This document shows positions 1 through 64,000 of a stretch of 64,000 nt of DNA, piece after piece. Under the pieces are notes generated by a model. That model had not been told where the DNA came from. It was given only the letters and a program-made list of their open reading frames with translations, and did no database searches. Where the stretch lies: contig JAHFKK010000001.1 of NCBI GenBank assembly GCA_023245335.1, forward strand, positions 683,282-747,281. The letters run 5' to 3'. Position 1 is the first letter of the stretch; the number at the start of each line of letters is the position of its first letter. Made by a program: the position numbers and the translations under genes. This DNA is from Candidatus Gottesmanbacteria bacterium (GTDB taxonomy: Bacteria > Patescibacteriota > Microgenomatia > UBA10105 > UBA927).

Positions 1-1
1 A

Positions 2-2059
2 AGTCCGGCGACCGAGAATCTACCCAAAGGCAGTGAGTTTTTATCCGTGCCTCAGGTGACGGCTCCGACGACTCCAGCTAAGACATTCAAGACCATTGAG
101 GTTTACACGAGCTCGCCGCTTGCGACCGGATCGGGAGAGATTGCGACCGTATCCGGAAGTTTCCTGGTACAAAAGGCATTTGTCTACGACATATCCATAA
201 CGACGAGGTTCCAGGGGGAGTGGCCCCTTGCGATCGAGGCGTTTCAGAGGAATCTATTGTTCGGCAGCGGATATTCGAGCTTGTCCGTCGCAACAGACGG
301 CGATTACATGCGTATGCTGGGGGAGACGGGTATTGCGGGGACTGTCGCGTTTCTGGGAATATTTTTGGCTGCGTTCTATCTCTACTTCAGGGAGAGGGCG
401 GCGCTTCCGACGCTCGAGGAATCGTTCGCGACCGGCGTGTTCGCAGGTCTTATCGGGCTTTTCTTAAACGGCATCCTTATCGATGTATTTGAATCATCAA
501 AGGTAGCGTACACGCTCTGGCTGCTTTTGGGCATCACGGTCTCAATCCTTTTAGTCCGCCCCTGGCGCGTGTCGTACTGGAAGCTTCTTTGGCAGGCGCT
601 TACCCACAAGATCGCCTTCATCCTCTATATCTTTATCGCGACGCTTCTCATATATAAGCGTACATTTTCCATGTATTTTATCGGAGATGATTTTACCTGG
701 CTTCGGTGGGCGGCCTCCTCAACGACCGGCGATGTAGTAAAATATTTCACCAATGCGGCCGGATTTTTCTATCGACCGATCCCCAAGCTTTTTTACTTTG
801 CCCTTTATACTATTTTTTGGTTGAAGTCCGGTGCCTATCACATCATGGCGGTAGGGCTTTTTGCTATCCTTTCGATACTCATATTTATCCTCATGAAGCG
901 GTTACGCATAGCGTCCTGGCTCGCATTTGTGATGGCGCTTGTCTTTAGTGTGCTCTCTATACATCATGAAAACGTCATTTGGGTTTCCGGAATAAGCAGC
1001 CTTCTTTATACGGTGTTTCTCGTGACTGCTCTTATAGGGGTCACGTATTGGAAAGCGTTATCCGGCTGGCGTCGGCATGTCGTTTGGGCGGGGATACTTG
1101 TCTCGACGCTTCTATCCGTGCTTTCTTACGAGGGAGGCGTTATTACCCCGGTTATCGTCTATCTTATCGCCTGGTCAGAAGGAGGAGCGGGCGTGTGGGA
1201 GGCCGGATCGCTTCTGGTCACGGGTCTTATCTATGTGTGGATGAGAAACGCGGCTCACGCAATAACTCCATCGGGTGACTATAGCGTAAGACTCTCAACC
1301 GTTTTCGTAAACACGATAGGAAATACCATAGGGTATGCGGCATCCATTCTTTTCGGACCGAGGGCGCTTGAATCCACGACCGCTCTACGAGCGGCGATGC
1401 GTGCCCAGAAACTCATTTCCGTCGCTTTCGGCGGAGCATTCGTGGTCGCTCTTTTTGTCTTCATGAAAAAGACGATGCGTTTTTGGAGTCGAGAGGGAAA
1501 GAGGTTGGGAACATGGATAATCGCGGCGTGGCTGACGCTCGTGCCGTTTATCGGACTCGGAGGTATCGCGGAACGATATGGGCTGGCGGCATCAGCGGTG
1601 GGCGTCGTGGCACTTGGTCTGTTGGCTGAGCTTCTTCTCCAGAAACGCGGACTCCTGGTGCGTAGCGCGGTTGTCGTCGTTCTCATGGGCTTTGCGGCGT
1701 GGAATTATTATGATTTACAGCGGGTCATGGGTGATTGGATATACGCAAGCCACATCACGGAAACGAGCGTCCTCACGTTAAAAACCAATTACTTCCCGCT
1801 CCGGGATAAGCAGGCGTTCGTGTTTGTGAACACGCCGATCCGGTATGGTCGCGCGTGGGTGTTTCCGACTGGTTTGAACGATGCCTTGTGGCATATGTTT
1901 AAGTTCAATCCGTATCCGTATAGGGTCTATACGGCACCGACCGTCAAGGATGGCTTTCTTGTTACTTCGCCTCTTGGTACGCCGGTTGTTCTGGTATTTG
2001 ATAAAAACGGCAATATCTCTAAAGCGATCAAGGAAGTCAAAACTATTGAGGTGAAATAA
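2..2059 (+). CDS. Polytopic membrane protein, 5'-truncated: O-antigen-ligase-like C-terminal half fused to a GT-C-like glycosyltransferase domain
   Basis: Frame is open to the window edge. STTRFQGEW...LFGSG...TDGDY.R.LGETG..G resembles Wzy_C/WaaL; YFIGDDFTW...FYRP...HHENVIW...SYE resembles a GT-C. Confidence 0.65.
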   Translation, partial: SPATENLPKGSEFLSVPQVTAPTTPAKTFKTIEVYTSSPLATGSGEIATVSGSFLVQKAFVYDISITTRFQGEWPLAIEAFQRNLLFGSGYSSLSVATDGDYMRMLGETGIAGTVAFLGIFLAAFYLYFRERAALPTLEESFATGVFAGLIGLFLNGILIDVFESSKVAYTLWLLLGITVSILLVRPWRVSYWKLLWQALTHKIAFILYIFIATLLIYKRTFSMYFIGDDFTWLRWAASSTTGDVVKYFTNAAGFFYRPIPKLFYFALYTIFWLKSGAYHIMAVGLFAILSILIFILMKRLRIASWLAFVMALVFSVLSIHHENVIWVSGISSLLYTVFLVTALIGVTYWKALSGWRRHVVWAGILVSTLLSVLSYEGGVITPVIVYLIAWSEGGAGVWEAGSLLVTGLIYVWMRNAAHAITPSGDYSVRLSTVFVNTIGNTIGYAASILFGPRALESTTALRAAMRAQKLISVAFGGAFVVALFVFMKKTMRFWSREGKRLGTWIIAAWLTLVPFIGLGGIAERYGLAASAVGVVALGLLAELLLQKRGLLVRSAVVVVLMGFAAWNYYDLQRVMGDWIYASHITETSVLTLKTNYFPLRDKQAFVFVNTPIRYGRAWVFPTGLNDALWHMFKFNPYPYRVYTAPTVKDGFLVTSPLGTPVVLVFDKNGNISKAIKEVKTIEVK

Positions 2060-2061
2060 GT

Positions 2062-3540
2062 ATGAAACGACGTGCTCCATGGTGGTTTACTGCTGCAATT
2101 GTGGTCATTGTATTGGTCGCTGTCGGCCTTCGGTTATATCACCTAACGTATCCGATAGCAGACTGGCATAGCTTCCGGCAGGTCGATACGGCAGCTGTCG
2201 CGCGATACTTTGTGAAGTTTGGGATGAACCCATTGAAACCGCGGTATGAAGACATGTCCAATATTCAGTCGGGTAAGGATAATCCCATGGGCTATCGGAT
2301 GGTAGAGTTTCCCATATACCAGATTATCGCCGTAGGATTGAGTCATTTGTCCGGCGGAGTACCACTTGATATATGGTTACGGATTACGTCTATTTTGGCC
2401 GCGACCGGTACGGCGGTCATGTTGACGTTTTTTATGACTGCACTCGCGGGTCCTCTCACTGGAATTTTTACCGGGGCAGTCTATGCGGTACTCCCGTATA
2501 GCATGTATTACGGGCGGGTGACGTTGCCGGAGCCGCTTGCAGTTTTTTTTGCGGTTGCCAGCCTCTATTGTCTTGTCTCCCTCCCTGACCGGTCGGAGGA
2601 AAAGCGATCCCGGGATACATGGGTATTCGTGGCGAGCATTGTGAGCTCTGCTTTGGCCGTATTGGTGAAGCCTACCGTTGGGTTTTTGCTCGTTCCCATA
2701 CCGTATCTGCTGTATAAAAAATACGGCTTATCCGTATCGTTTGTTGTCCGGAGTATTGTGTTTGGTGTTCTTGCGCTTGTACCCTTTTACTTGTGGCGGC
2801 AGTGGATACTTCATTTCCCGGAGGGAATACCTGCTTCGGATTGGTTGTTTAATAAAGGAGATATCCGTTTTAAGGGTGCGTGGTTTTATTGGCTATTTTC
2901 TCAAAGAATCGGGAGTCTTATTCTGGGATACTGGGGCCTTATACCGTTTGGCATCGGGCTCATGATACCGACGGATAAAAAGGAAGGCTGGACGCTGCGA
3001 TTACTGCTCCTGGGGAGTCTTTCCTACCTTATCGTGTTCGCTTCAGGAAATGTGCAACATGATTACTATCAGATTATTTTATTGCCGATTCTCTGCATGT
3101 ATGTCGGTAAAGGGATCACCTACATGCTGACCAACCGCCTGTTTTCCCGTCCCATGGCATTCATAACTACCGTCGTGTGTCTCGCCTTCGCATGTGCCTT
3201 TTCATGGTATACGATCCATACTTATTATTGGATCAACCGTCCGGAAATCATTGAAGCCGGAAAAGTTGCGGACAGTATATTGCCCAAAGATGCAAAAGTG
3301 ATCGCACCATATAACGGAGACACGACGTTTTTGTATGCAACCAACCGTCAGGGGTGGCCGGAAGGATTTGATATAGATAAAAAAATCGCTATGGGGGCAG
3401 GAGCGTATGTGACCGTGTCTCCGAAAGATGACGATTGGGAAACGAAAACATTGGCCGAACAATATACGGTGCTTGTCCGAAACGATAAGTTTGCCATCAT
3501 CGATCTGACGAAGCCGAAAAAGCTCATAAAGAGTAAGTAG
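2062..3540 (+). CDS. GT39/PMT_2 (ArnT-like) membrane glycosyltransferase
   Basis: WHSFRQVDTA, EFPIY, YYGR..LPE, LVKP and HDYY motifs; many TM segments. Confidence 0.75.
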   Translation: MKRRAPWWFTAAIVVIVLVAVGLRLYHLTYPIADWHSFRQVDTAAVARYFVKFGMNPLKPRYEDMSNIQSGKDNPMGYRMVEFPIYQIIAVGLSHLSGGVPLDIWLRITSILAATGTAVMLTFFMTALAGPLTGIFTGAVYAVLPYSMYYGRVTLPEPLAVFFAVASLYCLVSLPDRSEEKRSRDTWVFVASIVSSALAVLVKPTVGFLLVPIPYLLYKKYGLSVSFVVRSIVFGVLALVPFYLWRQWILHFPEGIPASDWLFNKGDIRFKGAWFYWLFSQRIGSLILGYWGLIPFGIGLMIPTDKKEGWTLRLLLLGSLSYLIVFASGNVQHDYYQIILLPILCMYVGKGITYMLTNRLFSRPMAFITTVVCLAFACAFSWYTIHTYYWINRPEIIEAGKVADSILPKDAKVIAPYNGDTTFLYATNRQGWPEGFDIDKKIAMGAGAYVTVSPKDDDWETKTLAEQYTVLVRNDKFAIIDLTKPKKLIKSK

Positions 3541-3571
3541 GGGAAGGAGCGTGTCGTCGGCCTTATTAGTT

Positions 3572-4768
3572 ATGAAAATTCTCTTTGTCTCCGCCGTTTT
3601 GCCGTATCCACTGCGCTCTGGAGGCCAGATCCGCATATATCAGCTGCTGAAACGATTATCCAAGCGTCATGAGATTACACTCGTATCGTTTATACGGGAT
3701 GAAAAGGAACGCGTCTACACGTCAGAATTAGGATTTTGCAAACGGGTCTATATGGTAACTCGTGGGTACGCGTGGCAGCCGAAGTATATCGTACGGGCTT
3801 TAACAAGCAGTTTTCCGCTGCTTCTTGCGACCTATGATAACTCGAGAATGCGGGCACTTCTTGCGAAACTACTTGCCGGAGAAAAATATGATCTCATGCA
3901 TCTTGAGCCGTTTTATGTATGGCCGTCTGTTCCACGCGACCACCCACCGGTCGTTGTGTCGGAACACAATATAGAGTACCTGGTCTATGAGCGGTATGTG
4001 GCGCGATTTCCCGTATCGTTTCTTCGTCCGTTGCTCTCTTGGGATGTTGGAAAGCTTTTTCGGTGGGAGCGCCGCATTTGGCGTAATGCGACCGCAGTCA
4101 CCGCCGTTTCGTCCGCTGATGCCGCTGTCATAGAAACGTATCTCAGTCACGACATATCTGTCGTGCCGAACGGCGTCGATCTTTCCATGTTTGTGTATAA
4201 GAAACCGGAGACGAAGGGCGGGAAACGGGCGGTGTTTGTAGGTAATTTCCGTTGGCTCCCGAACCGGCAGGCGGCAAGTGATCTTGTCAGGACAATTTGG
4301 CCGGCAATACGCGCGCGTTACCCCGACGCAAGCTTAACTATCGCAGGCCGATATATACCGGCAGACCTCAAAGCGTCGATGCAGGCGATAGGCGGTACGG
4401 TTATCGAAAACACGCCCGATATAACCCGCGTGTACCATAACGCCGATCTCCTGCTTGCCCCCCATGCCATAGCGGGAGGCACCAAATACAAGATGTTGGA
4501 GGCGATGGCTTCGGGATTGCCGATCGTGACCACGACGCACGGGATGGCCGGACTTATGGTTGAGCCGGAGGTTCATTATCTCGAGGCGCGGACAACGCAT
4601 GAGTATATAGACGCGGTGGGTAAGATTTGGGAAAATACGTCTTTAGCTGAGCGTATAGCCCGGGATGCCAGAAGACTCGTCGAAACGACATATACGTGGG
4701 ATATCATCTCTCATGCGCTTAACAATGTCTGGAGAAACGCATATGCAAAAGGTAAAGACAGATCCTAA
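3572..4768 (+). CDS. Family 4 glycosyltransferase
   Basis: PYPLRSGGQIR, EHNIE, VPNGVD, KMLEAMASGLP; start taken at ATG MKILF. Confidence 0.85.
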   Translation: MKILFVSAVLPYPLRSGGQIRIYQLLKRLSKRHEITLVSFIRDEKERVYTSELGFCKRVYMVTRGYAWQPKYIVRALTSSFPLLLATYDNSRMRALLAKLLAGEKYDLMHLEPFYVWPSVPRDHPPVVVSEHNIEYLVYERYVARFPVSFLRPLLSWDVGKLFRWERRIWRNATAVTAVSSADAAVIETYLSHDISVVPNGVDLSMFVYKKPETKGGKRAVFVGNFRWLPNRQAASDLVRTIWPAIRARYPDASLTIAGRYIPADLKASMQAIGGTVIENTPDITRVYHNADLLLAPHAIAGGTKYKMLEAMASGLPIVTTTHGMAGLMVEPEVHYLEARTTHEYIDAVGKIWENTSLAERIARDARRLVETTYTWDIISHALNNVWRNAYAKGKDRS

Positions 4769-5648
4769 CAAAAAACGACCGGATGTATCCGTTGTCATTC
4801 TGAACTTCAACACACTCGACCTCACGCGGACGTGTCTTCGCTCGCTTATTGCCTCCCGATTAGGTCTGTACACCATGGAAATCATCGTCTGCGATAACGG
4901 GTCGGCGGATGGCAGTCTCGATATGATCAAAAAGGACTTTCCGCAAGTCACTCTCATAGATAATAAGAAAAATTTGGGGTTTGCGGCAGGGAACAATCCG
5001 GGGATACGCCGGACGAAGGGGCGGTACGTCCTCCTTCTCAACACCGATACGGAAGTGCCCGGAGAGACCATCTCGACGATGCTCCGATTCATGGACGATA
5101 CGCCCGATGTCGGGGCCGCGACATGCAAGCTCATGCTTCCTGACGGATCTATGGATCCTGCGTGCCATCGGGGCTTTCCGACGCCATGGGTGGCGTTTAC
5201 CTACCTCACGAAATTGGAAAAGTTGTTTCCCCGCACGAGGTTATTTGGCGAATACCACGAGGGATATAAGGATCTTTCTACGATTCATGAGGTGGATTGT
5301 ATTGTCGGAGCGTTTTTTCTCGTTCGCCGGGAGGTCATCGAGAAGGTTGGATTGTTGGATGAAGACTATTTCATGTACGGCGAAGATATTGATTGGGCCT
5401 ACCGCATACGGCTTGCCGGATGGAAAATCATGTACAATCCGACCGTGACCATTCTTCATAAAAAAAAGCAAAGCGGGCGAGCAAACATCCTTCGTGTGCG
5501 GCGGGTCACAACAGAAATATATTTCAACAAGTACAACTGGTTATTTTACACGAAGCATTATGCGAAAAAATACCCCGGAGTACTCACGTGGATCGTAAAT
5601 GCACTATACGCGACACGGTTATTTTTTCTGGAGACCTTCTCCATCTAA
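4743..5648 (+). CDS. Family 2 glycosyltransferase (WbbL/rhamnosyltransferase-like)
   Basis: DNGSADGS, NLGFAAGNN, LLNTD, FMYGEDIDW. Confidence 0.85.
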   Translation: MQKVKTDPNKKRPDVSVVILNFNTLDLTRTCLRSLIASRLGLYTMEIIVCDNGSADGSLDMIKKDFPQVTLIDNKKNLGFAAGNNPGIRRTKGRYVLLLNTDTEVPGETISTMLRFMDDTPDVGAATCKLMLPDGSMDPACHRGFPTPWVAFTYLTKLEKLFPRTRLFGEYHEGYKDLSTIHEVDCIVGAFFLVRREVIEKVGLLDEDYFMYGEDIDWAYRIRLAGWKIMYNPTVTILHKKKQSGRANILRVRRVTTEIYFNKYNWLFYTKHYAKKYPGVLTWIVNALYATRLFFLETFSI

Positions 5649-5652
5649 TACT

Positions 5653-6765
5653 ATGACGATAGGGATCGACGCACGACTCATTGCAGAGACCGGGGTGGGC
5701 AGATATATACGGAATCTTATTCGAACTGTGGCCGCAATCGATCAGACCAACACGTACATCGTCTATCTGCGGAAAAACCAGTTCGAGGCATTTACGCTAC
5801 CGAATCGTAGGTGGCAGAAACGACTTGCAGAGGTGCCATGGCACACCGTGCGTGAGCAAATCGCGATGCCGGCAATTTTTGCTCGCGATACCCTCGACCT
5901 TGTGCATATCCCGTATCATAACCCGCCCATTTTTTACCAAGGAGCTATGGTCGTTACCATACATGATCTGACGATTCTCCATTTCAACACCGGGAAAGCG
6001 ACCAACCTGCCGCTTCCCCTCTATATGCTGAAGCGCCTGGGGTATTGGCTTGAATTAGAGGTGGGACTACGGAGAGCCAAACGCATCATTGCGGTTTCGG
6101 AGGCAACGAAACGCGAAATCATAGATCACTTCCATATACCGGCTGAAAAAATCGTTGTTACGTACGAAGGAGTAGATCCGAATATTCGAAAGCCCGATCG
6201 TCGGGAGTCGCGAAGGCTCATCCCCGAGCCGTATTTCCTGTACGTTGGAAATGCGTATCCTCATAAAAATATCGAAATGCTGCTTCGTGGCTTCGCGCGG
6301 TTTATAGCGGACACCGACGGAAAAAGCGAAACGAAACTTGTGTTAGTCGGGAACGCTGACCCCTTTTATCGTCGACTGCAGGAAGCAGTGAAATCCATGG
6401 AGCTTTCCGGTTCCGTACGATTTTTCGGTCCTGCCAACGACACAGAGCTTATCAATCTCTATAGTCATGCCGTTGCATTTATTTTTCCGTCGCTCATGGA
6501 GGGGTTCGGGCTGCCCGCGCTTGAAGCGCTTTCGTTAGGGTGCCATGTACTGGCATCTGATATTGCTATTTTTCATGAAATATTAGGTCCGTATGTGACA
6601 TATTTTGATGCTGGAGACGTAAAAAGTATTGCCACGGCCCTTACCAATGCGTTGGGGGGCGGCGTGAAGACTATGACAGAGTCCCAAAAGTTTGTCGCAG
6701 CATATTCGTGGCAGCGTATGGCGCGGGAAACTCTCGATATTTATGAACGTAGCGCTCGTCTATGA
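5653..6765 (+). CDS. Family 4 glycosyltransferase (mannosyltransferase-like)
   Basis: IGIDAR..TGVGRY, TIHDL, PHKN, PSLMEGFGLPALEA. Confidence 0.85.
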   Translation: MTIGIDARLIAETGVGRYIRNLIRTVAAIDQTNTYIVYLRKNQFEAFTLPNRRWQKRLAEVPWHTVREQIAMPAIFARDTLDLVHIPYHNPPIFYQGAMVVTIHDLTILHFNTGKATNLPLPLYMLKRLGYWLELEVGLRRAKRIIAVSEATKREIIDHFHIPAEKIVVTYEGVDPNIRKPDRRESRRLIPEPYFLYVGNAYPHKNIEMLLRGFARFIADTDGKSETKLVLVGNADPFYRRLQEAVKSMELSGSVRFFGPANDTELINLYSHAVAFIFPSLMEGFGLPALEALSLGCHVLASDIAIFHEILGPYVTYFDAGDVKSIATALTNALGGGVKTMTESQKFVAAYSWQRMARETLDIYERSARL

Positions 6766-7870
6766 TCGGGTAAATAAGTGGGGAGGAGCAGAGCGGGTAC
6801 TACTCGCCCTACATCGTATTTGGCCCGATGCGCCACTTTTTACTGCGGTATATGACCAAAAACACGCCGCATGGGCGGACGTGTTTACCGTCAGGCCTTC
6901 CGTTCTTCAACGCATACCTTTTGCGCGATATGTTCACGAATCACTCGCGTTGGTGACGCCAATAGCGTTTGAGTCCTTTTCGTTTGACGGATATGATGTG
7001 GTAATTTCAGTGACGTCGGCGGAGGCCAAAAATATCATCACGAAGCCCGGTACGGTTCACATATGCTATTGCCTCACCCCGACCCGGTATTTATGGAGTG
7101 GCTACGAGCACTATAAATCGCAACCGGGATTGGGATATGCGAGTCATGCGGCCTCATTAGGCTTGCGGCTTTTTGGCGCCACCCTGCGGCGCTGGGATGA
7201 AATCGCCGCACAGCGACCGGATTATTACATAGCAATTTCGGAGCATGTCAAAGCACGTATCCACACGTATTATCATCGCGGAGTGTCGGAGGTCATTTAT
7301 CCGCCGGTCGACACGACGAAATTCGTATCCCATAATCTATCGTCGGTACAAAAGAAAAAGCAAAACTATTTTCTGACGGTCTCCCGCCTGGTGAGTTATA
7401 AGCGCGTCGACCTTCTCATCCAGGCGTTTAACGAACTTCAGCTGCCGCTTGTCATAATAGGAGACGGTCATCAGAAGAAAGAGCTCCAACAATTAGGCGG
7501 AACGACCATCACGTTTGTTGATCGTCATTTGACAGATTCCGAACTCGTTGGGTATTATGAGGGTTGTCGCGCGTTTGTATACGCTGCAGATGAAGATTTT
7601 GGGTTAGCCGCGGTAGAAGCGCAGGCATGCGGGACGCCGGTTATAGCTTATAAGGAAAGCGGCATTGCAGAAGTTGTCCGGGATAGCGTGACGGGAATAT
7701 TGTTTGGTTCGCAAACAGCTGATGCGATTATTCGAGCGGTCCGTTTGTTCGAGAAGAAAACATTTTCATCTGCAGAATGCAGAAAACAGGCCATACAGAT
7801 GAGCGAACCGAGATTTATGAAAGAAATGGAATCGGTAGTCAGCCGTTTGGTAAAGGAGTCAAAACTATGA
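6743..7870 (+). CDS. Family 4 glycosyltransferase (WbaZ-like)
   Basis: GGAERVL, YCLTPTRYLW, SRLVSYKR, EDFGLAAVEAQACG. Confidence 0.85.
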   Translation: MNVALVYDRVNKWGGAERVLLALHRIWPDAPLFTAVYDQKHAAWADVFTVRPSVLQRIPFARYVHESLALVTPIAFESFSFDGYDVVISVTSAEAKNIITKPGTVHICYCLTPTRYLWSGYEHYKSQPGLGYASHAASLGLRLFGATLRRWDEIAAQRPDYYIAISEHVKARIHTYYHRGVSEVIYPPVDTTKFVSHNLSSVQKKKQNYFLTVSRLVSYKRVDLLIQAFNELQLPLVIIGDGHQKKELQQLGGTTITFVDRHLTDSELVGYYEGCRAFVYAADEDFGLAAVEAQACGTPVIAYKESGIAEVVRDSVTGILFGSQTADAIIRAVRLFEKKTFSSAECRKQAIQMSEPRFMKEMESVVSRLVKESKL

Positions 7871-8952
7871 AGGCAATTATATTTGCTGGCGGGGTGGGGA
7901 CCCGACTTTGGCCGCTTTCCCGAAAGAAGTCGCCGAAACAGTTTGAAAAAATAATCAGTGATCAATCCACACTTCAGCTTGCCGCCAACCGACTTCAGCC
8001 GGATTTTCATTGGAAAGATGTATACGTTTCAACCGGTAAAGCGTACGTCCCTATTGTTCAGGAACAGTTGGATCGTCTTCCCCCGAAGAACGTCATCGGT
8101 GAGCCGGAAGTACGTGATGTCGGTCCGGCCGTGGGCCTTATGACTGCGATACTTGCAAAAGAATCGTCCAATGAGCCTATGGTTATTCTTTGGAGTGATC
8201 ATTTGGTGAAAAAGCAGGCGCTGTTCCGCAAGATTCTAAGAGTCGCAGGCGATGTCGTCAAAAAGGATCCGAATAAAATTGTTTTTGTCGCAGAAAAACC
8301 GCGGTTTGCGAGCGAAAATTTAGGATGGATATCGTATGGCGCACAAGTATCCATGCAGGAAGGTCTGTCATTCCATTCATTCGTTGATTTCCAATATAGG
8401 CCGGACCGTGAGACCGCGAAGAAATATTTTGCAAGCGGCCATCACGCATGGAACTTGGGATATTTTGTGGCGACTCCGGCATTTTTGTGGAAGCAATACG
8501 AAACGTTCGCTCCGAATCTGGCGACCGGTATCGCCCGTATTGCGGATAGTTGGGGTACTTCAGGATTTCAGAAGACGTTAGATGAGGTCTACCCGACGTT
8601 GGAGAAAATCAGTTTCGATAACGCGATACTGGAGAAGTTGGATCCAAACGACGCATTGGTTATTTCTGACAATATCGAATGGAGCGACATAGGCGCATGG
8701 GAAGCGCTCAAAGAGGCATTGGAAGAAAGTGATGATAAAAACGTGACACAGGGAACTGTTCGGCTTGAGGATACATCGGATAGTCTCGTCTATAACTACA
8801 ACAAAAAGCAATTGGTCGTCGCGATAGATGTCGAAGGCATGCTCGTCGTCAATACGGATGACGTCCTTCTCGTCTGCAAAAAATCATCTGTTCCCAAAGT
8901 CAAAAAATTCGTCGAGTCACTACAGGGGACAGAGCATGACCACTTAACATAA
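7867..8952 (+). CDS. manC: Mannose-1-phosphate guanylyltransferase
   Basis: AGGVGTRLWPLSRKKSPKQF, SDH, ISFDNAILEK, WSDIGAW. Confidence 0.85.
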   Translation: MKAIIFAGGVGTRLWPLSRKKSPKQFEKIISDQSTLQLAANRLQPDFHWKDVYVSTGKAYVPIVQEQLDRLPPKNVIGEPEVRDVGPAVGLMTAILAKESSNEPMVILWSDHLVKKQALFRKILRVAGDVVKKDPNKIVFVAEKPRFASENLGWISYGAQVSMQEGLSFHSFVDFQYRPDRETAKKYFASGHHAWNLGYFVATPAFLWKQYETFAPNLATGIARIADSWGTSGFQKTLDEVYPTLEKISFDNAILEKLDPNDALVISDNIEWSDIGAWEALKEALEESDDKNVTQGTVRLEDTSDSLVYNYNKKQLVVAIDVEGMLVVNTDDVLLVCKKSSVPKVKKFVESLQGTEHDHLT

Positions 8953-8953
8953 T

Positions 8954-9601
8954 ATGGATGGGTTCCTCTATACCGTCACGAAGCGACTGATTGATGTCAT
9001 CGGCAGCATAGTTTTCATGCTTCTTTTTCTTCCCATCGGTATAGTCGTTGCTATTGCGATAGTTTTGGATACCCCGGGGCCGGTATTTGCTGATACTCCG
9101 GAGCGGGTGGGGAAAAACGGGATACCCTTCAAGCTCTATAAATTCCGTTCGATGGTCATTAACGCACATGTGAAGTTACGCACCGATCCGAAACTGCGTT
9201 TACTTTACAAAGAATATAAGCGCAATAGCTATAAATTGCACGATGACCCCAGAGTGACGACGGTCGGGCATTTTATTCGGAAACATTCGCTCGACGAGCT
9301 GCCGCAGTTTGTGAATGTACTCAAAGGAGACATGAGTTTGGTGGGACCCCGGCCGTATTATTCCGATGAATTGGTCGAACAGCAGCGGAAGTATCCGCAT
9401 ACGAAGGATTTGGTGAAGGTCGTGCTTTCCGCACGCCCCGGTATCACCGGTCACTGGCAGGTCTCTGGCAGGAGTGAAGTAAACTTTGATAAACGTATTA
9501 AGCTTGATGCGGACTACGTGCAGCAGAAGTCGTTACCGCTTGACCTTTTTATCATGCTAAAAAGTCCCTGGGCAATGATTTCCGGTAAGGGTGCGGTATA
9601 A
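8954..9601 (+). CDS. Priming phosphoglycosyl transferase (Bac_transf family)
   Basis: KRLIDV, KFRSM, DPRVT..G.FIRK.SLDELPQ, GPRP, PGITGHWQV. Confidence 0.9.
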   Translation: MDGFLYTVTKRLIDVIGSIVFMLLFLPIGIVVAIAIVLDTPGPVFADTPERVGKNGIPFKLYKFRSMVINAHVKLRTDPKLRLLYKEYKRNSYKLHDDPRVTTVGHFIRKHSLDELPQFVNVLKGDMSLVGPRPYYSDELVEQQRKYPHTKDLVKVVLSARPGITGHWQVSGRSEVNFDKRIKLDADYVQQKSLPLDLFIMLKSPWAMISGKGAV

Positions 9602-9608
9602 ATCATTC

Positions 9609-9637
9609 TTGACAAGAAACCAGGCGCACGGCACAAT
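9609..9637 (+). promoter_or_regulatory. Sigma70-type promoter
   Basis: TTGACA (9609-9614), 17-bp spacer, CACAAT (9632-9637), 7 nt before ATG 9645. Confidence 0.6.
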
Positions 9638-9644
9638 GGAATCT

Positions 9645-11615
9645 ATGCCCGAAGAACTGAAAAAGATATCCGTTGATACATCGGTAACACCGAATACTAT
9701 GCCAATAAAAAAGTCATTTTCACCGAAAATAGTATTGATACCGCTTGGAATTGTCCTTCTTCTCCTTGTGATTATCGGGGTCATGCTTTTGCCGCTTCGT
9801 GGAGTCATCGCAAAGGCACGGGATGTCGCGGCAATCGGTCGGCAAACGGCGACGGCGCTTAAGAGTCAGGATTTGGCTGGAACAAAAGACGGATTAGGGA
9901 AAACGCGCGTCGCATTTGTGGCCCTTTCTGATGAATACAACAAAATTATGCCGCTCCAATATATGCCTATATTGGGCGCGTACGTGAGCGACGGTTCGCA
10001 TGCTATAAAAGCAGGATTTGCCGCTTTAGATGCCGCGGATAAGGGGGTAGAAGCGGTCGAGCCGAATGCTGACCTCCTCGGATTCAAAAAGGGCGGGAGT
10101 TTTGTTTTGGGAACGGCTGACCAGCGTATACAAACCGCCGTAAAAACCATGACGGCCCTCACTCCGAAAATTAACGATATTTCTAAATCAATCGCCATCA
10201 TGCGTGATGAGTTAGATGAGATAGACCCCAATCGGTACCCGGATCATATAGGAAGCACGTCAATCCGTCCCCGCATCGCTTCCCTGAAAGCAACCATTGA
10301 GGATGCGGCAAATCTTTTTGTGAACGCACAGCCTCTTCTTACTAATTTACCGGGTATATTAGGTCAACCGGTCAGCAAGCGATACCTCGTGCTTTTCCAA
10401 AATGACAAGGAACTCCGTTCGACGGGCGGATTTATCACCGCATATGCGCAGTTCCGGTTTGATCAGGGGAAAATAGTGTTGGAAAAGTCGGATGACATCT
10501 ATTCACTCGATAATGCGATGACGAAAAAATTCCCGGCACCGAGGGAGATTCTTACGTTCCATAAGGATGTGTTTAATCTCAATCTCCGGGATAGCAACTT
10601 GAGCCCGGACTTCAAGACCTCGATGCAGAATTTCGAAAGCTTATATAAATATGTTCCCGGCACGGAAAAGATAGACGGCATCATATCGCTCGATACCAAT
10701 GTATTAGTGGAGACATTGAAGATATTAGGGCCGGAAACCATTGGCGGCAGGGTGTATTCCGCAGATACGGATAAACGCTGTGATTGTCCCAAAGCAATCT
10801 ACGAGCTCGAAGACTATTCAAGCCGACCGGTAAACTACGTACGTACCGACAGAAAAAGCGAAATCGGCGTCCTCATGCAGAACCTTTTGCACAAAGCGCT
10901 TGGTGTTTCCCCCGGCCAGTATTGGGGCAGGCTTTTCCAGATGATGATTACGCAGATTCAGGAGAAGCATATGCTCGCGTACTTCCATGATCAGGCGACC
11001 CAGGGTGGTGTTGAGAGCTTTGATATGGGAGGGAGAATCCAGACGGCAAGCGAAACAGCATCACTTTTCAAATATAAAGAAGGCCAGGGATGGGATTACC
11101 TCCACGTGAATAACAGCAATATGGCCGGCGCGAAGTCCAATATGTTTGTGAGCCAGAAATACACCAAAGATACGACGGTAAATGGTGACGGCACGATTAC
11201 GACGGTACTTACAGTCGATTACAAGAATCCCTATCCGGGGAGCGACTGCAGCTTGGCAACAGGTGGCTTGTGCTTGAACGCACCGCTTCGGAACTGGGTA
11301 CGTGTATACGCGCCGGCAGGAAGTAAGCTCGTGAAGAGTCTTGGGACACAGAACCCATTAAATAGCGCCGCCTCTACGATGACGACGTATGATGATCTCG
11401 GCAAAACGGTGTTTGAAGGGTTTCTTATCATTAACCCTTTAGGGTCTGCAAAACTTCAGCTGACCTACACATCCCCTGTCAAATCTGCGGATGGGAAGTA
11501 TCACCTACTTTTGCAAAAACAACCCGGTACGCAGGGAGACCAGGTCATACTGAAGTTAAACGGGAGCGAGCAGAAGAATTTCATCCTCGATACGGACTCG
11601 GAGATCTCGTTATAA
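9645..11615 (+). CDS. Membrane-anchored DUF4012-like protein
   Basis: N-terminal TM; YLVLFQNDKELRSTGGFI, RDSNLSPDF and NWVRVYAP motifs. Confidence 0.7.
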   Translation: MPEELKKISVDTSVTPNTMPIKKSFSPKIVLIPLGIVLLLLVIIGVMLLPLRGVIAKARDVAAIGRQTATALKSQDLAGTKDGLGKTRVAFVALSDEYNKIMPLQYMPILGAYVSDGSHAIKAGFAALDAADKGVEAVEPNADLLGFKKGGSFVLGTADQRIQTAVKTMTALTPKINDISKSIAIMRDELDEIDPNRYPDHIGSTSIRPRIASLKATIEDAANLFVNAQPLLTNLPGILGQPVSKRYLVLFQNDKELRSTGGFITAYAQFRFDQGKIVLEKSDDIYSLDNAMTKKFPAPREILTFHKDVFNLNLRDSNLSPDFKTSMQNFESLYKYVPGTEKIDGIISLDTNVLVETLKILGPETIGGRVYSADTDKRCDCPKAIYELEDYSSRPVNYVRTDRKSEIGVLMQNLLHKALGVSPGQYWGRLFQMMITQIQEKHMLAYFHDQATQGGVESFDMGGRIQTASETASLFKYKEGQGWDYLHVNNSNMAGAKSNMFVSQKYTKDTTVNGDGTITTVLTVDYKNPYPGSDCSLATGGLCLNAPLRNWVRVYAPAGSKLVKSLGTQNPLNSAASTMTTYDDLGKTVFEGFLIINPLGSAKLQLTYTSPVKSADGKYHLLLQKQPGTQGDQVILKLNGSEQKNFILDTDSEISL

Positions 11616-11625
11616 ATTAATCCTC

Positions 11626-12189
11626 ATGTATCGGTCAAACGGGAAACTGTATAAAGCCCAGGGTATCATTTTATCCCGAAAAAATATCGGAGAAGCGGAT
11701 AGGGTGGTCACGGTATTTACCAAAGAATACGGGAAGCTTCGCCTGATCGCTAAAGGAATCCGGCGGGTCACCAGCAGGCGAGCGCCATATCTAGAGGTGT
11801 TTACCCAATGTACCCTCATGGTGCACAAAGGAAGTTCGATGGACAGCATCACGGAGGCACAGCCGATAGAGGCATTTGAACGGGTAAGGCTTGATCTTGC
11901 ACGCGTAAGTATCGCGTATCTGTATTGTGAGCTTATCTCCGTCTTACTGGCGGAGAAGCAGGAGCACGTGGATATCTATGATCTCTTGGTTCAGGCCTTA
12001 ACCGAATTAAATACGCATGATGCGGCGACGCGTCAGGCGGAAAGCCGGGAGTTTACGCTCGAACTTTTGTGGCGGTTGGGATTCCTGCCCCGGAGCAAAC
12101 GGTTAACCGGCGCCAAACTGCAGGACTTTGTCGAAAGTATCGCGGAACGGCACCTTCGGACGCCAAAGATGGTTAGGCAATTACTGTAA
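11626..12189 (+). CDS. recO: DNA repair protein RecO
   Basis: GIIL...NIGEADRVVTVFT..YGKL..IAKGIRR..SR. Confidence 0.85.
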   Translation: MYRSNGKLYKAQGIILSRKNIGEADRVVTVFTKEYGKLRLIAKGIRRVTSRRAPYLEVFTQCTLMVHKGSSMDSITEAQPIEAFERVRLDLARVSIAYLYCELISVLLAEKQEHVDIYDLLVQALTELNTHDAATRQAESREFTLELLWRLGFLPRSKRLTGAKLQDFVESIAERHLRTPKMVRQLL

Positions 12190-12226
12190 GCTAGAGCTTC
12201 ATGTGTATTTTTGTTACAATTGTCCC

Positions 12227-13522
12227 ATGACCTCATTAGACGAAATAGTTGCGTTGTGTAAACGACGCGGATTTATCTATCCCGGAAGCGATATTTACGG
12301 CGGGATTACCGGATTTTGGGATTACGGCCCAATGGGAGTAGAGCTTAAGCGAAACCTCAAGAATGAATGGTGGCGCACCATGGTGCAGTCGCGCCGAGAC
12401 GTCGTAGGCCTGGATGCCGCAATAATAATGAATCCAGATGTTTGGACCGCGTCCGGTCATACAAAAGCATTTGCCGATCCATTAGTAGAGTGTAAGATTT
12501 GTAATCAGCGTTTTCGTTCAGATAAACCTCAAGAATTGCGTGCCCATGAAGAAACTCATGCAAACAAAGGTGAAAAGGTTTCGTGGACGGAACCAAAACA
12601 ATTTAACTTACTGACAGAAGTATTGCTTGGGGTCACAGAGCCAAAACTAACGGCATACCTTCGCGGAGAAATCACTCAGGGTGTATTTGTTAACTTTGCT
12701 AACGTGGTTGCCTCGTCGCGCGTGAAGTTGCCCTTTGGAATAGCCCAAATCGGAAAGGCATTCAGGAATGAAATCACTCCAGGTAACTTTACGTTCCGTA
12801 GCCGTGAATTCGAGCAGATGGAGCTGGAGTTCTTTGTAAAGCCCAGTGATGCGGAAGCAGACAAATGGTTTGACTATTGGATGGAAGAACGGAAGAAATG
12901 GTACGTCAGCTTGGGAATTAAAGCGGAGAATCTTAAGTTCCGTAAACATGAAGATAATGAGCGTGCGCATTACGCAAGGAAAGCATTCGATATAGAGTAC
13001 AACTCGCCGTTTGGGTGGAGTGAATTTGAAGGTATTCACCACCGCGGAGATTGGGATTTGAGCCGTCACAAGCTCACGTACAAAGATCCTCAGACGAATG
13101 AGGAATTTACACCGTGGGTCATAGAAACATCAGGTGGGGTCGACCGGGCAACCTTATTCTTCCTACTCGAAGCATATCGAAAAGAAGAGAAACGCATTGT
13201 GCTTGGTTTACACCCGAAATTGGCGCCGATGAAGGTGGCAGTGTTCCCGCTGGTTGCCAATAAACCGGAACTTGTGGACAAGGCGAAGACTATATACGAG
13301 GAGCTCACGAAGTATTTCATGGTTGCCTGGGACGAGCGCGGCAATATCGGTAAGCGGTATCTTGCCCAGGATGAGATCGGTACCCCGTGGTGCGTGACCG
13401 TCGATTATGCTACGCTTGAAGATGACTCTGTGACGGTGCGTGACCGGGATACCACAAAACAGGAACGGGTCAAAGTGACCGAACTTTCAGGCTATTTTCA
13501 GAAATTATTAGGTATACTCTGA
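12227..13522 (+). CDS. glyQS: Glycine-tRNA ligase, homodimeric type
   Basis: CKRRGFI, DYGPMG, AQIGKAFRNEITP..F.FRSREFEQME, IGKRY..QDEIGTP. Confidence 0.95.
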   Translation: MTSLDEIVALCKRRGFIYPGSDIYGGITGFWDYGPMGVELKRNLKNEWWRTMVQSRRDVVGLDAAIIMNPDVWTASGHTKAFADPLVECKICNQRFRSDKPQELRAHEETHANKGEKVSWTEPKQFNLLTEVLLGVTEPKLTAYLRGEITQGVFVNFANVVASSRVKLPFGIAQIGKAFRNEITPGNFTFRSREFEQMELEFFVKPSDAEADKWFDYWMEERKKWYVSLGIKAENLKFRKHEDNERAHYARKAFDIEYNSPFGWSEFEGIHHRGDWDLSRHKLTYKDPQTNEEFTPWVIETSGGVDRATLFFLLEAYRKEEKRIVLGLHPKLAPMKVAVFPLVANKPELVDKAKTIYEELTKYFMVAWDERGNIGKRYLAQDEIGTPWCVTVDYATLEDDSVTVRDRDTTKQERVKVTELSGYFQKLLGIL

Positions 13523-13533
13523 AGGAGGAATGT

Positions 13534-14001
13534 ATGAAAAATAAGATGGTGTATTTATATATCGGGCTTGCAATAGTACTTTTTGCGACGGGATTTGTTG
13601 TCTATAAGGCAATATCAGGTCCGGGCCCGCAGCAAGCCACACAAAATGCAACTCCGACGCCTGCGGCGATGCCGACCGTTGACGCTTCGGTTGCGGTCAC
13701 GCTCACGAAATCCTCAAAGCCATACACGGTCGTTTTGAACGTGACCGGATTGAGTGGTAAGTATGCTTCAGTCGGCTACGAGTTCAGTTATGAGAGCAAA
13801 GGACTTATAAAGGGCGTCAATTCTGGGAGCACGCCGCTTGACGTTTCAGGTAAAAGCGAATTTAGCCGCGAAGTCTACATGGGGACCTGCTCGAGAAACG
13901 ACTGTACACCCGATGTCGGCGTGACCAAGGTATCAGTGGCGCTCGAATTTACCGATACGGCTGGCACTAAAAGCCAGTTTTCCAAGGATTTCGACCTTTG
14001 A
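13534..14001 (+). CDS. Membrane-anchored/exported hypothetical protein
   Basis: SD AAGGAGG upstream; N-terminal TM, PT linker, beta-rich domain with GTCSRNDC. Confidence 0.75.
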   Translation: MKNKMVYLYIGLAIVLFATGFVVYKAISGPGPQQATQNATPTPAAMPTVDASVAVTLTKSSKPYTVVLNVTGLSGKYASVGYEFSYESKGLIKGVNSGSTPLDVSGKSEFSREVYMGTCSRNDCTPDVGVTKVSVALEFTDTAGTKSQFSKDFDL

Positions 14002-14004
14002 CGT

Positions 14005-14616
14005 TCATTCAGCGGATTTATTGAGTACATGCGCTTCGCCGCCTGTACGGGGCGAATACCGCACGACGCTTACAGACGCGTTAGCGAATCCGTATTTGTT
14101 TATCTCCTCAAGCGGTAGATTCAGAAGGACAGCTATGAAGTTACGTATGAACGAGCCGTGGGAGACCACTACGATTGTTTGGCCGCTATAGTCGGCTACG
14201 AACCTCTTTATGACCTTTTGAGCTCGTTTAGTGACGTCTGCGAGGCTTTCTCCGTGAGGCGGGCGGAAGTTGGGGTATTGCCACATGGAGCCTAAGATTA
14301 TCTGCGGAAAGCGGGCGTTTGCTTCTTCATACTTGAGTCCTTCCAGTATGCCGAACGATCTCTCGTGGAGATCCGGTATTTCCTTGAGCTCAATGTGCGG
14401 GTGGTGCGTCTGGATAACTTGGGCTGTCTCGCGGGCACGGACAAGCGGGGAGGTGATGATGCGGTCAATTGGGTATGCCTTGAGGTACATCGCGACTATT
14501 TTTGCCTGGCGCAACCCTTCCTTATTTAGCGGTATGTCAGAGACCCCCATCATGCGGCCCTCCTGGTTCCAAAGGGTCTGACCATGACGTACGACGAGAA
14601 AGGTGATCTTGTCCAT
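14005..14616 (-). CDS. Histidine phosphatase (phosphoglycerate mutase family)
   Basis: RHGQT.WN, SPL.RA.ETA, ERSFG..EG, GES, VSHG. Confidence 0.9.
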   Translation of the reverse strand: MDKITFLVVRHGQTLWNQEGRMMGVSDIPLNKEGLRQAKIVAMYLKAYPIDRIITSPLVRARETAQVIQTHHPHIELKEIPDLHERSFGILEGLKYEEANARFPQIILGSMWQYPNFRPPHGESLADVTKRAQKVIKRFVADYSGQTIVVVSHGSFIRNFIAVLLNLPLEEINKYGFANASVSVVRYSPRTGGEAHVLNKSAE

Positions 14617-14676
14617 ATAGGCATTATACGCCCACACCTTCCCACAGAGCTGTGGGAGATCCCCGTGAAATGCCTC

Positions 14677-14730
14677 TTGACATTGCGTGAAAAATGGTAA
14701 ATTATGGTAGTTAGTGGGGAAATGTGGTAG
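14677..14730 (+). promoter_or_regulatory. mraZ/dcw promoter with phased MraZ-type boxes
   Basis: TTGACA at 14677-14682; TGG cores at 14695, 14705, 14715 and 14725 (exact 10-bp period). Confidence 0.75.
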
Positions 14731-14739
14731 AGTAAAGGC

Positions 14740-15144
14740 ATGAAGTTATTCCTTGGGGAATATGACCATGCATTGGATGAACGGGGCCGTGTAACGCTCC
14801 CCAGAAAGATAAGGCAAGAGATAGAAGAAACGGAAATAATACTTGCACGCGGGTACGAGGGATGCATATTCGGTTTTGACAAGAGGAGCTGGGAAGTAGA
14901 AGCGGCAAAGCACTTTGACACACCGGTAACCGATGAAAAAGGACGACAGGTCCGCCGTTACCTCTTTGGCTCAGCACAGAAAGTAGAGGTTGATAAGCTT
15001 GGCCGTATTTTACTGCCTGCCCAGCTCAAGGAGTATGCTTCCATTTCCCGGGAGGTAATTGTAGTCGGTGCCGGAGACCATTTTGAGATATGGAATAGGT
15101 CGCGATGGCAAGAGTATTCCGTGAGGTTGGGGGAAGCGGTATGA
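14740..15144 (+). CDS. mraZ: Transcriptional regulator MraZ
   Basis: LDERGRVTLP, DKLGRILLP, VVGAGDHFEIW. Confidence 0.95.
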   Translation: MKLFLGEYDHALDERGRVTLPRKIRQEIEETEIILARGYEGCIFGFDKRSWEVEAAKHFDTPVTDEKGRQVRRYLFGSAQKVEVDKLGRILLPAQLKEYASISREVIVVGAGDHFEIWNRSRWQEYSVRLGEAV

Positions 15145-16010
15145 GCGACAAACATATTTCAGTGATGCGGGAAGAGGTAGTGGAGGGATTGGATGTCCAA
15201 CGCGGAGCGAAATACATTGATGCGACGGTGGGAAGCGGCGGACACGCGGTCGAGATTGCAAAGCTTGGCGCAATTGTACTTGGTATAGATACAGACCCGA
15301 CTGCCGTAACACTCGCTCGACTTGAGCTAACGAAGACCGGAGTGAAAGATTGGAAGATCGTACAGGGAAATTTTCGCGATATAGAAGCGATAGCAAAAAG
15401 AGAAGGATTTGAGCGTGTACGCGGAATTTTGTTTGATTTAGGTGTATCGAGCATGCAGCTGGATACGCCGGACAGAGGCTTTAGTTACCGGTTTACCGAT
15501 GCTCCTTTAGATTTGAGGATGAATCAATCCGAAGGAGAACCGGCTGCCCAATTGGTAAACCGGATAAGTGAAGACGAATTGTATGACATATTTTCGACGT
15601 ATGGTGAGGAAGAGTTGGCTCGGGTTATTGCTCACGCTCTTTACCGCGCCCGTTCGGTGAAGAAGATTGAGACCGTAGGAGATGTTGTTGAAGTTATAGA
15701 GAACATTACCAAGGATAGAAATGAACGGTACGCAACACTGTCGCGTATTTTTCAAGCTCTTCGGATCGCGGTGAACGACGAATTGCAGAGTTTGCGGCAG
15801 GGACTCGCTGGCGCGAAACATCTGTTGATACCGGGAGGACGACTTGTTGTGATCAGTTTTCATTCACTGGAAGATCGCACGGTGAAACGTTTTATGCGGG
15901 AAGGGGAATGGGAAGTGATCACAAAACATCCGATGCTACCGACGATAGATGAGACAGGGACTAACCGTAGGGCTCGCAGCGCGAAAACGAGGATCGCCAT
16001 AAGAAAGTAA
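15141..16010 (+). CDS. rsmH: 16S rRNA m4C1402 methyltransferase
   Basis: IDATVGSGGH, DLGVSSMQLD...RGFS, FQALRIAVNDEL, ISFHSLEDR, RARSAK. Confidence 0.95.
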   Translation: MSDKHISVMREEVVEGLDVQRGAKYIDATVGSGGHAVEIAKLGAIVLGIDTDPTAVTLARLELTKTGVKDWKIVQGNFRDIEAIAKREGFERVRGILFDLGVSSMQLDTPDRGFSYRFTDAPLDLRMNQSEGEPAAQLVNRISEDELYDIFSTYGEEELARVIAHALYRARSVKKIETVGDVVEVIENITKDRNERYATLSRIFQALRIAVNDELQSLRQGLAGAKHLLIPGGRLVVISFHSLEDRTVKRFMREGEWEVITKHPMLPTIDETGTNRRARSAKTRIAIRK

Positions 16011-16014
16011 TACT

Positions 16015-16341
16015 ATGAATAAACTGTTTCGGATCATAAGCATTGTTCTTCCTTGTCTCGCCGTCACGCTTATAGTAGTCCAAGTCGTGGTGTCAAACGA
16101 ACTGGCAACGATGGGAAAATCTATGGGTAGGCTCGACCTTGCCGTCAATGACGCCAGGGATGTACACGCCGAACTTGAAACCGAAGTTGCTTCTGCATCT
16201 TCACTTATGACTCTTCATGACCGCGCATTGATTTTGGGATTTCGTGAACCTACACCCAGCCAAATTGTGGCATTATCACCCGAACTTCCTGTTGCTTTCG
16301 GAGTACGTGCTCAACCCAGCTCGCTTACACTCCTCCCGTAA
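16015..16341 (+). CDS. FtsL-like cell division protein
   Basis: Single TM plus coiled coil and ALILGF motif, located between rsmH and the PBP. Confidence 0.6.
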   Translation: MNKLFRIISIVLPCLAVTLIVVQVVVSNELATMGKSMGRLDLAVNDARDVHAELETEVASASSLMTLHDRALILGFREPTPSQIVALSPELPVAFGVRAQPSSLTLLP

Positions 16342-16361
16342 TTCCATGGTAGGATATCGAT

Positions 16362-18044
16362 ATGGCTTCGTACTGGCGTGCATCGTTTCTTTTCACGGTA
16401 TTTGTCGTAGCGTTCGCGCTTTTGGTCATGAGGCTTTTCTATTGGCAAGTGATATCAGCCGACCGATTACAGAAACAAGCTGCTTCCCAGCACTTCATCG
16501 AACTGAATGTGCCAGCGATCCGCGGAGGAATTGCAGATAAGGACGGCAACCCCATCGTCATAAACCAGCCGGCATTCTTGTCATACGCAGAGTCGCGTTT
16601 GATTAAAGATGTGCATGCATTCAGTGAAAAGGTTGCGTCGGTGCTGTCTCTGGATCCCAAAGAGTTGGCGTCTCAGTTATCTGACCCGAACCGTGTGTGG
16701 GTGCCGCTTTCGCATAAGGTCGAAACGGCGAAGATGACGGAGTTAAAAAATCTGAATCTTCCAGGACTTGGGTTCGAAAAGGAACCCAAACGGTTTTATC
16801 CTGAAGCATCTACGGCCGCACAGCTTCTGGGTTTCGTCGGTTCCGACGTAAACGGTGTGGATAAAGGATACTTCGGCATCGAAGGGTATTACGACCGTCA
16901 GCTTCGCGGGACCGATGGCATGATTCGTCTCGAGAAAGATGCACAGGGAGTGCCGCTTCTTATAGGTGAAGAGGAGCGTCTACCGCCACAGGACGGAAGA
17001 TCATTGAATCTATGGCTCGATAAAGCGGTTCAGCAGATCGTGGAACGGCGCCTGTCAGAGGGCATCGAAAAATATGGCGCCAAACAGGGGTCCGTCGTCA
17101 TCCTGGATCCTGCTACCGGGGGAGTTATCGCTATGGCGTCTTTACCAAGCTATGATCCACGTAATTTTTCGGAGTACGACAAATCCCTGTATTCTAATCC
17201 CATCGTCGCGAGCTCCTATGAGCCGGGCAGTACGTTCAAAACACTCATCATGGCTGCGGCTATCGACCGGCATTTAGTGACCCCGAATACGACGATGGAC
17301 GAGTCAGGTCCGGTTCAGGTCGGGCCTGATTATATACGAACGTGGAATAACCAATATCACGGCCAGATTACGCTAACACAGGTACTCGAGTACTCGTCTA
17401 ACGTCGGCATGGTTTTTGTGGCGCGGAAACTCGGTAAAGACAACCTTCTCTCCGCGATCAAGGGATACGGATTCGGCGTACCCACAAATATCGATCTTGA
17501 GGACGAGTCATCGCCGGAACTCCGCCCAGACAACCAGTGGAAGGAAATAGATGAGGATACAGCCTCATTCGGTCAGGGAATTGCGGTGACGCCGATTCAA
17601 ATGGTTCGTGCCGTCGCTTCGCTTGCGAACGGCGGGCGTATGATGGAACCGCATGTCGTAAAAGAAATCATAGATGAAAACGATAAGGTGATACCTATAA
17701 AGCCCAAAATGGTGGCCCAGGTAGTTAGTCCGGAAACGGCCCGTATTGTGACGGAGATGATGGTGTCGGCCGTCGATAACGGCGAAGCGAAATTCGCTAA
17801 ACCCAAAGGCTACCGCATAGCCGGGAAGACTGGTACTGCCCAGATACCGGTTGCCGGCCATTATGATGCTACAAAGACAATTGCATCGTTTGTCGGGTTT
17901 GCTCCGGCGGATCACCCCAAATTCGTTATGCTGGTGACACTTCGGGAGCCGTCGTCGTCCCAATGGGGATCCGAGACCGCCGCTCCCCTATTCTTTAATA
18001 TCTCTCGCGACCTGTTTACGTATTGGGGCATACCCCCGCAATAA
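16362..18044 (+). CDS. ftsI: Class B penicillin-binding protein (FtsI-like)
   Basis: EPGSTFK (SxxK), SSN, KTGT. Confidence 0.9.
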   Translation: MASYWRASFLFTVFVVAFALLVMRLFYWQVISADRLQKQAASQHFIELNVPAIRGGIADKDGNPIVINQPAFLSYAESRLIKDVHAFSEKVASVLSLDPKELASQLSDPNRVWVPLSHKVETAKMTELKNLNLPGLGFEKEPKRFYPEASTAAQLLGFVGSDVNGVDKGYFGIEGYYDRQLRGTDGMIRLEKDAQGVPLLIGEEERLPPQDGRSLNLWLDKAVQQIVERRLSEGIEKYGAKQGSVVILDPATGGVIAMASLPSYDPRNFSEYDKSLYSNPIVASSYEPGSTFKTLIMAAAIDRHLVTPNTTMDESGPVQVGPDYIRTWNNQYHGQITLTQVLEYSSNVGMVFVARKLGKDNLLSAIKGYGFGVPTNIDLEDESSPELRPDNQWKEIDEDTASFGQGIAVTPIQMVRAVASLANGGRMMEPHVVKEIIDENDKVIPIKPKMVAQVVSPETARIVTEMMVSAVDNGEAKFAKPKGYRIAGKTGTAQIPVAGHYDATKTIASFVGFAPADHPKFVMLVTLREPSSSQWGSETAAPLFFNISRDLFTYWGIPPQ

Positions 18045-18086
18045 CAGTCTTTGGGAATTTATACCTCCCTGCGGTATAATAGAATC

Positions 18087-19268
18087 ATGCTTCGGAGCCT
18101 CAAAAGCCTCTATCATTTTATCGTGGCAATAGCGGCAAATGTCTGGTTTGGGTCTCCCGGCCGGAATTTGACTGTTATCGGTGTCACCGGAACGGATGGC
18201 AAAACCACGACAACCACGCTCATTTACGAAATATTGAAGGCTGCCGGACTGAAAACATCCATGATCACGTCCGTCCATGCTGTCATCGGGGGACGGGAGT
18301 ACGACACGGGATTTCATGTCACGACACCGTCAGCCTGGTGGGTACAGAAATATCTGCGGGAAGCGGCTGATCACGGTGACACACACGTCGTTTTGGAAGT
18401 CACGTCCCACGCGCTGTCTCAATCGCGTGTGTTTGGCATACATTTTGCGGCGGCTGTCATTACCAACGTGACGCATGAGCACCTAGACTGGCATGGAACA
18501 TTTGAAAATTATTTGAGAACCAAGTTGCAGTTGTTAAAATATGCGCGGGTTGCCGTCATTAACCGGGATACGGCAGATGTCTATAATGCAGCGTTGCCGT
18601 TTCTCGTACGCAAGCGGTATCTTACCTACGGCATACGCCGGGATAGCATGGTGAACCCGACGACCTACCCCTTCAAAACAGCCCTGCCCGGCGAATTTAA
18701 CCGGTATAATATTTTGGCAGCATTAGGTACAGCCGAGGCGCTTGGTATCGACCGTTCCGTCGCCGCAAAGGCGGTCGCGGATTTTTCCGGCGTCGTCGGA
18801 CGTATGGAAGTAGTTTTGGAGAAACCATATCGGGTGATTGTGGATTTCGCGCATACGCCGAACGCAATTGAGCAGGCGCTTCGGGCGGTGCGTGCCATGA
18901 CGAAAAAACGGGTGATTCATGTATTTGGGAGCGCAGGACTCCGGGATCACTCAAAGCGTCCTCTCATGGGTAAAGCATCCGCAGGCTATGCGGACGTTAT
19001 CATCCTGACAGAGGAGGATTACCGTACAGAAAACGTCAATACGATTATTGATGCGATTGCTTCCGGCATTCCGGAGGGAAAAGAAGTATATCGGCATGCG
19101 GATCGTCATGATGCGCTCGTATTTGCGCTTTCTATAGCAAAGCCCGATGACATCGTCATCGTGACCGGTAAGGGCCACGAAAAGAGTTTGTGCAGAGGCA
19201 CAAAAGAATACCCATGGAGTGATGAGACGGAGATACATACCATACGTAAAGCTCTTGCGAAGGACTAG
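18087..19268 (+). CDS. murE: MurE-type UDP-MurNAc-peptide ligase, short N-terminus
   Basis: GVTGTDGKTTT, EVTSH, TNVTHEHLD, GRME, DFAHTP, GKGHE. Confidence 0.85.
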   Translation: MLRSLKSLYHFIVAIAANVWFGSPGRNLTVIGVTGTDGKTTTTTLIYEILKAAGLKTSMITSVHAVIGGREYDTGFHVTTPSAWWVQKYLREAADHGDTHVVLEVTSHALSQSRVFGIHFAAAVITNVTHEHLDWHGTFENYLRTKLQLLKYARVAVINRDTADVYNAALPFLVRKRYLTYGIRRDSMVNPTTYPFKTALPGEFNRYNILAALGTAEALGIDRSVAAKAVADFSGVVGRMEVVLEKPYRVIVDFAHTPNAIEQALRAVRAMTKKRVIHVFGSAGLRDHSKRPLMGKASAGYADVIILTEEDYRTENVNTIIDAIASGIPEGKEVYRHADRHDALVFALSIAKPDDIVIVTGKGHEKSLCRGTKEYPWSDETEIHTIRKALAKD

Positions 19269-19270
19269 CT

Positions 19271-19990
19271 ATGCTTACATCTATACACGGAATATACCAG
19301 TCGTCGCTTCTCACAAATAGAAAAGGTATTTTCCACGGTTTTTCGACCCGTACCTATGGTGACGCACGCGTCCCTCAGAATGCATCAAAAATTCTTGAGG
19401 TGCTTGAAGTGCCCTCCATTACGCTTGCAAGCGCCCAGCAGGTGCACGGAGGCAAGGTGGCCCGTGTAGGACAATCACCTTTGCGGGTGACGCCCGGCGT
19501 TGACGCACTTGTCACCACGGCGAAAGGACTCGCTCTGGAGGTCCATGTTGCTGATTGTGTGCCGGTTATCATGGTCGATCCCATCGCTCATGTCGTTGCC
19601 GCGATTCATGCCGGCTGGAAAGGAACACGCGATGGCATCGTGGGTGCGGCAGTCAAGGAAATGGAAGCGTACGGCGCGCATGTGAAGCGTATTGTGGCAG
19701 TTATCGGTCCGCATATAGGTATGTGTTGTTATTCAGTTGACGAAGAGAGAGCAAAACTTTTTCAGGATATATTTCATAGAGATCCGAATATTTCATCGTA
19801 TTGGGGAGATTCGTGGCATATCGATCTCGGGTACGGCAACAGGAAGCAACTCGTGGATGCAGGCATATCCGCGGACCATATAGACAGCCGGGTCGTGTGC
19901 ACTTCCTGCCAGGTGGATTCATTTTTTTCATATCGGAAGGATACGAAAGAAACGTTCGGCGAAATTATCGGCGTCATCGGTATGAAATAA
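19271..19990 (+). CDS. pgeF: PgeF/YfiH peptidoglycan editing factor family protein
   Basis: QVHG, ADCVP, HAGWKG, GPHIG.CCY, FFSYR. Confidence 0.9.
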   Translation: MLTSIHGIYQSSLLTNRKGIFHGFSTRTYGDARVPQNASKILEVLEVPSITLASAQQVHGGKVARVGQSPLRVTPGVDALVTTAKGLALEVHVADCVPVIMVDPIAHVVAAIHAGWKGTRDGIVGAAVKEMEAYGAHVKRIVAVIGPHIGMCCYSVDEERAKLFQDIFHRDPNISSYWGDSWHIDLGYGNRKQLVDAGISADHIDSRVVCTSCQVDSFFSYRKDTKETFGEIIGVIGMK

Positions 19991-19996
19991 CTTAGT

Positions 19997-21412
19997 ATGA
20001 AGAAGACAACAGCAATCCATACACGCGCGCATCTGGTCGGCATCAAAGGCGTTGCCATGGCGGCACTTGCTGTGTACCTAACAGAATCTGGAGTTCGGGT
20101 GACTGGAAGTGATGTGCCGGATGAGTTTCCGACGGACGAAGAGCTGATGCGCCTCGGCGTACGGGTCGATGTGGGTTTTTCTCCCGCGCATATTGAAGGA
20201 AAAAACCGTCCGGATGTCGTGTACTATACCGGTGCGCACGGCGGACGGGATAATCCGGAAGTACAAGCGGCACTCGCCTCCGGGATACCCGCATTCCCGC
20301 ATGGTGAAGCATTGGGCGTGCTCATGAAGGGATCCCGACAGATTGTCGTTTCCGGCAGTCATGGCAAAACGACAACGAGCGCGATGATTGCGACCCTTCT
20401 GACTCACGCGAAACTCGATCCCTCCTATGCGATAGGATGCGGTACTATTTCCTCTCGTTTTGCCGCAGGACATAAGGGCGCCTCCGACTGGTTTGTCGCA
20501 GAGGGCGATGAATATATTACCGATCCCGGCAACGACAGAACGCCCCGTTTCATGTGGCTGACTCCGGAGATTTTGGTGGTAACAAACGTGGATTTTGACC
20601 ATCCCGACGCGTATCCTGACCTGCAAGCGGTACAGGACGCGTTTCTCGCGCTTCAAAAAAAGACAAAAGTGACGATTGTGAATGCCGATGACAAAAACAG
20701 CAGAGTGCTTCTGACGGGGAAAAACGTGTTGACCTATGGGTATTCGCCTGCGAGCGATTTCCGTATTACGCATGTGGGTGCCGGTCGTGAACGTATGTTT
20801 TTCCGCCTTGAGGAACGGGGCGTGTTTATCGCAGAGTTCACGATCAAAGTACCTGGGAATCATAATGTGTCAAATGCGGTAGCGGCGCTCGTCGCGGCGC
20901 ACACAGCAGGGGTGAGTTGGGAAGTGCTTCGTGAAGGATTGCTGGAGTTTACCGGTACCAAACGAAGATTTGAAAAACTGGGAGAGGCTCACGGCGTCAC
21001 GTTTTATGATGATTACGCCCATCACCCGGCGGAAGTGAGGGCAACGCTTGCAGCGGCACGGTTATGGTATCCCAAGACGAGAATTATCGCTGTATTTCAG
21101 CCGCACACGTATTCCCGTACGAAAGCGCTGCTTTCCGAATTTGCGCATGCATTTGGGGATGCTGACACCGTCATTTTGTCTGACATATACGCCTCAGCGC
21201 GGGAGCACGACACACTTGGGTTAGACGGAGCGACACTGGTCACGGAAACGGCGCGGTATCATACGCACGTTTTGTACGGAAAAGGCTATACTGAAGTGAA
21301 GCACCATCTCGACCATGAGGCGCATGCCGGCGACGTCGTGATCTTTATGGGGGCGGGCGATATATATGTGTGGGCAAAATCATTGAAGCATACGTATTCG
21401 GAAACGGTATAA
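19997..21412 (+). CDS. murC: UDP-N-acetylmuramate-L-alanine ligase
   Basis: GIKGVAM, GSHGKTTT, EGDE, DHPD, DDYAHHP, FQPHTYSRT, MGAGD. Confidence 0.92.
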   Translation: MKKTTAIHTRAHLVGIKGVAMAALAVYLTESGVRVTGSDVPDEFPTDEELMRLGVRVDVGFSPAHIEGKNRPDVVYYTGAHGGRDNPEVQAALASGIPAFPHGEALGVLMKGSRQIVVSGSHGKTTTSAMIATLLTHAKLDPSYAIGCGTISSRFAAGHKGASDWFVAEGDEYITDPGNDRTPRFMWLTPEILVVTNVDFDHPDAYPDLQAVQDAFLALQKKTKVTIVNADDKNSRVLLTGKNVLTYGYSPASDFRITHVGAGRERMFFRLEERGVFIAEFTIKVPGNHNVSNAVAALVAAHTAGVSWEVLREGLLEFTGTKRRFEKLGEAHGVTFYDDYAHHPAEVRATLAAARLWYPKTRIIAVFQPHTYSRTKALLSEFAHAFGDADTVILSDIYASAREHDTLGLDGATLVTETARYHTHVLYGKGYTEVKHHLDHEAHAGDVVIFMGAGDIYVWAKSLKHTYSETV

Positions 21413-21414
21413 AT

Positions 21415-22401
21415 ATGGCAACATCAAAATTTGCATCACTCAAAGAAGTTCTCGGTGATCGGTTAAAAACCGACGAACCACTTTCGCGATTCACGACCTT
21501 CAAGATCGGCGGACCCGCGGATTTTTTCTATGAGGCGAAAACGGCGGATGAACTCGCTCGGGCAGTGTCCCTCGGCCGGACGCTGAACCTCCCTGTTTTT
21601 ATCCTGGGCGGCGGATCAAATATTCTCATAGGCGATAAAGGTATACGGGGACTTGTGATACGGAATTTGAGTATGCATATCGGTATCAAAGGAGTGAAAG
21701 CAGTGACGCATTCGGGTGGAGAGCAGAGAAAACTCGTCTTTGTCGAGGCCGACGCCGGGGTACCGATCAATAAATTGGTGCGCTTCACCGTGGATGAAGG
21801 GTTATCCGGGCTTCATATGCATCTCGGATTGCCCGGATCGGTCGGCGGAGCGCTTTATATGAATTCCAAATGGACGCGTCCGGAAGGATACGTCGGGGAT
21901 GCGGTATACCAGGTCCGACTGGTGACCAAGGAAGGCGAAGACAGGATTGTCCCTCAGTCCTATTTTCATTTCGCCTACGATACGAGCGCGCTGCAGCGTA
22001 CCAAAGATGTGGTAATTTCCGTTGTTTTTGCGCTTAGCGCTGATGACCGGGACAGACTATGGAAGATCGCGACGGAAAGCATTATGTATCGGAGGGAAAC
22101 ACAACCGCAGGGAGTGCTTTCGGCCGGCTGCACGTTCCGCAACTTATCCCGTGCGGAGGCGCTCACCCTGGGTACGCCAAACTTGACGACATCCGCCGGA
22201 TATCTTGTTGATCACGCAGGGCTGAAGGGTGCCTCCGAGGGAGACGCGTACATATCACCGGTGCATGCCAACTTCATCATCAATCGAGGCAAAGCGAAGG
22301 CGGAAGACGTGGTAAAATTAATTGAACTGGCCCGATCACAGGTGTTGAAGCAATTCGGTGTCCGGTTAACAGAAGAAATAGAGCGGGTTGGAGAATTTTA
22401 A
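21415..22401 (+). CDS. murB: UDP-N-acetylenolpyruvoylglucosamine reductase
   Basis: TTFKIGGPA, GGGSN, PGSVGGA..MN, SAGC.F.N, HANF. Confidence 0.92.
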   Translation: MATSKFASLKEVLGDRLKTDEPLSRFTTFKIGGPADFFYEAKTADELARAVSLGRTLNLPVFILGGGSNILIGDKGIRGLVIRNLSMHIGIKGVKAVTHSGGEQRKLVFVEADAGVPINKLVRFTVDEGLSGLHMHLGLPGSVGGALYMNSKWTRPEGYVGDAVYQVRLVTKEGEDRIVPQSYFHFAYDTSALQRTKDVVISVVFALSADDRDRLWKIATESIMYRRETQPQGVLSAGCTFRNLSRAEALTLGTPNLTTSAGYLVDHAGLKGASEGDAYISPVHANFIINRGKAKAEDVVKLIELARSQVLKQFGVRLTEEIERVGEF

Positions 22402-22403
22402 CT

Positions 22404-23747
22404 ATGGAGACATTTATCATAAACGGCGGTAAACCAATACATGGCACGGTGACGATCGGTGGCGCAAAAAACGTCGCGCTCAAGATCCTTATCGCATCCC
22501 TCCTTACTGATGAAGAGATTATTATTCATAACGTGCCGCATTTGAGGGACGTGTTGTCCCTTATTGATGTACTCAAGAGTCTCGGTGTCCGAGCGTCTAT
22601 GGATGAGCATACCGTTCGGATACGGAATGGTACTCCTCCTCGGGATTTCACTGTGCCTTTGGACATCGGAGCCCGGCTCCGTACGTCCTCGATGGTTTTA
22701 GGGCCGCTCCTCGCGCGGTACGGCAAAGGTAACGTGCCCAATCCCGGCGGTTGCCGGCTGGGAGCACGGCCGATTGATCGTCATATAGACGGACTCCGCG
22801 CTATGGGAGCAAGCATAGAATACAACTCGGAGGACGGGTTTTTCCATGCGACGGCAGACAAGCTTCACGGCGCGCGCGTCAGTTTTGCGAAGAATACGCA
22901 TACCGGGACGGAGTCGATCATCCTAGCCGCGGTTTTGGCCGAAGGGCAGACGGTCATAGAAAATGCGGCGGCGGAAGTCGAGGTCGACGATCTTATATCA
23001 TGCCTGACGCGTATGGGCGCCTTCATCAGCCGAAAAGACTCCCGGACGATCATTGTGGAGGGTGTCCCGAAGCTTCATGGCGTTGAGTATACGATTATGC
23101 CCGATCGGAACGAAGAGGTGACATTTGCCATAGCGGCGGCCATGACGGGCGGAAACATAATTGTCGAAGGCTCACAACTTCAGTATCTGGATGCATTTCT
23201 GAAGCCGTTTGAAGATGCCGGGGGGGTATACGAAAAAATTGATGGCACACACACGCGGTATACCAAAGACGGTGACATACGGCCGACCGACATAGTGACC
23301 GCCCCGTACCCGGGCTTTATGACGGATTGGCAAGCGCCCTGGGCGGTTTTTATGACACAGGCGGGAGGCAGCTCGATAATTCATGAAAGCGTATTTGAAA
23401 GCCGGTTTTCATACGTTTCCGAGCTTAGGAAAATGGGAGCACATATAGACTTTTTCGATCCTCCGGTCGCTAACCCCGAAGTGTTTTATAATTTTAATTG
23501 GGCGGACCGCAAGGAAGGATATCATCAGGGTATTCGCATTCACGGACCGACAAAACTTCATAACGCGGTTCTCTCCGTCGATGACATCCGTGCCGGGGCG
23601 TCGCTCGTTCTCGCGGCTCTCATGGCCGAAGGCGACAATTACCTCCACGGAGTGGAACTTATTGATCGCGGTTATGAATGCATAGAAGAACGCCTGACCG
23701 GACTTGGAGCGAGTATTAAACGTCAGCACGAGGAGGATGAAGTATGA
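22404..23747 (+). CDS. murA: UDP-N-acetylglucosamine 1-carboxyvinyltransferase
   Basis: GAKN, PGGCRLGARP, PYPGF.TD, DIRAG, IDRGY. Confidence 0.95.
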   Translation: METFIINGGKPIHGTVTIGGAKNVALKILIASLLTDEEIIIHNVPHLRDVLSLIDVLKSLGVRASMDEHTVRIRNGTPPRDFTVPLDIGARLRTSSMVLGPLLARYGKGNVPNPGGCRLGARPIDRHIDGLRAMGASIEYNSEDGFFHATADKLHGARVSFAKNTHTGTESIILAAVLAEGQTVIENAAAEVEVDDLISCLTRMGAFISRKDSRTIIVEGVPKLHGVEYTIMPDRNEEVTFAIAAAMTGGNIIVEGSQLQYLDAFLKPFEDAGGVYEKIDGTHTRYTKDGDIRPTDIVTAPYPGFMTDWQAPWAVFMTQAGGSSIIHESVFESRFSYVSELRKMGAHIDFFDPPVANPEVFYNFNWADRKEGYHQGIRIHGPTKLHNAVLSVDDIRAGASLVLAALMAEGDNYLHGVELIDRGYECIEERLTGLGASIKRQHEEDEV

Positions 23748-25057
23748 AAAAAGATATCGTGGCAGTCGTCCTCGCCGCCGGGAACGGCAAACGGTTTTGG
23801 CCGTTTACCGGAGACAAAAATCTGTGGCCGGTTTTGGGGAAGACGTATTTCGATTTCACGATAGCCGAAACAATGCCGAAGGAGGTAAGCGAAGTTATTC
23901 TCGTCGCAAATGCCAAAAATCAAAAACAGTTAGCGGCGACCAAGCTCGGTGTACCGCACAGTGTCATTGTCCAAAAAGAAGGCGACGGCATGGCTGACGC
24001 GATTATGGCCGCGAAGGATCGCATACGCGGAAAACAGATTCTGGTAGTTATCGCAGATGATCTTTCGGATAAAAATATTTTCCGTTCGGTACTCGCCCGC
24101 GCGGATAAAGGCCATTTTGGTGTTATGACAGTCTATCATACGCACAGGCATCTTGCCGGCGGATACATCAAATTCCAGGGAGAGCGGCCTATCGGTATTG
24201 TCGAAAAGCCTCCTCTCGGGAAAGAACCGAGTGAGTTTGCTTATTTCGGGGGACAGTATATTCAGGATGCGGACGCTCTTTTAGATGCGTTTTCCTCCGT
24301 CAAAACTGATTGCGATGACGTGTATGAATATGCGCTTACCGCACTCATGCAATCTCATGACTTCGTCGTTTTGCCCCAGGAAGAACCGTATGTTTCACTA
24401 AAATATCCCTGGCACGTTCTGGACGTCACAGATTACACGTTGCATAACCGTCTGATTCCAGGTCAAGGGAAGCATGTGGAGATTCATAACAACGTTGTGA
24501 TTGAGGGATCGGTATATTTGGGTAACAACGTACGCATATTTGAGAATACGAAAATTGTCGGACCGGTCTATATCGGGGACAACACCATTGTCGGAAATAA
24601 TAATATGATCAGGGAGTCATATATCGGCCAGGATTGCGTCACCGGATTTAATACCGATATCACCCGTTCGTATATCGGAAACGAATGTTGGTTTCATAGT
24701 AACTACGTCGGCGACAGCGTTCTTGAAGGAAACATCAGTATGGGATCGGGGTCGGTTCTTGCAAATCTCCGGTTGGACGAAGGGGAGATCTCCTCGGTTG
24801 TACGGGGCGAAAAATTCAATACCGGGCGGACGAAGCTTGGATCTATGATTGGCGCACATGTCAGAATCGGCGTCAACGTCAGTATCATGCCCGGCGTCAA
24901 AGTCGGCAGCGGCACGATGATCGGAGCCGGCGTCGTATTGGATAAAGATGTACCGGAAGATTCGTTTTGTGTGGCCAAAAGCGGATATGAGGTGAAGAAA
25001 AATACGATGCCCGTGGCCCCGCCGACGGGAAGGGCGGACTACCGGTCCAAGCTATAA
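23744..25057 (+). CDS. Bifunctional sugar-1-phosphate nucleotidyltransferase/acetyltransferase (GlmU-like)
   Basis: LAAGNGKRF.P, EKP, YPWH, hexapeptide repeats, YVGDS, ANLR, KLG. Confidence 0.8.
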   Translation: MKKDIVAVVLAAGNGKRFWPFTGDKNLWPVLGKTYFDFTIAETMPKEVSEVILVANAKNQKQLAATKLGVPHSVIVQKEGDGMADAIMAAKDRIRGKQILVVIADDLSDKNIFRSVLARADKGHFGVMTVYHTHRHLAGGYIKFQGERPIGIVEKPPLGKEPSEFAYFGGQYIQDADALLDAFSSVKTDCDDVYEYALTALMQSHDFVVLPQEEPYVSLKYPWHVLDVTDYTLHNRLIPGQGKHVEIHNNVVIEGSVYLGNNVRIFENTKIVGPVYIGDNTIVGNNNMIRESYIGQDCVTGFNTDITRSYIGNECWFHSNYVGDSVLEGNISMGSGSVLANLRLDEGEISSVVRGEKFNTGRTKLGSMIGAHVRIGVNVSIMPGVKVGSGTMIGAGVVLDKDVPEDSFCVAKSGYEVKKNTMPVAPPTGRADYRSKL

Positions 25058-25062
25058 CGTCT

Positions 25063-25785
25063 ATGAATTCTCAGGATCTCATCATTTTGCATGGGTGGAA
25101 TCTATCCGGATCGCGTTTCGCACCGCTTGCGGATGTGTTTCGAGCAAAAGGATATCGGGTATTTACGCCTGACCTTCCCGGATTCGGGGAGGAACCGGTT
25201 CCAAAGCGACCGTGGCATGTCGTAGACTACGCGGAATTCGTGAAACACTATGTCGATCGCGAGCATATAAAAAATCCGGTTTTTATCGGCCATTCCTTCG
25301 GCGGACGCGTGACGCTTAAATATGTTCAACTTTATCCGGCGGATGTTCGGGCGATCATTCTTTCCGGCACGCCCGGATTCAGCCCCATACCTAAAAAAAA
25401 GATGTTTCTTTTTTGGGTGATTGCCAAGGTGGGAGGATTCATTTTTTCCCTACCGCCTCTTAGCCTTCTCGCCGACTGGGCACGTCGTTGGCTGTATTAC
25501 GTCGCTGGCGCGCGGGAATTTCTTCGTGCAGAGGGCCCGATGCGTGAGACATTTAAACACGTCGTTCAGGACAATCTCGTGAGCGCTATGGAATCAGTGC
25601 ATGTACCCTGTCTTTTGTTGTGGGGAGAGTATGACGTTATCGTGCCGGTTGCGATCGGGAGAAGAATGCAGGAAGTAATTTCTGGCGCGGTCCTCAACAT
25701 CATCCCCGAGGTCGATCATGGTGTTCCGTTTAAGGAGCCCGAAGTTTTTGCGGGCTATGTAGAGCAATTTTTACCGAAGACATGA
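25063..25785 (+). CDS. Alpha/beta hydrolase
   Basis: LHGW, DLPGFG, GHSFGG, WGEYD, His near C-terminus. Confidence 0.85.
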   Translation: MNSQDLIILHGWNLSGSRFAPLADVFRAKGYRVFTPDLPGFGEEPVPKRPWHVVDYAEFVKHYVDREHIKNPVFIGHSFGGRVTLKYVQLYPADVRAIILSGTPGFSPIPKKKMFLFWVIAKVGGFIFSLPPLSLLADWARRWLYYVAGAREFLRAEGPMRETFKHVVQDNLVSAMESVHVPCLLLWGEYDVIVPVAIGRRMQEVISGAVLNIIPEVDHGVPFKEPEVFAGYVEQFLPKT

Positions 25786-27251
25786 TGACCACCGTTATTT
25801 TATTTTTTTCTGTTCTGTGGATCGTGCGCATCATCGGTAATGCGATGAGTTTTTCCCATCTGTGGTGGGTCAAGGAATATCGTTGGGACAGGATGATCAT
25901 TCACCTCAAAACACCACAAGGGAAATTCGTGTATTTGCTTCCGTGGAAGCGGCCGCGCCTGTCCCCCAAGTCTGTGCTTCTTACCGGGATGTTGCTCGTC
26001 GCTCTCGGCGTGATCGTATATTTTTCTTCATTGCCGCCGCTTCTTTCTCTCCTGGTCGCCGACATCGTGAGTTTTCCGTTGACGTTTCTCATTGTAGGAA
26101 TGTTGAATGTGCCCGTGAAGCTGTATCATGACACGGTCATACACCGCGCAGAACACCTCCTTCGGTCCCACAAAAGTCTCACGGTTATCGGCATAACCGG
26201 AAGTTACGGAAAAACATCAACTAAGGAGTATTTGGCGACCCTTTTGTCTTCAAAATATGCGACGCTAAAAACAGAAGCAAGTAAGAATGCGCCTATAGGG
26301 ATTTCCGAAGTGGTGGTGTCGTCACTCCGTCCTGACCACAAAGTGTTTGTCGTAGAAATGGGTGCCTATAAAAAAGGCGAGATCGCCTATATGTCCAGTC
26401 TTGTGCGTCCCGAGATCGCGATCGTGACCGCTATAAATGCCCAGCATCAGGATTTATTCGGATCCATCGATAACACAATGCGCGCGAAGTATGAACTGGT
26501 TGCAGGCCTTACCGGTAAACGCATTGCGATATGCAATGCTGATGATCCTCGCGTGCGCACTATGGGTGAATGGGCGAAGAGGGACGGGGTCACCGTATGG
26601 TGGTATGGGAAAAACGATGCCCTGCCCAGAGGATCAAAAACCTTTTATGCGGCGGATATCCGAACGGACGCTCAAGGCGTACGTTTTTCGTGTGTTAGCG
26701 GAAAATTCAGCGCCTTCGTACGGGCAGAGGTGATCGGTGAGCACCAGGTAAGCAATCTTTTGGCCGCGATAGCAGGAAGCGTCGCTGTCGGAATGTCGCT
26801 TGATGCCGCTGCGAAAGCCGCCACAGCGATCCTACCTGTCAGTCACATGCTACAAGCACGCAAAGGCCCTCATGGGGTGACGTTCATCGATGATACGTTT
26901 AATAATAATCCTGATGCGGCAAAAGCAGCGCTTGACGTTCTTTCCAAACAGTCCGGGAAGAAGATTCTTGTTTTTCAACCAATGATAGAACTCGGAACAT
27001 TTGCACAGTCGAGTCATTATGACGTTGGCGCATACGCAGGAAAAATATGCGACGCTATCATTCTCACCAACGACAACTGGAAGTCGGATTTTATCGGCGG
27101 AGTCCGGTCTGTGAATCCGAACATACCCGTGTCGGTATTGTCCGCAAAGTCAGCTGCTACCTATATCAACGAACACACCATGAGCGGTGACACGGTCCTT
27201 TTCAAAAGCAAAGAAGCGGCGCTTGTCATGCGCCGGCTATTACCGGTATGA
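25782..27251 (+). CDS. murF: MurF-type ligase with N-terminal TM region
   Basis: GITGSYGKTSTKE, EMGA, DDTFN.NP, MIELG. Confidence 0.8.
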   Translation: MMTTVILFFSVLWIVRIIGNAMSFSHLWWVKEYRWDRMIIHLKTPQGKFVYLLPWKRPRLSPKSVLLTGMLLVALGVIVYFSSLPPLLSLLVADIVSFPLTFLIVGMLNVPVKLYHDTVIHRAEHLLRSHKSLTVIGITGSYGKTSTKEYLATLLSSKYATLKTEASKNAPIGISEVVVSSLRPDHKVFVVEMGAYKKGEIAYMSSLVRPEIAIVTAINAQHQDLFGSIDNTMRAKYELVAGLTGKRIAICNADDPRVRTMGEWAKRDGVTVWWYGKNDALPRGSKTFYAADIRTDAQGVRFSCVSGKFSAFVRAEVIGEHQVSNLLAAIAGSVAVGMSLDAAAKAATAILPVSHMLQARKGPHGVTFIDDTFNNNPDAAKAALDVLSKQSGKKILVFQPMIELGTFAQSSHYDVGAYAGKICDAIILTNDNWKSDFIGGVRSVNPNIPVSVLSAKSAATYINEHTMSGDTVLFKSKEAALVMRRLLPV

Positions 27252-28483
27252 ACTATTGGTTTCGTCGTATCATCAGTGCGTCGCTTTCTCCGAATACTCG
27301 GGCCGAAGACGGGTGGACCGCGCTCCGCGTGCTTTGCACGCCGTGGACATGGAAACACGGTACGTCCGTTGAAGCCGCGGCCAATTGGTTTCAGTACCAG
27401 TATGGTATTCACGACGTCGTTTTTTTCCAGAGTGGGAGAGTGGCGCTCTACGAGATACTCAAATCTCTTAGTATTGGAGAGGGTGATGAGGTTCTCGTTC
27501 AGGCGTTTACGTGCGTGGCAGTCCCTAATAGTGTTTTGTGGGTACGGGCAAAGCCCGTATATGTCGACATCGATGAGAGCCTGAATATGGACCCCGAAGA
27601 TATAGCGAAAAAAATTACTCCGCGTACGAAAGCTCTTATCGTTCAGCATACGCTCGGGACGCCGGCTGACATGAAGGCCATTATGGGTATCGCCAAAAAG
27701 CATAAGCTTTTGGTTATAGAGGATTGCGCGCACGCAATAGGGGCGACATATGACGGGAAAAAGCTTGGTACACTCGGCGATGCTGCATTTTTCAGTTTCG
27801 GCAGGGATAAAGCGGTATCAAGCGTTTGGGGCGGGGCCGCAACAGTAAATGGTTCATTTCGAGAAAGAACGGCCGGGAAACTTCTCAAGCGCGCTTCTCA
27901 AACGCTTCCGCAACCGGGGTACTTCTGGATTTTCCAGCAAGTGCTTCACCCGATCGCATTTACGGTCATTCTGCCGCTCTATAACAGTGGCATCGGTAAA
28001 GCCTTGCTCCTTTCCCTGCAGCGCGTAGGGCTCCTTTCCAAACCGGTTGCTCCAGTCGAGCTTCATGGCGGCGTACCGGATGGATGCATGACGCAGTATC
28101 CCAACGGGTTAGCACAACTTCTCATAGTCCAGCTCCGAAAATTGCCGGAGATGATCCGCATCCGAAAGGAGTCGGCAGAGTATTATGCCAAACATCTGCC
28201 AACGAGCCTTGTGCGTACTCAACGTAAAATAGGCGCTTCATATCTCCGGTATGCTGTTTTAGCAGATGAGCCGCTTGACTACCGGAAGCGTGCCAAGAAA
28301 CACGGAGTTCTTTTGGGAAACTGGTACCATAACGTCATCGATCCGAAACACACGGATATGCCTGCCGTAGGATATGTAGCCGGCAGTTGTCCGCGAGCGG
28401 AGTCAGTCGCATCCCGCATACTCAATCTTCCGACACTTTTGTCAGACACGGATAGGGCGACGGTTGTTGAAATAGTGAGGTAA
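27248..28483 (+). CDS. DegT/DnrJ/EryC1/StrS PLP-dependent aminotransferase
   Basis: SGR.AL, FTC.AV, IEDCAH, FSFGRDK, NLP. Confidence 0.85.
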   Translation: MNYWFRRIISASLSPNTRAEDGWTALRVLCTPWTWKHGTSVEAAANWFQYQYGIHDVVFFQSGRVALYEILKSLSIGEGDEVLVQAFTCVAVPNSVLWVRAKPVYVDIDESLNMDPEDIAKKITPRTKALIVQHTLGTPADMKAIMGIAKKHKLLVIEDCAHAIGATYDGKKLGTLGDAAFFSFGRDKAVSSVWGGAATVNGSFRERTAGKLLKRASQTLPQPGYFWIFQQVLHPIAFTVILPLYNSGIGKALLLSLQRVGLLSKPVAPVELHGGVPDGCMTQYPNGLAQLLIVQLRKLPEMIRIRKESAEYYAKHLPTSLVRTQRKIGASYLRYAVLADEPLDYRKRAKKHGVLLGNWYHNVIDPKHTDMPAVGYVAGSCPRAESVASRILNLPTLLSDTDRATVVEIVR

Positions 28484-28493
28484 AATACTACGT

Positions 28494-29462
28494 ATGCATT
28501 TCAATTGGATTGACTGGATTATTTCTGTCATTTTGGTTTACTCACTGGTTGATGGCTGGCAGCGCGGATTTATTTCCCTAGTCGCTAACCTTATTTCATT
28601 TTTAGGCTCCTTATGGTTTGCTGTGCGCTACCATATGGTCGTCGGAAATTTTTTTGCAATGAAATTTGGTTTGACCATGACCTGGTCTGAGGTAGTGGGT
28701 TATTTGGGGGTCGCGATCGTCAGTCAATTGTGCATAGAACTTGTGTGTGCCGGACTTATTGATTTCGTTCCGGCCAAAGTCCATACGTCTAAAATAAACA
28801 GTTGGTTGGGTAGTATAGTGTCTTTACTCAATACGCTTATCGTTACGGCTTTTATTTTGCTTCTTATTATGGCGCTACCGCTCCGGGGCACAGTCAAGCC
28901 GGATGTTCGTGCTTCTCTTATCGGCAACGAACTTATCATTCTCGCACAGCGGTATGGCGGGCAGGCAACTTCCTCCGTTTCTGATATCGCGAAAAACGCG
29001 ACAAAATTTTTGACCATAGAGCCGGGAAGCCAGGAGAGTATCCCTTTGGATATCCCGCCGCAGAGCGCAAATCTCGCGATAGACGTGGCGGCGGAACAAG
29101 CAATGGTGACTCTCGTGAATAAGGAGCGGACATCAAGCGGGATCGCCGCGGTTGCTGTAGATGCGGCGATCACCAAAACCGCCGAAGCAAAAAGCCGTGA
29201 TATGTTTGTCCGTAGGTATTTTTCGCACTATGACCCCGACGGGAAGAACGCCGCCGACCACCTGACTGCCGCCGGTATTTCCTACACGATCGTCGGGGAG
29301 AACATCGCGTACGCGCCGGATGTCACGACGGCTCATCAGGGATTTATGAATAGTTCGGGTCACCGGGCAAATATTTTGGACCCGCGGTTTCATAGGATAG
29401 GCATCGGGGTCATAGACAACGGGATTTATGGAAAGATGTTCACGCAGGAATTCACCGATTAA
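28494..29462 (+). CDS. CvpA (colicin V production) domain fused to a CAP/SCP domain
   Basis: NWIDW...G.RGF TM domain; NKER, YFSH, GENIA, MNS.GHR.NIL. Confidence 0.85.
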   Translation: MHFNWIDWIISVILVYSLVDGWQRGFISLVANLISFLGSLWFAVRYHMVVGNFFAMKFGLTMTWSEVVGYLGVAIVSQLCIELVCAGLIDFVPAKVHTSKINSWLGSIVSLLNTLIVTAFILLLIMALPLRGTVKPDVRASLIGNELIILAQRYGGQATSSVSDIAKNATKFLTIEPGSQESIPLDIPPQSANLAIDVAAEQAMVTLVNKERTSSGIAAVAVDAAITKTAEAKSRDMFVRRYFSHYDPDGKNAADHLTAAGISYTIVGENIAYAPDVTTAHQGFMNSSGHRANILDPRFHRIGIGVIDNGIYGKMFTQEFTD

Positions 29463-29467
29463 CCGCT

Positions 29468-30097
29468 ATGCTCAAGATTCAGACGCTTCGTGTGGGAGAG
29501 CTTGCGACCAATTGCTATTTTGTTACAGACCCGATAACGCATGAGACCCTCGTCGTCGATCCCGCTGACGCGCCGGAATATATCAGTGATGTGTTAGAGC
29601 GGGAGTCACTTACTCCCATCGGTATCGTCGCGACGCACGGTCACTTCGACCACATACTCGGTGTGTTTGGTCTGGAGGTTATGTACAACATACCGTTCTA
29701 TCTACACCCCGATGATCTGTTTTTGGTCCGGCGGATGCAGGAGTCCGCGCGACACTTTCTGAAACGCAACAACATTGATCCCGCTCCTCGTATCACAAAT
29801 AACCTTGCGGAGGGTGCGGTCATAGAAATCGGCAAGGAGTCAGTGCGTATCCTCCATACTCCCGGACACACGCCCGGCTCTGTCGTCATACATATTCCGG
29901 CCGCATCGGCTTCCTTAGTCGGCGATTCGCTCTTTGCGGACGGCAGTGTCGGAAGAACGGATACCTCATATGGGGATAGTAAAGGGCTGACGCATGCGAT
30001 CGCGCGTATCGTTCAAACGCCGGGGGTGAAGATGCTGTATGCGGGTCACGGGGAACCGCTGTCCATCGATCGCGCAAAAGTCATGTTCAGCGTATAA
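29468..30097 (+). CDS. MBL-fold metallo-hydrolase (glyoxalase II-like)
   Basis: THGHFDH, TPGHTPG, GD.LF, GHG. Confidence 0.9.
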   Translation: MLKIQTLRVGELATNCYFVTDPITHETLVVDPADAPEYISDVLERESLTPIGIVATHGHFDHILGVFGLEVMYNIPFYLHPDDLFLVRRMQESARHFLKRNNIDPAPRITNNLAEGAVIEIGKESVRILHTPGHTPGSVVIHIPAASASLVGDSLFADGSVGRTDTSYGDSKGLTHAIARIVQTPGVKMLYAGHGEPLSIDRAKVMFSV

Positions 30098-30104
30098 TAG
30101 TGTC

Positions 30105-30443
30105 ATGCTGGTCTGGATTGCACGCTGGTTTTTGAATGCGCTCGCTCTTTACCTTGTCTCCTTGATCGTGCCGGGGATTCATATTTTGAACTTCACGTCG
30201 GCTCTCGTGGGCGTTATCCTTATTGGTTTGGTAAATACGCTTCTGAAACCGATACTTTTTTTACTGACCTTGCCGATTACGATTATGACACTTGGGATTT
30301 TTAGTCTTATACTCAACGCCCTTCTGCTGCTTCTGGCCGGGTCCTTGATTTACGGATTCAGGGTAGAAGGTTTTGGCGCAGCATTTATCGGTTCTATCTT
30401 GTTTTCTATCGTTTCAATGATATTTCATGCACTCGTCAGATAA
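30105..30443 (+). CDS. YvlD/phage holin family 4 membrane protein
   Basis: N.LLKPIL.LLTLP...TLG.F...NA. Confidence 0.8.
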   Translation: MLVWIARWFLNALALYLVSLIVPGIHILNFTSALVGVILIGLVNTLLKPILFLLTLPITIMTLGIFSLILNALLLLLAGSLIYGFRVEGFGAAFIGSILFSIVSMIFHALVR

Positions 30444-30447
30444 CCAT

Positions 30448-31461
30448 ATGACATACAGCGTTGCGGCAGTTGATGATGAATCACAGTGGGAGTGGTTTGT
30501 GTTGCAAACGTCCCCGAATGCGCTGTTTCAGAGTTGGTTGTGGGGCGATGTGCAGAAGCGGATGGGAGCAAATGTCAGCCGGTACGGTATATTTGAAGGC
30601 AAAGTGCTTTGTGGCGTATTTCAGACGGTTGATGTACGGGCGCGTAGAGGCGCATTCCTTCATGTGCGGCACGGGCCGGTATTGGCAGCACCCACGGAAG
30701 CTCTTTGGCGCGCGACCTTCAATTTTCTCCGTCAAGAAGCAAACAAGCGAAATATGTGGTTTATACGCATGAATCCGGTTTTAGCAGATGCTCCTGACCT
30801 GCGACACATGTTTGCGGCCGAGGGCCTTCGACCCGCGGCAATACACCGTATGGACGGGGAGCAATGCTGGATTCTCGACTTGTCGCAAAGTGAAGAAGAA
30901 ATCCTTTCGGGTATGCGGAAGACGACCAGGTATGAGGTCAGGAGCGCGGCTAAAGAAGGTGTCGAGGTTTTTTCGACCACAAACCCCATACATCTAAAGG
31001 AGTTTTTCGCATTATACAAAGAGACATCGACCCGTCACGGGTTTGTGCCGCATAACGGCATACGTGAGGAATTTGAAGTATTCACCAAAAAAAATCAGGC
31101 GGTATTGTATTTGGGTAAAGTGGGCGGGAAAACCCGTTCTGCCGCGATTATCCTCTACTATGGGTATCAGGCTATCTATCATCATGGGGCTTCAGTTCCG
31201 TCGAAAGAGCCTGTCTCGTACGCCGTGCAGTGGGAAGCGATACGTGAAGCAAAGAAACGAGGTATGAAAGTGTACAATTTTTGGGGAATAGCTCCGGAAA
31301 ACAGTGCAAAGCACCCCTGGCGAGGAATAACGTTATTCAAAAAAGGTTTCGGTGGCCGTGAGATTAACTATATTCATGCGCATGACCTCCCGATTTCGCC
31401 CCTCTACATCCTTCCGCGTACTGTTGAGCTCGTGCGTAGGATGTCGCGGGGGTATGATTGA
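30448..31461 (+). CDS. FemABX-family peptidoglycan bridge peptidyltransferase
   Basis: FQS..WG, GP, R.NP, RK.TRY, YNFWG, FK.GFGG. Confidence 0.85.
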   Translation: MTYSVAAVDDESQWEWFVLQTSPNALFQSWLWGDVQKRMGANVSRYGIFEGKVLCGVFQTVDVRARRGAFLHVRHGPVLAAPTEALWRATFNFLRQEANKRNMWFIRMNPVLADAPDLRHMFAAEGLRPAAIHRMDGEQCWILDLSQSEEEILSGMRKTTRYEVRSAAKEGVEVFSTTNPIHLKEFFALYKETSTRHGFVPHNGIREEFEVFTKKNQAVLYLGKVGGKTRSAAIILYYGYQAIYHHGASVPSKEPVSYAVQWEAIREAKKRGMKVYNFWGIAPENSAKHPWRGITLFKKGFGGREINYIHAHDLPISPLYILPRTVELVRRMSRGYD

Positions 31462-31513
31462 TGGGTGAGTTTGAGTTTTCGGAACAGAGCTTTTATACTA
31501 GCTAGGAGAGCTT

Positions 31514-31888
31514 ATGGAAAAACTATTGCGGGGACACAGCATCTCTTTTCGGAACGCATTTTCCGGTCTTTGGTGGGCGCTCACTACCCAACCGAATTTC
31601 CGCGTACATATCCTTCTTACGATTGTCGCTCTTATTTTGGGTTGGTACTTGTCAATTTCTCCCGTAGAATGGGCGATTATCGTTTTTACCATAGTTCTCG
31701 GGCTCTCGGCGGAAATGATAAATACGGCATTGGAAGCTATGACGGATCTCATTACCACCGAGTGGCGTAAGGAAGCCAAAATTGCTAAAGATGTTTCCGC
31801 AGGGATGATGCTAACGGTAGCGGGCGGCGCTGTACTCGTTGCGCTCATCATCTTCGGGCCGAAACTATTGAGTCATTTCACCTTATAA
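31514..31888 (+). CDS. dgkA: Diacylglycerol/undecaprenol kinase
   Basis: SF..A..G, NFR, E.INTA.E...D, AK.AKD..AG. Confidence 0.85.
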   Translation: MEKLLRGHSISFRNAFSGLWWALTTQPNFRVHILLTIVALILGWYLSISPVEWAIIVFTIVLGLSAEMINTALEAMTDLITTEWRKEAKIAKDVSAGMMLTVAGGAVLVALIIFGPKLLSHFTL

Positions 31889-31893
31889 ATAGT

Positions 31894-32928
31894 ATGCAAA
31901 TTCTTTTGGGTTTAGTATTGCTTTCGTGGTTTTTCCATAGTCTTCTGTTTCTTCCGTTTATTCGGATTCTTTATCATATCCGACTACAGCGTTTACAACA
32001 GGTGACCCGCGATGTGTTTAATAAACGTACGCCCCTCTTTGACAAATTCCATCATCACAAAGCAGGAACGCCGGTCGGAGGAGGGCTTCTCATTATTCTC
32101 GTGACGACCGTTCTCTTCCCTATCGTTCTTCTCCTGATGCACTATTTTTGGCTGCCCATAACGGCCGTGTACCCGTTGGCCGGTGAGGTGAAAATACTGT
32201 TATTTACGTTTATTTCCTTCGGACTATTGGGGTTACTTGACGATGTCAAAAAAACGTTCGCATGGGTCAAGAACGACTTTTTGGGTCTTCGCCTGCGGCA
32301 TAAGCTCATCCTGGAAATTATCCTTGCCTCGATTATCGGTTTTTGGCTCATGAACGATCTCAAGATAAGTATTTTCCATATTCCGCATATGGGCGTATTT
32401 CAGCTGGGCTGGTGGTATATACCGTTCGCCGCATTTATCATTATCGCGTTTGCGAACGCGTTTAACATAACGGATGGGTTAGACGGGCTGTCGACAGGGG
32501 TACTTCTCATTTCGCTCTTTGCGTTTTGGTTTCTGTCGGCGTCCATCCTCGACACGGTCCTTTCTACGTTTATCGCTCTCTGGATCGGCGGCGTGTTAGC
32601 GTTTCTCTATTTTAATGTGCTGCCGTCACGCATTTTTTTGGGGGATGTCGGTGCATTATCTTTTGGCGCGACATTTGCCGTCGTCGGACTTATCTTAGGG
32701 AAAACGCCGGCGTTGGTTGTCATCGGCGGCATATTTGTCGTCGAGGTGGCATCGTCTCTTGTCCAACTCGTCTCAAAATCACTGACAGGGAAAAAAATAT
32801 TTGCCGCGGCCCCTTTACATTTATGGTTGCAGGTTAAGGGGTGGCAGGAGTCAAAAATCGTCATGCGATTTTGGATCATCGCGATCGTTTTGGCACTCTT
32901 TGGATTGTGGTTGGCACTTCTCGCATAA
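31894..32928 (+). CDS. mraY: Phospho-N-acetylmuramoyl-pentapeptide transferase
   Basis: K.GTP.GG, LLDD, NAFNITDGLDGL, FLGDVG, APLH. Confidence 0.92.
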   Translation: MQILLGLVLLSWFFHSLLFLPFIRILYHIRLQRLQQVTRDVFNKRTPLFDKFHHHKAGTPVGGGLLIILVTTVLFPIVLLLMHYFWLPITAVYPLAGEVKILLFTFISFGLLGLLDDVKKTFAWVKNDFLGLRLRHKLILEIILASIIGFWLMNDLKISIFHIPHMGVFQLGWWYIPFAAFIIIAFANAFNITDGLDGLSTGVLLISLFAFWFLSASILDTVLSTFIALWIGGVLAFLYFNVLPSRIFLGDVGALSFGATFAVVGLILGKTPALVVIGGIFVVEVASSLVQLVSKSLTGKKIFAAAPLHLWLQVKGWQESKIVMRFWIIAIVLALFGLWLALLA

Positions 32929-32942
32929 AAGATATCTAGCCC

Positions 32943-34079
32943 ATGAAATTTACCTTCTGGAAGATGAGAAAAGCATCGGACAAAGGCAGAATCCGGCAGC
33001 CGAAATTGCCTACCGGAAGTGGTGACCGTTGGTTACTCATCGGTACGATCGTCCTTGCCGCTATCGGGATTCTTATGGTGTATGACTCGTCCGTCGCGAT
33101 AGCGATCCGGGACTTCGCCGATCCGTATCATTACGTGCGCGATCAGGTGAAATGGCTCGCCTTGGGATTTATCACCTTTGGCGTGTTATCCAACGTCTCG
33201 TATCAGGTATGGCGCAGATTCGCCGTGCCGGCGATTTTAGGAACCATGGCGCTTCTGGTCGCGGTATTTATACCGGGTTTCGGAGTACATGCGTTGGGCG
33301 CTCATCGGTGGCTCAATTTTGGTATATTTATTTTGCAGCCTGCGGAGCTTGCGAAATTAAGTCTCATTCTCTATCTCTCGGCATGGTTTTCGACCAAAGA
33401 GCGGGGACGGTTGGTGGCGTTTCTCCTGTTAGTCGGCATGATTGTCGGGCTGGTCATTTTGGAGCCGGACCTGGGGACGGCAATGACGTTACTCGCGACC
33501 GCCCTCGTGCTCTACTTTCTTTCCGGCGCCCCCATAGGCCATTTTTTGGCACTCCTCCCTTTGGTAGCAGTGGGAGGCGGGGCTTTAGCGGTCTTTGAGC
33601 CCTACCGGATGCGGCGCGTATTAACGTTTCTTCATCCGGAGGTCGATCCGCTCGGCGCCTCGTACCATATCCGACAGGTATTGCTTTCCTTAGGATCAGG
33701 AGGTTTTTTTGGTGTGGGACTCGGAAAATCGAGACAAAAATATGAATACTTGCCCGAAGCAAATACGGACTCGATATTTGCAATCATCGGGGAAGAAACC
33801 GGATTTGTCGGCACCATAGTTGTCATAGCGCTTTTTTTGTTTTTATTGTGGCGTTGTTTTCGGGTAGCCCGGAGAACCCAGGAGCCGTTTGGTAAATTAC
33901 TTGCGCTCGGTATCGGATCATGGATCGGCATACAGACATTTGTGAATATCGGTTCTATGGTGGCGGTTTTGCCCCTTACCGGAGTCCCGCTGCCGCTCAT
34001 ATCCTATGGAGGCTCAAACCTTGTCATTACGTTGGGCGCTCTCGGAATGATCTATAATGTGAGTAAGAAACACGCATGA
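32943..34079 (+). CDS. ftsW: SEDS polymerase FtsW
   Basis: GAHRW, QPAE..K, EPD.G, LPEA.TD.IF, LP.TG.PLP..SYGGS. Confidence 0.9.
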   Translation: MKFTFWKMRKASDKGRIRQPKLPTGSGDRWLLIGTIVLAAIGILMVYDSSVAIAIRDFADPYHYVRDQVKWLALGFITFGVLSNVSYQVWRRFAVPAILGTMALLVAVFIPGFGVHALGAHRWLNFGIFILQPAELAKLSLILYLSAWFSTKERGRLVAFLLLVGMIVGLVILEPDLGTAMTLLATALVLYFLSGAPIGHFLALLPLVAVGGGALAVFEPYRMRRVLTFLHPEVDPLGASYHIRQVLLSLGSGGFFGVGLGKSRQKYEYLPEANTDSIFAIIGEETGFVGTIVVIALFLFLLWRCFRVARRTQEPFGKLLALGIGSWIGIQTFVNIGSMVAVLPLTGVPLPLISYGGSNLVITLGALGMIYNVSKKHA

Positions 34080-35200
34080 AAATCCACGATACGGTAAAGA
34101 AAAAAGTTATGGTGACGGGCGGGCACGTCACCCCCGCAATCGCGACCATCGATGCCCTCATGAAGAATCATCCTGAGTGGCAGATTGTGTTTGTCGGGCG
34201 AAAAACCGCATTGGAAGGCGACAGAACGCTTTCCGAAGAGTACCGTCTCATAAACGCCAAGCATATCAGATTTTTGTCAATTATCGCCGGCAGATTGAAA
34301 CGGGAGGGAGGAGTAAGGGCGTTTATTACGCTCATGAAGGTTCCGGTAGGATTTGTTCAGGCAGTATGGGATGTGCTCACCGAACGGCCGGACGTTATCG
34401 TTTCTTTTGGCGGGTATGTCGGGCTTCCGGTCGTTGCGGCCGGGTGGATTCTACGTGTCCCTATTGTCACCCACGAACAGACGCGGCGACCGGGTCTCGC
34501 GAATCGGATCATCTCACGATTTGCGACTCGTACATGCGTGAGTTTCCCTGGCGACACCGTCGGGCTACATGGAAATCTTATCTATACCGGATTGCCGCTT
34601 CGGGAGAGCGTACTTCATCCTCAACTCACATCGTCTATCACTTTACCAAAGAAAAAGCGGCCGCTTCTCTTGGTGGTAGGGGGCAGTACCGGAGCCCGGA
34701 GTATGAATACGATCATCTATGAAGCGCTTCCAGCTCTATTGCGTACGTTTACGGTCCTCCACCAGGTAGGACGTATTTCCGTCAATAAATCCATCGAAGT
34801 CAGAAGTAGTCTTATCGAAAATCGCGATCACTATATTCCGATCCCGTATCTATCCGAGGACGAGTATGCGTGGGTACTTCACCGGGCGAAGCTTGTTATC
34901 GGCAGGAGTGGCGCAAATACAGTTATGGAAATCGCCGTCGTCGGCAAGGTCGCGCTCTTTGTGCCGCTTCCGTGGTCAGCCGGGAATGAACAGTATTTTA
35001 ATGCATTATTTTTGAAAGAAGCAGGAAGCGCCGAAATACTTCCTCAAAAAGACCTGTCATTGAACGCACTTGTCCAAACGGTGACGAGAATGATGGATGA
35101 ATATGCGGATCGCGATCGACGGGCGGCCCTTCTTGCCGTGCAAGTTCCCCACGACGGGTCCTTAAAGCTGGTCCGGGTGATAGAAGAGCTCGTCCATTAA
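34076..35200 (+). CDS. murG: Lipid II GlcNAc transferase
   Basis: TGGH..P, FGGYV..P, HEQ..PGLAN, GGSTGA, RSGA.T..E, EQ..NA. Confidence 0.92.
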   Translation: MKIHDTVKKKVMVTGGHVTPAIATIDALMKNHPEWQIVFVGRKTALEGDRTLSEEYRLINAKHIRFLSIIAGRLKREGGVRAFITLMKVPVGFVQAVWDVLTERPDVIVSFGGYVGLPVVAAGWILRVPIVTHEQTRRPGLANRIISRFATRTCVSFPGDTVGLHGNLIYTGLPLRESVLHPQLTSSITLPKKKRPLLLVVGGSTGARSMNTIIYEALPALLRTFTVLHQVGRISVNKSIEVRSSLIENRDHYIPIPYLSEDEYAWVLHRAKLVIGRSGANTVMEIAVVGKVALFVPLPWSAGNEQYFNALFLKEAGSAEILPQKDLSLNALVQTVTRMMDEYADRDRRAALLAVQVPHDGSLKLVRVIEELVH

Positions 35201-35208
35201 CGAACACT

Positions 35209-35910
35209 ATGGCGTCACGACTCCATTCTTATACGATTAAGCGGACACTTCGCATCGTCGCGACGGTCGTGGGATCGCTCGCACTTGTTAGTGCTATCGC
35301 ATTTGCCTTTGTACGCGTATTTTCTATTTCCCGTGTCGAAGTGGATGGTCAGGGCATGTCTATAGAGCTCGATAAGGCAAAGCTGGGAGAAAATTTACTG
35401 TTTGTACCCACGGATCGCTTGAGGCATGACCTCCTTGCGGCATATCCGCTTCTTGGCGCGGTGCGATTTGAAAAACAGTATCCCGGAACACTGATCATTC
35501 ATCTCATCAAGCGGCAGCCATTTGCACTCCTGGTCTCCAGAGGTGCGACGTATGCGCTGGATGCAAGCGGGGTGGTTCTTGATAACGCCGTATCGACCGG
35601 CGCGTATCCTATCCTAGAGTTCGATGTCGGTTCGCTTGCGATAGGAAGTATCGTCCCGGATCCGCGCGTCAAGGCGAGTCTGGCGTTTTTGCAAGCGCTT
35701 CATGGGGTGCTTCCTATCGCGAGATTGGGGACACGAGATACCTCGTCCATACTTGCTGTTATGGAACATACAAACATATTTCTTCCTCAAACAGGAGATC
35801 TGCGCGCGAAAGCCGATACTTTACAAACAATTATAGAGGGGTTTAGAATAAAGGGTACACTGCCCACCGTGATTGATCTTCGTTTTCAAAAGCCGATCGT
35901 CACGAATTAA
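35209..35910 (+). CDS. ftsQ: FtsQ/DivIB-like protein
   Basis: TM, POTRA-like K.YP.TL.I, C-terminal IDLRF; lies upstream of ftsA. Confidence 0.75.
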   Translation: MASRLHSYTIKRTLRIVATVVGSLALVSAIAFAFVRVFSISRVEVDGQGMSIELDKAKLGENLLFVPTDRLRHDLLAAYPLLGAVRFEKQYPGTLIIHLIKRQPFALLVSRGATYALDASGVVLDNAVSTGAYPILEFDVGSLAIGSIVPDPRVKASLAFLQALHGVLPIARLGTRDTSSILAVMEHTNIFLPQTGDLRAKADTLQTIIEGFRIKGTLPTVIDLRFQKPIVTN

Positions 35911-35927
35911 TATTCAGAATAAGTGAT

Positions 35928-37226
35928 ATGGCACGCGATCGAGTCCTCTCCGCAATAGATATAGGATCTTCCAAAATTGTGACACTCATCGCCGCCATGA
36001 CGGACGAGGGAGAGGCGCGTATTATCGGCGTGTCCGCAAGTCCCAGCCGGGGACTCCGCAAAAGCCAGGTGGTGAATATTGAAGAAGCAACGGAAGCGAT
36101 ATCGGCTTCTCTGGAAGCCGCAGAGCGGATGGCGGGTACATCTGTTGCACAGGCATTTTTGAGCGTCGGCGGCGCACACATAGCATCCCTCAATTCCCAC
36201 GGAGTCGTCGCAGTCGCAGAGCCGGAAAAAGAAATCACGCAAACGGATGTGAGGAGAGTCATAGACGCCGCCAAAGCAGTGCAGCTGCCTACATCCCGCG
36301 ATATCCTGCATGTGTTGCCGCGGGGCTACATTGTGGATGGCCAGGAGGGTATCATGGATCCGATCGGCATGTCCGGCGTACGGCTTGAAGTGGAAACACA
36401 TTTGGTGACCGGCGGGTCGACGGCCATACGGAATCTCCACAAGTGCGTCGAAGAGTTGGGAGTAGAAGTGGTGGGTATTGCCTTCGGAGGTATGGCATCC
36501 GCACTTGCGACGTTGTCTGACACAGAAAAAGAATTAGGAGTTATTCTGGTCGACATCGGTGGCGGAACGACAGATGTCGCGATATTCGTCGAGGGCGCAC
36601 TTTCATATTCCTCCGTCATACCGGTCGGCGCGATCAATATAACCAAAGATTTAGCAGCGGGCCTACGGGTATCACTTGAAAGCGCGGAAAAGATCAAACT
36701 TCGTTTGGGCGAAGCTCCCAAACATCTGGCCGTACTAGAAGAAGAGAAGCCGAAATCAAAAACGGACAAGGAAGATGAAATCGACGTGTCGGATTTGGGA
36801 TTGCCCGAAGGTATGCGCACAATTTCCAGAAAAACATTAGTTGAAGGGATTATTAAACCCCGTTTGAACGAAATATTTACGATGGTCGGTTTGGAAATTA
36901 AGCGGAGCGGGTTTGGCGGCATGACACCATCCGGTATTGTCCTCACGGGTGGCGGTGCATTGACCGTCGGAGCTATAGAAGCTGCCCGGCGAAATCTCGC
37001 GATGCCCGTCCGGACCGGGGTGCCACAACACATTAACGGCCTTATCGATGAGATCATGACCCCGTCCTACGCGGCGAGCGTTGGACTCCTTCTGTGGGGA
37101 AATTCTTCCGGGAAAGGAGAATCTTCAGGCTCACTTTTTTCGGGGCTGGGGAAGATCGGGAGCACCGTACAGGTAAAGGGACTTGCCGGAAAGGTCGTTG
37201 ATCTGGTAAAGTCATTCTTGCCCTAA
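35928..37226 (+). CDS. ftsA: Cell division protein FtsA
   Basis: IDIGSSKI, DIGGGTTD, IT.D, AE.IK, VLTGGG. Confidence 0.95.
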   Translation: MARDRVLSAIDIGSSKIVTLIAAMTDEGEARIIGVSASPSRGLRKSQVVNIEEATEAISASLEAAERMAGTSVAQAFLSVGGAHIASLNSHGVVAVAEPEKEITQTDVRRVIDAAKAVQLPTSRDILHVLPRGYIVDGQEGIMDPIGMSGVRLEVETHLVTGGSTAIRNLHKCVEELGVEVVGIAFGGMASALATLSDTEKELGVILVDIGGGTTDVAIFVEGALSYSSVIPVGAINITKDLAAGLRVSLESAEKIKLRLGEAPKHLAVLEEEKPKSKTDKEDEIDVSDLGLPEGMRTISRKTLVEGIIKPRLNEIFTMVGLEIKRSGFGGMTPSGIVLTGGGALTVGAIEAARRNLAMPVRTGVPQHINGLIDEIMTPSYAASVGLLLWGNSSGKGESSGSLFSGLGKIGSTVQVKGLAGKVVDLVKSFLP

Positions 37227-37299
37227 ACATTTATCCTCTGTCCAAAATCTTCTGCCCGCATTTATTGCAATGCAACTGTCACAAAAAACGAAGTAACGT

Positions 37300-38469
37300 A
37301 TGTTAATCAAACCGGATATCGCGCGTTTTGCAAAAATTAAAGTCGTCGGCATCGGGGGCGGAGGCAGTAACGCCGTCAACTCGATGATCATCAATAACCA
37401 AATCAACGGTGTTGACTTCATCTCCGTGAATACCGACGCGCAGGCGCTTCTCCTTTCCCAGTCGCAGAATAAAATTCAGATCGGAGAAAACCTGACGCGG
37501 GGACTGGGAGCCGGCGGAAGTCCGGATATCGGTAAACAAGCAGCAGAAGAATCCCGAGAAAAGATCGCGGAATATCTTCGGGATTCCGATATGGTATTTC
37601 TGACCTGCGGGGAGGGCGGCGGCACCGGTACCGGCGCGACTCCCGTATTTGCAGAGATAGCCAAGGAACTGGGAGCGCTCACGGTTGCGGTCGTCACCAA
37701 GCCGTTTCATTTCGAAGGCACCCGCCGGATGGTAGCGGCAGAGGAAGGAATCGCAAATCTCAAAGATAAAGTAGATACGCTCATCGTCATCCCGAATCAG
37801 CGGTTACTGGAAGTCATAGACAAAAAAATGACGCTCATCGAAGCATTCCGCGTGACGGATTCGGTGTTGGGACAGGGAGTGCAGGGAATCTCCGACCTTA
37901 TAACCATGCCGGGACTCATCAACGTCGATTTTGCGGATGTCCGGACGATCATGACGAACGCCGGCTCCTCCCTCATGGGTATCGGTACCGGAGTCGGGGA
38001 GAATCGTGCATCAACCGCCGCGCGTACTGCTATTTCCTCTCCGCTTTTGGAAACGACGATCGAGGGGGCAAAGGGCGTTCTCTTCAATATCATCGGGGGC
38101 AATGACCTCACAATGGCAGAAGTCGATGAAGCCGCCAAACTAATTGCCGGGGCAGTCGATCCGGATGCCAACATCATTTTCGGCGCAACAATAGATGAGA
38201 AACTCGTTGATCAGATCAAAATCACCGTCATTGCAACGGGCTTTGATGAAACGAAGAGACGGTTACGCGAGCTCTCGGGCCGGCCGGTACAGGATAGCCG
38301 TTTTGGAGCACCGCGAGTAAATTCGTTTGGTAAGGCGCCCGTGCAACAGCCGGTACAGGATCCCATCCAGCGCCCGCCGACCCAACCGACATTCTCTCCT
38401 CAGGACGATGCCATACCTCCGGAAGAAGACGAATTCGATATCCCCGCATTTCTCAGGCAGAGGAGTTAG
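37300..38469 (+). CDS. ftsZ: Cell division protein FtsZ
   Basis: GGGTGTG, NVDFAD, C-terminal DIPAFLR. Confidence 0.98.
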
Positions 38470-38561
38470 GATAGAGCTTTTTAAACCGGCACCCTATTCC
38501 ATCCCAAAGACCAAAGTTGTACTATAAGCCCCACGTTACGGCGGCCGGTTATTATTCGTAT

Positions 38562-38960
38562 ATGTCAAAAGATATATTTTCCGGTATTAGAAATCGATTT
38601 CGTGATAACGAAGTATTAAAGCGTCGCAGGGCAACTCATGGTCACCAGATAGGGGCGTGGAATATAGATATAGGACCAATTGAGCCGGAAACCGGACTAG
38701 CGGCACTTCTCTATACAAAACGTCAGCGTATTCGTATTCAGGAGGGTCACCATAGAGTAACTGTCAATTTGAGAAACAACGATTTACCCTCGCTTATTCA
38801 GGCCAGCGAGGCGATAAAGCAATTAGCTAGGCTTCGTTCGAACTATACATCCGCTACAGATCCCACACGCTCACTCAAATTTAAGTCAGATATAGAAATG
38901 TTAACGAAGCAGTTACAATCGCTTGGCGTACGGTTGCCGGGGTGGGCAAAGTCGTTATAG
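38562..38960 (+). CDS. Hypothetical protein (basic orphan)
   Basis: 132-aa ORF with TATTAT 6 nt before ATG. Confidence 0.55.
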   Translation: MSKDIFSGIRNRFRDNEVLKRRRATHGHQIGAWNIDIGPIEPETGLAALLYTKRQRIRIQEGHHRVTVNLRNNDLPSLIQASEAIKQLARLRSNYTSATDPTRSLKFKSDIEMLTKQLQSLGVRLPGWAKSL

Positions 38961-39004
38961 CGCCCAAAAAATCACGTTCAGGTAAATAAGGTTATAATAC
39001 GTAT

Positions 39005-39163
39005 ATGGACAGAGATAGCATATATCAGCTTTTGCAGACGGCGAAAAAAAAGGCGTGGTTGATGCTGCAGGATTCCTGGCCTTCCATATATACGATGATA
39101 AATGATTTCCTTTGGGGTGCTATAGGGTTTTTTAAAGATATATTTTCTTCGATTTTTAAATAG
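39005..39163 (+). CDS. Small amphipathic protein, 52 aa, below the ORF-track cutoff
   Basis: TATAAT (38993-38998) 6 nt before ATG; MDRDSIYQLLQTAKKKAWLMLQDSWPSIYTMINDFLWGAIGFFKDIFSSIFK*. Confidence 0.6.
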   Translation: MDRDSIYQLLQTAKKKAWLMLQDSWPSIYTMINDFLWGAIGFFKDIFSSIFK

Positions 39164-39264
39164 CTGTTTCCTGGTTGTCCGATAAACCCGCCTGTCTCTA
39201 TGCCAAAGAAGTAACTTTCTTGACTGGATCAACTCTCTCTGTTACATTCTGCCTAAAGATTCTT

Positions 39265-39681
39265 ATGACTATAGGTAGAGTTGAATCTCCAGGGAATCAG
39301 CCGTTTCAAAAAGATTTAGGCATGGTAGCGGTCCAAGATAGACCCAGCGGATTGAAGATTTGGACCGAATACCCCAACACATTTGTCGAAGTCGTAGAGG
39401 CGGCCTATACGGAACAAGTGCCGTGCACATTGCTTCCACAATCAACTATTGATTTGCGGCGGGTCGATGGTGAACGTGGAGACCCATATGTCACTCCGCC
39501 GGATTCCTTGACAGTCTCGTTTCGTCGCGGGCGCAGGTTAGAGATTTTTGCCGGGATCAGGACGAAAGACAGACGTATTCAGCACGCACGGCCGTTTGCA
39601 AATATTGTGCTGTCGAATCCTACAGAGGTAAAGGCTCAGCTCCTCAACAAAAATAAACCCGAGCAGCCGCCTTTATTTTGA
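39265..39681 (+). CDS. Hypothetical protein
   Basis: ORF preceded by TTGACT-N17-TACATT (39220-39248). Confidence 0.55.
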   Translation: MTIGRVESPGNQPFQKDLGMVAVQDRPSGLKIWTEYPNTFVEVVEAAYTEQVPCTLLPQSTIDLRRVDGERGDPYVTPPDSLTVSFRRGRRLEIFAGIRTKDRRIQHARPFANIVLSNPTEVKAQLLNKNKPEQPPLF

Positions 39682-39720
39682 TAATGAATCGATCCGTCAG
39701 AAGTGATATTATAGGCTATC

Positions 39721-40023
39721 ATGGTTAAACCAGACATTTCTAAACCAATTGGGCGAGAGGAAGCGATGGAAGAAGCCGTCAACTTCGCGCTTTCTGAATG
39801 CGGGTTTAATGCTCAGAAGGTCAGTCCTACTGTCCGGGATGGCATGAAGTCAGCAATTGTTCATTTTGAAACCTCCGGAGAAAACGCTAGTACAAATCCT
39901 CCCGTTGCCGAACTTGCAGTTCTCGCGTTTTCACGGTTAACGCGTAAATCATGCCCTGAGATGCACTGGCGATGGGATGGACAAGGCAGGTTAAACCTAA
40001 GGACATTATCTCTCATAAGATAA
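39721..40023 (+). CDS. Hypothetical protein
   Basis: 100-aa ORF with extended -10 TGATATTAT 8 nt before ATG. Confidence 0.55.
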   Translation: MVKPDISKPIGREEAMEEAVNFALSECGFNAQKVSPTVRDGMKSAIVHFETSGENASTNPPVAELAVLAFSRLTRKSCPEMHWRWDGQGRLNLRTLSLIR

Positions 40024-40142
40024 TTACGTTAGATATGCTCTGACGATCTATTCAGGAACTTAAGAAGTGTACTAGTGTGATATAATAACGATCACAAATT
40101 AGGAGACCACGCGTGTAGATCTATAATAGTAGGGAGTAGTTT

Positions 40143-40535
40143 ATGCCTGATTTTTGTCCTCCATTATCCCTTGAAGGTCTTCGACTGCGCCAGAAGGCAC
40201 AGGAAGCCGCGAATAAACTCAATGGTCACCCGGAAAACGTTGAAAATGCGATACCATTTGCGGATTTTACTACCGAGCGCATAGCTCAACGGTTAAGGAG
40301 TGGGACTAAAAGGGAACAACGTGAGGCTGCAGGTTTAATTGTAGGAGCAATACGTCGGTATTCAGCCACACTTCCCGGTGGAGAGGACGATCCGAGTGGA
40401 CAAGCAGGTCGGACACTGACAAGAATTTCGTGTTTGTTTGACCTAGAATTGGGTGAGTTGCTCAATGCTAGAAATGGGGAGTCCGTCATCACTCTGACAC
40501 ACCGGCCGCAAAGGAAGTCTCCGGAAGGACGTTAA
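40143..40535 (+). CDS. Hypothetical protein
   Basis: 130-aa ORF with TATAAT and GGGAG upstream. Confidence 0.55.
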   Translation: MPDFCPPLSLEGLRLRQKAQEAANKLNGHPENVENAIPFADFTTERIAQRLRSGTKREQREAAGLIVGAIRRYSATLPGGEDDPSGQAGRTLTRISCLFDLELGELLNARNGESVITLTHRPQRKSPEGR

Positions 40536-40574
40536 CCCTTGATAAATTTGAGTTAGCCTTTTTGGTATACTGCA

Positions 40575-41486
40575 GTGGTGAAGAAAGTTCCCGTCGTATT
40601 ATTTGTTTTCCTTCTTGTCGTTATCGGTTGTTTGCTTCTTGTTTGGGGGAGGCATAATTTCTCGCCCAGTACCCCAGCGATCAGTGAAAAAAGAATAAAA
40701 GCCAACACTCCGGTTGACCACATCGTCGTCATCATGATGGAGAATAAAGCGTATCACGATGTGTTCGGAAGCGCCGATGCGCCGTACATCAATTCCCTGA
40801 TAAAGAAGTATAGTTTGGCAGACAATTATTCCGCCATTACGCACCCGAGCTTACCCAATTACCTTGCGCTTATCGGCGGCAGTACGTTTGGTGTCACCAC
40901 GGACTGTACGGATTGCTTTGTGGCGTCACCGAATTTGATTGACCAGTTGGAAGGCGCACATAAAACGTGGAAAGCATACATGGAGTCCATGCCGTCATCC
41001 TGTTTCATCGGAAATAGCGGATTATACGCTCAGAAACATAATCCGTTTATCTATTTTGATGATGTCCGGAATAATCCCAACCGTTGCATGAACATTGTTC
41101 CCTATATCGCGCTATCAAAGGATTTACAATCCGAGTCTACAACTCCGAACTTTATCTGGGTGAGTCCGAATTTATGTCATGACATGCATAATTGTTCCGT
41201 GGCTGAGGGGGATATGTGGTTATCACAACAGATACCACTGATATTGACCTCGCCAGCATTTACCAATAAACGATCGTTTCTGGTACTTACCTGGGATGAG
41301 GGCCAAGGTGCGGAAGGAAATAGAATAATGACCATTTTTGTCGGACCTGATGCACGACAAGCATATGTATCTCACACTGCGTATTCCCACTACTCTCTTT
41401 TGCACACTATTGAACTGCTCTGGGATATGCCTGCTATAACCTCGGATGTCTCCCGGAGTGCGGTTATGTCTGATATGTTGCAGTAA
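40575..41486 (+). CDS. Secreted phosphoesterase family protein (acid phosphatase/phospholipase C-like)
   Basis: Signal/TM segment; HIVVIMMEN, HPSLPNY, KHNPF, DMH, TWDE, HYSLL.TIE. Confidence 0.85.
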   Translation: MVKKVPVVLFVFLLVVIGCLLLVWGRHNFSPSTPAISEKRIKANTPVDHIVVIMMENKAYHDVFGSADAPYINSLIKKYSLADNYSAITHPSLPNYLALIGGSTFGVTTDCTDCFVASPNLIDQLEGAHKTWKAYMESMPSSCFIGNSGLYAQKHNPFIYFDDVRNNPNRCMNIVPYIALSKDLQSESTTPNFIWVSPNLCHDMHNCSVAEGDMWLSQQIPLILTSPAFTNKRSFLVLTWDEGQGAEGNRIMTIFVGPDARQAYVSHTAYSHYSLLHTIELLWDMPAITSDVSRSAVMSDMLQ

Positions 41487-41560
41487 ATGAATCTCTGACT
41501 GACCTGTCCAATTCTTCATTTTAGCTTGTTGCATAAGGCTAAACGCGATATTATATAGGT

Positions 41561-41812
41561 ATGTTTCCCAAAATAGATAAAGAAATTATGGTGTGTAGTA
41601 CCTGTGGGGAAGAGGTGGGGAAGGCGTCTTCGCCACGCGCAACCCGTTTCGGCCTATTCCTTCACCATGAAATATTGGCGAACCGTATGCTGACCCGATC
41701 ATTTCTTGAACAAGATCAGTCCATACGAGGCGGCGGGCGGATTTTGCCTATATTTGAGCTTGTTGGTCACAATATGGCGGTTCGGCAAAGCGAGTTCAAT
41801 AAGAAAGATTAA
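41561..41812 (+). CDS. Hypothetical protein with CxxC...H (possible Zn ligands)
   Basis: CSTC and HH/H residues; TATTAT 6 nt before ATG. Confidence 0.5.
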   Translation: MFPKIDKEIMVCSTCGEEVGKASSPRATRFGLFLHHEILANRMLTRSFLEQDQSIRGGGRILPIFELVGHNMAVRQSEFNKKD

Positions 41813-41877
41813 ATATGTGGTGACGTAGTCAGATCGGATATTGTTACATCTTATATCGTATCGTACAATTGATCCTT

Positions 41878-42126
41878 ATGTCTGCAAAAAGATTTGGTGG
41901 TTTTGAGCAATTAGGTCACGCCTATGCTTTTATGACCTCTATACGATCAGCAACTAAGGCTGATGACCTAGTCATGGATACGCTTGCTATTCCGTTGACT
42001 GATCCTGCGAATAAATTGTTTGATGTGGACACGCTTCTATTTCGGCGTAGTCTTACAGTGTGGAATATACAAAAAAATTCAAAACGGGCACTAACGAAAC
42101 GGAGTGAGGGAAAAGTCAGATTGTAA
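41878..42126 (+). CDS. Hypothetical protein
   Basis: TACAAT 8 nt before ATG. Confidence 0.4.
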   Translation: MSAKRFGGFEQLGHAYAFMTSIRSATKADDLVMDTLAIPLTDPANKLFDVDTLLFRRSLTVWNIQKNSKRALTKRSEGKVRL

Positions 42127-42131
42127 CATCG

Positions 42132-42160
42132 TTGTCTAATTATTGCCGATTTGTTATACT
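42132..42160 (+). promoter_or_regulatory. Sigma70 promoter of the ileS leader
   Basis: TTGTCT-N17-TATACT with extended TG. Confidence 0.7.
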
Positions 42161-42200
42161 TCCATAAGAATTGCATTTAACCCCGGCAATCACCGGGAAA

Positions 42201-42228
42201 GCCCCACTACGCTAAAGCTACGAGGGGC
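42201..42228. repeat. Small palindromic REP-like element, copy 1
   Basis: GCCCCACTACGCTAAAGCTACGAGGGGC. Confidence 0.7.
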
Positions 42229-42245
42229 AAGCAGAAGGAAGAAAA

Positions 42246-42274
42246 CCCCCACTTCGCATAAAGCTTCGTGGGGC
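42246..42274. repeat. Small palindromic REP-like element, copy 2
   Basis: CCCCCACTTCGCATAAAGCTTCGTGGGGC. Confidence 0.7.
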
Positions 42275-42401
42275 ACAGTAGACCCTTCCGGGAAAGCCCG
42301 TAACAGCCGGAAATAAGAAGCAAGTAAGGTGGTACCACCCCGATTTGATATCGCGGGTCCTTATAAAAACGGTACCTTTTTTTGTGGTGTAAGATAGAGT
42401 T

Positions 42402-45392
42402 ATGGTAAAAAAGCATACATTTCAGTCCGTCATACCGCAAATAAACTTTCCGGAGATGGAGAGGCGCCTCCTCAAGGATTGGTACGATACGGGCTTGGTA
42501 CAAAAGTATCTCCATAGAAACGATGCTTCCAAAAAACGATTTTCGTTTCTCGACGGGCCGATTACTGCAAATAATCCGATGGGTGTGCATCACGCGTGGG
42601 GCAGGACGTACAAAGACCTTTGGCAGCGATTTTATGCGCTTCGGGGCTACAAGGAACGGTTTCAGAATGGCTTTGACTGCCAGGGACTCTGGGTAGAAGT
42701 TGAGGTGGAAAAAGAACTCAAGCTCCGGAATAAAAAAGAGATAGAAAATCTGGTCGCGGGGGACAAAAAAGCTTCGATCGCCAAATTCGTCGAGCTCTGC
42801 CGCGAGCGCGTCCGTACGTTTAGCGGCATCCAGTCCGAGCAGAGTAAACGCCTGGGCTACATCGTGGACTGGGATAACTCGTATTACACGATGTCTGATG
42901 AAAACAACTACATGATCTGGTATTTTTTGAAGACCTGTTTTCAGAAAGGCTGGATATTCAAAGGCAAGGATTCCGTCCCATGGTGTCCGCGGTGTGAGAC
43001 CGCCATATCCCAGCATGAAATGCTGACGGAGGACTACAAGGAAGTCACGCATAAGGCTGTGTATCTCGAGTTCCCGATAGTCGGCAGATCCAAAGAATTC
43101 CTCCTCGTCTGGACGACCACGCCCTGGACCATACCGGCAAATATCGCGGTCGCGGTCGACAAGACACTAGACTACTCGTTGGTCGAAGGCACGTCAGGGA
43201 ATACCTTTTGGATTGTCAAAGAACGGGTTGACGCGGTCTTTGGTACGCGGTATACGCGGATAGTGAAAACGGTGAAAGGCCAGGAATTAGTGGGCCTCAA
43301 ATACACCGCGCCTTTTGACGATCTCGATATAGTCGTCAAGACTGCCAAGGAAAATTCTCACGTATTTCATACCGTGGTTGCGACTGACCCGATGATTTTA
43401 CCGGTCGTGACGACCGAAGGAACAGGACTGGTCCACACTGCCGTATCGGCCGGATCGGAAGACTTCAGACTCGGCAAGAAATACGGATTGCCCATGATAC
43501 CGGTCATAGACGATACAGCGACGTACCTGCCGCATATGGGTTTCTTATCCGGACAGAATGCCAAGAAACATCCGGAAGTCATCCTGGATTATCTCACCAA
43601 AAGGGAAAGTGAAGGGAAGCCGTGTGTGTTTACCATAGAAAATTATACGCATCGGTATCCTGCCTGCTGGCGGTGTAAAACCGAACTTGTCTGGAAGGTA
43701 GCGGACGAATGGTATATCGCGATGGACGTGAAGGAATCGGGGACAGGTAAAACGCTCCGGGAACAAATGAAGGACACAGCAAGACAGATCACCTGGAAGC
43801 CCGCGTTCGGTTTGGAGCGAGAGCTCGATTGGCTCGCCAACATGCACGACTGGCTCATAAGTAAGCCCAATAGGTATTGGGGATTGGCGCTTCCGATTTA
43901 CGAATGCAAAAAGTGCGGGTGGTTTACGGTCATTGGCAGCCGCGAGGAACTGAAAGCCAAAGCAGTGTCCGGCTGGGAATCGTTCGAGGGCCATACGCCG
44001 CATAAGCCGTACATAGACGATGTCAAAATCACATGTGATACATGCGGAGAGGTCGTTTCGCGGCTCAATGACGTCGGCAACGTGTGGCTGGATGCCGGGA
44101 TCGTCGGGTTTTCGACGCTTATCGATCCGCAAACAAAAACATTGAGTTACACCGGCGATAAGAAGTACTGGAAAGAATGGTATCCTGCGGACTTTATCAC
44201 CGAGTCATTTCCCGGACAATTCAAAAACTGGTTTTATTCCATGATCGCGATGTCGACGGTTTTGGAGAAGAAAACCTGTTTCAAAACCGTCCTCGGGTAC
44301 GGCTCTATGCTTGGTGAAGACGGCCGGCCCATGCACAAATCCTGGGGCAACTCGATCGAATTTAACGAAGGAGCCGATAAAATCGGCGCGGACGTCATGC
44401 GCTGGATGTTTGTCAAACATAATCCCGAACAAAACATGCTATTTGGGTATAAGCTTGCGGATGAAACACGCCGGAAATTTCATCTGCTTTTGTGGAACGT
44501 CTATAACTTCTTCATTACCTATGCGGTCATCGACGGGTGGACTCCTGGGGAAGACGCAACGTCGCCGTACGTCCTGGACCGGTGGATCATGAGTCGGCTT
44601 CATGGACTCATCCCATTGGTCACCACATCACTGGAAGCGTTTGACGCGGCAACGGCCGCAAATGCCATAGAAGCATTCGTGACGGATTTGTCTCAATGGT
44701 ACGTACGAAGGAGCCGCGATCGCATAGGACCGACAGTCGATGCTTCGGATGATAAGAATGCGTGTTATGCGACGCTGTATGAAGTTCTCGTGACCCTCAT
44801 GGGTATTCTCGCACCGTTTATTCCGTATCTTGCCGAAGAAATGTATCGTAATTTGACCGGGAAATCTTCGGTGCATCTTTCCGACTGGCCCCAAGTACAT
44901 GAAAATCTCATCGATAGATCATTAGAAAAAGAAATGGTTGTCGCGCGCGCGATAGTAGAAAAGGCGCATGGGCAGCGCAAAGATAAAGGAGTAAAAGTGC
45001 GGGTCCCGCTTGCTTCTCTGACGTATACGGCAGCAACTAAATTGCCGGCGGACGTGGAGGAGGTACTTGCCGCAGAAACCAATGTGAAGCAGGTCCGTCA
45101 TGAAAAAGTAAAAGAATCCGAAGAAGTTTTCGTGGCGCTCGATTTTACCGTCACCAAAGAGCTTGCTGAGGAAGGCGAAGTACGCGAACTGACCCGTCAG
45201 GTACAAATGCTTCGGAAAGAAAAAGGGTGTAAGATAGATGAGCGCGTGGCGCTGACCCTACCGGAAAAATATAAATCCTTGCCGGAAAATCTGTTGAAAC
45301 AAATCAAAAAAGAAACGCTCGCGAATGTGATCACATGGGCAACCGATCTTTCCATATCTACCACCAAGGCGACCAACACGTCGATTGGGTAG
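42402..45392 (+). CDS. ileS: Isoleucine-tRNA ligase, type 2
   Basis: DGPITAN...GVHH, GFDCQGL.VE, WTTTPWT, GTGLVH, DW.IS...RYWG, PMHKS.GN; no C-terminal type-1 zinc finger. Confidence 0.95.
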   Translation: MVKKHTFQSVIPQINFPEMERRLLKDWYDTGLVQKYLHRNDASKKRFSFLDGPITANNPMGVHHAWGRTYKDLWQRFYALRGYKERFQNGFDCQGLWVEVEVEKELKLRNKKEIENLVAGDKKASIAKFVELCRERVRTFSGIQSEQSKRLGYIVDWDNSYYTMSDENNYMIWYFLKTCFQKGWIFKGKDSVPWCPRCETAISQHEMLTEDYKEVTHKAVYLEFPIVGRSKEFLLVWTTTPWTIPANIAVAVDKTLDYSLVEGTSGNTFWIVKERVDAVFGTRYTRIVKTVKGQELVGLKYTAPFDDLDIVVKTAKENSHVFHTVVATDPMILPVVTTEGTGLVHTAVSAGSEDFRLGKKYGLPMIPVIDDTATYLPHMGFLSGQNAKKHPEVILDYLTKRESEGKPCVFTIENYTHRYPACWRCKTELVWKVADEWYIAMDVKESGTGKTLREQMKDTARQITWKPAFGLERELDWLANMHDWLISKPNRYWGLALPIYECKKCGWFTVIGSREELKAKAVSGWESFEGHTPHKPYIDDVKITCDTCGEVVSRLNDVGNVWLDAGIVGFSTLIDPQTKTLSYTGDKKYWKEWYPADFITESFPGQFKNWFYSMIAMSTVLEKKTCFKTVLGYGSMLGEDGRPMHKSWGNSIEFNEGADKIGADVMRWMFVKHNPEQNMLFGYKLADETRRKFHLLLWNVYNFFITYAVIDGWTPGEDATSPYVLDRWIMSRLHGLIPLVTTSLEAFDAATAANAIEAFVTDLSQWYVRRSRDRIGPTVDASDDKNACYATLYEVLVTLMGILAPFIPYLAEEMYRNLTGKSSVHLSDWPQVHENLIDRSLEKEMVVARAIVEKAHGQRKDKGVKVRVPLASLTYTAATKLPADVEEVLAAETNVKQVRHEKVKESEEVFVALDFTVTKELAEEGEVRELTRQVQMLRKEKGCKIDERVALTLPEKYKSLPENLLKQIKKETLANVITWATDLSISTTKATNTSIG

Positions 45393-46441
45393 TCCTTCTT
45401 GCGTTACTCCTTCTCGGATTCGTCGGGCTTTTCGTACTTCTCACGACGAGCGTCGGTTTATTCTGGCAGCAGTTGTTTTTTTTGGTGATCGGCGCGGTTA
45501 TCGTATTTTTTGTTTCCAAGTTGGATGCGATTATTTTGTGGTGGTTTGCACCATACGCATATGCGTTATCCCTTGTCCTTCTGGTGGCATCGTATCTTGC
45601 GCATCCGATCCGTGGCGCTTCCCGGTGGATTATCATCGGAGGCAATCAGCTTCAGCCGTCGGAAATGGTCAAGCCGCTCCTCATCCTGGCGTTTGCGCGG
45701 ATGATCACGACGTACTCCCCGCGGTCACTGCGGACGTTTTGGATCCATGCCCTGATGTTTGGTGTACCGTTTCTTCTGGTTTTTCACCAGCCTGACTTGG
45801 GGACAGCGCTCGTTTACGCAGGTTCGTGGTTTGCCATGATGATTGCCGGCGGATTTCCCCTCATACTCCTGGTGATCGGCGCGATCGTTATAGCGGCCGG
45901 ATTCCCGTTTCTTTGGCATGCGCTCGCCCCATATCAGCGCGGCCGGATACTCACGTTTCTCAATCCTGCGGCTGACCCGCAAGGAGCTGGGTACAATGCG
46001 CTCCAGGCAATGATTGCCGTCGGGAGCGGACAACTCTTCGGGCGGGGTCTGGGGCGGGGTACACAGAGTCATTTGCGGTTTTTACCCGAGTACCATACGG
46101 ATTTCATTTTCGCGACATTTGTCGAAGAATTGGGGTTCGTGGGGGGAGTCACGCTTTTGGTTCTCTATGGGACGCTCTTGTGGCAACTCCTCCGGCCATA
46201 CGTCCGAGGGACAATCGGTAATCCGTTCGTGTTTTTTTATACCGTTGGCCTTTTCGGCATACTCCTCACCCAAGTCGTCATCAATACCGGCATGAACATG
46301 GGAATCATTCCGGTGACCGGTATTACGCTGCCGTTCGTATCATACGGGGGGAGCTCGATATTGTCCCTTTGTGTGGCGTTTGGCTTCCTTATCGCACTGC
46401 GGCGCGGAGGAAATAACGAGGGGAGCATTGCAATTCAGTGA
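45335..46441 (+). CDS. rodA: SEDS polymerase RodA
   Basis: GASRWI, QPSE..K, QPDLGT, GYN..QA.IA.GSG, LPE.HTDFIF, P.TG..LPF.SYGGS. Confidence 0.88.
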   Translation: MGNRSFHIYHQGDQHVDWVVLLALLLLGFVGLFVLLTTSVGLFWQQLFFLVIGAVIVFFVSKLDAIILWWFAPYAYALSLVLLVASYLAHPIRGASRWIIIGGNQLQPSEMVKPLLILAFARMITTYSPRSLRTFWIHALMFGVPFLLVFHQPDLGTALVYAGSWFAMMIAGGFPLILLVIGAIVIAAGFPFLWHALAPYQRGRILTFLNPAADPQGAGYNALQAMIAVGSGQLFGRGLGRGTQSHLRFLPEYHTDFIFATFVEELGFVGGVTLLVLYGTLLWQLLRPYVRGTIGNPFVFFYTVGLFGILLTQVVINTGMNMGIIPVTGITLPFVSYGGSSILSLCVAFGFLIALRRGGNNEGSIAIQ

Positions 46442-46463
46442 GCCTACCGATATAATACTACGC

Positions 46464-46778
46464 ATGTTTGCTATAGTTCGCATCGGAAATAAGCAGTACA
46501 AAGTCGCCCCAACCGACGTCATTTTGGTTGACAAAGTCGAGGGTAAAGCCGGTGATGTCCTCAAGTTTACTGACGTCTTACTCGTGGGTGACGGGAAGAA
46601 GGTAGAGGTCGGCGCACCGCTTGTGAAAGGCATGGTCGTGACGGCAAAAATAGTCGGTCAGGAAAAAGGTGAAAAGATAGCCGTCCGAAGATTCAAAAGT
46701 AAAGTACGGTATCGACGTCATACAGGGTTCCGTGCAGATCTCACGAGGTTGGAAGTGACCAGTGTTTCCAGCGCATGA
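46464..46778 (+). CDS. rplU: 50S ribosomal protein L21
   Basis: MFAIVRIGNKQYKV, G.P, RR.KSK.RY. Confidence 0.95.
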   Translation: MFAIVRIGNKQYKVAPTDVILVDKVEGKAGDVLKFTDVLLVGDGKKVEVGAPLVKGMVVTAKIVGQEKGEKIAVRRFKSKVRYRRHTGFRADLTRLEVTSVSSA

Positions 46779-47935
46779 AACGGACCATCTTCATCCTTGG
46801 ACGTACTCCCGAACTTGCCACCATCGAACTTCAGGCCCTCTATCCTACGACAACGCTGTTATTGCCGGGTATTGCTGTCGGAACAGGAGGCATTGACGTA
46901 AAGGAGGCAATCACTCATCTTGGTGGTACCGTCAAGATAGCCGAAGAGATAAGCGAAGTCCCCGACATAGACGTTCATGTGCTTTTTAGCTCGCTTCTCC
47001 CGTTTGTCTCTGAAAATCGGATTACCTTCGGTATAAGCGCGTATGGCTCTACCCGTATACCGCAGTCTACATATACCGGAGTGAAACAGCTTTTTATGGT
47101 CCGTGGTATATCGGTCCGCTATGTAGAATCCAAACATGATCAGGCACTGGGAAGCGTCGTCGTTTCCAAGCAACACGTGACGGAGCTTGTCGTCATAGGT
47201 ATGCAGGGGAGTCACATACTCGGGGTGACGAAGGCGGTGCAGGACTTCGAGGATTGGAATACCCGCGACTCTGCGCGGCCGGCGCCGGATCCGCGTCGTG
47301 GCATGTTGCCGCCCAAAGTTGCCCGCATGATCGTCAACATTGCTCTTGGTCCCGTATCTCATGCGCCAAAAGTGTTGCTCGACCCGTTTTGCGGTGTCGG
47401 TACCATTGTCGCTGAAGCCTTGATGCGCGATACACAAGCCATTGGGATGGACATATCGGCTGATGCAGTCGGGAAAGCCCAAAAAAATATTGCGTGGCTA
47501 CGCGCACAGTACGGCATGCTGCAAAAAGAGCCGGTACGTATTGAGGTTGGGGATGCGACGCATGTGTCTGAGCTTATCCCCCTCGTATCCGTTGACGGTA
47601 TAGCGACAGAACCTTTATTAGGAGAACAGTTGCACATACCCGAAGGAGACCCATTGCAGGAACAGCGCGTCAAAAATATTATCAAAGGGTTGGAAAAACT
47701 CTACATAGGATGCCTTAAGGAATGGGCAAAGGTTCTGAAACCAGGGAGCAAGGTCGTCATGGCAACGCCGGCGTACGTAACACGTCGCGGAATCGTCACC
47801 GTGAAAAAAGTTGTTGACAGATGTGAAATCCTCGGATATACTCTCCTCACTGGACCTATAGAATACAGTAGACCGCAGGCTATGGTCCGTCGAGAATTTT
47901 ACGTTTTTCAAAAATCGTTAATTGTTAAAAGTTAA
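46775..47935 (+). CDS. Trm11/TrmG10-like SAM-dependent RNA methyltransferase
   Basis: LGR.PEL...[29 protein letters not shown]. Confidence 0.75.
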
Positions 47936-47954
47936 TGTGTTAATTGGTATTACT

Positions 47955-48212
47955 ATGGCACACGTCAAAGCAGGTGGAACAGCAAAAGGAAATAAAGATT
48001 CCGTATCGAAACGTTTAGGCGTCAAGGTGTATGGCGGGCAGGTCGCGGGAGCAGGTAACGTCATCGTACGTCAAAAGGGTACGCGGTATTTTCCCGGTAC
48101 GGGAGTGAATATGGGCAAAGACTTTACGATCTTTGCAACGATTTCCGGTGTAGTCAACTTTCTGACCAAGCGTGGTAAACGGTACGTGTCGGTCTTGCCC
48201 TCGCACGGTTAA
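47955..48212 (+). CDS. rpmA: 50S ribosomal protein L27
   Basis: MAHVKAGG...DS.SKRLGVK..GG, IVRQ.GT, G.DFTIFA. Confidence 0.95.
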
Positions 48213-48216
48213 TCAA

Positions 48217-49032
48217 ATGGCAGACACCCAACAAGTGCTTCATCTGGATTTGGATTTATTGCAAGCGAATCCGCTACAACCTCGTGGCATGATTGGGGCA
48301 GAGGCCCTCGCGGATCTCGTCGGCTCCATCAAAGAACACGGGATCATAGAACCACTCGTCGTCGCAAAGACCCCCGCTGGCTATCAGATTATCGCCGGAG
48401 AACGCCGATGGCGGGCGGCTAAAGTCGCCGGACTTTCGACGGTACCGGTCATCATCAAGGAAACCAGCGCGAAGGGCATGCTGGAAATGGCACTGGTAGA
48501 AAACGTACAGCGCGTCGACCTCAATCCTATTGATCGTGCGCTTGCGTTTCAACGGTTAATTGAGGAATTCGGACTGAGTGTCACGGAAATTGCCAAACGG
48601 ATAGGGAAAAGCGAATCGTATGTAAGTAATACCATGCGGCTTCTCGCACTGCCGGATGCAATCAAGGATGGTTTGGTCTCGGCAGCAATCAGTGAGGGTC
48701 ACGCACGCGCAATTGCAGGGCTGAACGACGTCAAGCTCATGGTGGATGCCTATAAGACCATCCTCGCGGAGAATGCGTCGGTCAGACGTGCTGAGGATTT
48801 GGCGAGGAGACTGAAAGCGAAGTCCGATCAGCAGCCCGCACACAAGATCGAACGCATCCATAGTGATGAGCTCGATACCATCGCTAAGGATCTTGCGCAG
48901 GCAGTCAACGGGCTCGTGAAAATTACTCAGTCCAAAGTGGAAGCGCGCGTCGTTTTTGTCATCCGTGGTAATTTAGAAACGACGAGTAAGTCACTGAAGC
49001 TTATCCATAGCCGCATGTCTGATAAAAAGTAA
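48217..49032 (+). CDS. parB: ParB/Spo0J partition protein
   Basis: NP.QPR, IIAGERRWRA, ENVQR.DL, HTH KS.SYVSN..RLL, GHAR. Confidence 0.9.
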   Translation: MADTQQVLHLDLDLLQANPLQPRGMIGAEALADLVGSIKEHGIIEPLVVAKTPAGYQIIAGERRWRAAKVAGLSTVPVIIKETSAKGMLEMALVENVQRVDLNPIDRALAFQRLIEEFGLSVTEIAKRIGKSESYVSNTMRLLALPDAIKDGLVSAAISEGHARAIAGLNDVKLMVDAYKTILAENASVRRAEDLARRLKAKSDQQPAHKIERIHSDELDTIAKDLAQAVNGLVKITQSKVEARVVFVIRGNLETTSKSLKLIHSRMSDKK

Positions 49033-49048
49033 ATTTCTCTCTTTTCTT

Positions 49049-49609
49049 TCAGAGCTGGTAGCTTGGGTGAGGGATGATGCCGACAGCAGTGGTCGGCCAG
49101 TATCGGAAGAATGCCTGGCCGATAAAATCTTGTAGCGCGATAAGCCCAAATTCCCGTGAATCCGAACTCCCCGGCCGGTTGTCTCCCGATACGAAGTATT
49201 CTCCGGGAGGAATTTCTATTTGTGTGTTTTCCTGGAGAAATGTCCCACCGTAGAGCGGTTTGTTGTACGGGTACGGCTCATCTAATTCCTTTCCGTTTAT
49301 GTAATAGTGCTGATTCTTGATTTCAAGCGTTTCCCCGGGCAGCCCGATGACGCGTTTGATGTAATCGATGTCTTTGTTCATAGGAGATTTGACGATCACG
49401 ATGTCGCCGCGCTGCGGATTAATCATTTTGTAGATAATTTTATTGGTGAGGATATAATCGCCGTTGTGGAAGTTGGGTTCCATGGAGTGGCCGCTGACTT
49501 CCTGCGGGGACATGATGAAAAGATATATCATGACCAAAACGGCGGCGATTGCGACGATTCCTTGCAAAAAATCAAAAACCGCGGCGATACCGCGCTTTAT
49601 GGCATCCAT
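49049..49609 (-). CDS. lepB: Signal peptidase I
   Basis: SMEP, YIKRVIGLPG, GDNR..S.DSR.FG; start taken at MDAIKR. Confidence 0.92.
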   Translation of the reverse strand: MDAIKRGIAAVFDFLQGIVAIAAVLVMIYLFIMSPQEVSGHSMEPNFHNGDYILTNKIIYKMINPQRGDIVIVKSPMNKDIDYIKRVIGLPGETLEIKNQHYYINGKELDEPYPYNKPLYGGTFLQENTQIEIPPGEYFVSGDNRPGSSDSREFGLIALQDFIGQAFFRYWPTTAVGIIPHPSYQL

Positions 49610-49796
49610 ATGATACCTATGAGTGTAGAGCACTCTCCGAAGGTGGTCAAGGTGGTGAAAAAACAGTATAATACGAAAAGTCTGGTCATCAAAATACACC
49701 GTTGGAAAAGCCAGATAAGACGACACGCATAGGGTCAAATCGTTGCGAGCGTACCTACGCGAGTGAATAGCTTGCAACACAACCTAAAAAAGATAG

Positions 49797-49826
49797 TTGG
49801 AAAGGAAGCCATGGTTTCCTTTCCAA
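49797..49826. repeat. Strong inverted repeat just 5' of tRNA-Val
   Basis: TTGGAAAGGAA-GCCATGGT-TTCCTTTCCAA (11-bp perfect arms). Confidence 0.8.
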
Positions 49827-49832
49827 GAACGA

Positions 49833-49906
49833 GGGCGGTTAGCTCAGCTGGCTAGAGCGTTTCATTGACATTGAAAAGGTCATAGGTTCAAATCCTATAC
49901 CGCCCA
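49833..49906 (+). tRNA. tRNA-Val(GAC); CCA not encoded
   Basis: Acceptor GGGCGGT/ACCGCCC, D arm AGCTCAGCTGGCTAGAGC, anticodon arm TTTCA-TTGACAT-TGAAA, T arm ATAGG-TTCAAAT-CCTAT. Confidence 0.95.
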
Positions 49907-49933
49907 CCCCTACTGGTATGTTACGATAGTTCT

Positions 49934-51085
49934 ATGAGCTTATCTTCTGAGGTACGGTACGCCGGCTTCTGGCGGAGGTTCGCCGCGATTTATATCGACA
50001 GCACATTTGTTTCCCTTATAGCACTTTGTGCACGTATGCTTTTGGGCGTGAGTCCGTTCGATATATCTATCATGCCGCAGTCGCCCTTACGCTACGTGAT
50101 CGCTCGAGTGATTGCCACGTATTTTGTCGGGCCGGCCATTATTGTTCTCTGGTGGGTGGTGTCGGGCGGTCAGTCCCCAGGTAAGTGGCTTATGAGCATC
50201 CGTATCGTGAAGGCAGACGGCACTCGTTTGGGTATCGGAACCGGAATTGTACGGTATGTCGGTTATACGATTTCGGGCCTATTTTTTAGTTTGGGCTACC
50301 TGTGGATGATAGGAGATAGCCATAAGCAGACATGGCACGACAAATTGGCAAAAACCTACGTGATCGTTGACGATCAAAGACACCCCTCGTTCCTGTCCTG
50401 GCTTATTGGCTTAGTTTTGCCGCCTTTATTTTTGGCCGGATATTTTTGGATGATGGCAGTATCGCAGGGAGTGGTCGCGGTGCCGAGTGATCTTCGTGCA
50501 CGATATGAAGATTTCCAAACGCTTCGGGCCATCGCAGAGCTTCCTACGGCGGTAAGGGCACATGTGGACCTGGCAAATACGTATTTAGATCAACTGAATG
50601 CAATACCGGGAAATGACCCGCAGTATGCCGCAAAGGTGCGCCCCATCGCACGCCAGGCTGTCGAAGAACTTAAATTGGCACAAAACTTGGATCCAAAAGA
50701 TGCGTTAATATACACAAAACTCGCGGGTGCATACTTATGGTTGGACGGTGACCCGGCAGCGGAAAAAGCGTATGACAATGCTATGACTGCTTACCGATTA
50801 GACCCACAGGAGCGGCATATCCTCCATACTCTGGGGAGAGCGCTTATTGGTCTCAAACGGTATGAAGAGTCGGTCACTGTACTCGAGAAGGCGATTGCCT
50901 TGGATCATACGTATGCAGAGGTATATCAGACGCTCGCCTATGCGTACGCTCAGCTCGGGCAGAACGATAAGGCACGAAGTAACTATGTGTCTGCCATAGA
51001 GTTTTATACGAAAACCAATACGAAAGGTCAGTATGACCGGCTGATTCGTGGCTTACAAGATGCGCGTAAGGCACTGCCCAAATGA
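49934..51085 (+). CDS. RDD family membrane protein fused to TPR repeats
   Basis: AGFWRR..A..ID, GQSPGK....IR, QTWHDK.A.T.V; C-terminal TPR helices. Confidence 0.8.
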   Translation: MSLSSEVRYAGFWRRFAAIYIDSTFVSLIALCARMLLGVSPFDISIMPQSPLRYVIARVIATYFVGPAIIVLWWVVSGGQSPGKWLMSIRIVKADGTRLGIGTGIVRYVGYTISGLFFSLGYLWMIGDSHKQTWHDKLAKTYVIVDDQRHPSFLSWLIGLVLPPLFLAGYFWMMAVSQGVVAVPSDLRARYEDFQTLRAIAELPTAVRAHVDLANTYLDQLNAIPGNDPQYAAKVRPIARQAVEELKLAQNLDPKDALIYTKLAGAYLWLDGDPAAEKAYDNAMTAYRLDPQERHILHTLGRALIGLKRYEESVTVLEKAIALDHTYAEVYQTLAYAYAQLGQNDKARSNYVSAIEFYTKTNTKGQYDRLIRGLQDARKALPK

Positions 51086-51086
51086 T

Positions 51087-51440
51087 ATGACCTCATCCCC
51101 GGTGAAATCGATCGTGTCGTTTTCCGATTTAGAAAAATTGGACATCCGTGTCGGCACGATAGAGAAAGTAGAAGATGTACCCAAATCCGATAAACTCGTG
51201 CGATTGACCGTCAACTTCGGCGAATTTACCCGCACCATTCTGGTCGGGATGAAAAAGGAACGGAAAGACGTACAGGAAGTCGCCGGTAGACAAGCACTTT
51301 TTGTCGTGAACCTCCCCCCGAAACAAATGATGGGAGAGACATCGGAAGGAATGCTTTTTGATATCGGCTATGCAAACAGTGTTACTCCGGTTCTCGCGGT
51401 TCCGGAGAAGCCGGTTCCGAACGGCGTAAACGCGGGGTAA
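51087..51440 (+). CDS. tRNA-binding OB-fold protein (CsaA/Trbp111 family)
   Basis: LDIRVG.I, SDKL, VNL.P..M.G..SEGM. Confidence 0.85.
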   Translation: MTSSPVKSIVSFSDLEKLDIRVGTIEKVEDVPKSDKLVRLTVNFGEFTRTILVGMKKERKDVQEVAGRQALFVVNLPPKQMMGETSEGMLFDIGYANSVTPVLAVPEKPVPNGVNAG

Positions 51441-51442
51441 GT

Positions 51443-52024
51443 GTGAGCAAAAAAACCATTACTAGTCTCGTAAGCGCCGTATTTGTCGTTTGCTATATTC
51501 TTATCCAGTCGGTATTTCAGTCATCGGCGCCACCCAAAACAGCTACATCCTCCGCCCGGTTACAGCGCGGCGAAGCCAGTATTTCAGCCGTGTCTACTGC
51601 GACCCAAAGCGCTACGCAGGCGCGGGTCACCCGTGTTGTTGACGGAGACACCATTGAGATCGATACCGGCCAAAAAGTCCGATACATAGGCATGAATACG
51701 CCGGAGACGGTTGCACCAAACCGGCCGGTGGAGTGTTATGGTCATGAAGCATCCGCACGAAATAAAGCTCTGGTAGAGGGGAAGATGGTGACCCTTGAGA
51801 AGGATGTTTCGGACAAGGATACATACGGTAGGCTCCTGAGGTACGTGTGGATCGGAGACACGATGATAAATGAAGTATTAGTTCGTGAAGGATACGCGCA
51901 GGTCGCGACGTATCCGCCGGATGTGAAGTATAAAGACCGTTTCATCGCGATTCAGCGCGAAGCTATGGCCGCAGAAAGAGGGTTGTGGGGGAGTGTGTGC
52001 AACACGCCGGTAAAACCAAAGTGA
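51443..52024 (+). CDS. Thermonuclease (SNase) family protein
   Basis: RVVDGDT, VRYIG.NTPE, D.YGRLLRYV, N..LV.EGYA, RGLW. Confidence 0.9.
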   Translation: MSKKTITSLVSAVFVVCYILIQSVFQSSAPPKTATSSARLQRGEASISAVSTATQSATQARVTRVVDGDTIEIDTGQKVRYIGMNTPETVAPNRPVECYGHEASARNKALVEGKMVTLEKDVSDKDTYGRLLRYVWIGDTMINEVLVREGYAQVATYPPDVKYKDRFIAIQREAMAAERGLWGSVCNTPVKPK

Positions 52025-52336
52025 TTATAGGTTGCTGCGCCGTGCAGCAGTCCCCATGTCTACCCCATCCTCCAGGAGCCGCGCATATGTGCGGATGGAA
52101 GGGGTAAAGTGCGGCAGACTGTCGATGAGGTTCAGCATCAGCATACTCCTTTTTCCGTCAAATTCGTTATACTGTCGGGTAAATTCATCGGCTGCCCGTA
52201 TCCGAATGGCAAGCGGCAACTGAACATTGCTCGAGACATCATGTAGCGTTTGGCCTTCCCCTGAGAAAAAGAATTGAGGCAATCGACGAACAAATTCCTC
52301 TGGAGAAGATATCGGCGTTTCTCGTATGTTTTTCAT
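52025..52336 (-). CDS. Hypothetical protein
   Basis: 103-aa ORF with TATAAT 11 nt upstream on the minus strand. Confidence 0.5.
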   Translation of the reverse strand: MKNIRETPISSPEEFVRRLPQFFFSGEGQTLHDVSSNVQLPLAIRIRAADEFTRQYNEFDGKRSMLMLNLIDSLPHFTPSIRTYARLLEDGVDMGTAARRSNL

Positions 52337-52401
52337 AACGGATCGGTATTATACTCCAAAGTGTAGTCTCCAATAAAACTTTTATGATATAATCGTTTAC
52401 T

Positions 52402-52749
52402 ATGGGCTCTCCCGACTGGCATGTAGACATATTTGATTTTCATAACAATATCGGCTGGCAGCCGCTTGTCAGTGTATTGGAAAAACTAAACATAGATCAC
52501 ACGTTTCATGACGCGACGTTTAACCCTGAAGTTCTCAAGAGACTACAGACTATGCGGGAGGCAGATGGAAATATGAAAGTCCCGCGCGTGTATATTCTTC
52601 ATCGCCGCAGACCGGAAACGGATGACATGGAAGTATTGCCTCCTATATTTGCGCCGAGCCCGGTAGTATTTAATGCTCTTCTAACCATGTACCATGTGGT
52701 AGGCGAAGCCGGAACACAAACCCCAAATGAACGACCAACTCGAAAGTAA
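52402..52749 (+). CDS. Glutaredoxin/NrdH-like fold protein lacking CxxC
   Basis: Pattern L...NI..T..D...NPE....L.....G...VP.V.I...PS; TGATATAAT upstream. Confidence 0.5.
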   Translation: MGSPDWHVDIFDFHNNIGWQPLVSVLEKLNIDHTFHDATFNPEVLKRLQTMREADGNMKVPRVYILHRRRPETDDMEVLPPIFAPSPVVFNALLTMYHVVGEAGTQTPNERPTRK

Positions 52750-52978
52750 AAGACAATCGCATCTTATGTGTACCGGGTGCACATTGGTGCAGCCTGATTA
52801 TGCGTGCGGGGACCCGAAAATATCTTTGGAAGATCAGTTAGTGGCTGCGGGGGTCGGCGTCTGCTACCGTGCATATAGATTGCCGCTTAATGCTGAAGCC
52901 ATGACGCACGCCGGACGTACTCGCGCACGTGGTGGTAAATGGTTGTGGTCACGGACGTTTAACGGGAAGCGAAGTTAA
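52727..52978 (+). CDS. Cys-rich hypothetical protein
   Basis: CTGC...C...C; overlaps the previous stop. Confidence 0.45.
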   Translation: MNDQLESKRQSHLMCTGCTLVQPDYACGDPKISLEDQLVAAGVGVCYRAYRLPLNAEAMTHAGRTRARGGKWLWSRTFNGKRS

Positions 52979-53034
52979 TCGGTCTATACCCTATAGTTTG
53001 ATTTAGGCACGATATTTGATATAATCCCAAGATT

Positions 53035-53451
53035 ATGCCACATTCACCCGACGGGTGTATTTTTTTTGATCCGGAGACGAGGCAATGCCGAAGGCCGCAA
53101 CGATTGAGCGCACCTCAGCCCATGGCTGTCTTTGCGTCGCTTAAAGCGCAAAACGCCTTAACGTATGAGGAAGATTCCACGCTAGAACTGGATACGTTGG
53201 ATAATATAGCCAAAATACCCTCCGGAGCCACGGTTACGCACTGGTCGTATTACCCGTACCTTGATGAGTGTACGGTAACGGATAAAACTGGCATTCTTAA
53301 ACGTTTTTTGGTCTGCGACGGGTTTATGTCCTTGACCCATGCGCGGGGAGTCAATCACAAACAACAACCATTCCTCACTACCGGTGACGTGGTTGATCAA
53401 ATGGCTCGGGTCCTGGTGACTCCCACCTCTGATCATTCGACATATTCGTAA
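53035..53451 (+). CDS. Hypothetical protein with 4 Cys
   Basis: TGATATAAT 9 nt before ATG. Confidence 0.55.
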   Translation: MPHSPDGCIFFDPETRQCRRPQRLSAPQPMAVFASLKAQNALTYEEDSTLELDTLDNIAKIPSGATVTHWSYYPYLDECTVTDKTGILKRFLVCDGFMSLTHARGVNHKQQPFLTTGDVVDQMARVLVTPTSDHSTYS

Positions 53452-53459
53452 GTATTTAT

Positions 53460-53780
53460 ATGAAAACGATAGAGGCGGTATGTGTGGTAGGCGGCCTGGC
53501 GGAAGTCACTCTTTTAGCACGATGGAAGCATCGAGATAGCGATATAGCATGGAGAAATACCACGAAAGAAGGTCACGCTGTGGAGTATGGGATATGTGTG
53601 AGGGCAGACCAATGCCCATACCGCCGAGAGTGTACGCATAAAGTGCTTGCCTCAATGCCTGGGGGTCCGGAATTACGAAGCGAGGGCGTAATCCATGAAC
53701 TATTGGTAAGAGATGAAGCTGCATTCAAAAAATTGGAAGTCGGCAAGATACTACCGCGTGAGTCGGTAATTTGGTTGTGA
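53460..53780 (+). CDS. Cys-rich hypothetical protein
   Basis: C...CVRADQCPYRREC. Confidence 0.55.
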   Translation: MKTIEAVCVVGGLAEVTLLARWKHRDSDIAWRNTTKEGHAVEYGICVRADQCPYRRECTHKVLASMPGGPELRSEGVIHELLVRDEAAFKKLEVGKILPRESVIWL

Positions 53781-53871
53781 TGCTGTCTAATATTTGCCGA
53801 TTCATATCGTCATTTAGCGACGTACCTGACGTTGACGGGCAGAAGTAGGAGCAGTATAGTGCGATAGATCT

Positions 53872-54198
53872 ATGTTTGAACCGATGGACCAACGTGCGTA
53901 CGACGCAGAGATGACGGTCGATGGAAAGCGCGTTTATGTGCGCGTGACGGCGACAACTCGGGTCAAAGGCGGACCGACATCTTTTGTCATCGAAAGAAGG
54001 TCGCGTGACCGCAAAGCCCCAGAAAAAGTAGGTTTATACAACTCACCGTTCCACGATAGCGCGGCTCTCGACGATTTGTTAAGCCAGCGACCCATTACAA
54101 GAATGGATTTTGAACCGATTGAGGGACATGTGTACAGACAATTTAATTTGGGCCTATTAGAAAAGCCAATTCGGTTTTTCCAACGCTTAGTCCGCTAA
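53872..54198 (+). CDS. Hypothetical protein
   Basis: TTGACG-N17-TATAGT promoter (53832-53860). Confidence 0.55.
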   Translation: MFEPMDQRAYDAEMTVDGKRVYVRVTATTRVKGGPTSFVIERRSRDRKAPEKVGLYNSPFHDSAALDDLLSQRPITRMDFEPIEGHVYRQFNLGLLEKPIRFFQRLVR

Positions 54199-54212
54199 CG
54201 ATCCTCACGAAG

Positions 54213-56621
54213 CTAATTTTCATGAAGTATATCCTCGGTTTTGTGTAGGCGGTCGAAGCGAAGCTTCCAGTGTCTGGCGCTGAAACCCGTTTGTGAATAT
54301 GCTTTCCACTTTGACGTTCCGTCTTCAAAAAGTTGTATCACCAGCACTTTATTCTCGTGTTTTCGCCACCACGGCCACCACCGTGGATTGTCTGGAGTCA
54401 CGCGTAATGTATAACTATCTTCGGAGGGTTCTAGAATGGTAATTTGACCGTCAGCATCTTGATATGTTTTGCCGTTTTTGTCAGTAAGGGAAGCGTGTGC
54501 GCCATCGACGACAATAAGAAGTGCAGTTGTTCTTCTCGTCGGTTTGATGAGTTGCTGATTTTGTTGCATTTGTCGTAAAAGAGGTTGTTGCTCAGTTGTA
54601 TCATTTAGAAAATCAATGATTGCCTGTATTCCTAACTGGTTGGTTACGAGTCCGGAGTGACTCAATGGTAGTGTGTGGTTTTCGACATCCGGGAGTTGGC
54701 CGCTGGTTGTAAGCACTGTACCGTCGCCATCTGCGTAGTATTTATTTCCGGTTGGTTTGCCGTCTAGCCAATTACCTAAACGCTGATCGAGACGACTAGG
54801 AGAGGTTACTTCAATTTGCTTTAGCGTGTCACGCCCCGTCCCTGTCAACGTGCCCATTCTTACTCCGAAAAAGGGAAAATTAAATGCGGTCGGTAGCCAA
54901 TTATTTTTAGCTGACATGGAAGACGCTGGTTTAAGACTGCCGGTTAGTTTATCTTTGAGATAGGGAAAAGTCGGAAGGATGTTTCGTATTGAAGGCAATA
55001 AATTGGCGACCGTTTCTCTGCCAGACCATCCATGACGAATAGAGCAGCCGATTTGCAACATGGTAAATGCGAGTCGCATGTTTACATCATCTATCCATAT
55101 TTCGCCACCTGACCAGGCAGGGTAGGCAAGCGCAACTCCTTCATGTGGTGTGCCGACGGTAAGAAAAGCATCAGTATGGCTACTCTCTTTGGTTGACTCC
55201 AGATACGCTCGTCCAACAAACCCACCCATACTATGACCGACTACGTCGACAACCTCATCTGATTCTCGGTTTTGATTTATGAAGGAATTCAATATTATTG
55301 CACTATCAGTAACTCGTTTTCGCCAGTCGTACCAGAATGGTATTGGCTGGTATCCTGCTGATGTAAGCCCAGTAAGGAGTGGTTGGTAAATATCCGCATT
55401 GGCGACAGTCCAATTCGACCAGTTGCCGCTATAACCGCTGGATTTACAATTAAGAAGCGCATCACGATTCCAACTACCACCAATCCCGGGAATAACGATA
55501 ACCTTTTTGGACGGTGACGGCGTTGGAGTAGGGTTGGGTGTTGGTGTGTTTGTCGGGGTGGGTATTGGTGTATTAGTAGGTGTTGGAATAGGAGTAGCTG
55601 TGGGGCGTGGCGTAGGAATGAACAAAGGAATTGGAATAGTTGGGTTTGTCGCATAGCCAATACTCCACTTGCCAGAACCCATACCGGAGTACCACATTTT
55701 ATATTCTCCATCATCGTGTAGTACAAATGGTTGGGTAACATAGTCCGAATCAAAACTACTTGATTCTCCCTTGTCTAATACAGGGTTTTGATCTTTTGGT
55801 TTTATCCATCCAATTCCGTCAGTTGAATATGCATAGACGAAGCGGGTGGGTGCATTTCCAGTGCCTGCCGCATACCACATGTGATAAATTCCATTTTCAA
55901 AAATAACATTTGGAAAACTTACGTTATTTAATTCCCACGTTTCCGTAGGTTCGATAACGGGAGCACTATTATTTTGTTTTATCCAGGTGCATCCATCGTT
56001 AGATGTTGCATAACCTATTCGCCAATAAGGGTTAGTCTCTACTGGGTTCTCGTTAGTCCCTGTATACCACATATGAAAAACACCGTCCTTATAAAGGATG
56101 GACTTGCCTCTGTTTATTCCTCCAGCATCCCATGTGCCTAAAGTTCCTTTCATTACACAATTTAATTTCACCCAGTTCGTCCCAAGGTCAGATTCCGCGT
56201 AACGCAATTCCATGCGATCTATTCCACCTTGAGCCCAAGTGGCTTTGACTGCTGAGTACCACATTCTGTATTTGCCTAATGCGTATACAATGGTTGGATC
56301 CTCATCTTCATTTTCCCATATGTTTGTTGAATCGGGGTAAATAATTGAGTAAGGAAGCCTATCCCATCCAGATATACCATTTAATGAAGTTGTATATCCT
56401 ATTTGCCATTTCGAATTTGTTCCCTGATACCACATTCTATAAGTACCGTTACCATATGTGACAAATGGGTTAGCAACATGTACACTATCCCAAATTCCTG
56501 GTAATCCTAGTCCAGAAAAAATAGGATTGTCAGGATATTTAGTCCATGATGAAGCGTCAACCATAGAAGATAACATAAAGAAAACTAGAAGAGAAAGAAG
56601 AAATCGAGAGCAGATTTTCAT
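54213..56621 (-). CDS. Secreted five-bladed beta-propeller (GH32/43/130-like), PT linker, lipase/LCAT-like alpha/beta hydrolase
   Basis: Signal peptide; repeated WD...P.V...G.Y.MWY.G...IGYATS; PT-rich linker; PG.GGS, YDWR, GHSMGG, GTPH.G, GDGTV, H. Confidence 0.75.
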   Translation of the reverse strand: MKICSRFLLSLLVFFMLSSMVDASSWTKYPDNPIFSGLGLPGIWDSVHVANPFVTYGNGTYRMWYQGTNSKWQIGYTTSLNGISGWDRLPYSIIYPDSTNIWENEDEDPTIVYALGKYRMWYSAVKATWAQGGIDRMELRYAESDLGTNWVKLNCVMKGTLGTWDAGGINRGKSILYKDGVFHMWYTGTNENPVETNPYWRIGYATSNDGCTWIKQNNSAPVIEPTETWELNNVSFPNVIFENGIYHMWYAAGTGNAPTRFVYAYSTDGIGWIKPKDQNPVLDKGESSSFDSDYVTQPFVLHDDGEYKMWYSGMGSGKWSIGYATNPTIPIPLFIPTPRPTATPIPTPTNTPIPTPTNTPTPNPTPTPSPSKKVIVIPGIGGSWNRDALLNCKSSGYSGNWSNWTVANADIYQPLLTGLTSAGYQPIPFWYDWRKRVTDSAIILNSFINQNRESDEVVDVVGHSMGGFVGRAYLESTKESSHTDAFLTVGTPHEGVALAYPAWSGGEIWIDDVNMRLAFTMLQIGCSIRHGWSGRETVANLLPSIRNILPTFPYLKDKLTGSLKPASSMSAKNNWLPTAFNFPFFGVRMGTLTGTGRDTLKQIEVTSPSRLDQRLGNWLDGKPTGNKYYADGDGTVLTTSGQLPDVENHTLPLSHSGLVTNQLGIQAIIDFLNDTTEQQPLLRQMQQNQQLIKPTRRTTALLIVVDGAHASLTDKNGKTYQDADGQITILEPSEDSYTLRVTPDNPRWWPWWRKHENKVLVIQLFEDGTSKWKAYSQTGFSARHWKLRFDRLHKTEDILHEN

Positions 56622-56725
56622 GAAAACAATATTAATTCTTGAGTCAAGTTTAGTATTTGATATTTATTGGAATTTGTCAGTGCGATAGTTAACATAAATA
56701 ATTTGTATTATCGATTCAATGCAAT

Positions 56726-57475
56726 ATGACAATTTCTGTAATTACCATTACTTCATCTCTCTCCATGTTTCGAGTTCAATCGTCGCTTGCTCTCACAGAC
56801 GTCGAGTGTGAAGTGCTTGTAGGAGTAAATGCGAAACAACAAAGCAAGCCGTTAGCAGATAATAAAATAAAGATATACTTTCAAAGTACACGAGTGTTGG
56901 GTATACGAAAAAATAATCTAATTAGTTTGGCTAAAGGAGATTGGATTTTATTGCTAGATACTGATGAGATTCCCTCGAAAGAATTATTGGATGAAATTAA
57001 AGATAAAGTTACTAACGGACCCGAAAATATCCATGGATATGAGATTCCGTATCAGAATTATGTGTTTGAGAAGCCGGTATACTATGGAGGGGAGCGGTAT
57101 AGCAAGGTGCGCCTTTTTCGGAAGAAATATGGCACAGTCACGCCGGTGCCGATACATGAGGAAGTTGTCGTACAAGGAAAAATCGGTAAACTAAACGGGG
57201 TCCTTCGCCATTATTCTTACCGCAACCCATGGCAGGTCCTCGTTAAGTTCACTCGATATGCATGGCTCATCGCGGGCGAGAAGAACAAGAAGAGGGAGTC
57301 AGTTACAGTCAGCAAACTATTCCTCTATGGCCCCCATATGTTCTGGGCGCGATGTATAGAGGAGGACGGATGGCGGGACGGATGGCGGGGGGTTGTGCTT
57401 GCAAAGTTTTTTGGGTATATGGAAGGCATGACCTATTGGTTACTTCTATGGCGAAGCCTCGTTCAACACATATAA
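56726..57475 (+). CDS. Family 2 glycosyltransferase (WaaE/KdtX-like), divergent N-terminus
   Basis: AKGDWILLLDTDE, RLFR, IHE, L.HY, G..DG..G. Confidence 0.75.
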   Translation: MTISVITITSSLSMFRVQSSLALTDVECEVLVGVNAKQQSKPLADNKIKIYFQSTRVLGIRKNNLISLAKGDWILLLDTDEIPSKELLDEIKDKVTNGPENIHGYEIPYQNYVFEKPVYYGGERYSKVRLFRKKYGTVTPVPIHEEVVVQGKIGKLNGVLRHYSYRNPWQVLVKFTRYAWLIAGEKNKKRESVTVSKLFLYGPHMFWARCIEEDGWRDGWRGVVLAKFFGYMEGMTYWLLLWRSLVQHI

Positions 57476-58881
57476 TGTCGTGGATTTCGGATGTCGTATT
57501 TATTATTGCCGGGTTATCTGTGCATCTCTGGTATCTCTATCACACCACGTTCGTCGACTGGTCGGAGATGCTCCTGTATCCTTGGTTTTTGACAAAGGGA
57601 CTTCTGTATTACCGTGACATAGTATTGGCATACGTACCCGGCGCATATTATCTTTTGTTTGTCTTGTATAAGCTACTTGGATTCACCGTTTCGTCAGAGC
57701 GGATTATTGCGTACGGATTTATTTTACTTACGGATGTATTGGTATATGTAGCTTCCAAACGCCTGACCAAAAATAAGTGGTTCGCGGCGGCGAGTCTTGC
57801 CTTCTTTATCTTTTGGCAGCCGATATTTTATGGGAACACGATATGGTACGAGACTATATTGGCTCCAATCTATCTTCTTACACTTCTGGCCGTTAGTTCG
57901 TATTTCGAAAAACCCAATACAAATAATGCTTTCTCAATAGGGCTTATGCTTGCTCTCGCTTCGCTTATGAAGCAGACAGCAGTTTGGTCTATATTGGTTG
58001 TGTGCATAGCGGTTTGGCTAAGCGATCAAAAGAAACTCGTCGGATTTTGGCGGGCAATTGTCGTTGGGATTGTCCCAGTCGCTGCGAATGCACTCGTGTG
58101 GGCATATTTTTCATTCATGGGAGCCGGTAAAGAATATATTTACTGGTCATATGGTTTCCTTCTTTCTCTTTCGCGCGCATCCAGTGATTACGTACTTCTC
58201 CCGTCGCGCGGTGATCTGGTCACCATATTGCCCGCTTTTATACCGCTTGCCGTGATGCCATGGCTACGGAGAAACCGAACAGTTTGGCTGATATTATTTT
58301 GGACAGCGGCACTTATTACGGCCGGACTACCTCGATGGGGTCTTTTCCGTCTGCAACCGTCACTCGCCTTTGGGGCCATAGGATTGGCTCTATTAGTTAA
58401 AGAGATAGCTCAACGTAAAGCAAAGAAGATGACGGTAGCGGTCTGGCTGCTTGCTTTTATTATGTCTGTCGGCAGTTGGCGCAGTCTGCGAGTCTTCACC
58501 ACTATTCGTGATCGTATGCAGCCTCAGTTTTTTACGGGCACATACCAGAGCCTTCTCGATTTTTCCAGAATCCATCTCGATAAGCCGTTCTATATACTTG
58601 GTAATTACGACTATCTGTATTACGGTCTAGACAGACGCCCCACAGTACTTCCCTGGGTTCCGTTATTTCCGTGGAATGCCCAAGTGTCTGGCCTTCAGCA
58701 ACGGTTGATAATCTCATTAGAAGAACAAAAAGTGCCGTATATTCTCTATATGCCATTTCATGGAAACAGCGGCTACTATCTGGACTACATTCCAAAAGAG
58801 CTTCTCTTGTACGTTACTTCTAAGTATGAAAAAATAGTCGAGTTGCCAGTCGAAGGCGGATGGCTCTACGTAAGGAAATGA
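57475..58881 (+). CDS. GT-C-like polytopic membrane glycosyltransferase
   Basis: G...YRD....PG, L.KQ, many TM segments. Confidence 0.65.
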   Translation: MSWISDVVFIIAGLSVHLWYLYHTTFVDWSEMLLYPWFLTKGLLYYRDIVLAYVPGAYYLLFVLYKLLGFTVSSERIIAYGFILLTDVLVYVASKRLTKNKWFAAASLAFFIFWQPIFYGNTIWYETILAPIYLLTLLAVSSYFEKPNTNNAFSIGLMLALASLMKQTAVWSILVVCIAVWLSDQKKLVGFWRAIVVGIVPVAANALVWAYFSFMGAGKEYIYWSYGFLLSLSRASSDYVLLPSRGDLVTILPAFIPLAVMPWLRRNRTVWLILFWTAALITAGLPRWGLFRLQPSLAFGAIGLALLVKEIAQRKAKKMTVAVWLLAFIMSVGSWRSLRVFTTIRDRMQPQFFTGTYQSLLDFSRIHLDKPFYILGNYDYLYYGLDRRPTVLPWVPLFPWNAQVSGLQQRLIISLEEQKVPYILYMPFHGNSGYYLDYIPKELLLYVTSKYEKIVELPVEGGWLYVRK

Positions 58882-59654
58882 AGCCCACTATCGTATTTAT
58901 CATCATTGCCTATCATCCCAAACCGGAGGAGTTTGCCAGGTTACTAAGGATATTGCCTTCGGAGGAGACGGTGGTTGTGGATAACGGGCAGACGCTGGTA
59001 TCGGATGACGTGGGTCGGGCGACACTGCTCCCGCAATCCAGGAATTTGGGGTACGGAGCGGCCGCCAACATCGGCATCCGGCACGCCATAGCCCACGGCG
59101 CCGAGTGGTTTGTCGTCCTCAATCAGGATGTGACGATAAACCGCGCCGCGGTAGAGGAATTCACCAAACAGCTCCCCAAACTCGATCCCTGTGTGGCCGG
59201 CCCGTTCGGGGGAGGCATAGATCCTAAGCGCTGGACCACCATACTGCCTTCAGAACGCACGGATTATCTCTCCGGCTCATGTATAGCGATCCATAGCAAA
59301 GTCATTAAGAAAGTCGGGTATTTCTACGAGCCGTATTTCCTGTATTACGAAGAAGCGGATTATTGCGTACGGGCCAAACGTATGGGATTTCCCCTTAAGA
59401 AGCTCACGATAGAGGGAGTCACCCATGAAGAGTCAGTTTCCCTAGGGAGAGGCTCAGCTGCTCACCAATACTACCTCGCACGGAATCATTTCCTGTTTGT
59501 CGAACGCCAGGCGCCGGGCGACGTGAAGCTTCATGAGGCGTTGCGGTTTCCAAAAACATTCATGGAACACATGAGGCGTCATGAAAGGGGTGCGGCTATC
59601 GGGATCAGGGATTACTTCCTTCGCAGATTTGGTCCATATGGAGGTACGGCATGA
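58878..59654 (+). CDS. Family 2 glycosyltransferase
   Basis: VVDN, NLGYGAAAN.G, LNQD, FLYYEEADYC.R. Confidence 0.85.
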   Translation: MKPTIVFIIIAYHPKPEEFARLLRILPSEETVVVDNGQTLVSDDVGRATLLPQSRNLGYGAAANIGIRHAIAHGAEWFVVLNQDVTINRAAVEEFTKQLPKLDPCVAGPFGGGIDPKRWTTILPSERTDYLSGSCIAIHSKVIKKVGYFYEPYFLYYEEADYCVRAKRMGFPLKKLTIEGVTHEESVSLGRGSAAHQYYLARNHFLFVERQAPGDVKLHEALRFPKTFMEHMRRHERGAAIGIRDYFLRRFGPYGGTA

Positions 59655-60760
59655 GAATCGGTATAGACGGCGGTGCATTGTCCATAACCGATGATCGGTT
59701 GAAAGTAGGCGTCTATCGCGTAGCCTATAACCTCGTGAAAGAAATGCAGGTATTAAATGCGAAAAATGACTATAGGGTTTATAGCTTCGGTAGGGGAGAG
59801 CGGGGTACTCATAGCCTCGCGGGACCGAATACGCACTTTGTACAGCTGATACGCCCCGGATATCAATCCATATGGCAGACGGTAGATATAGTGAAACATC
59901 CGATAGATGTGTATTTAGGTATTTCCCAAAGTATTCCCCTGTTGCCAAAGATATTGTGCGACGTCAGTACCATCGGGTTTATTTATGATGTCGGGTTTCT
60001 CGATTATCCCGAGTGTTATCCGGGCTCTGCGAATACCCTCAACCGTCAGACCGCGGCGCTCGTCGCCAGATCTAACCATATCATCACGATTACCGAGGCC
60101 TCCAAGGATGCGCTCAGACGGGCATACCATGTGCCTGATGGCCGGGTGAGCGTCGCCTACCTGGGGGTCGATTCTCATTTTACCGGGCGAGGAGAGGCGA
60201 AGAAGCCCAAGCATCCGTATTTTCTTTTCGTCGGATCGCTCAAACGGGGTAAAAACGTCCCGCTCATGCTCCGGGCGTTTGCCGATTTCCTCACCAGTGT
60301 CAAAACGATCTACGACTTCGTACTTGTCGGTGGTGATTATTGGATGGACCCGGAGATTCCGGATACTATCCGAGAGCTGGGTCTAGGTGACAGGGTGCAT
60401 ATAGTGGGACACGTGCCGGACGACGAGCTTTCTATGTATTATCGAGGAGCGGTCGCGCTTCTCTCGGCTTCGCTTATAGAAGGGTTCGGATTGCCTGCTG
60501 CGGAAGCGATGGCGTGCGGTCTACCCGTCATCGGTTCAAATATCGGTTCGTATGCGGAAGTCGTGGGGAAGGCCGGACTCCTCGTAAATCCGAAAGATCG
60601 CGCGGAAGTGACCCAGGCGATGCTCCGGTATACTCATGATGACGTATTCCGTATAGCATCTGTCGCGGCAGGTAAACATCAGGCTACCCAGTTCCGATGG
60701 CGCAGTTTCGCACGAGCAGTACTTACGGCCGCAGAGACGCTCTATCAATCCAAGTCATGA
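59651..60760 (+). CDS. Family 4 glycosyltransferase
   Basis: IGID, VG....KN, EGFGLP..EAMACG. Confidence 0.85.
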   Translation: MRIGIDGGALSITDDRLKVGVYRVAYNLVKEMQVLNAKNDYRVYSFGRGERGTHSLAGPNTHFVQLIRPGYQSIWQTVDIVKHPIDVYLGISQSIPLLPKILCDVSTIGFIYDVGFLDYPECYPGSANTLNRQTAALVARSNHIITITEASKDALRRAYHVPDGRVSVAYLGVDSHFTGRGEAKKPKHPYFLFVGSLKRGKNVPLMLRAFADFLTSVKTIYDFVLVGGDYWMDPEIPDTIRELGLGDRVHIVGHVPDDELSMYYRGAVALLSASLIEGFGLPAAEAMACGLPVIGSNIGSYAEVVGKAGLLVNPKDRAEVTQAMLRYTHDDVFRIASVAAGKHQATQFRWRSFARAVLTAAETLYQSKS

Positions 60761-62343
60761 GCAAAAAAATTATCCTTGATGTCCTGTGGGGAGTAGCACT
60801 CGTGTGTGGCATCCTTTTGTGCCTTTGGGGGATAAATCTTCCGTACGTCGGTATAGATAATGCGAATAACAATTTTTTGGCGTTGGCATCGAAAAATTTT
60901 CTCCGTTTTGGCTATACGACGCTTCATTTCTTACCGACGTACTACGTCGGGAAGACTCTACCCGCTGTGATCCCGTATTATTTGCATCATCCCGTACTAT
61001 TTTTTCTGCTCGCCTCCGTACCGTTCCGGTTGTTTGGTAACGCTAATTGGGTTGTCCACGCAACCAACTTGGTGTTTGTGATCGCGTCGCTTTTCGTGCT
61101 TTATCACCTTGTCCGGGAAGCGGTGAACGAAGAGGCTGCACGATGGACCGTCGTATTTGCCGTTCTTATGCCGTGGTTTTCTTTTTTCTGGAAATACATT
61201 TTTTTTGAGCAGAGCAGTTTATTTTTTACCCTCACGACGCTCTACTTTTGTATCCGGTACTGGAAATCACAGCGGCCGATATATCTATGGGGGGTGGGTG
61301 TCGCGGCATTTTTGGGGGGTGCGACCGACTGGTATGGCGGATATCTAGCGTTCGGATTCCTGTACCTACTTTTCGCCCGCTCAGAGAAACGTATCTGGCC
61401 GACATTTTGGTCGTACGCATTAGGGGAGTTTCTCGGATTGGGTACATACTTCCTCGCGTTAGTACTGACCGGGAATGTCGGGGCCATCTGGAACGGGTAT
61501 TCCGCGCGTGGTGTCACAAGCGAGTTGAGTGCAGTGAGCTACTGGCCCTTGCGGTTAGTAGCCATCACTATTCTCCGGCTTTTGATCTATGGCTCCCCGC
61601 TTCTCGTTGTGAGTCTTTGGGCGTGGCTCCGTCGTAAGGGGACTGTGGGCAAGTCGCTCCTCTGGCACGTGGGCGTGATGCTTTTTATCGTCGGAATCAT
61701 CAATATGGTGGTTATGCCAAGTGCGACGTGGGGATTAAGTTACTTTTTGTATTATCTCGTGCCGTTTGCGGCCCTCGTCTGCGGGGTGTGGGTTGCGTCG
61801 ATTGCCAAACGATCTGTCGCTCTCGTTTACACGATTATTCTGATTCAGCTCTTTTGGTGTTTCGGCGTCACTGCGCTTAAGTTTACGCAAATGACGAAGC
61901 AGACGTGGCGATATGACTTCGGACGCGACGTCAGTCATATTGTGCCGCGTTACCAAAAGGTTGGGGTTCTGGAGTATCCGGGCGACGTGTTGCAAAACTA
62001 TTTTCTTATTGACGCACTCCCTATGTCAGAACCAAGTGTCGCCTCTTGGGTTGAACACGGTAAGCCCTCGGATATCCGGTATACGGTCGTGAGCTGTAAA
62101 GGAACCTGCACTTCCGAGGAGCTAGCATATTTGGAACGAGTGAGACAGAAGGTCGGCGTTCAGGAATTCCGGTACGGGCAGAATACCGGTTGGTTAGTAG
62201 ACCGTGAGTCAGCCGCCAATATAACGAAAGGTTCCCCCGCAGTGACAGAACGTGCACCTGAGCTGGAACCGCAGCGCGCGCCTTCCGGATTTCTTTACTG
62301 GTATCGTAAAGTCCGGGATTTTTTGGGCAGTACGCAAATATGA
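60757..62343 (+). CDS. GT39/PMT_2-like membrane glycosyltransferase
   Basis: N..R.G, YLHHP, TDW; many TM segments. Confidence 0.65.
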   Translation: MSKKIILDVLWGVALVCGILLCLWGINLPYVGIDNANNNFLALASKNFLRFGYTTLHFLPTYYVGKTLPAVIPYYLHHPVLFFLLASVPFRLFGNANWVVHATNLVFVIASLFVLYHLVREAVNEEAARWTVVFAVLMPWFSFFWKYIFFEQSSLFFTLTTLYFCIRYWKSQRPIYLWGVGVAAFLGGATDWYGGYLAFGFLYLLFARSEKRIWPTFWSYALGEFLGLGTYFLALVLTGNVGAIWNGYSARGVTSELSAVSYWPLRLVAITILRLLIYGSPLLVVSLWAWLRRKGTVGKSLLWHVGVMLFIVGIINMVVMPSATWGLSYFLYYLVPFAALVCGVWVASIAKRSVALVYTIILIQLFWCFGVTALKFTQMTKQTWRYDFGRDVSHIVPRYQKVGVLEYPGDVLQNYFLIDALPMSEPSVASWVEHGKPSDIRYTVVSCKGTCTSEELAYLERVRQKVGVQEFRYGQNTGWLVDRESAANITKGSPAVTERAPELEPQRAPSGFLYWYRKVRDFLGSTQI

Positions 62344-63485
62344 AAAAGATAGCGATTGTCCGTGGGAAGTTTCTTAATCGGTACGAGATGCAACTCTTTG
62401 AGCCGCTCGTTAGCCGGTATGACCTCACGGCGTTTGGATCTCTCTCCCCGTTCCATGACCGGTTTGCGTTTCCTGTCGTCAAACTGCCCTCTCCCATGGA
62501 TCTCCCGCAATTTCCGTACAAGATGCCCATCCTGAACCGGTTGTTTGTCGATGCACAGTATCTTTTTGGTCTTGAAGAGAGGCTCCGCGGATTTGATCTG
62601 GTCCATACTGCTGAGACATATTTTCGATATACCCAACAGTGTCTCGATGCAAAAAGGCGAGGAATCGTCCGTCGGGTGATTGCGACTTCTTACGACAACA
62701 TACCGTTTAACAACGAAGGTATCTGGGGGAGGAAGAATTACAAGAAGCGGGCACGAACAGAGCTTGATCACATCATCGCAATTTCCCAAAAAGCCAAGGA
62801 AACATTGCTTACCGAGGGTGCCGATCCGTCCAAAGTGACCGTGATCGGCCATTATATCGACACAAAACGATTCGCGCCGCACGCTCATCACCTAACGAGA
62901 TTTTCCGACGCGAAAAGGAGAGATCTCACCATCCTTTTCGTCGGAAGATTGGAAACGTATAAAGGAGTACTGGACATATTGGATGCCGCCGCCTTTCTCG
63001 CCCGTGATTCGGAACTCACTCACTATTCCTTCCATGTTTTGTTTGTCGGAACGGGGAGTCAGCGAGGTGTCATGTTGGAGAAAGAGCGTCATATCGGGAA
63101 AAACTGGCACTTCAGCCATGAGAGTGCTACGTATAGTAAAATGCCGGATTACTACCGGAAAGCAGATATATTTGTCGCTCCCAGTACCCCTACGCCGACG
63201 TGGGAAGAACAATTTAACATCGCACTCCTTGAGGCCCAGGCGTCAGGCCTCCCGATCGTGACGACCCGTACCGGAAGCATACCGGAGAATGTCGGGCGTG
63301 CGGGAGTCGTGGTCCCCCCGGGTAATCCGCAGGCTCTTGCAACTGCTATCAAGGAATTCATCCTGAAGCCCAACAAGCGTATAGCATTTGCCCGTCTCGC
63401 CCGTTCCCGTGCGCTCGCCGTGCACGATACGGCTCTCGGAGCGGCCAAAATTGCCGATATCTACGAACGCGTCCTTAGTTTGTGA
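62340..63485 (+). CDS. Family 4 glycosyltransferase
   Basis: FVGRL...KG, WEEQF...LLEA.ASGLP. Confidence 0.85.
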   Translation: MKKIAIVRGKFLNRYEMQLFEPLVSRYDLTAFGSLSPFHDRFAFPVVKLPSPMDLPQFPYKMPILNRLFVDAQYLFGLEERLRGFDLVHTAETYFRYTQQCLDAKRRGIVRRVIATSYDNIPFNNEGIWGRKNYKKRARTELDHIIAISQKAKETLLTEGADPSKVTVIGHYIDTKRFAPHAHHLTRFSDAKRRDLTILFVGRLETYKGVLDILDAAAFLARDSELTHYSFHVLFVGTGSQRGVMLEKERHIGKNWHFSHESATYSKMPDYYRKADIFVAPSTPTPTWEEQFNIALLEAQASGLPIVTTRTGSIPENVGRAGVVVPPGNPQALATAIKEFILKPNKRIAFARLARSRALAVHDTALGAAKIADIYERVLSL

Positions 63486-63999
63486 AGAGATAATAGAAGA
63501 TACCCATGGCGTTTATGAGGCAAAACGCCCCGGCAAGGAGAGGAAGTATCCCGCGGATAAGCCGTTTGCGATAGAGGATCTCAATAACAGTCGAAAGGCC
63601 GATCGCGATAATAGGAAGTGTGCTCACAAACATCCTGCCGCTGACGCTTGCCCCCTGCCACCACGTGCTCCAGCTTGCGACGATGAGTAATTCCGCTACA
63701 AAAACTGCGATATACGACCAGTACGTGCGCCACTTGAGCATAAGTCCGTAGATGCCGACGGCAACGATCGGCGTCCACAGCAACAGTCCGTTTGTCGGAG
63801 AAAATAACACGCCCAGGATATGCGGGTGCAGGAAATCGAAGTGTTCCCCTCCGGTAAGATACGGGTTTGCGAGCGATCCGTAGAGAGCGTACCAGGCAAA
63901 GAGTTGCGGGAGCATTGCGATAGCGAATCCTCCCAAGAGCGGGAGCCACCGGATCTTTTTCCAATAGGGGAAGATGAGTATCACAAAGACCGCATCCTG
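63475..63999 (-). CDS. Polytopic membrane (GT-C-like) protein, 5'-truncated
   Basis: Frame is open to the window edge; PQ...W...YG, LFS...GL..WTP, W..G.S..GR. Confidence 0.65.
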   Translation of the reverse strand, partial: QDAVFVILIFPYWKKIRWLPLLGGFAIAMLPQLFAWYALYGSLANPYLTGGEHFDFLHPHILGVLFSPTNGLLLWTPIVAVGIYGLMLKWRTYWSYIAVFVAELLIVASWSTWWQGASVSGRMFVSTLPIIAIGLSTVIEILYRKRLIRGILPLLAGAFCLINAMGIFYYLFTN

Positions 64000-64000
64000 G

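Follow-up and report, generated by a model that had tools for sequence, protein, structure and literature searches.

The ileS leader in the 64,000-nt stretch of a Candidatus Gottesmanbacteria genome analysed here (the window) holds two near-identical palindromic hairpins of about 28 nt, and raises the question of how one small element came to sit twice in a structured RNA and what became of that RNA. An initial annotation of the sequence had read them as a REP-like mobile mini-element inserted at tolerant positions of a T-box riboswitch. The hairpins are indeed where it placed them, by sequence inspection at 42201-42228 (copy 1) and 42246/47-42273/74 (copy 2), with 4 changes between them across the 26-27-nt core plus arms, and a pattern scan likewise returned no further copy with complementary arms elsewhere in the 64-kb window. 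Both copies occur with 0 letter differences in contigs from two other groundwater runs of one study and are therefore not an assembly artefact. The explanation that we favour, with moderate confidence, is that a genome-wide REP-like repeat is present twice in this leader, most likely as tolerated passengers at predicted helix-tip and three-way-junction positions; a tolerated passenger is more likely than a functional part.

The RNA that hosts both copies is a compact isoleucine T-box with an AUC specifier upstream of ileS (Table 1). A tRNA-Ile(GAU) with discriminator A, cognate to this specifier, is present in the genome, and the antiterminator bulge has the UGGN-ACC form, with UGGU matching the discriminator A of that tRNA. 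The leader retains specifier, S-turn, Stem IIA/B motif and T-box bulge; one strand of its kink-turn is split. Rfam at gathering scores gave no match in the leader region; RF00230 matched by E-value search only, with 19.5 bits (E 0.023) against a cut-off of 93 and a model that expects a long Stem I. In the predicted terminator, the sequence preceding the U-tract pairs with the T-box bulge and not with the antiterminator 3' strand, at -17.3 kcal/mol; the antiterminator reaches -10.9 and a canonical terminator -3.3 kcal/mol. Such bulge pairing, with compensating changes, is predicted in 9 of the 91 leaders scored (the others being L174, L202, L212, L229, L234, L240, L241 and L243). Two other compact T-boxes of the same genome, L435 with a Val specifier (GUC) and L436 with a Pro specifier (CCG), near 175104 and 996591 of contig G000:C12, are free of the repeat. 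The IleRS encoded here is 33-39% identical to same-genus enzymes and 55-75% identical to enzymes of other genera and families in a comparison across loci L001-L030; there are probably two IleRS types and a gene replacement, during which the leader stayed family-typical.

Table 1. Features of the ileS leader, in window positions, with the basis of each assignment or a remark
Feature	Position	Strand	Basis or remark
Candidate sigma-70-like promoter (TTGTCT, 17 nt, TG-TATACT)	42132..42160	+	consensus match only
Kink-turn, bulged strand	42172..42181	+	C-helix 5' strand TGC 42172-74; 4-nt loop ATTT 42175-78
Kink-turn 1b/2b = A,A	42179-80	+	commonly G,A in the family
Ultrashort Stem I, 5 bp, loop CAAUCA	42182..42197	+	specifier AUC (Ile), 42189-42191
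Kink-turn, non-bulged strand, 3n/2n/1n = A,A,A	42198..42200	+	leader comparison
Repeat copy 1	42201..42228	+	sequence, genome scan, predicted fold, slot comparison
Connector AA of 2 nt, supplied by the repeat's CARG tail; C-helix 3' strand GCA	42229..42233	+	predicted fold
Stem II, lower helix GAAGG/CCTTC	42234..42288	+	S-turn strands AAGAA 42239-43 and AGTA 42277-80
Repeat copy 2, apex of Stem II	42247..42273	+	sequence, genome scan, relatives, predicted fold
Stem IIA/B motif	42289..42307	+	common to actinobacterial ileS and other T-boxes
Minimal Stem III region	42308..42325	+	empty here; slot for the same repeat in relatives
Antiterminator, A1 AAGG/CCTT, A2 with variable apex	42326..42362	+	T-box bulge UGGUACC 42330-36
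GGTACC and T7 tract, predicted terminator 3' arm pairing with the T-box bulge	42371..42383	+	folding energies, compensatory variants
ileS, isoleucine-tRNA ligase, 996 aa	42402..45392	+	TIGR00392, 646.8 bits, cut-off 621.4 (equivalog)

The hairpins belong to a dispersed family. Its units of 26-33 nt consist of a core YWCGC-N4/5-GCTWCG, variable arms and a one-sided CARG tail. The genome-wide pattern search suggested by the initial annotation revealed further copies: the 1.55-Mb genome has 10 copies in which the core is perfect and the arms comprise at least 5 pairs, versus 0, 0, 0, 1 and 0 in five order-3 Markov shuffles. When one mismatch was allowed, a structure-aware scan returned 24 matches versus 2-13 in shuffles, and about 18 copies in the genome are credible by inspection. 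Across 81 family genomes the core pattern had 479 matches, versus 203 for the reversed control. Of 301 phylum genomes, 117 matched a tighter pattern; copy numbers ranged from 0 to 39 per genome, and the control gave 2 matches (table read by eye). Genomes reached via named T-box loci carry the repeat in 6 of 37 cases, three of them with at least 6 copies, and the metagenome set holds at least 123 copies from at least 121 loci among the matches listed. These genome-wide, family, phylum and metagenome counts support a dispersed REP-like family. The motif thus occurs well beyond this leader and, as shown below, orthologous leaders without the hairpins exist; the initial annotation had named the opposite pair of observations as grounds for abandoning its proposal.

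Listed metagenome copies follow a fixed order of core, second arm and one-sided CARG tail, the consensus base being found at the four tail positions in 85 (C), 68 (A), 79 (A) and 60 (G) of the 123 copies. Read on the minus strand, the layout is a CYTG tag, an arm, a GWA/GWA mismatch and a GC-flanked TY loop. Copies in this genome are singletons; nested and close copies occur in other genomes and among the listed metagenome copies, several of which adjoin tRNA or tmRNA ends. At the metagenome loci L309, L314, L337, L358 and L362, the repeat lies directly at tRNA/tmRNA 3' ends in antisense, opposite to its orientation in T-boxes, and at L437 (G000:C12:798062-798400) a copy comes after a degenerate duplicate of a tRNA-Glu 3' end. 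A fixed target site was rejected, since base frequencies upstream of the copies are nearly uniform even though several nested copies are preceded by GCTW, and a replication-strand bias was unconvincing, with about 11 leading versus 7 lagging copies read by eye. At least two more palindromic repeat families are present in G000:C12, a CCCGAT-type with 25 strand matches versus 2 in the control and a CCGCC-type with 30 versus 8; the antiterminator apex of the ileS leader (42339-42357) resembles the former. Another candidate, the 'Family B' hairpin, was discarded as a repeat of this genome (22 matches versus 21 in the control).

The design is close to that of the GTAG/CGTC REPs, which are short imperfect palindromes with variable complementary arms and a terminal tetranucleotide tag (PMC3733652, Di Nocera et al. 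2013). Shared features are an imperfect, multi-copy and mostly extragenic stem-loop with some copies in frame and patchy copy number, non-complementary trinucleotides between the stem and a GC-flanked inner loop (TY on the minus strand), variable complementary arms and an unpaired tetranucleotide at one end. The tag, however, is neither GTAG nor CGTC but reads CYTG on the minus strand, corresponding to CARG on the plus strand, and no RAYT flanked by the repeat was found. Head-to-head dimers or clusters predominate among REPs; copies in this genome are mostly single. The Acido-Lenti-1 RNA motif (RF01687) was rejected, with a best score of 10.9 bits versus 37, away from these copies. Six copies in this genome are read in frame within genes, named from their translations as dnaG, rpsA, infB, fmt, Xer-like and adenosyltransferase-like. 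A lineage-specific in-frame insertion was shown by orthologue comparison for dnaG alone of the six: the segment has 510 nt here versus 489 nt in 16 of 16 same-genus matches, and the insert is absent from the 13 of these 16 that the pattern parsed. The net gain of 21 nt is less than the length of the element, so some bases must have been replaced. In-frame, lineage-specific insertion into unrelated housekeeping proteins likens the family, by description, to the Rickettsia palindromic elements, although those measure 100-150 bp versus about 26-33 nt here (PMC10969869, PMC1779305). Empty orthologous sites were thus found both in dnaG and in the leader.

For the mobility implied by the term 'REP-like mobile mini-element', no transposase was found that could be tied to this dispersed, REP-like family. 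The search for a RAYT/TnpA(Y1) gene that the initial annotation had suggested yielded no RAYT flanked by the repeat, and a dedicated Y1/RAYT mobiliser was rejected because the sole Y1 gene of the genome, which scores below the RAYT cut-off, has unrelated flanking palindromes. Among the 139 ORFs flanking listed metagenome copies, 0 encode Y1 and 2 encode GIY-YIG proteins. A GIY-YIG mobiliser was likewise dismissed, with a full copy at 0 of 30 family GIY-YIG loci beside those 2 of 139 flanking ORFs; this genome has 7 small GIY-YIG genes, one of them preceded by a distorted copy-like hairpin. Many small stand-alone GIY-YIG genes (at most 15 matches per genome) adjoin tRNA genes at L151-L158 and L249-L278, and GIY-YIG loci often contain partial tRNA duplicates and assorted hairpins. 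Carriage by phages was rejected, the 10 viral-contig matches being mostly without complementary arms. No publication was found on the repeat's six 13-nt core motifs, on a REP-GIY-YIG association or on T-box riboswitches of Patescibacteria or candidate phyla in a search of open-access article text; the repeat family may be described in figures, subscription journals or supplements.

A pattern search for the Stem IIA/B motif found leaders in 58 of 81 family genomes with 0 control matches, and 101 distinct leader windows were collected (98 from the family, 3 from a neighbouring family). Sequence records named as Patescibacteria have this compact leader too. Most share a kink-turn, ultrashort Stem I, T-box bulge and U-tract, and the triplet in the Stem I loop tracks the downstream gene: AUC with ileS, GUC with valS, GAC with aspS, UCC with serS, and CCG before a tRNA-binding-protein/proS unit (genes other than ileS were named by BLAST to this genome's ORFs plus reading by eye). 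As in the actinobacterial ileS T-boxes (PMC7583486), an ultrashort Stem I with apical AUC is combined with kink-turn, S-turn, IIA/B motif and T-box bulge, but the leaders here end in U-tract terminator-like hairpins and the family uses Ile, Val, Asp, Ser and Pro specifiers. In the set of 37 AUC leaders (the family set contributes 34 and the neighbouring family L005, L018 and L029; the hand-added L004 is also among the 37), the repeat occupies the kink-turn in 3, the Stem II apex in 5, the Stem III region in 3 and the antiterminator apex in 1, and only the present leader (1/37) carries it in both 5' slots. The kink-turn slot is filled in 15 of these leaders (3 with this repeat), has no hairpin in 21 and was unparsed in 1; slot and connector counts are as the scripts gave them, with parse errors seen by eye at L168 (slots) and at L021 and L190 (connector). 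Stem II is nearly without an apex in L190 and L234, and the sister genomes G010 and G017 have two copies versus none in the leader. The repeat family, its empty and filled alleles and its four T-box slots (kink-turn strand, Stem II apex, Stem III, antiterminator apex) are therefore directly observed.

Other occupants of these slots are a second hairpin type, CGTC-type hairpins (L030 and L202, by eye) and heptamer arrays, and the leaders closest at Stem I (L019 and L190) hold a different hairpin in the kink-turn slot. This slot is also filled in Pro leaders and, by eye, outside the family in L456, L460 and L462. L030 combines the repeat in the non-bulged strand with another hairpin in the bulged-strand loop of the kink-turn, and the kink-turns of L226 and L026 (sister genomes G010 and G017) have apparently lost their tandem G.A pairs altogether, so that a simple bulge remains. 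Long-Stem-I T-boxes with an extra terminator-like hairpin in the Stem III region were also seen (L161, L164, L225, L227, L228, L231, L238, L244-L246), several of them preceding apparent tRNA genes. Extra helices in variable T-box places are likewise known from staphylococcal stem Sa, which is conserved and shown to be functional, whereas the inserts here come from dispersed repeats and vary between sister species (PMC9177973).

The 98 family leader windows (30.9 kb) contain 10 strict copies, two of them from this window, versus an expectation of 0.16, or of 1.4 on the assumption that non-coding DNA makes up 12% and contains every copy; since T-box copies share arm types and are not independent, this enrichment overstates the number of events. 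All relaxed leader copies (15/15) are in sense orientation to the RNA. Of the 9 copies in kink-turns and Stem II, 7 have a CCCAC arm, compared with 3 of the 16 remaining genomic copies, and L226 carries two identical copies. Given these shared arm types and the failure to find a mobilising gene, inheritance and local copying explain part of the pattern. At class level, the leader search matched in 52 of 251 genomes and the repeat was present at 0 of the 30 T-box loci examined outside the family, while an unrelated metagenome T-box (L319) carries it.

In the fold of the whole 5' domain, local pair probability is about 0.98 for both copies and about 0.01 for cross-pairing; misfolding between copies was therefore rejected (about 1%, 3.5 kcal/mol worse). 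Isolated copies fold on themselves with z-scores of -1.7 (copy 1) and -2.9 (copy 2). Predicted fold and leader comparison agree with the initial view of copy 2 as the apex of Stem II. Copy 1 had been assigned to a free Stem I-Stem II linker, with every conserved T-box motif left intact; it instead interrupts the kink-turn at the base of Stem I, splitting the non-bulged strand between AA (GA in the family) and GCA, and positions 1b and 2n are A, not G. The unforced minimum-energy fold of 42167-42310 is a three-way junction closed by TGC/GCA, with a pair probability of only 0.35 for this C-helix.

This arrangement recalls the k-junction, a k-turn whose non-bulged strand carries an additional, third helix, giving a 2HS2HS4 junction (PMC4005666), known from TPP riboswitches, rRNA and DUF-3268; the available portions of PMC4005666 and PMC10573300 make no mention of T-boxes among such cases. 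By position and predicted fold, the two share a third helix opposite a 4-nt loop, a 2-nt connector and both key adenines (2b and 1n), the two that are known to carry the cross-strand bonds (PMC10573300). The guanines of both tandem G.A pairs (1b and 2n) are, in contrast, replaced by A; A.A at 2b-2n is known in k-junctions (PMC4005666), while A at 1b is a departure, and one that is also found in empty leaders. The L1/L1.1-connector pairing of k-junctions is absent as well, and a kinked fold is a prediction here. By script, 10 of the 15 filled leaders have a 2-nt connector. Pairing of the connector with loop position L1 occurs in 5 of the 15, none of them among the 3 leaders that carry this repeat and whose connector is the repeat's own tail; in the present leader the L1 A faces an A.

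These observations bear on whether copy 1 has been domesticated, i.e. whether it is now a working k-junction T-helix that steadies a weakened kink-turn without a protein helper and on which the switch has come to depend. The kink-turn is reported to be essential for tRNA binding by short Stem I-Stem II (PMC7583486), its slot is filled in 15 of 37 leaders as well as in the Pro leaders and the three loci outside the family, and G000 (this genome) and G001, of one clade, both retain a similar copy there. Moreover, a search of this 98% complete genome revealed no gene of the L7Ae family, whose L7Ae protein k-junctions do not need for folding (PMC10573300), and 5 of 15 filled leaders have the L1-connector pairing of true k-junctions. 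Such a dependence nevertheless seems unlikely to us: that pairing is impossible here and lacking in all three repeat-bearing leaders, 1b and 2n are A, 21 of 37 leaders have no helix at this place, and A at 1b occurs without any insert. That the inserts instead disabled a leader which is now decaying, with ileS constitutive or always attenuated, is highly improbable; the four departures of the kink-turn from the family consensus (L1, 1b, 3b, 2n) and the low Rfam score could be read in this way, but specifier, adenines 2b and 1n, S-turn, IIA/B motif, T-box bulge and terminator arm are all retained, and scores well under the cut-off of 93 bits are also obtained for paralogues that carry no insert (48 and 30.7 bits).

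An old insertion with local duplication would account for the pair differently, with an ancestral Stem II copy being inherited and later converted into the kink-turn slot, where it perhaps replaced an older hairpin, and with little or no present mobility. CCCAC arms are common across genera, the L226 twins are identical, copy 1 differs by one change from the copy in Stem II of L002, the locus with the most similar IleRS (75%), the leaders most similar at Stem I hold a different hairpin in the slot, and no strain variation was seen in the two other runs. As the whole explanation we consider this improbable, given that 2 changes separate copy 1 from a copy at a distance of 393 kb, versus 4 from copy 2, and that four slots, three target genes, L319 and the lineage-specific dnaG insertion require several events. 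It is compatible with the passenger explanation and probably part of it; local duplication, which the initial annotation had listed as an alternative, probably contributes, as the shared arm types and the L226 twins indicate.

In the passenger explanation, each copy is predicted to fold on itself, copy 2 extending Stem II past the S-turn and copy 1 forming a third helix on the non-bulged kink-turn strand, with the CARG tail as 2-nt connector in a k-junction layout. The repeat may have spread by single-strand, HUH/RAYT-like cut-and-join in trans or by hairpin-to-hairpin conversion, insertion often replacing a few bases, and no target-site duplication was established. Later movement between slots and paralogous T-boxes might have proceeded by local copying, and the switch would still sense uncharged tRNA-Ile(GAU) and antiterminate ileS.

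The behaviour itself is REP- and RPE-like and thus of an already known kind; what is new is the T-box kink-turn slot with its allelic series. A more far-reaching proposal, to which we give a low probability, is that dispersed selfish hairpins repeatedly turn the essential kink-turn of compact T-boxes into k-junctions, the CARG tail serving as a ready connector, some leaders later gaining loop-connector pairing, and a protein-independent junction joining tRNA sensing without an L7Ae-family helper; repeat DNA would then give rise to new tertiary architecture in RNA, for which nature would provide a series of intermediates. The T-box insertions described here are traceable to dispersed palindromic repeats, with natural empty and filled alleles in four slots, and they help to hide these leaders from Rfam. 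The kink-turn slot provides a natural series from k-turn to k-junction within a motif needed for tRNA binding. With a dispersed repeat found in a T-box, and one copy within its kink-turn, repeat DNA is a likely source of the unexplained extra arms in T-boxes.
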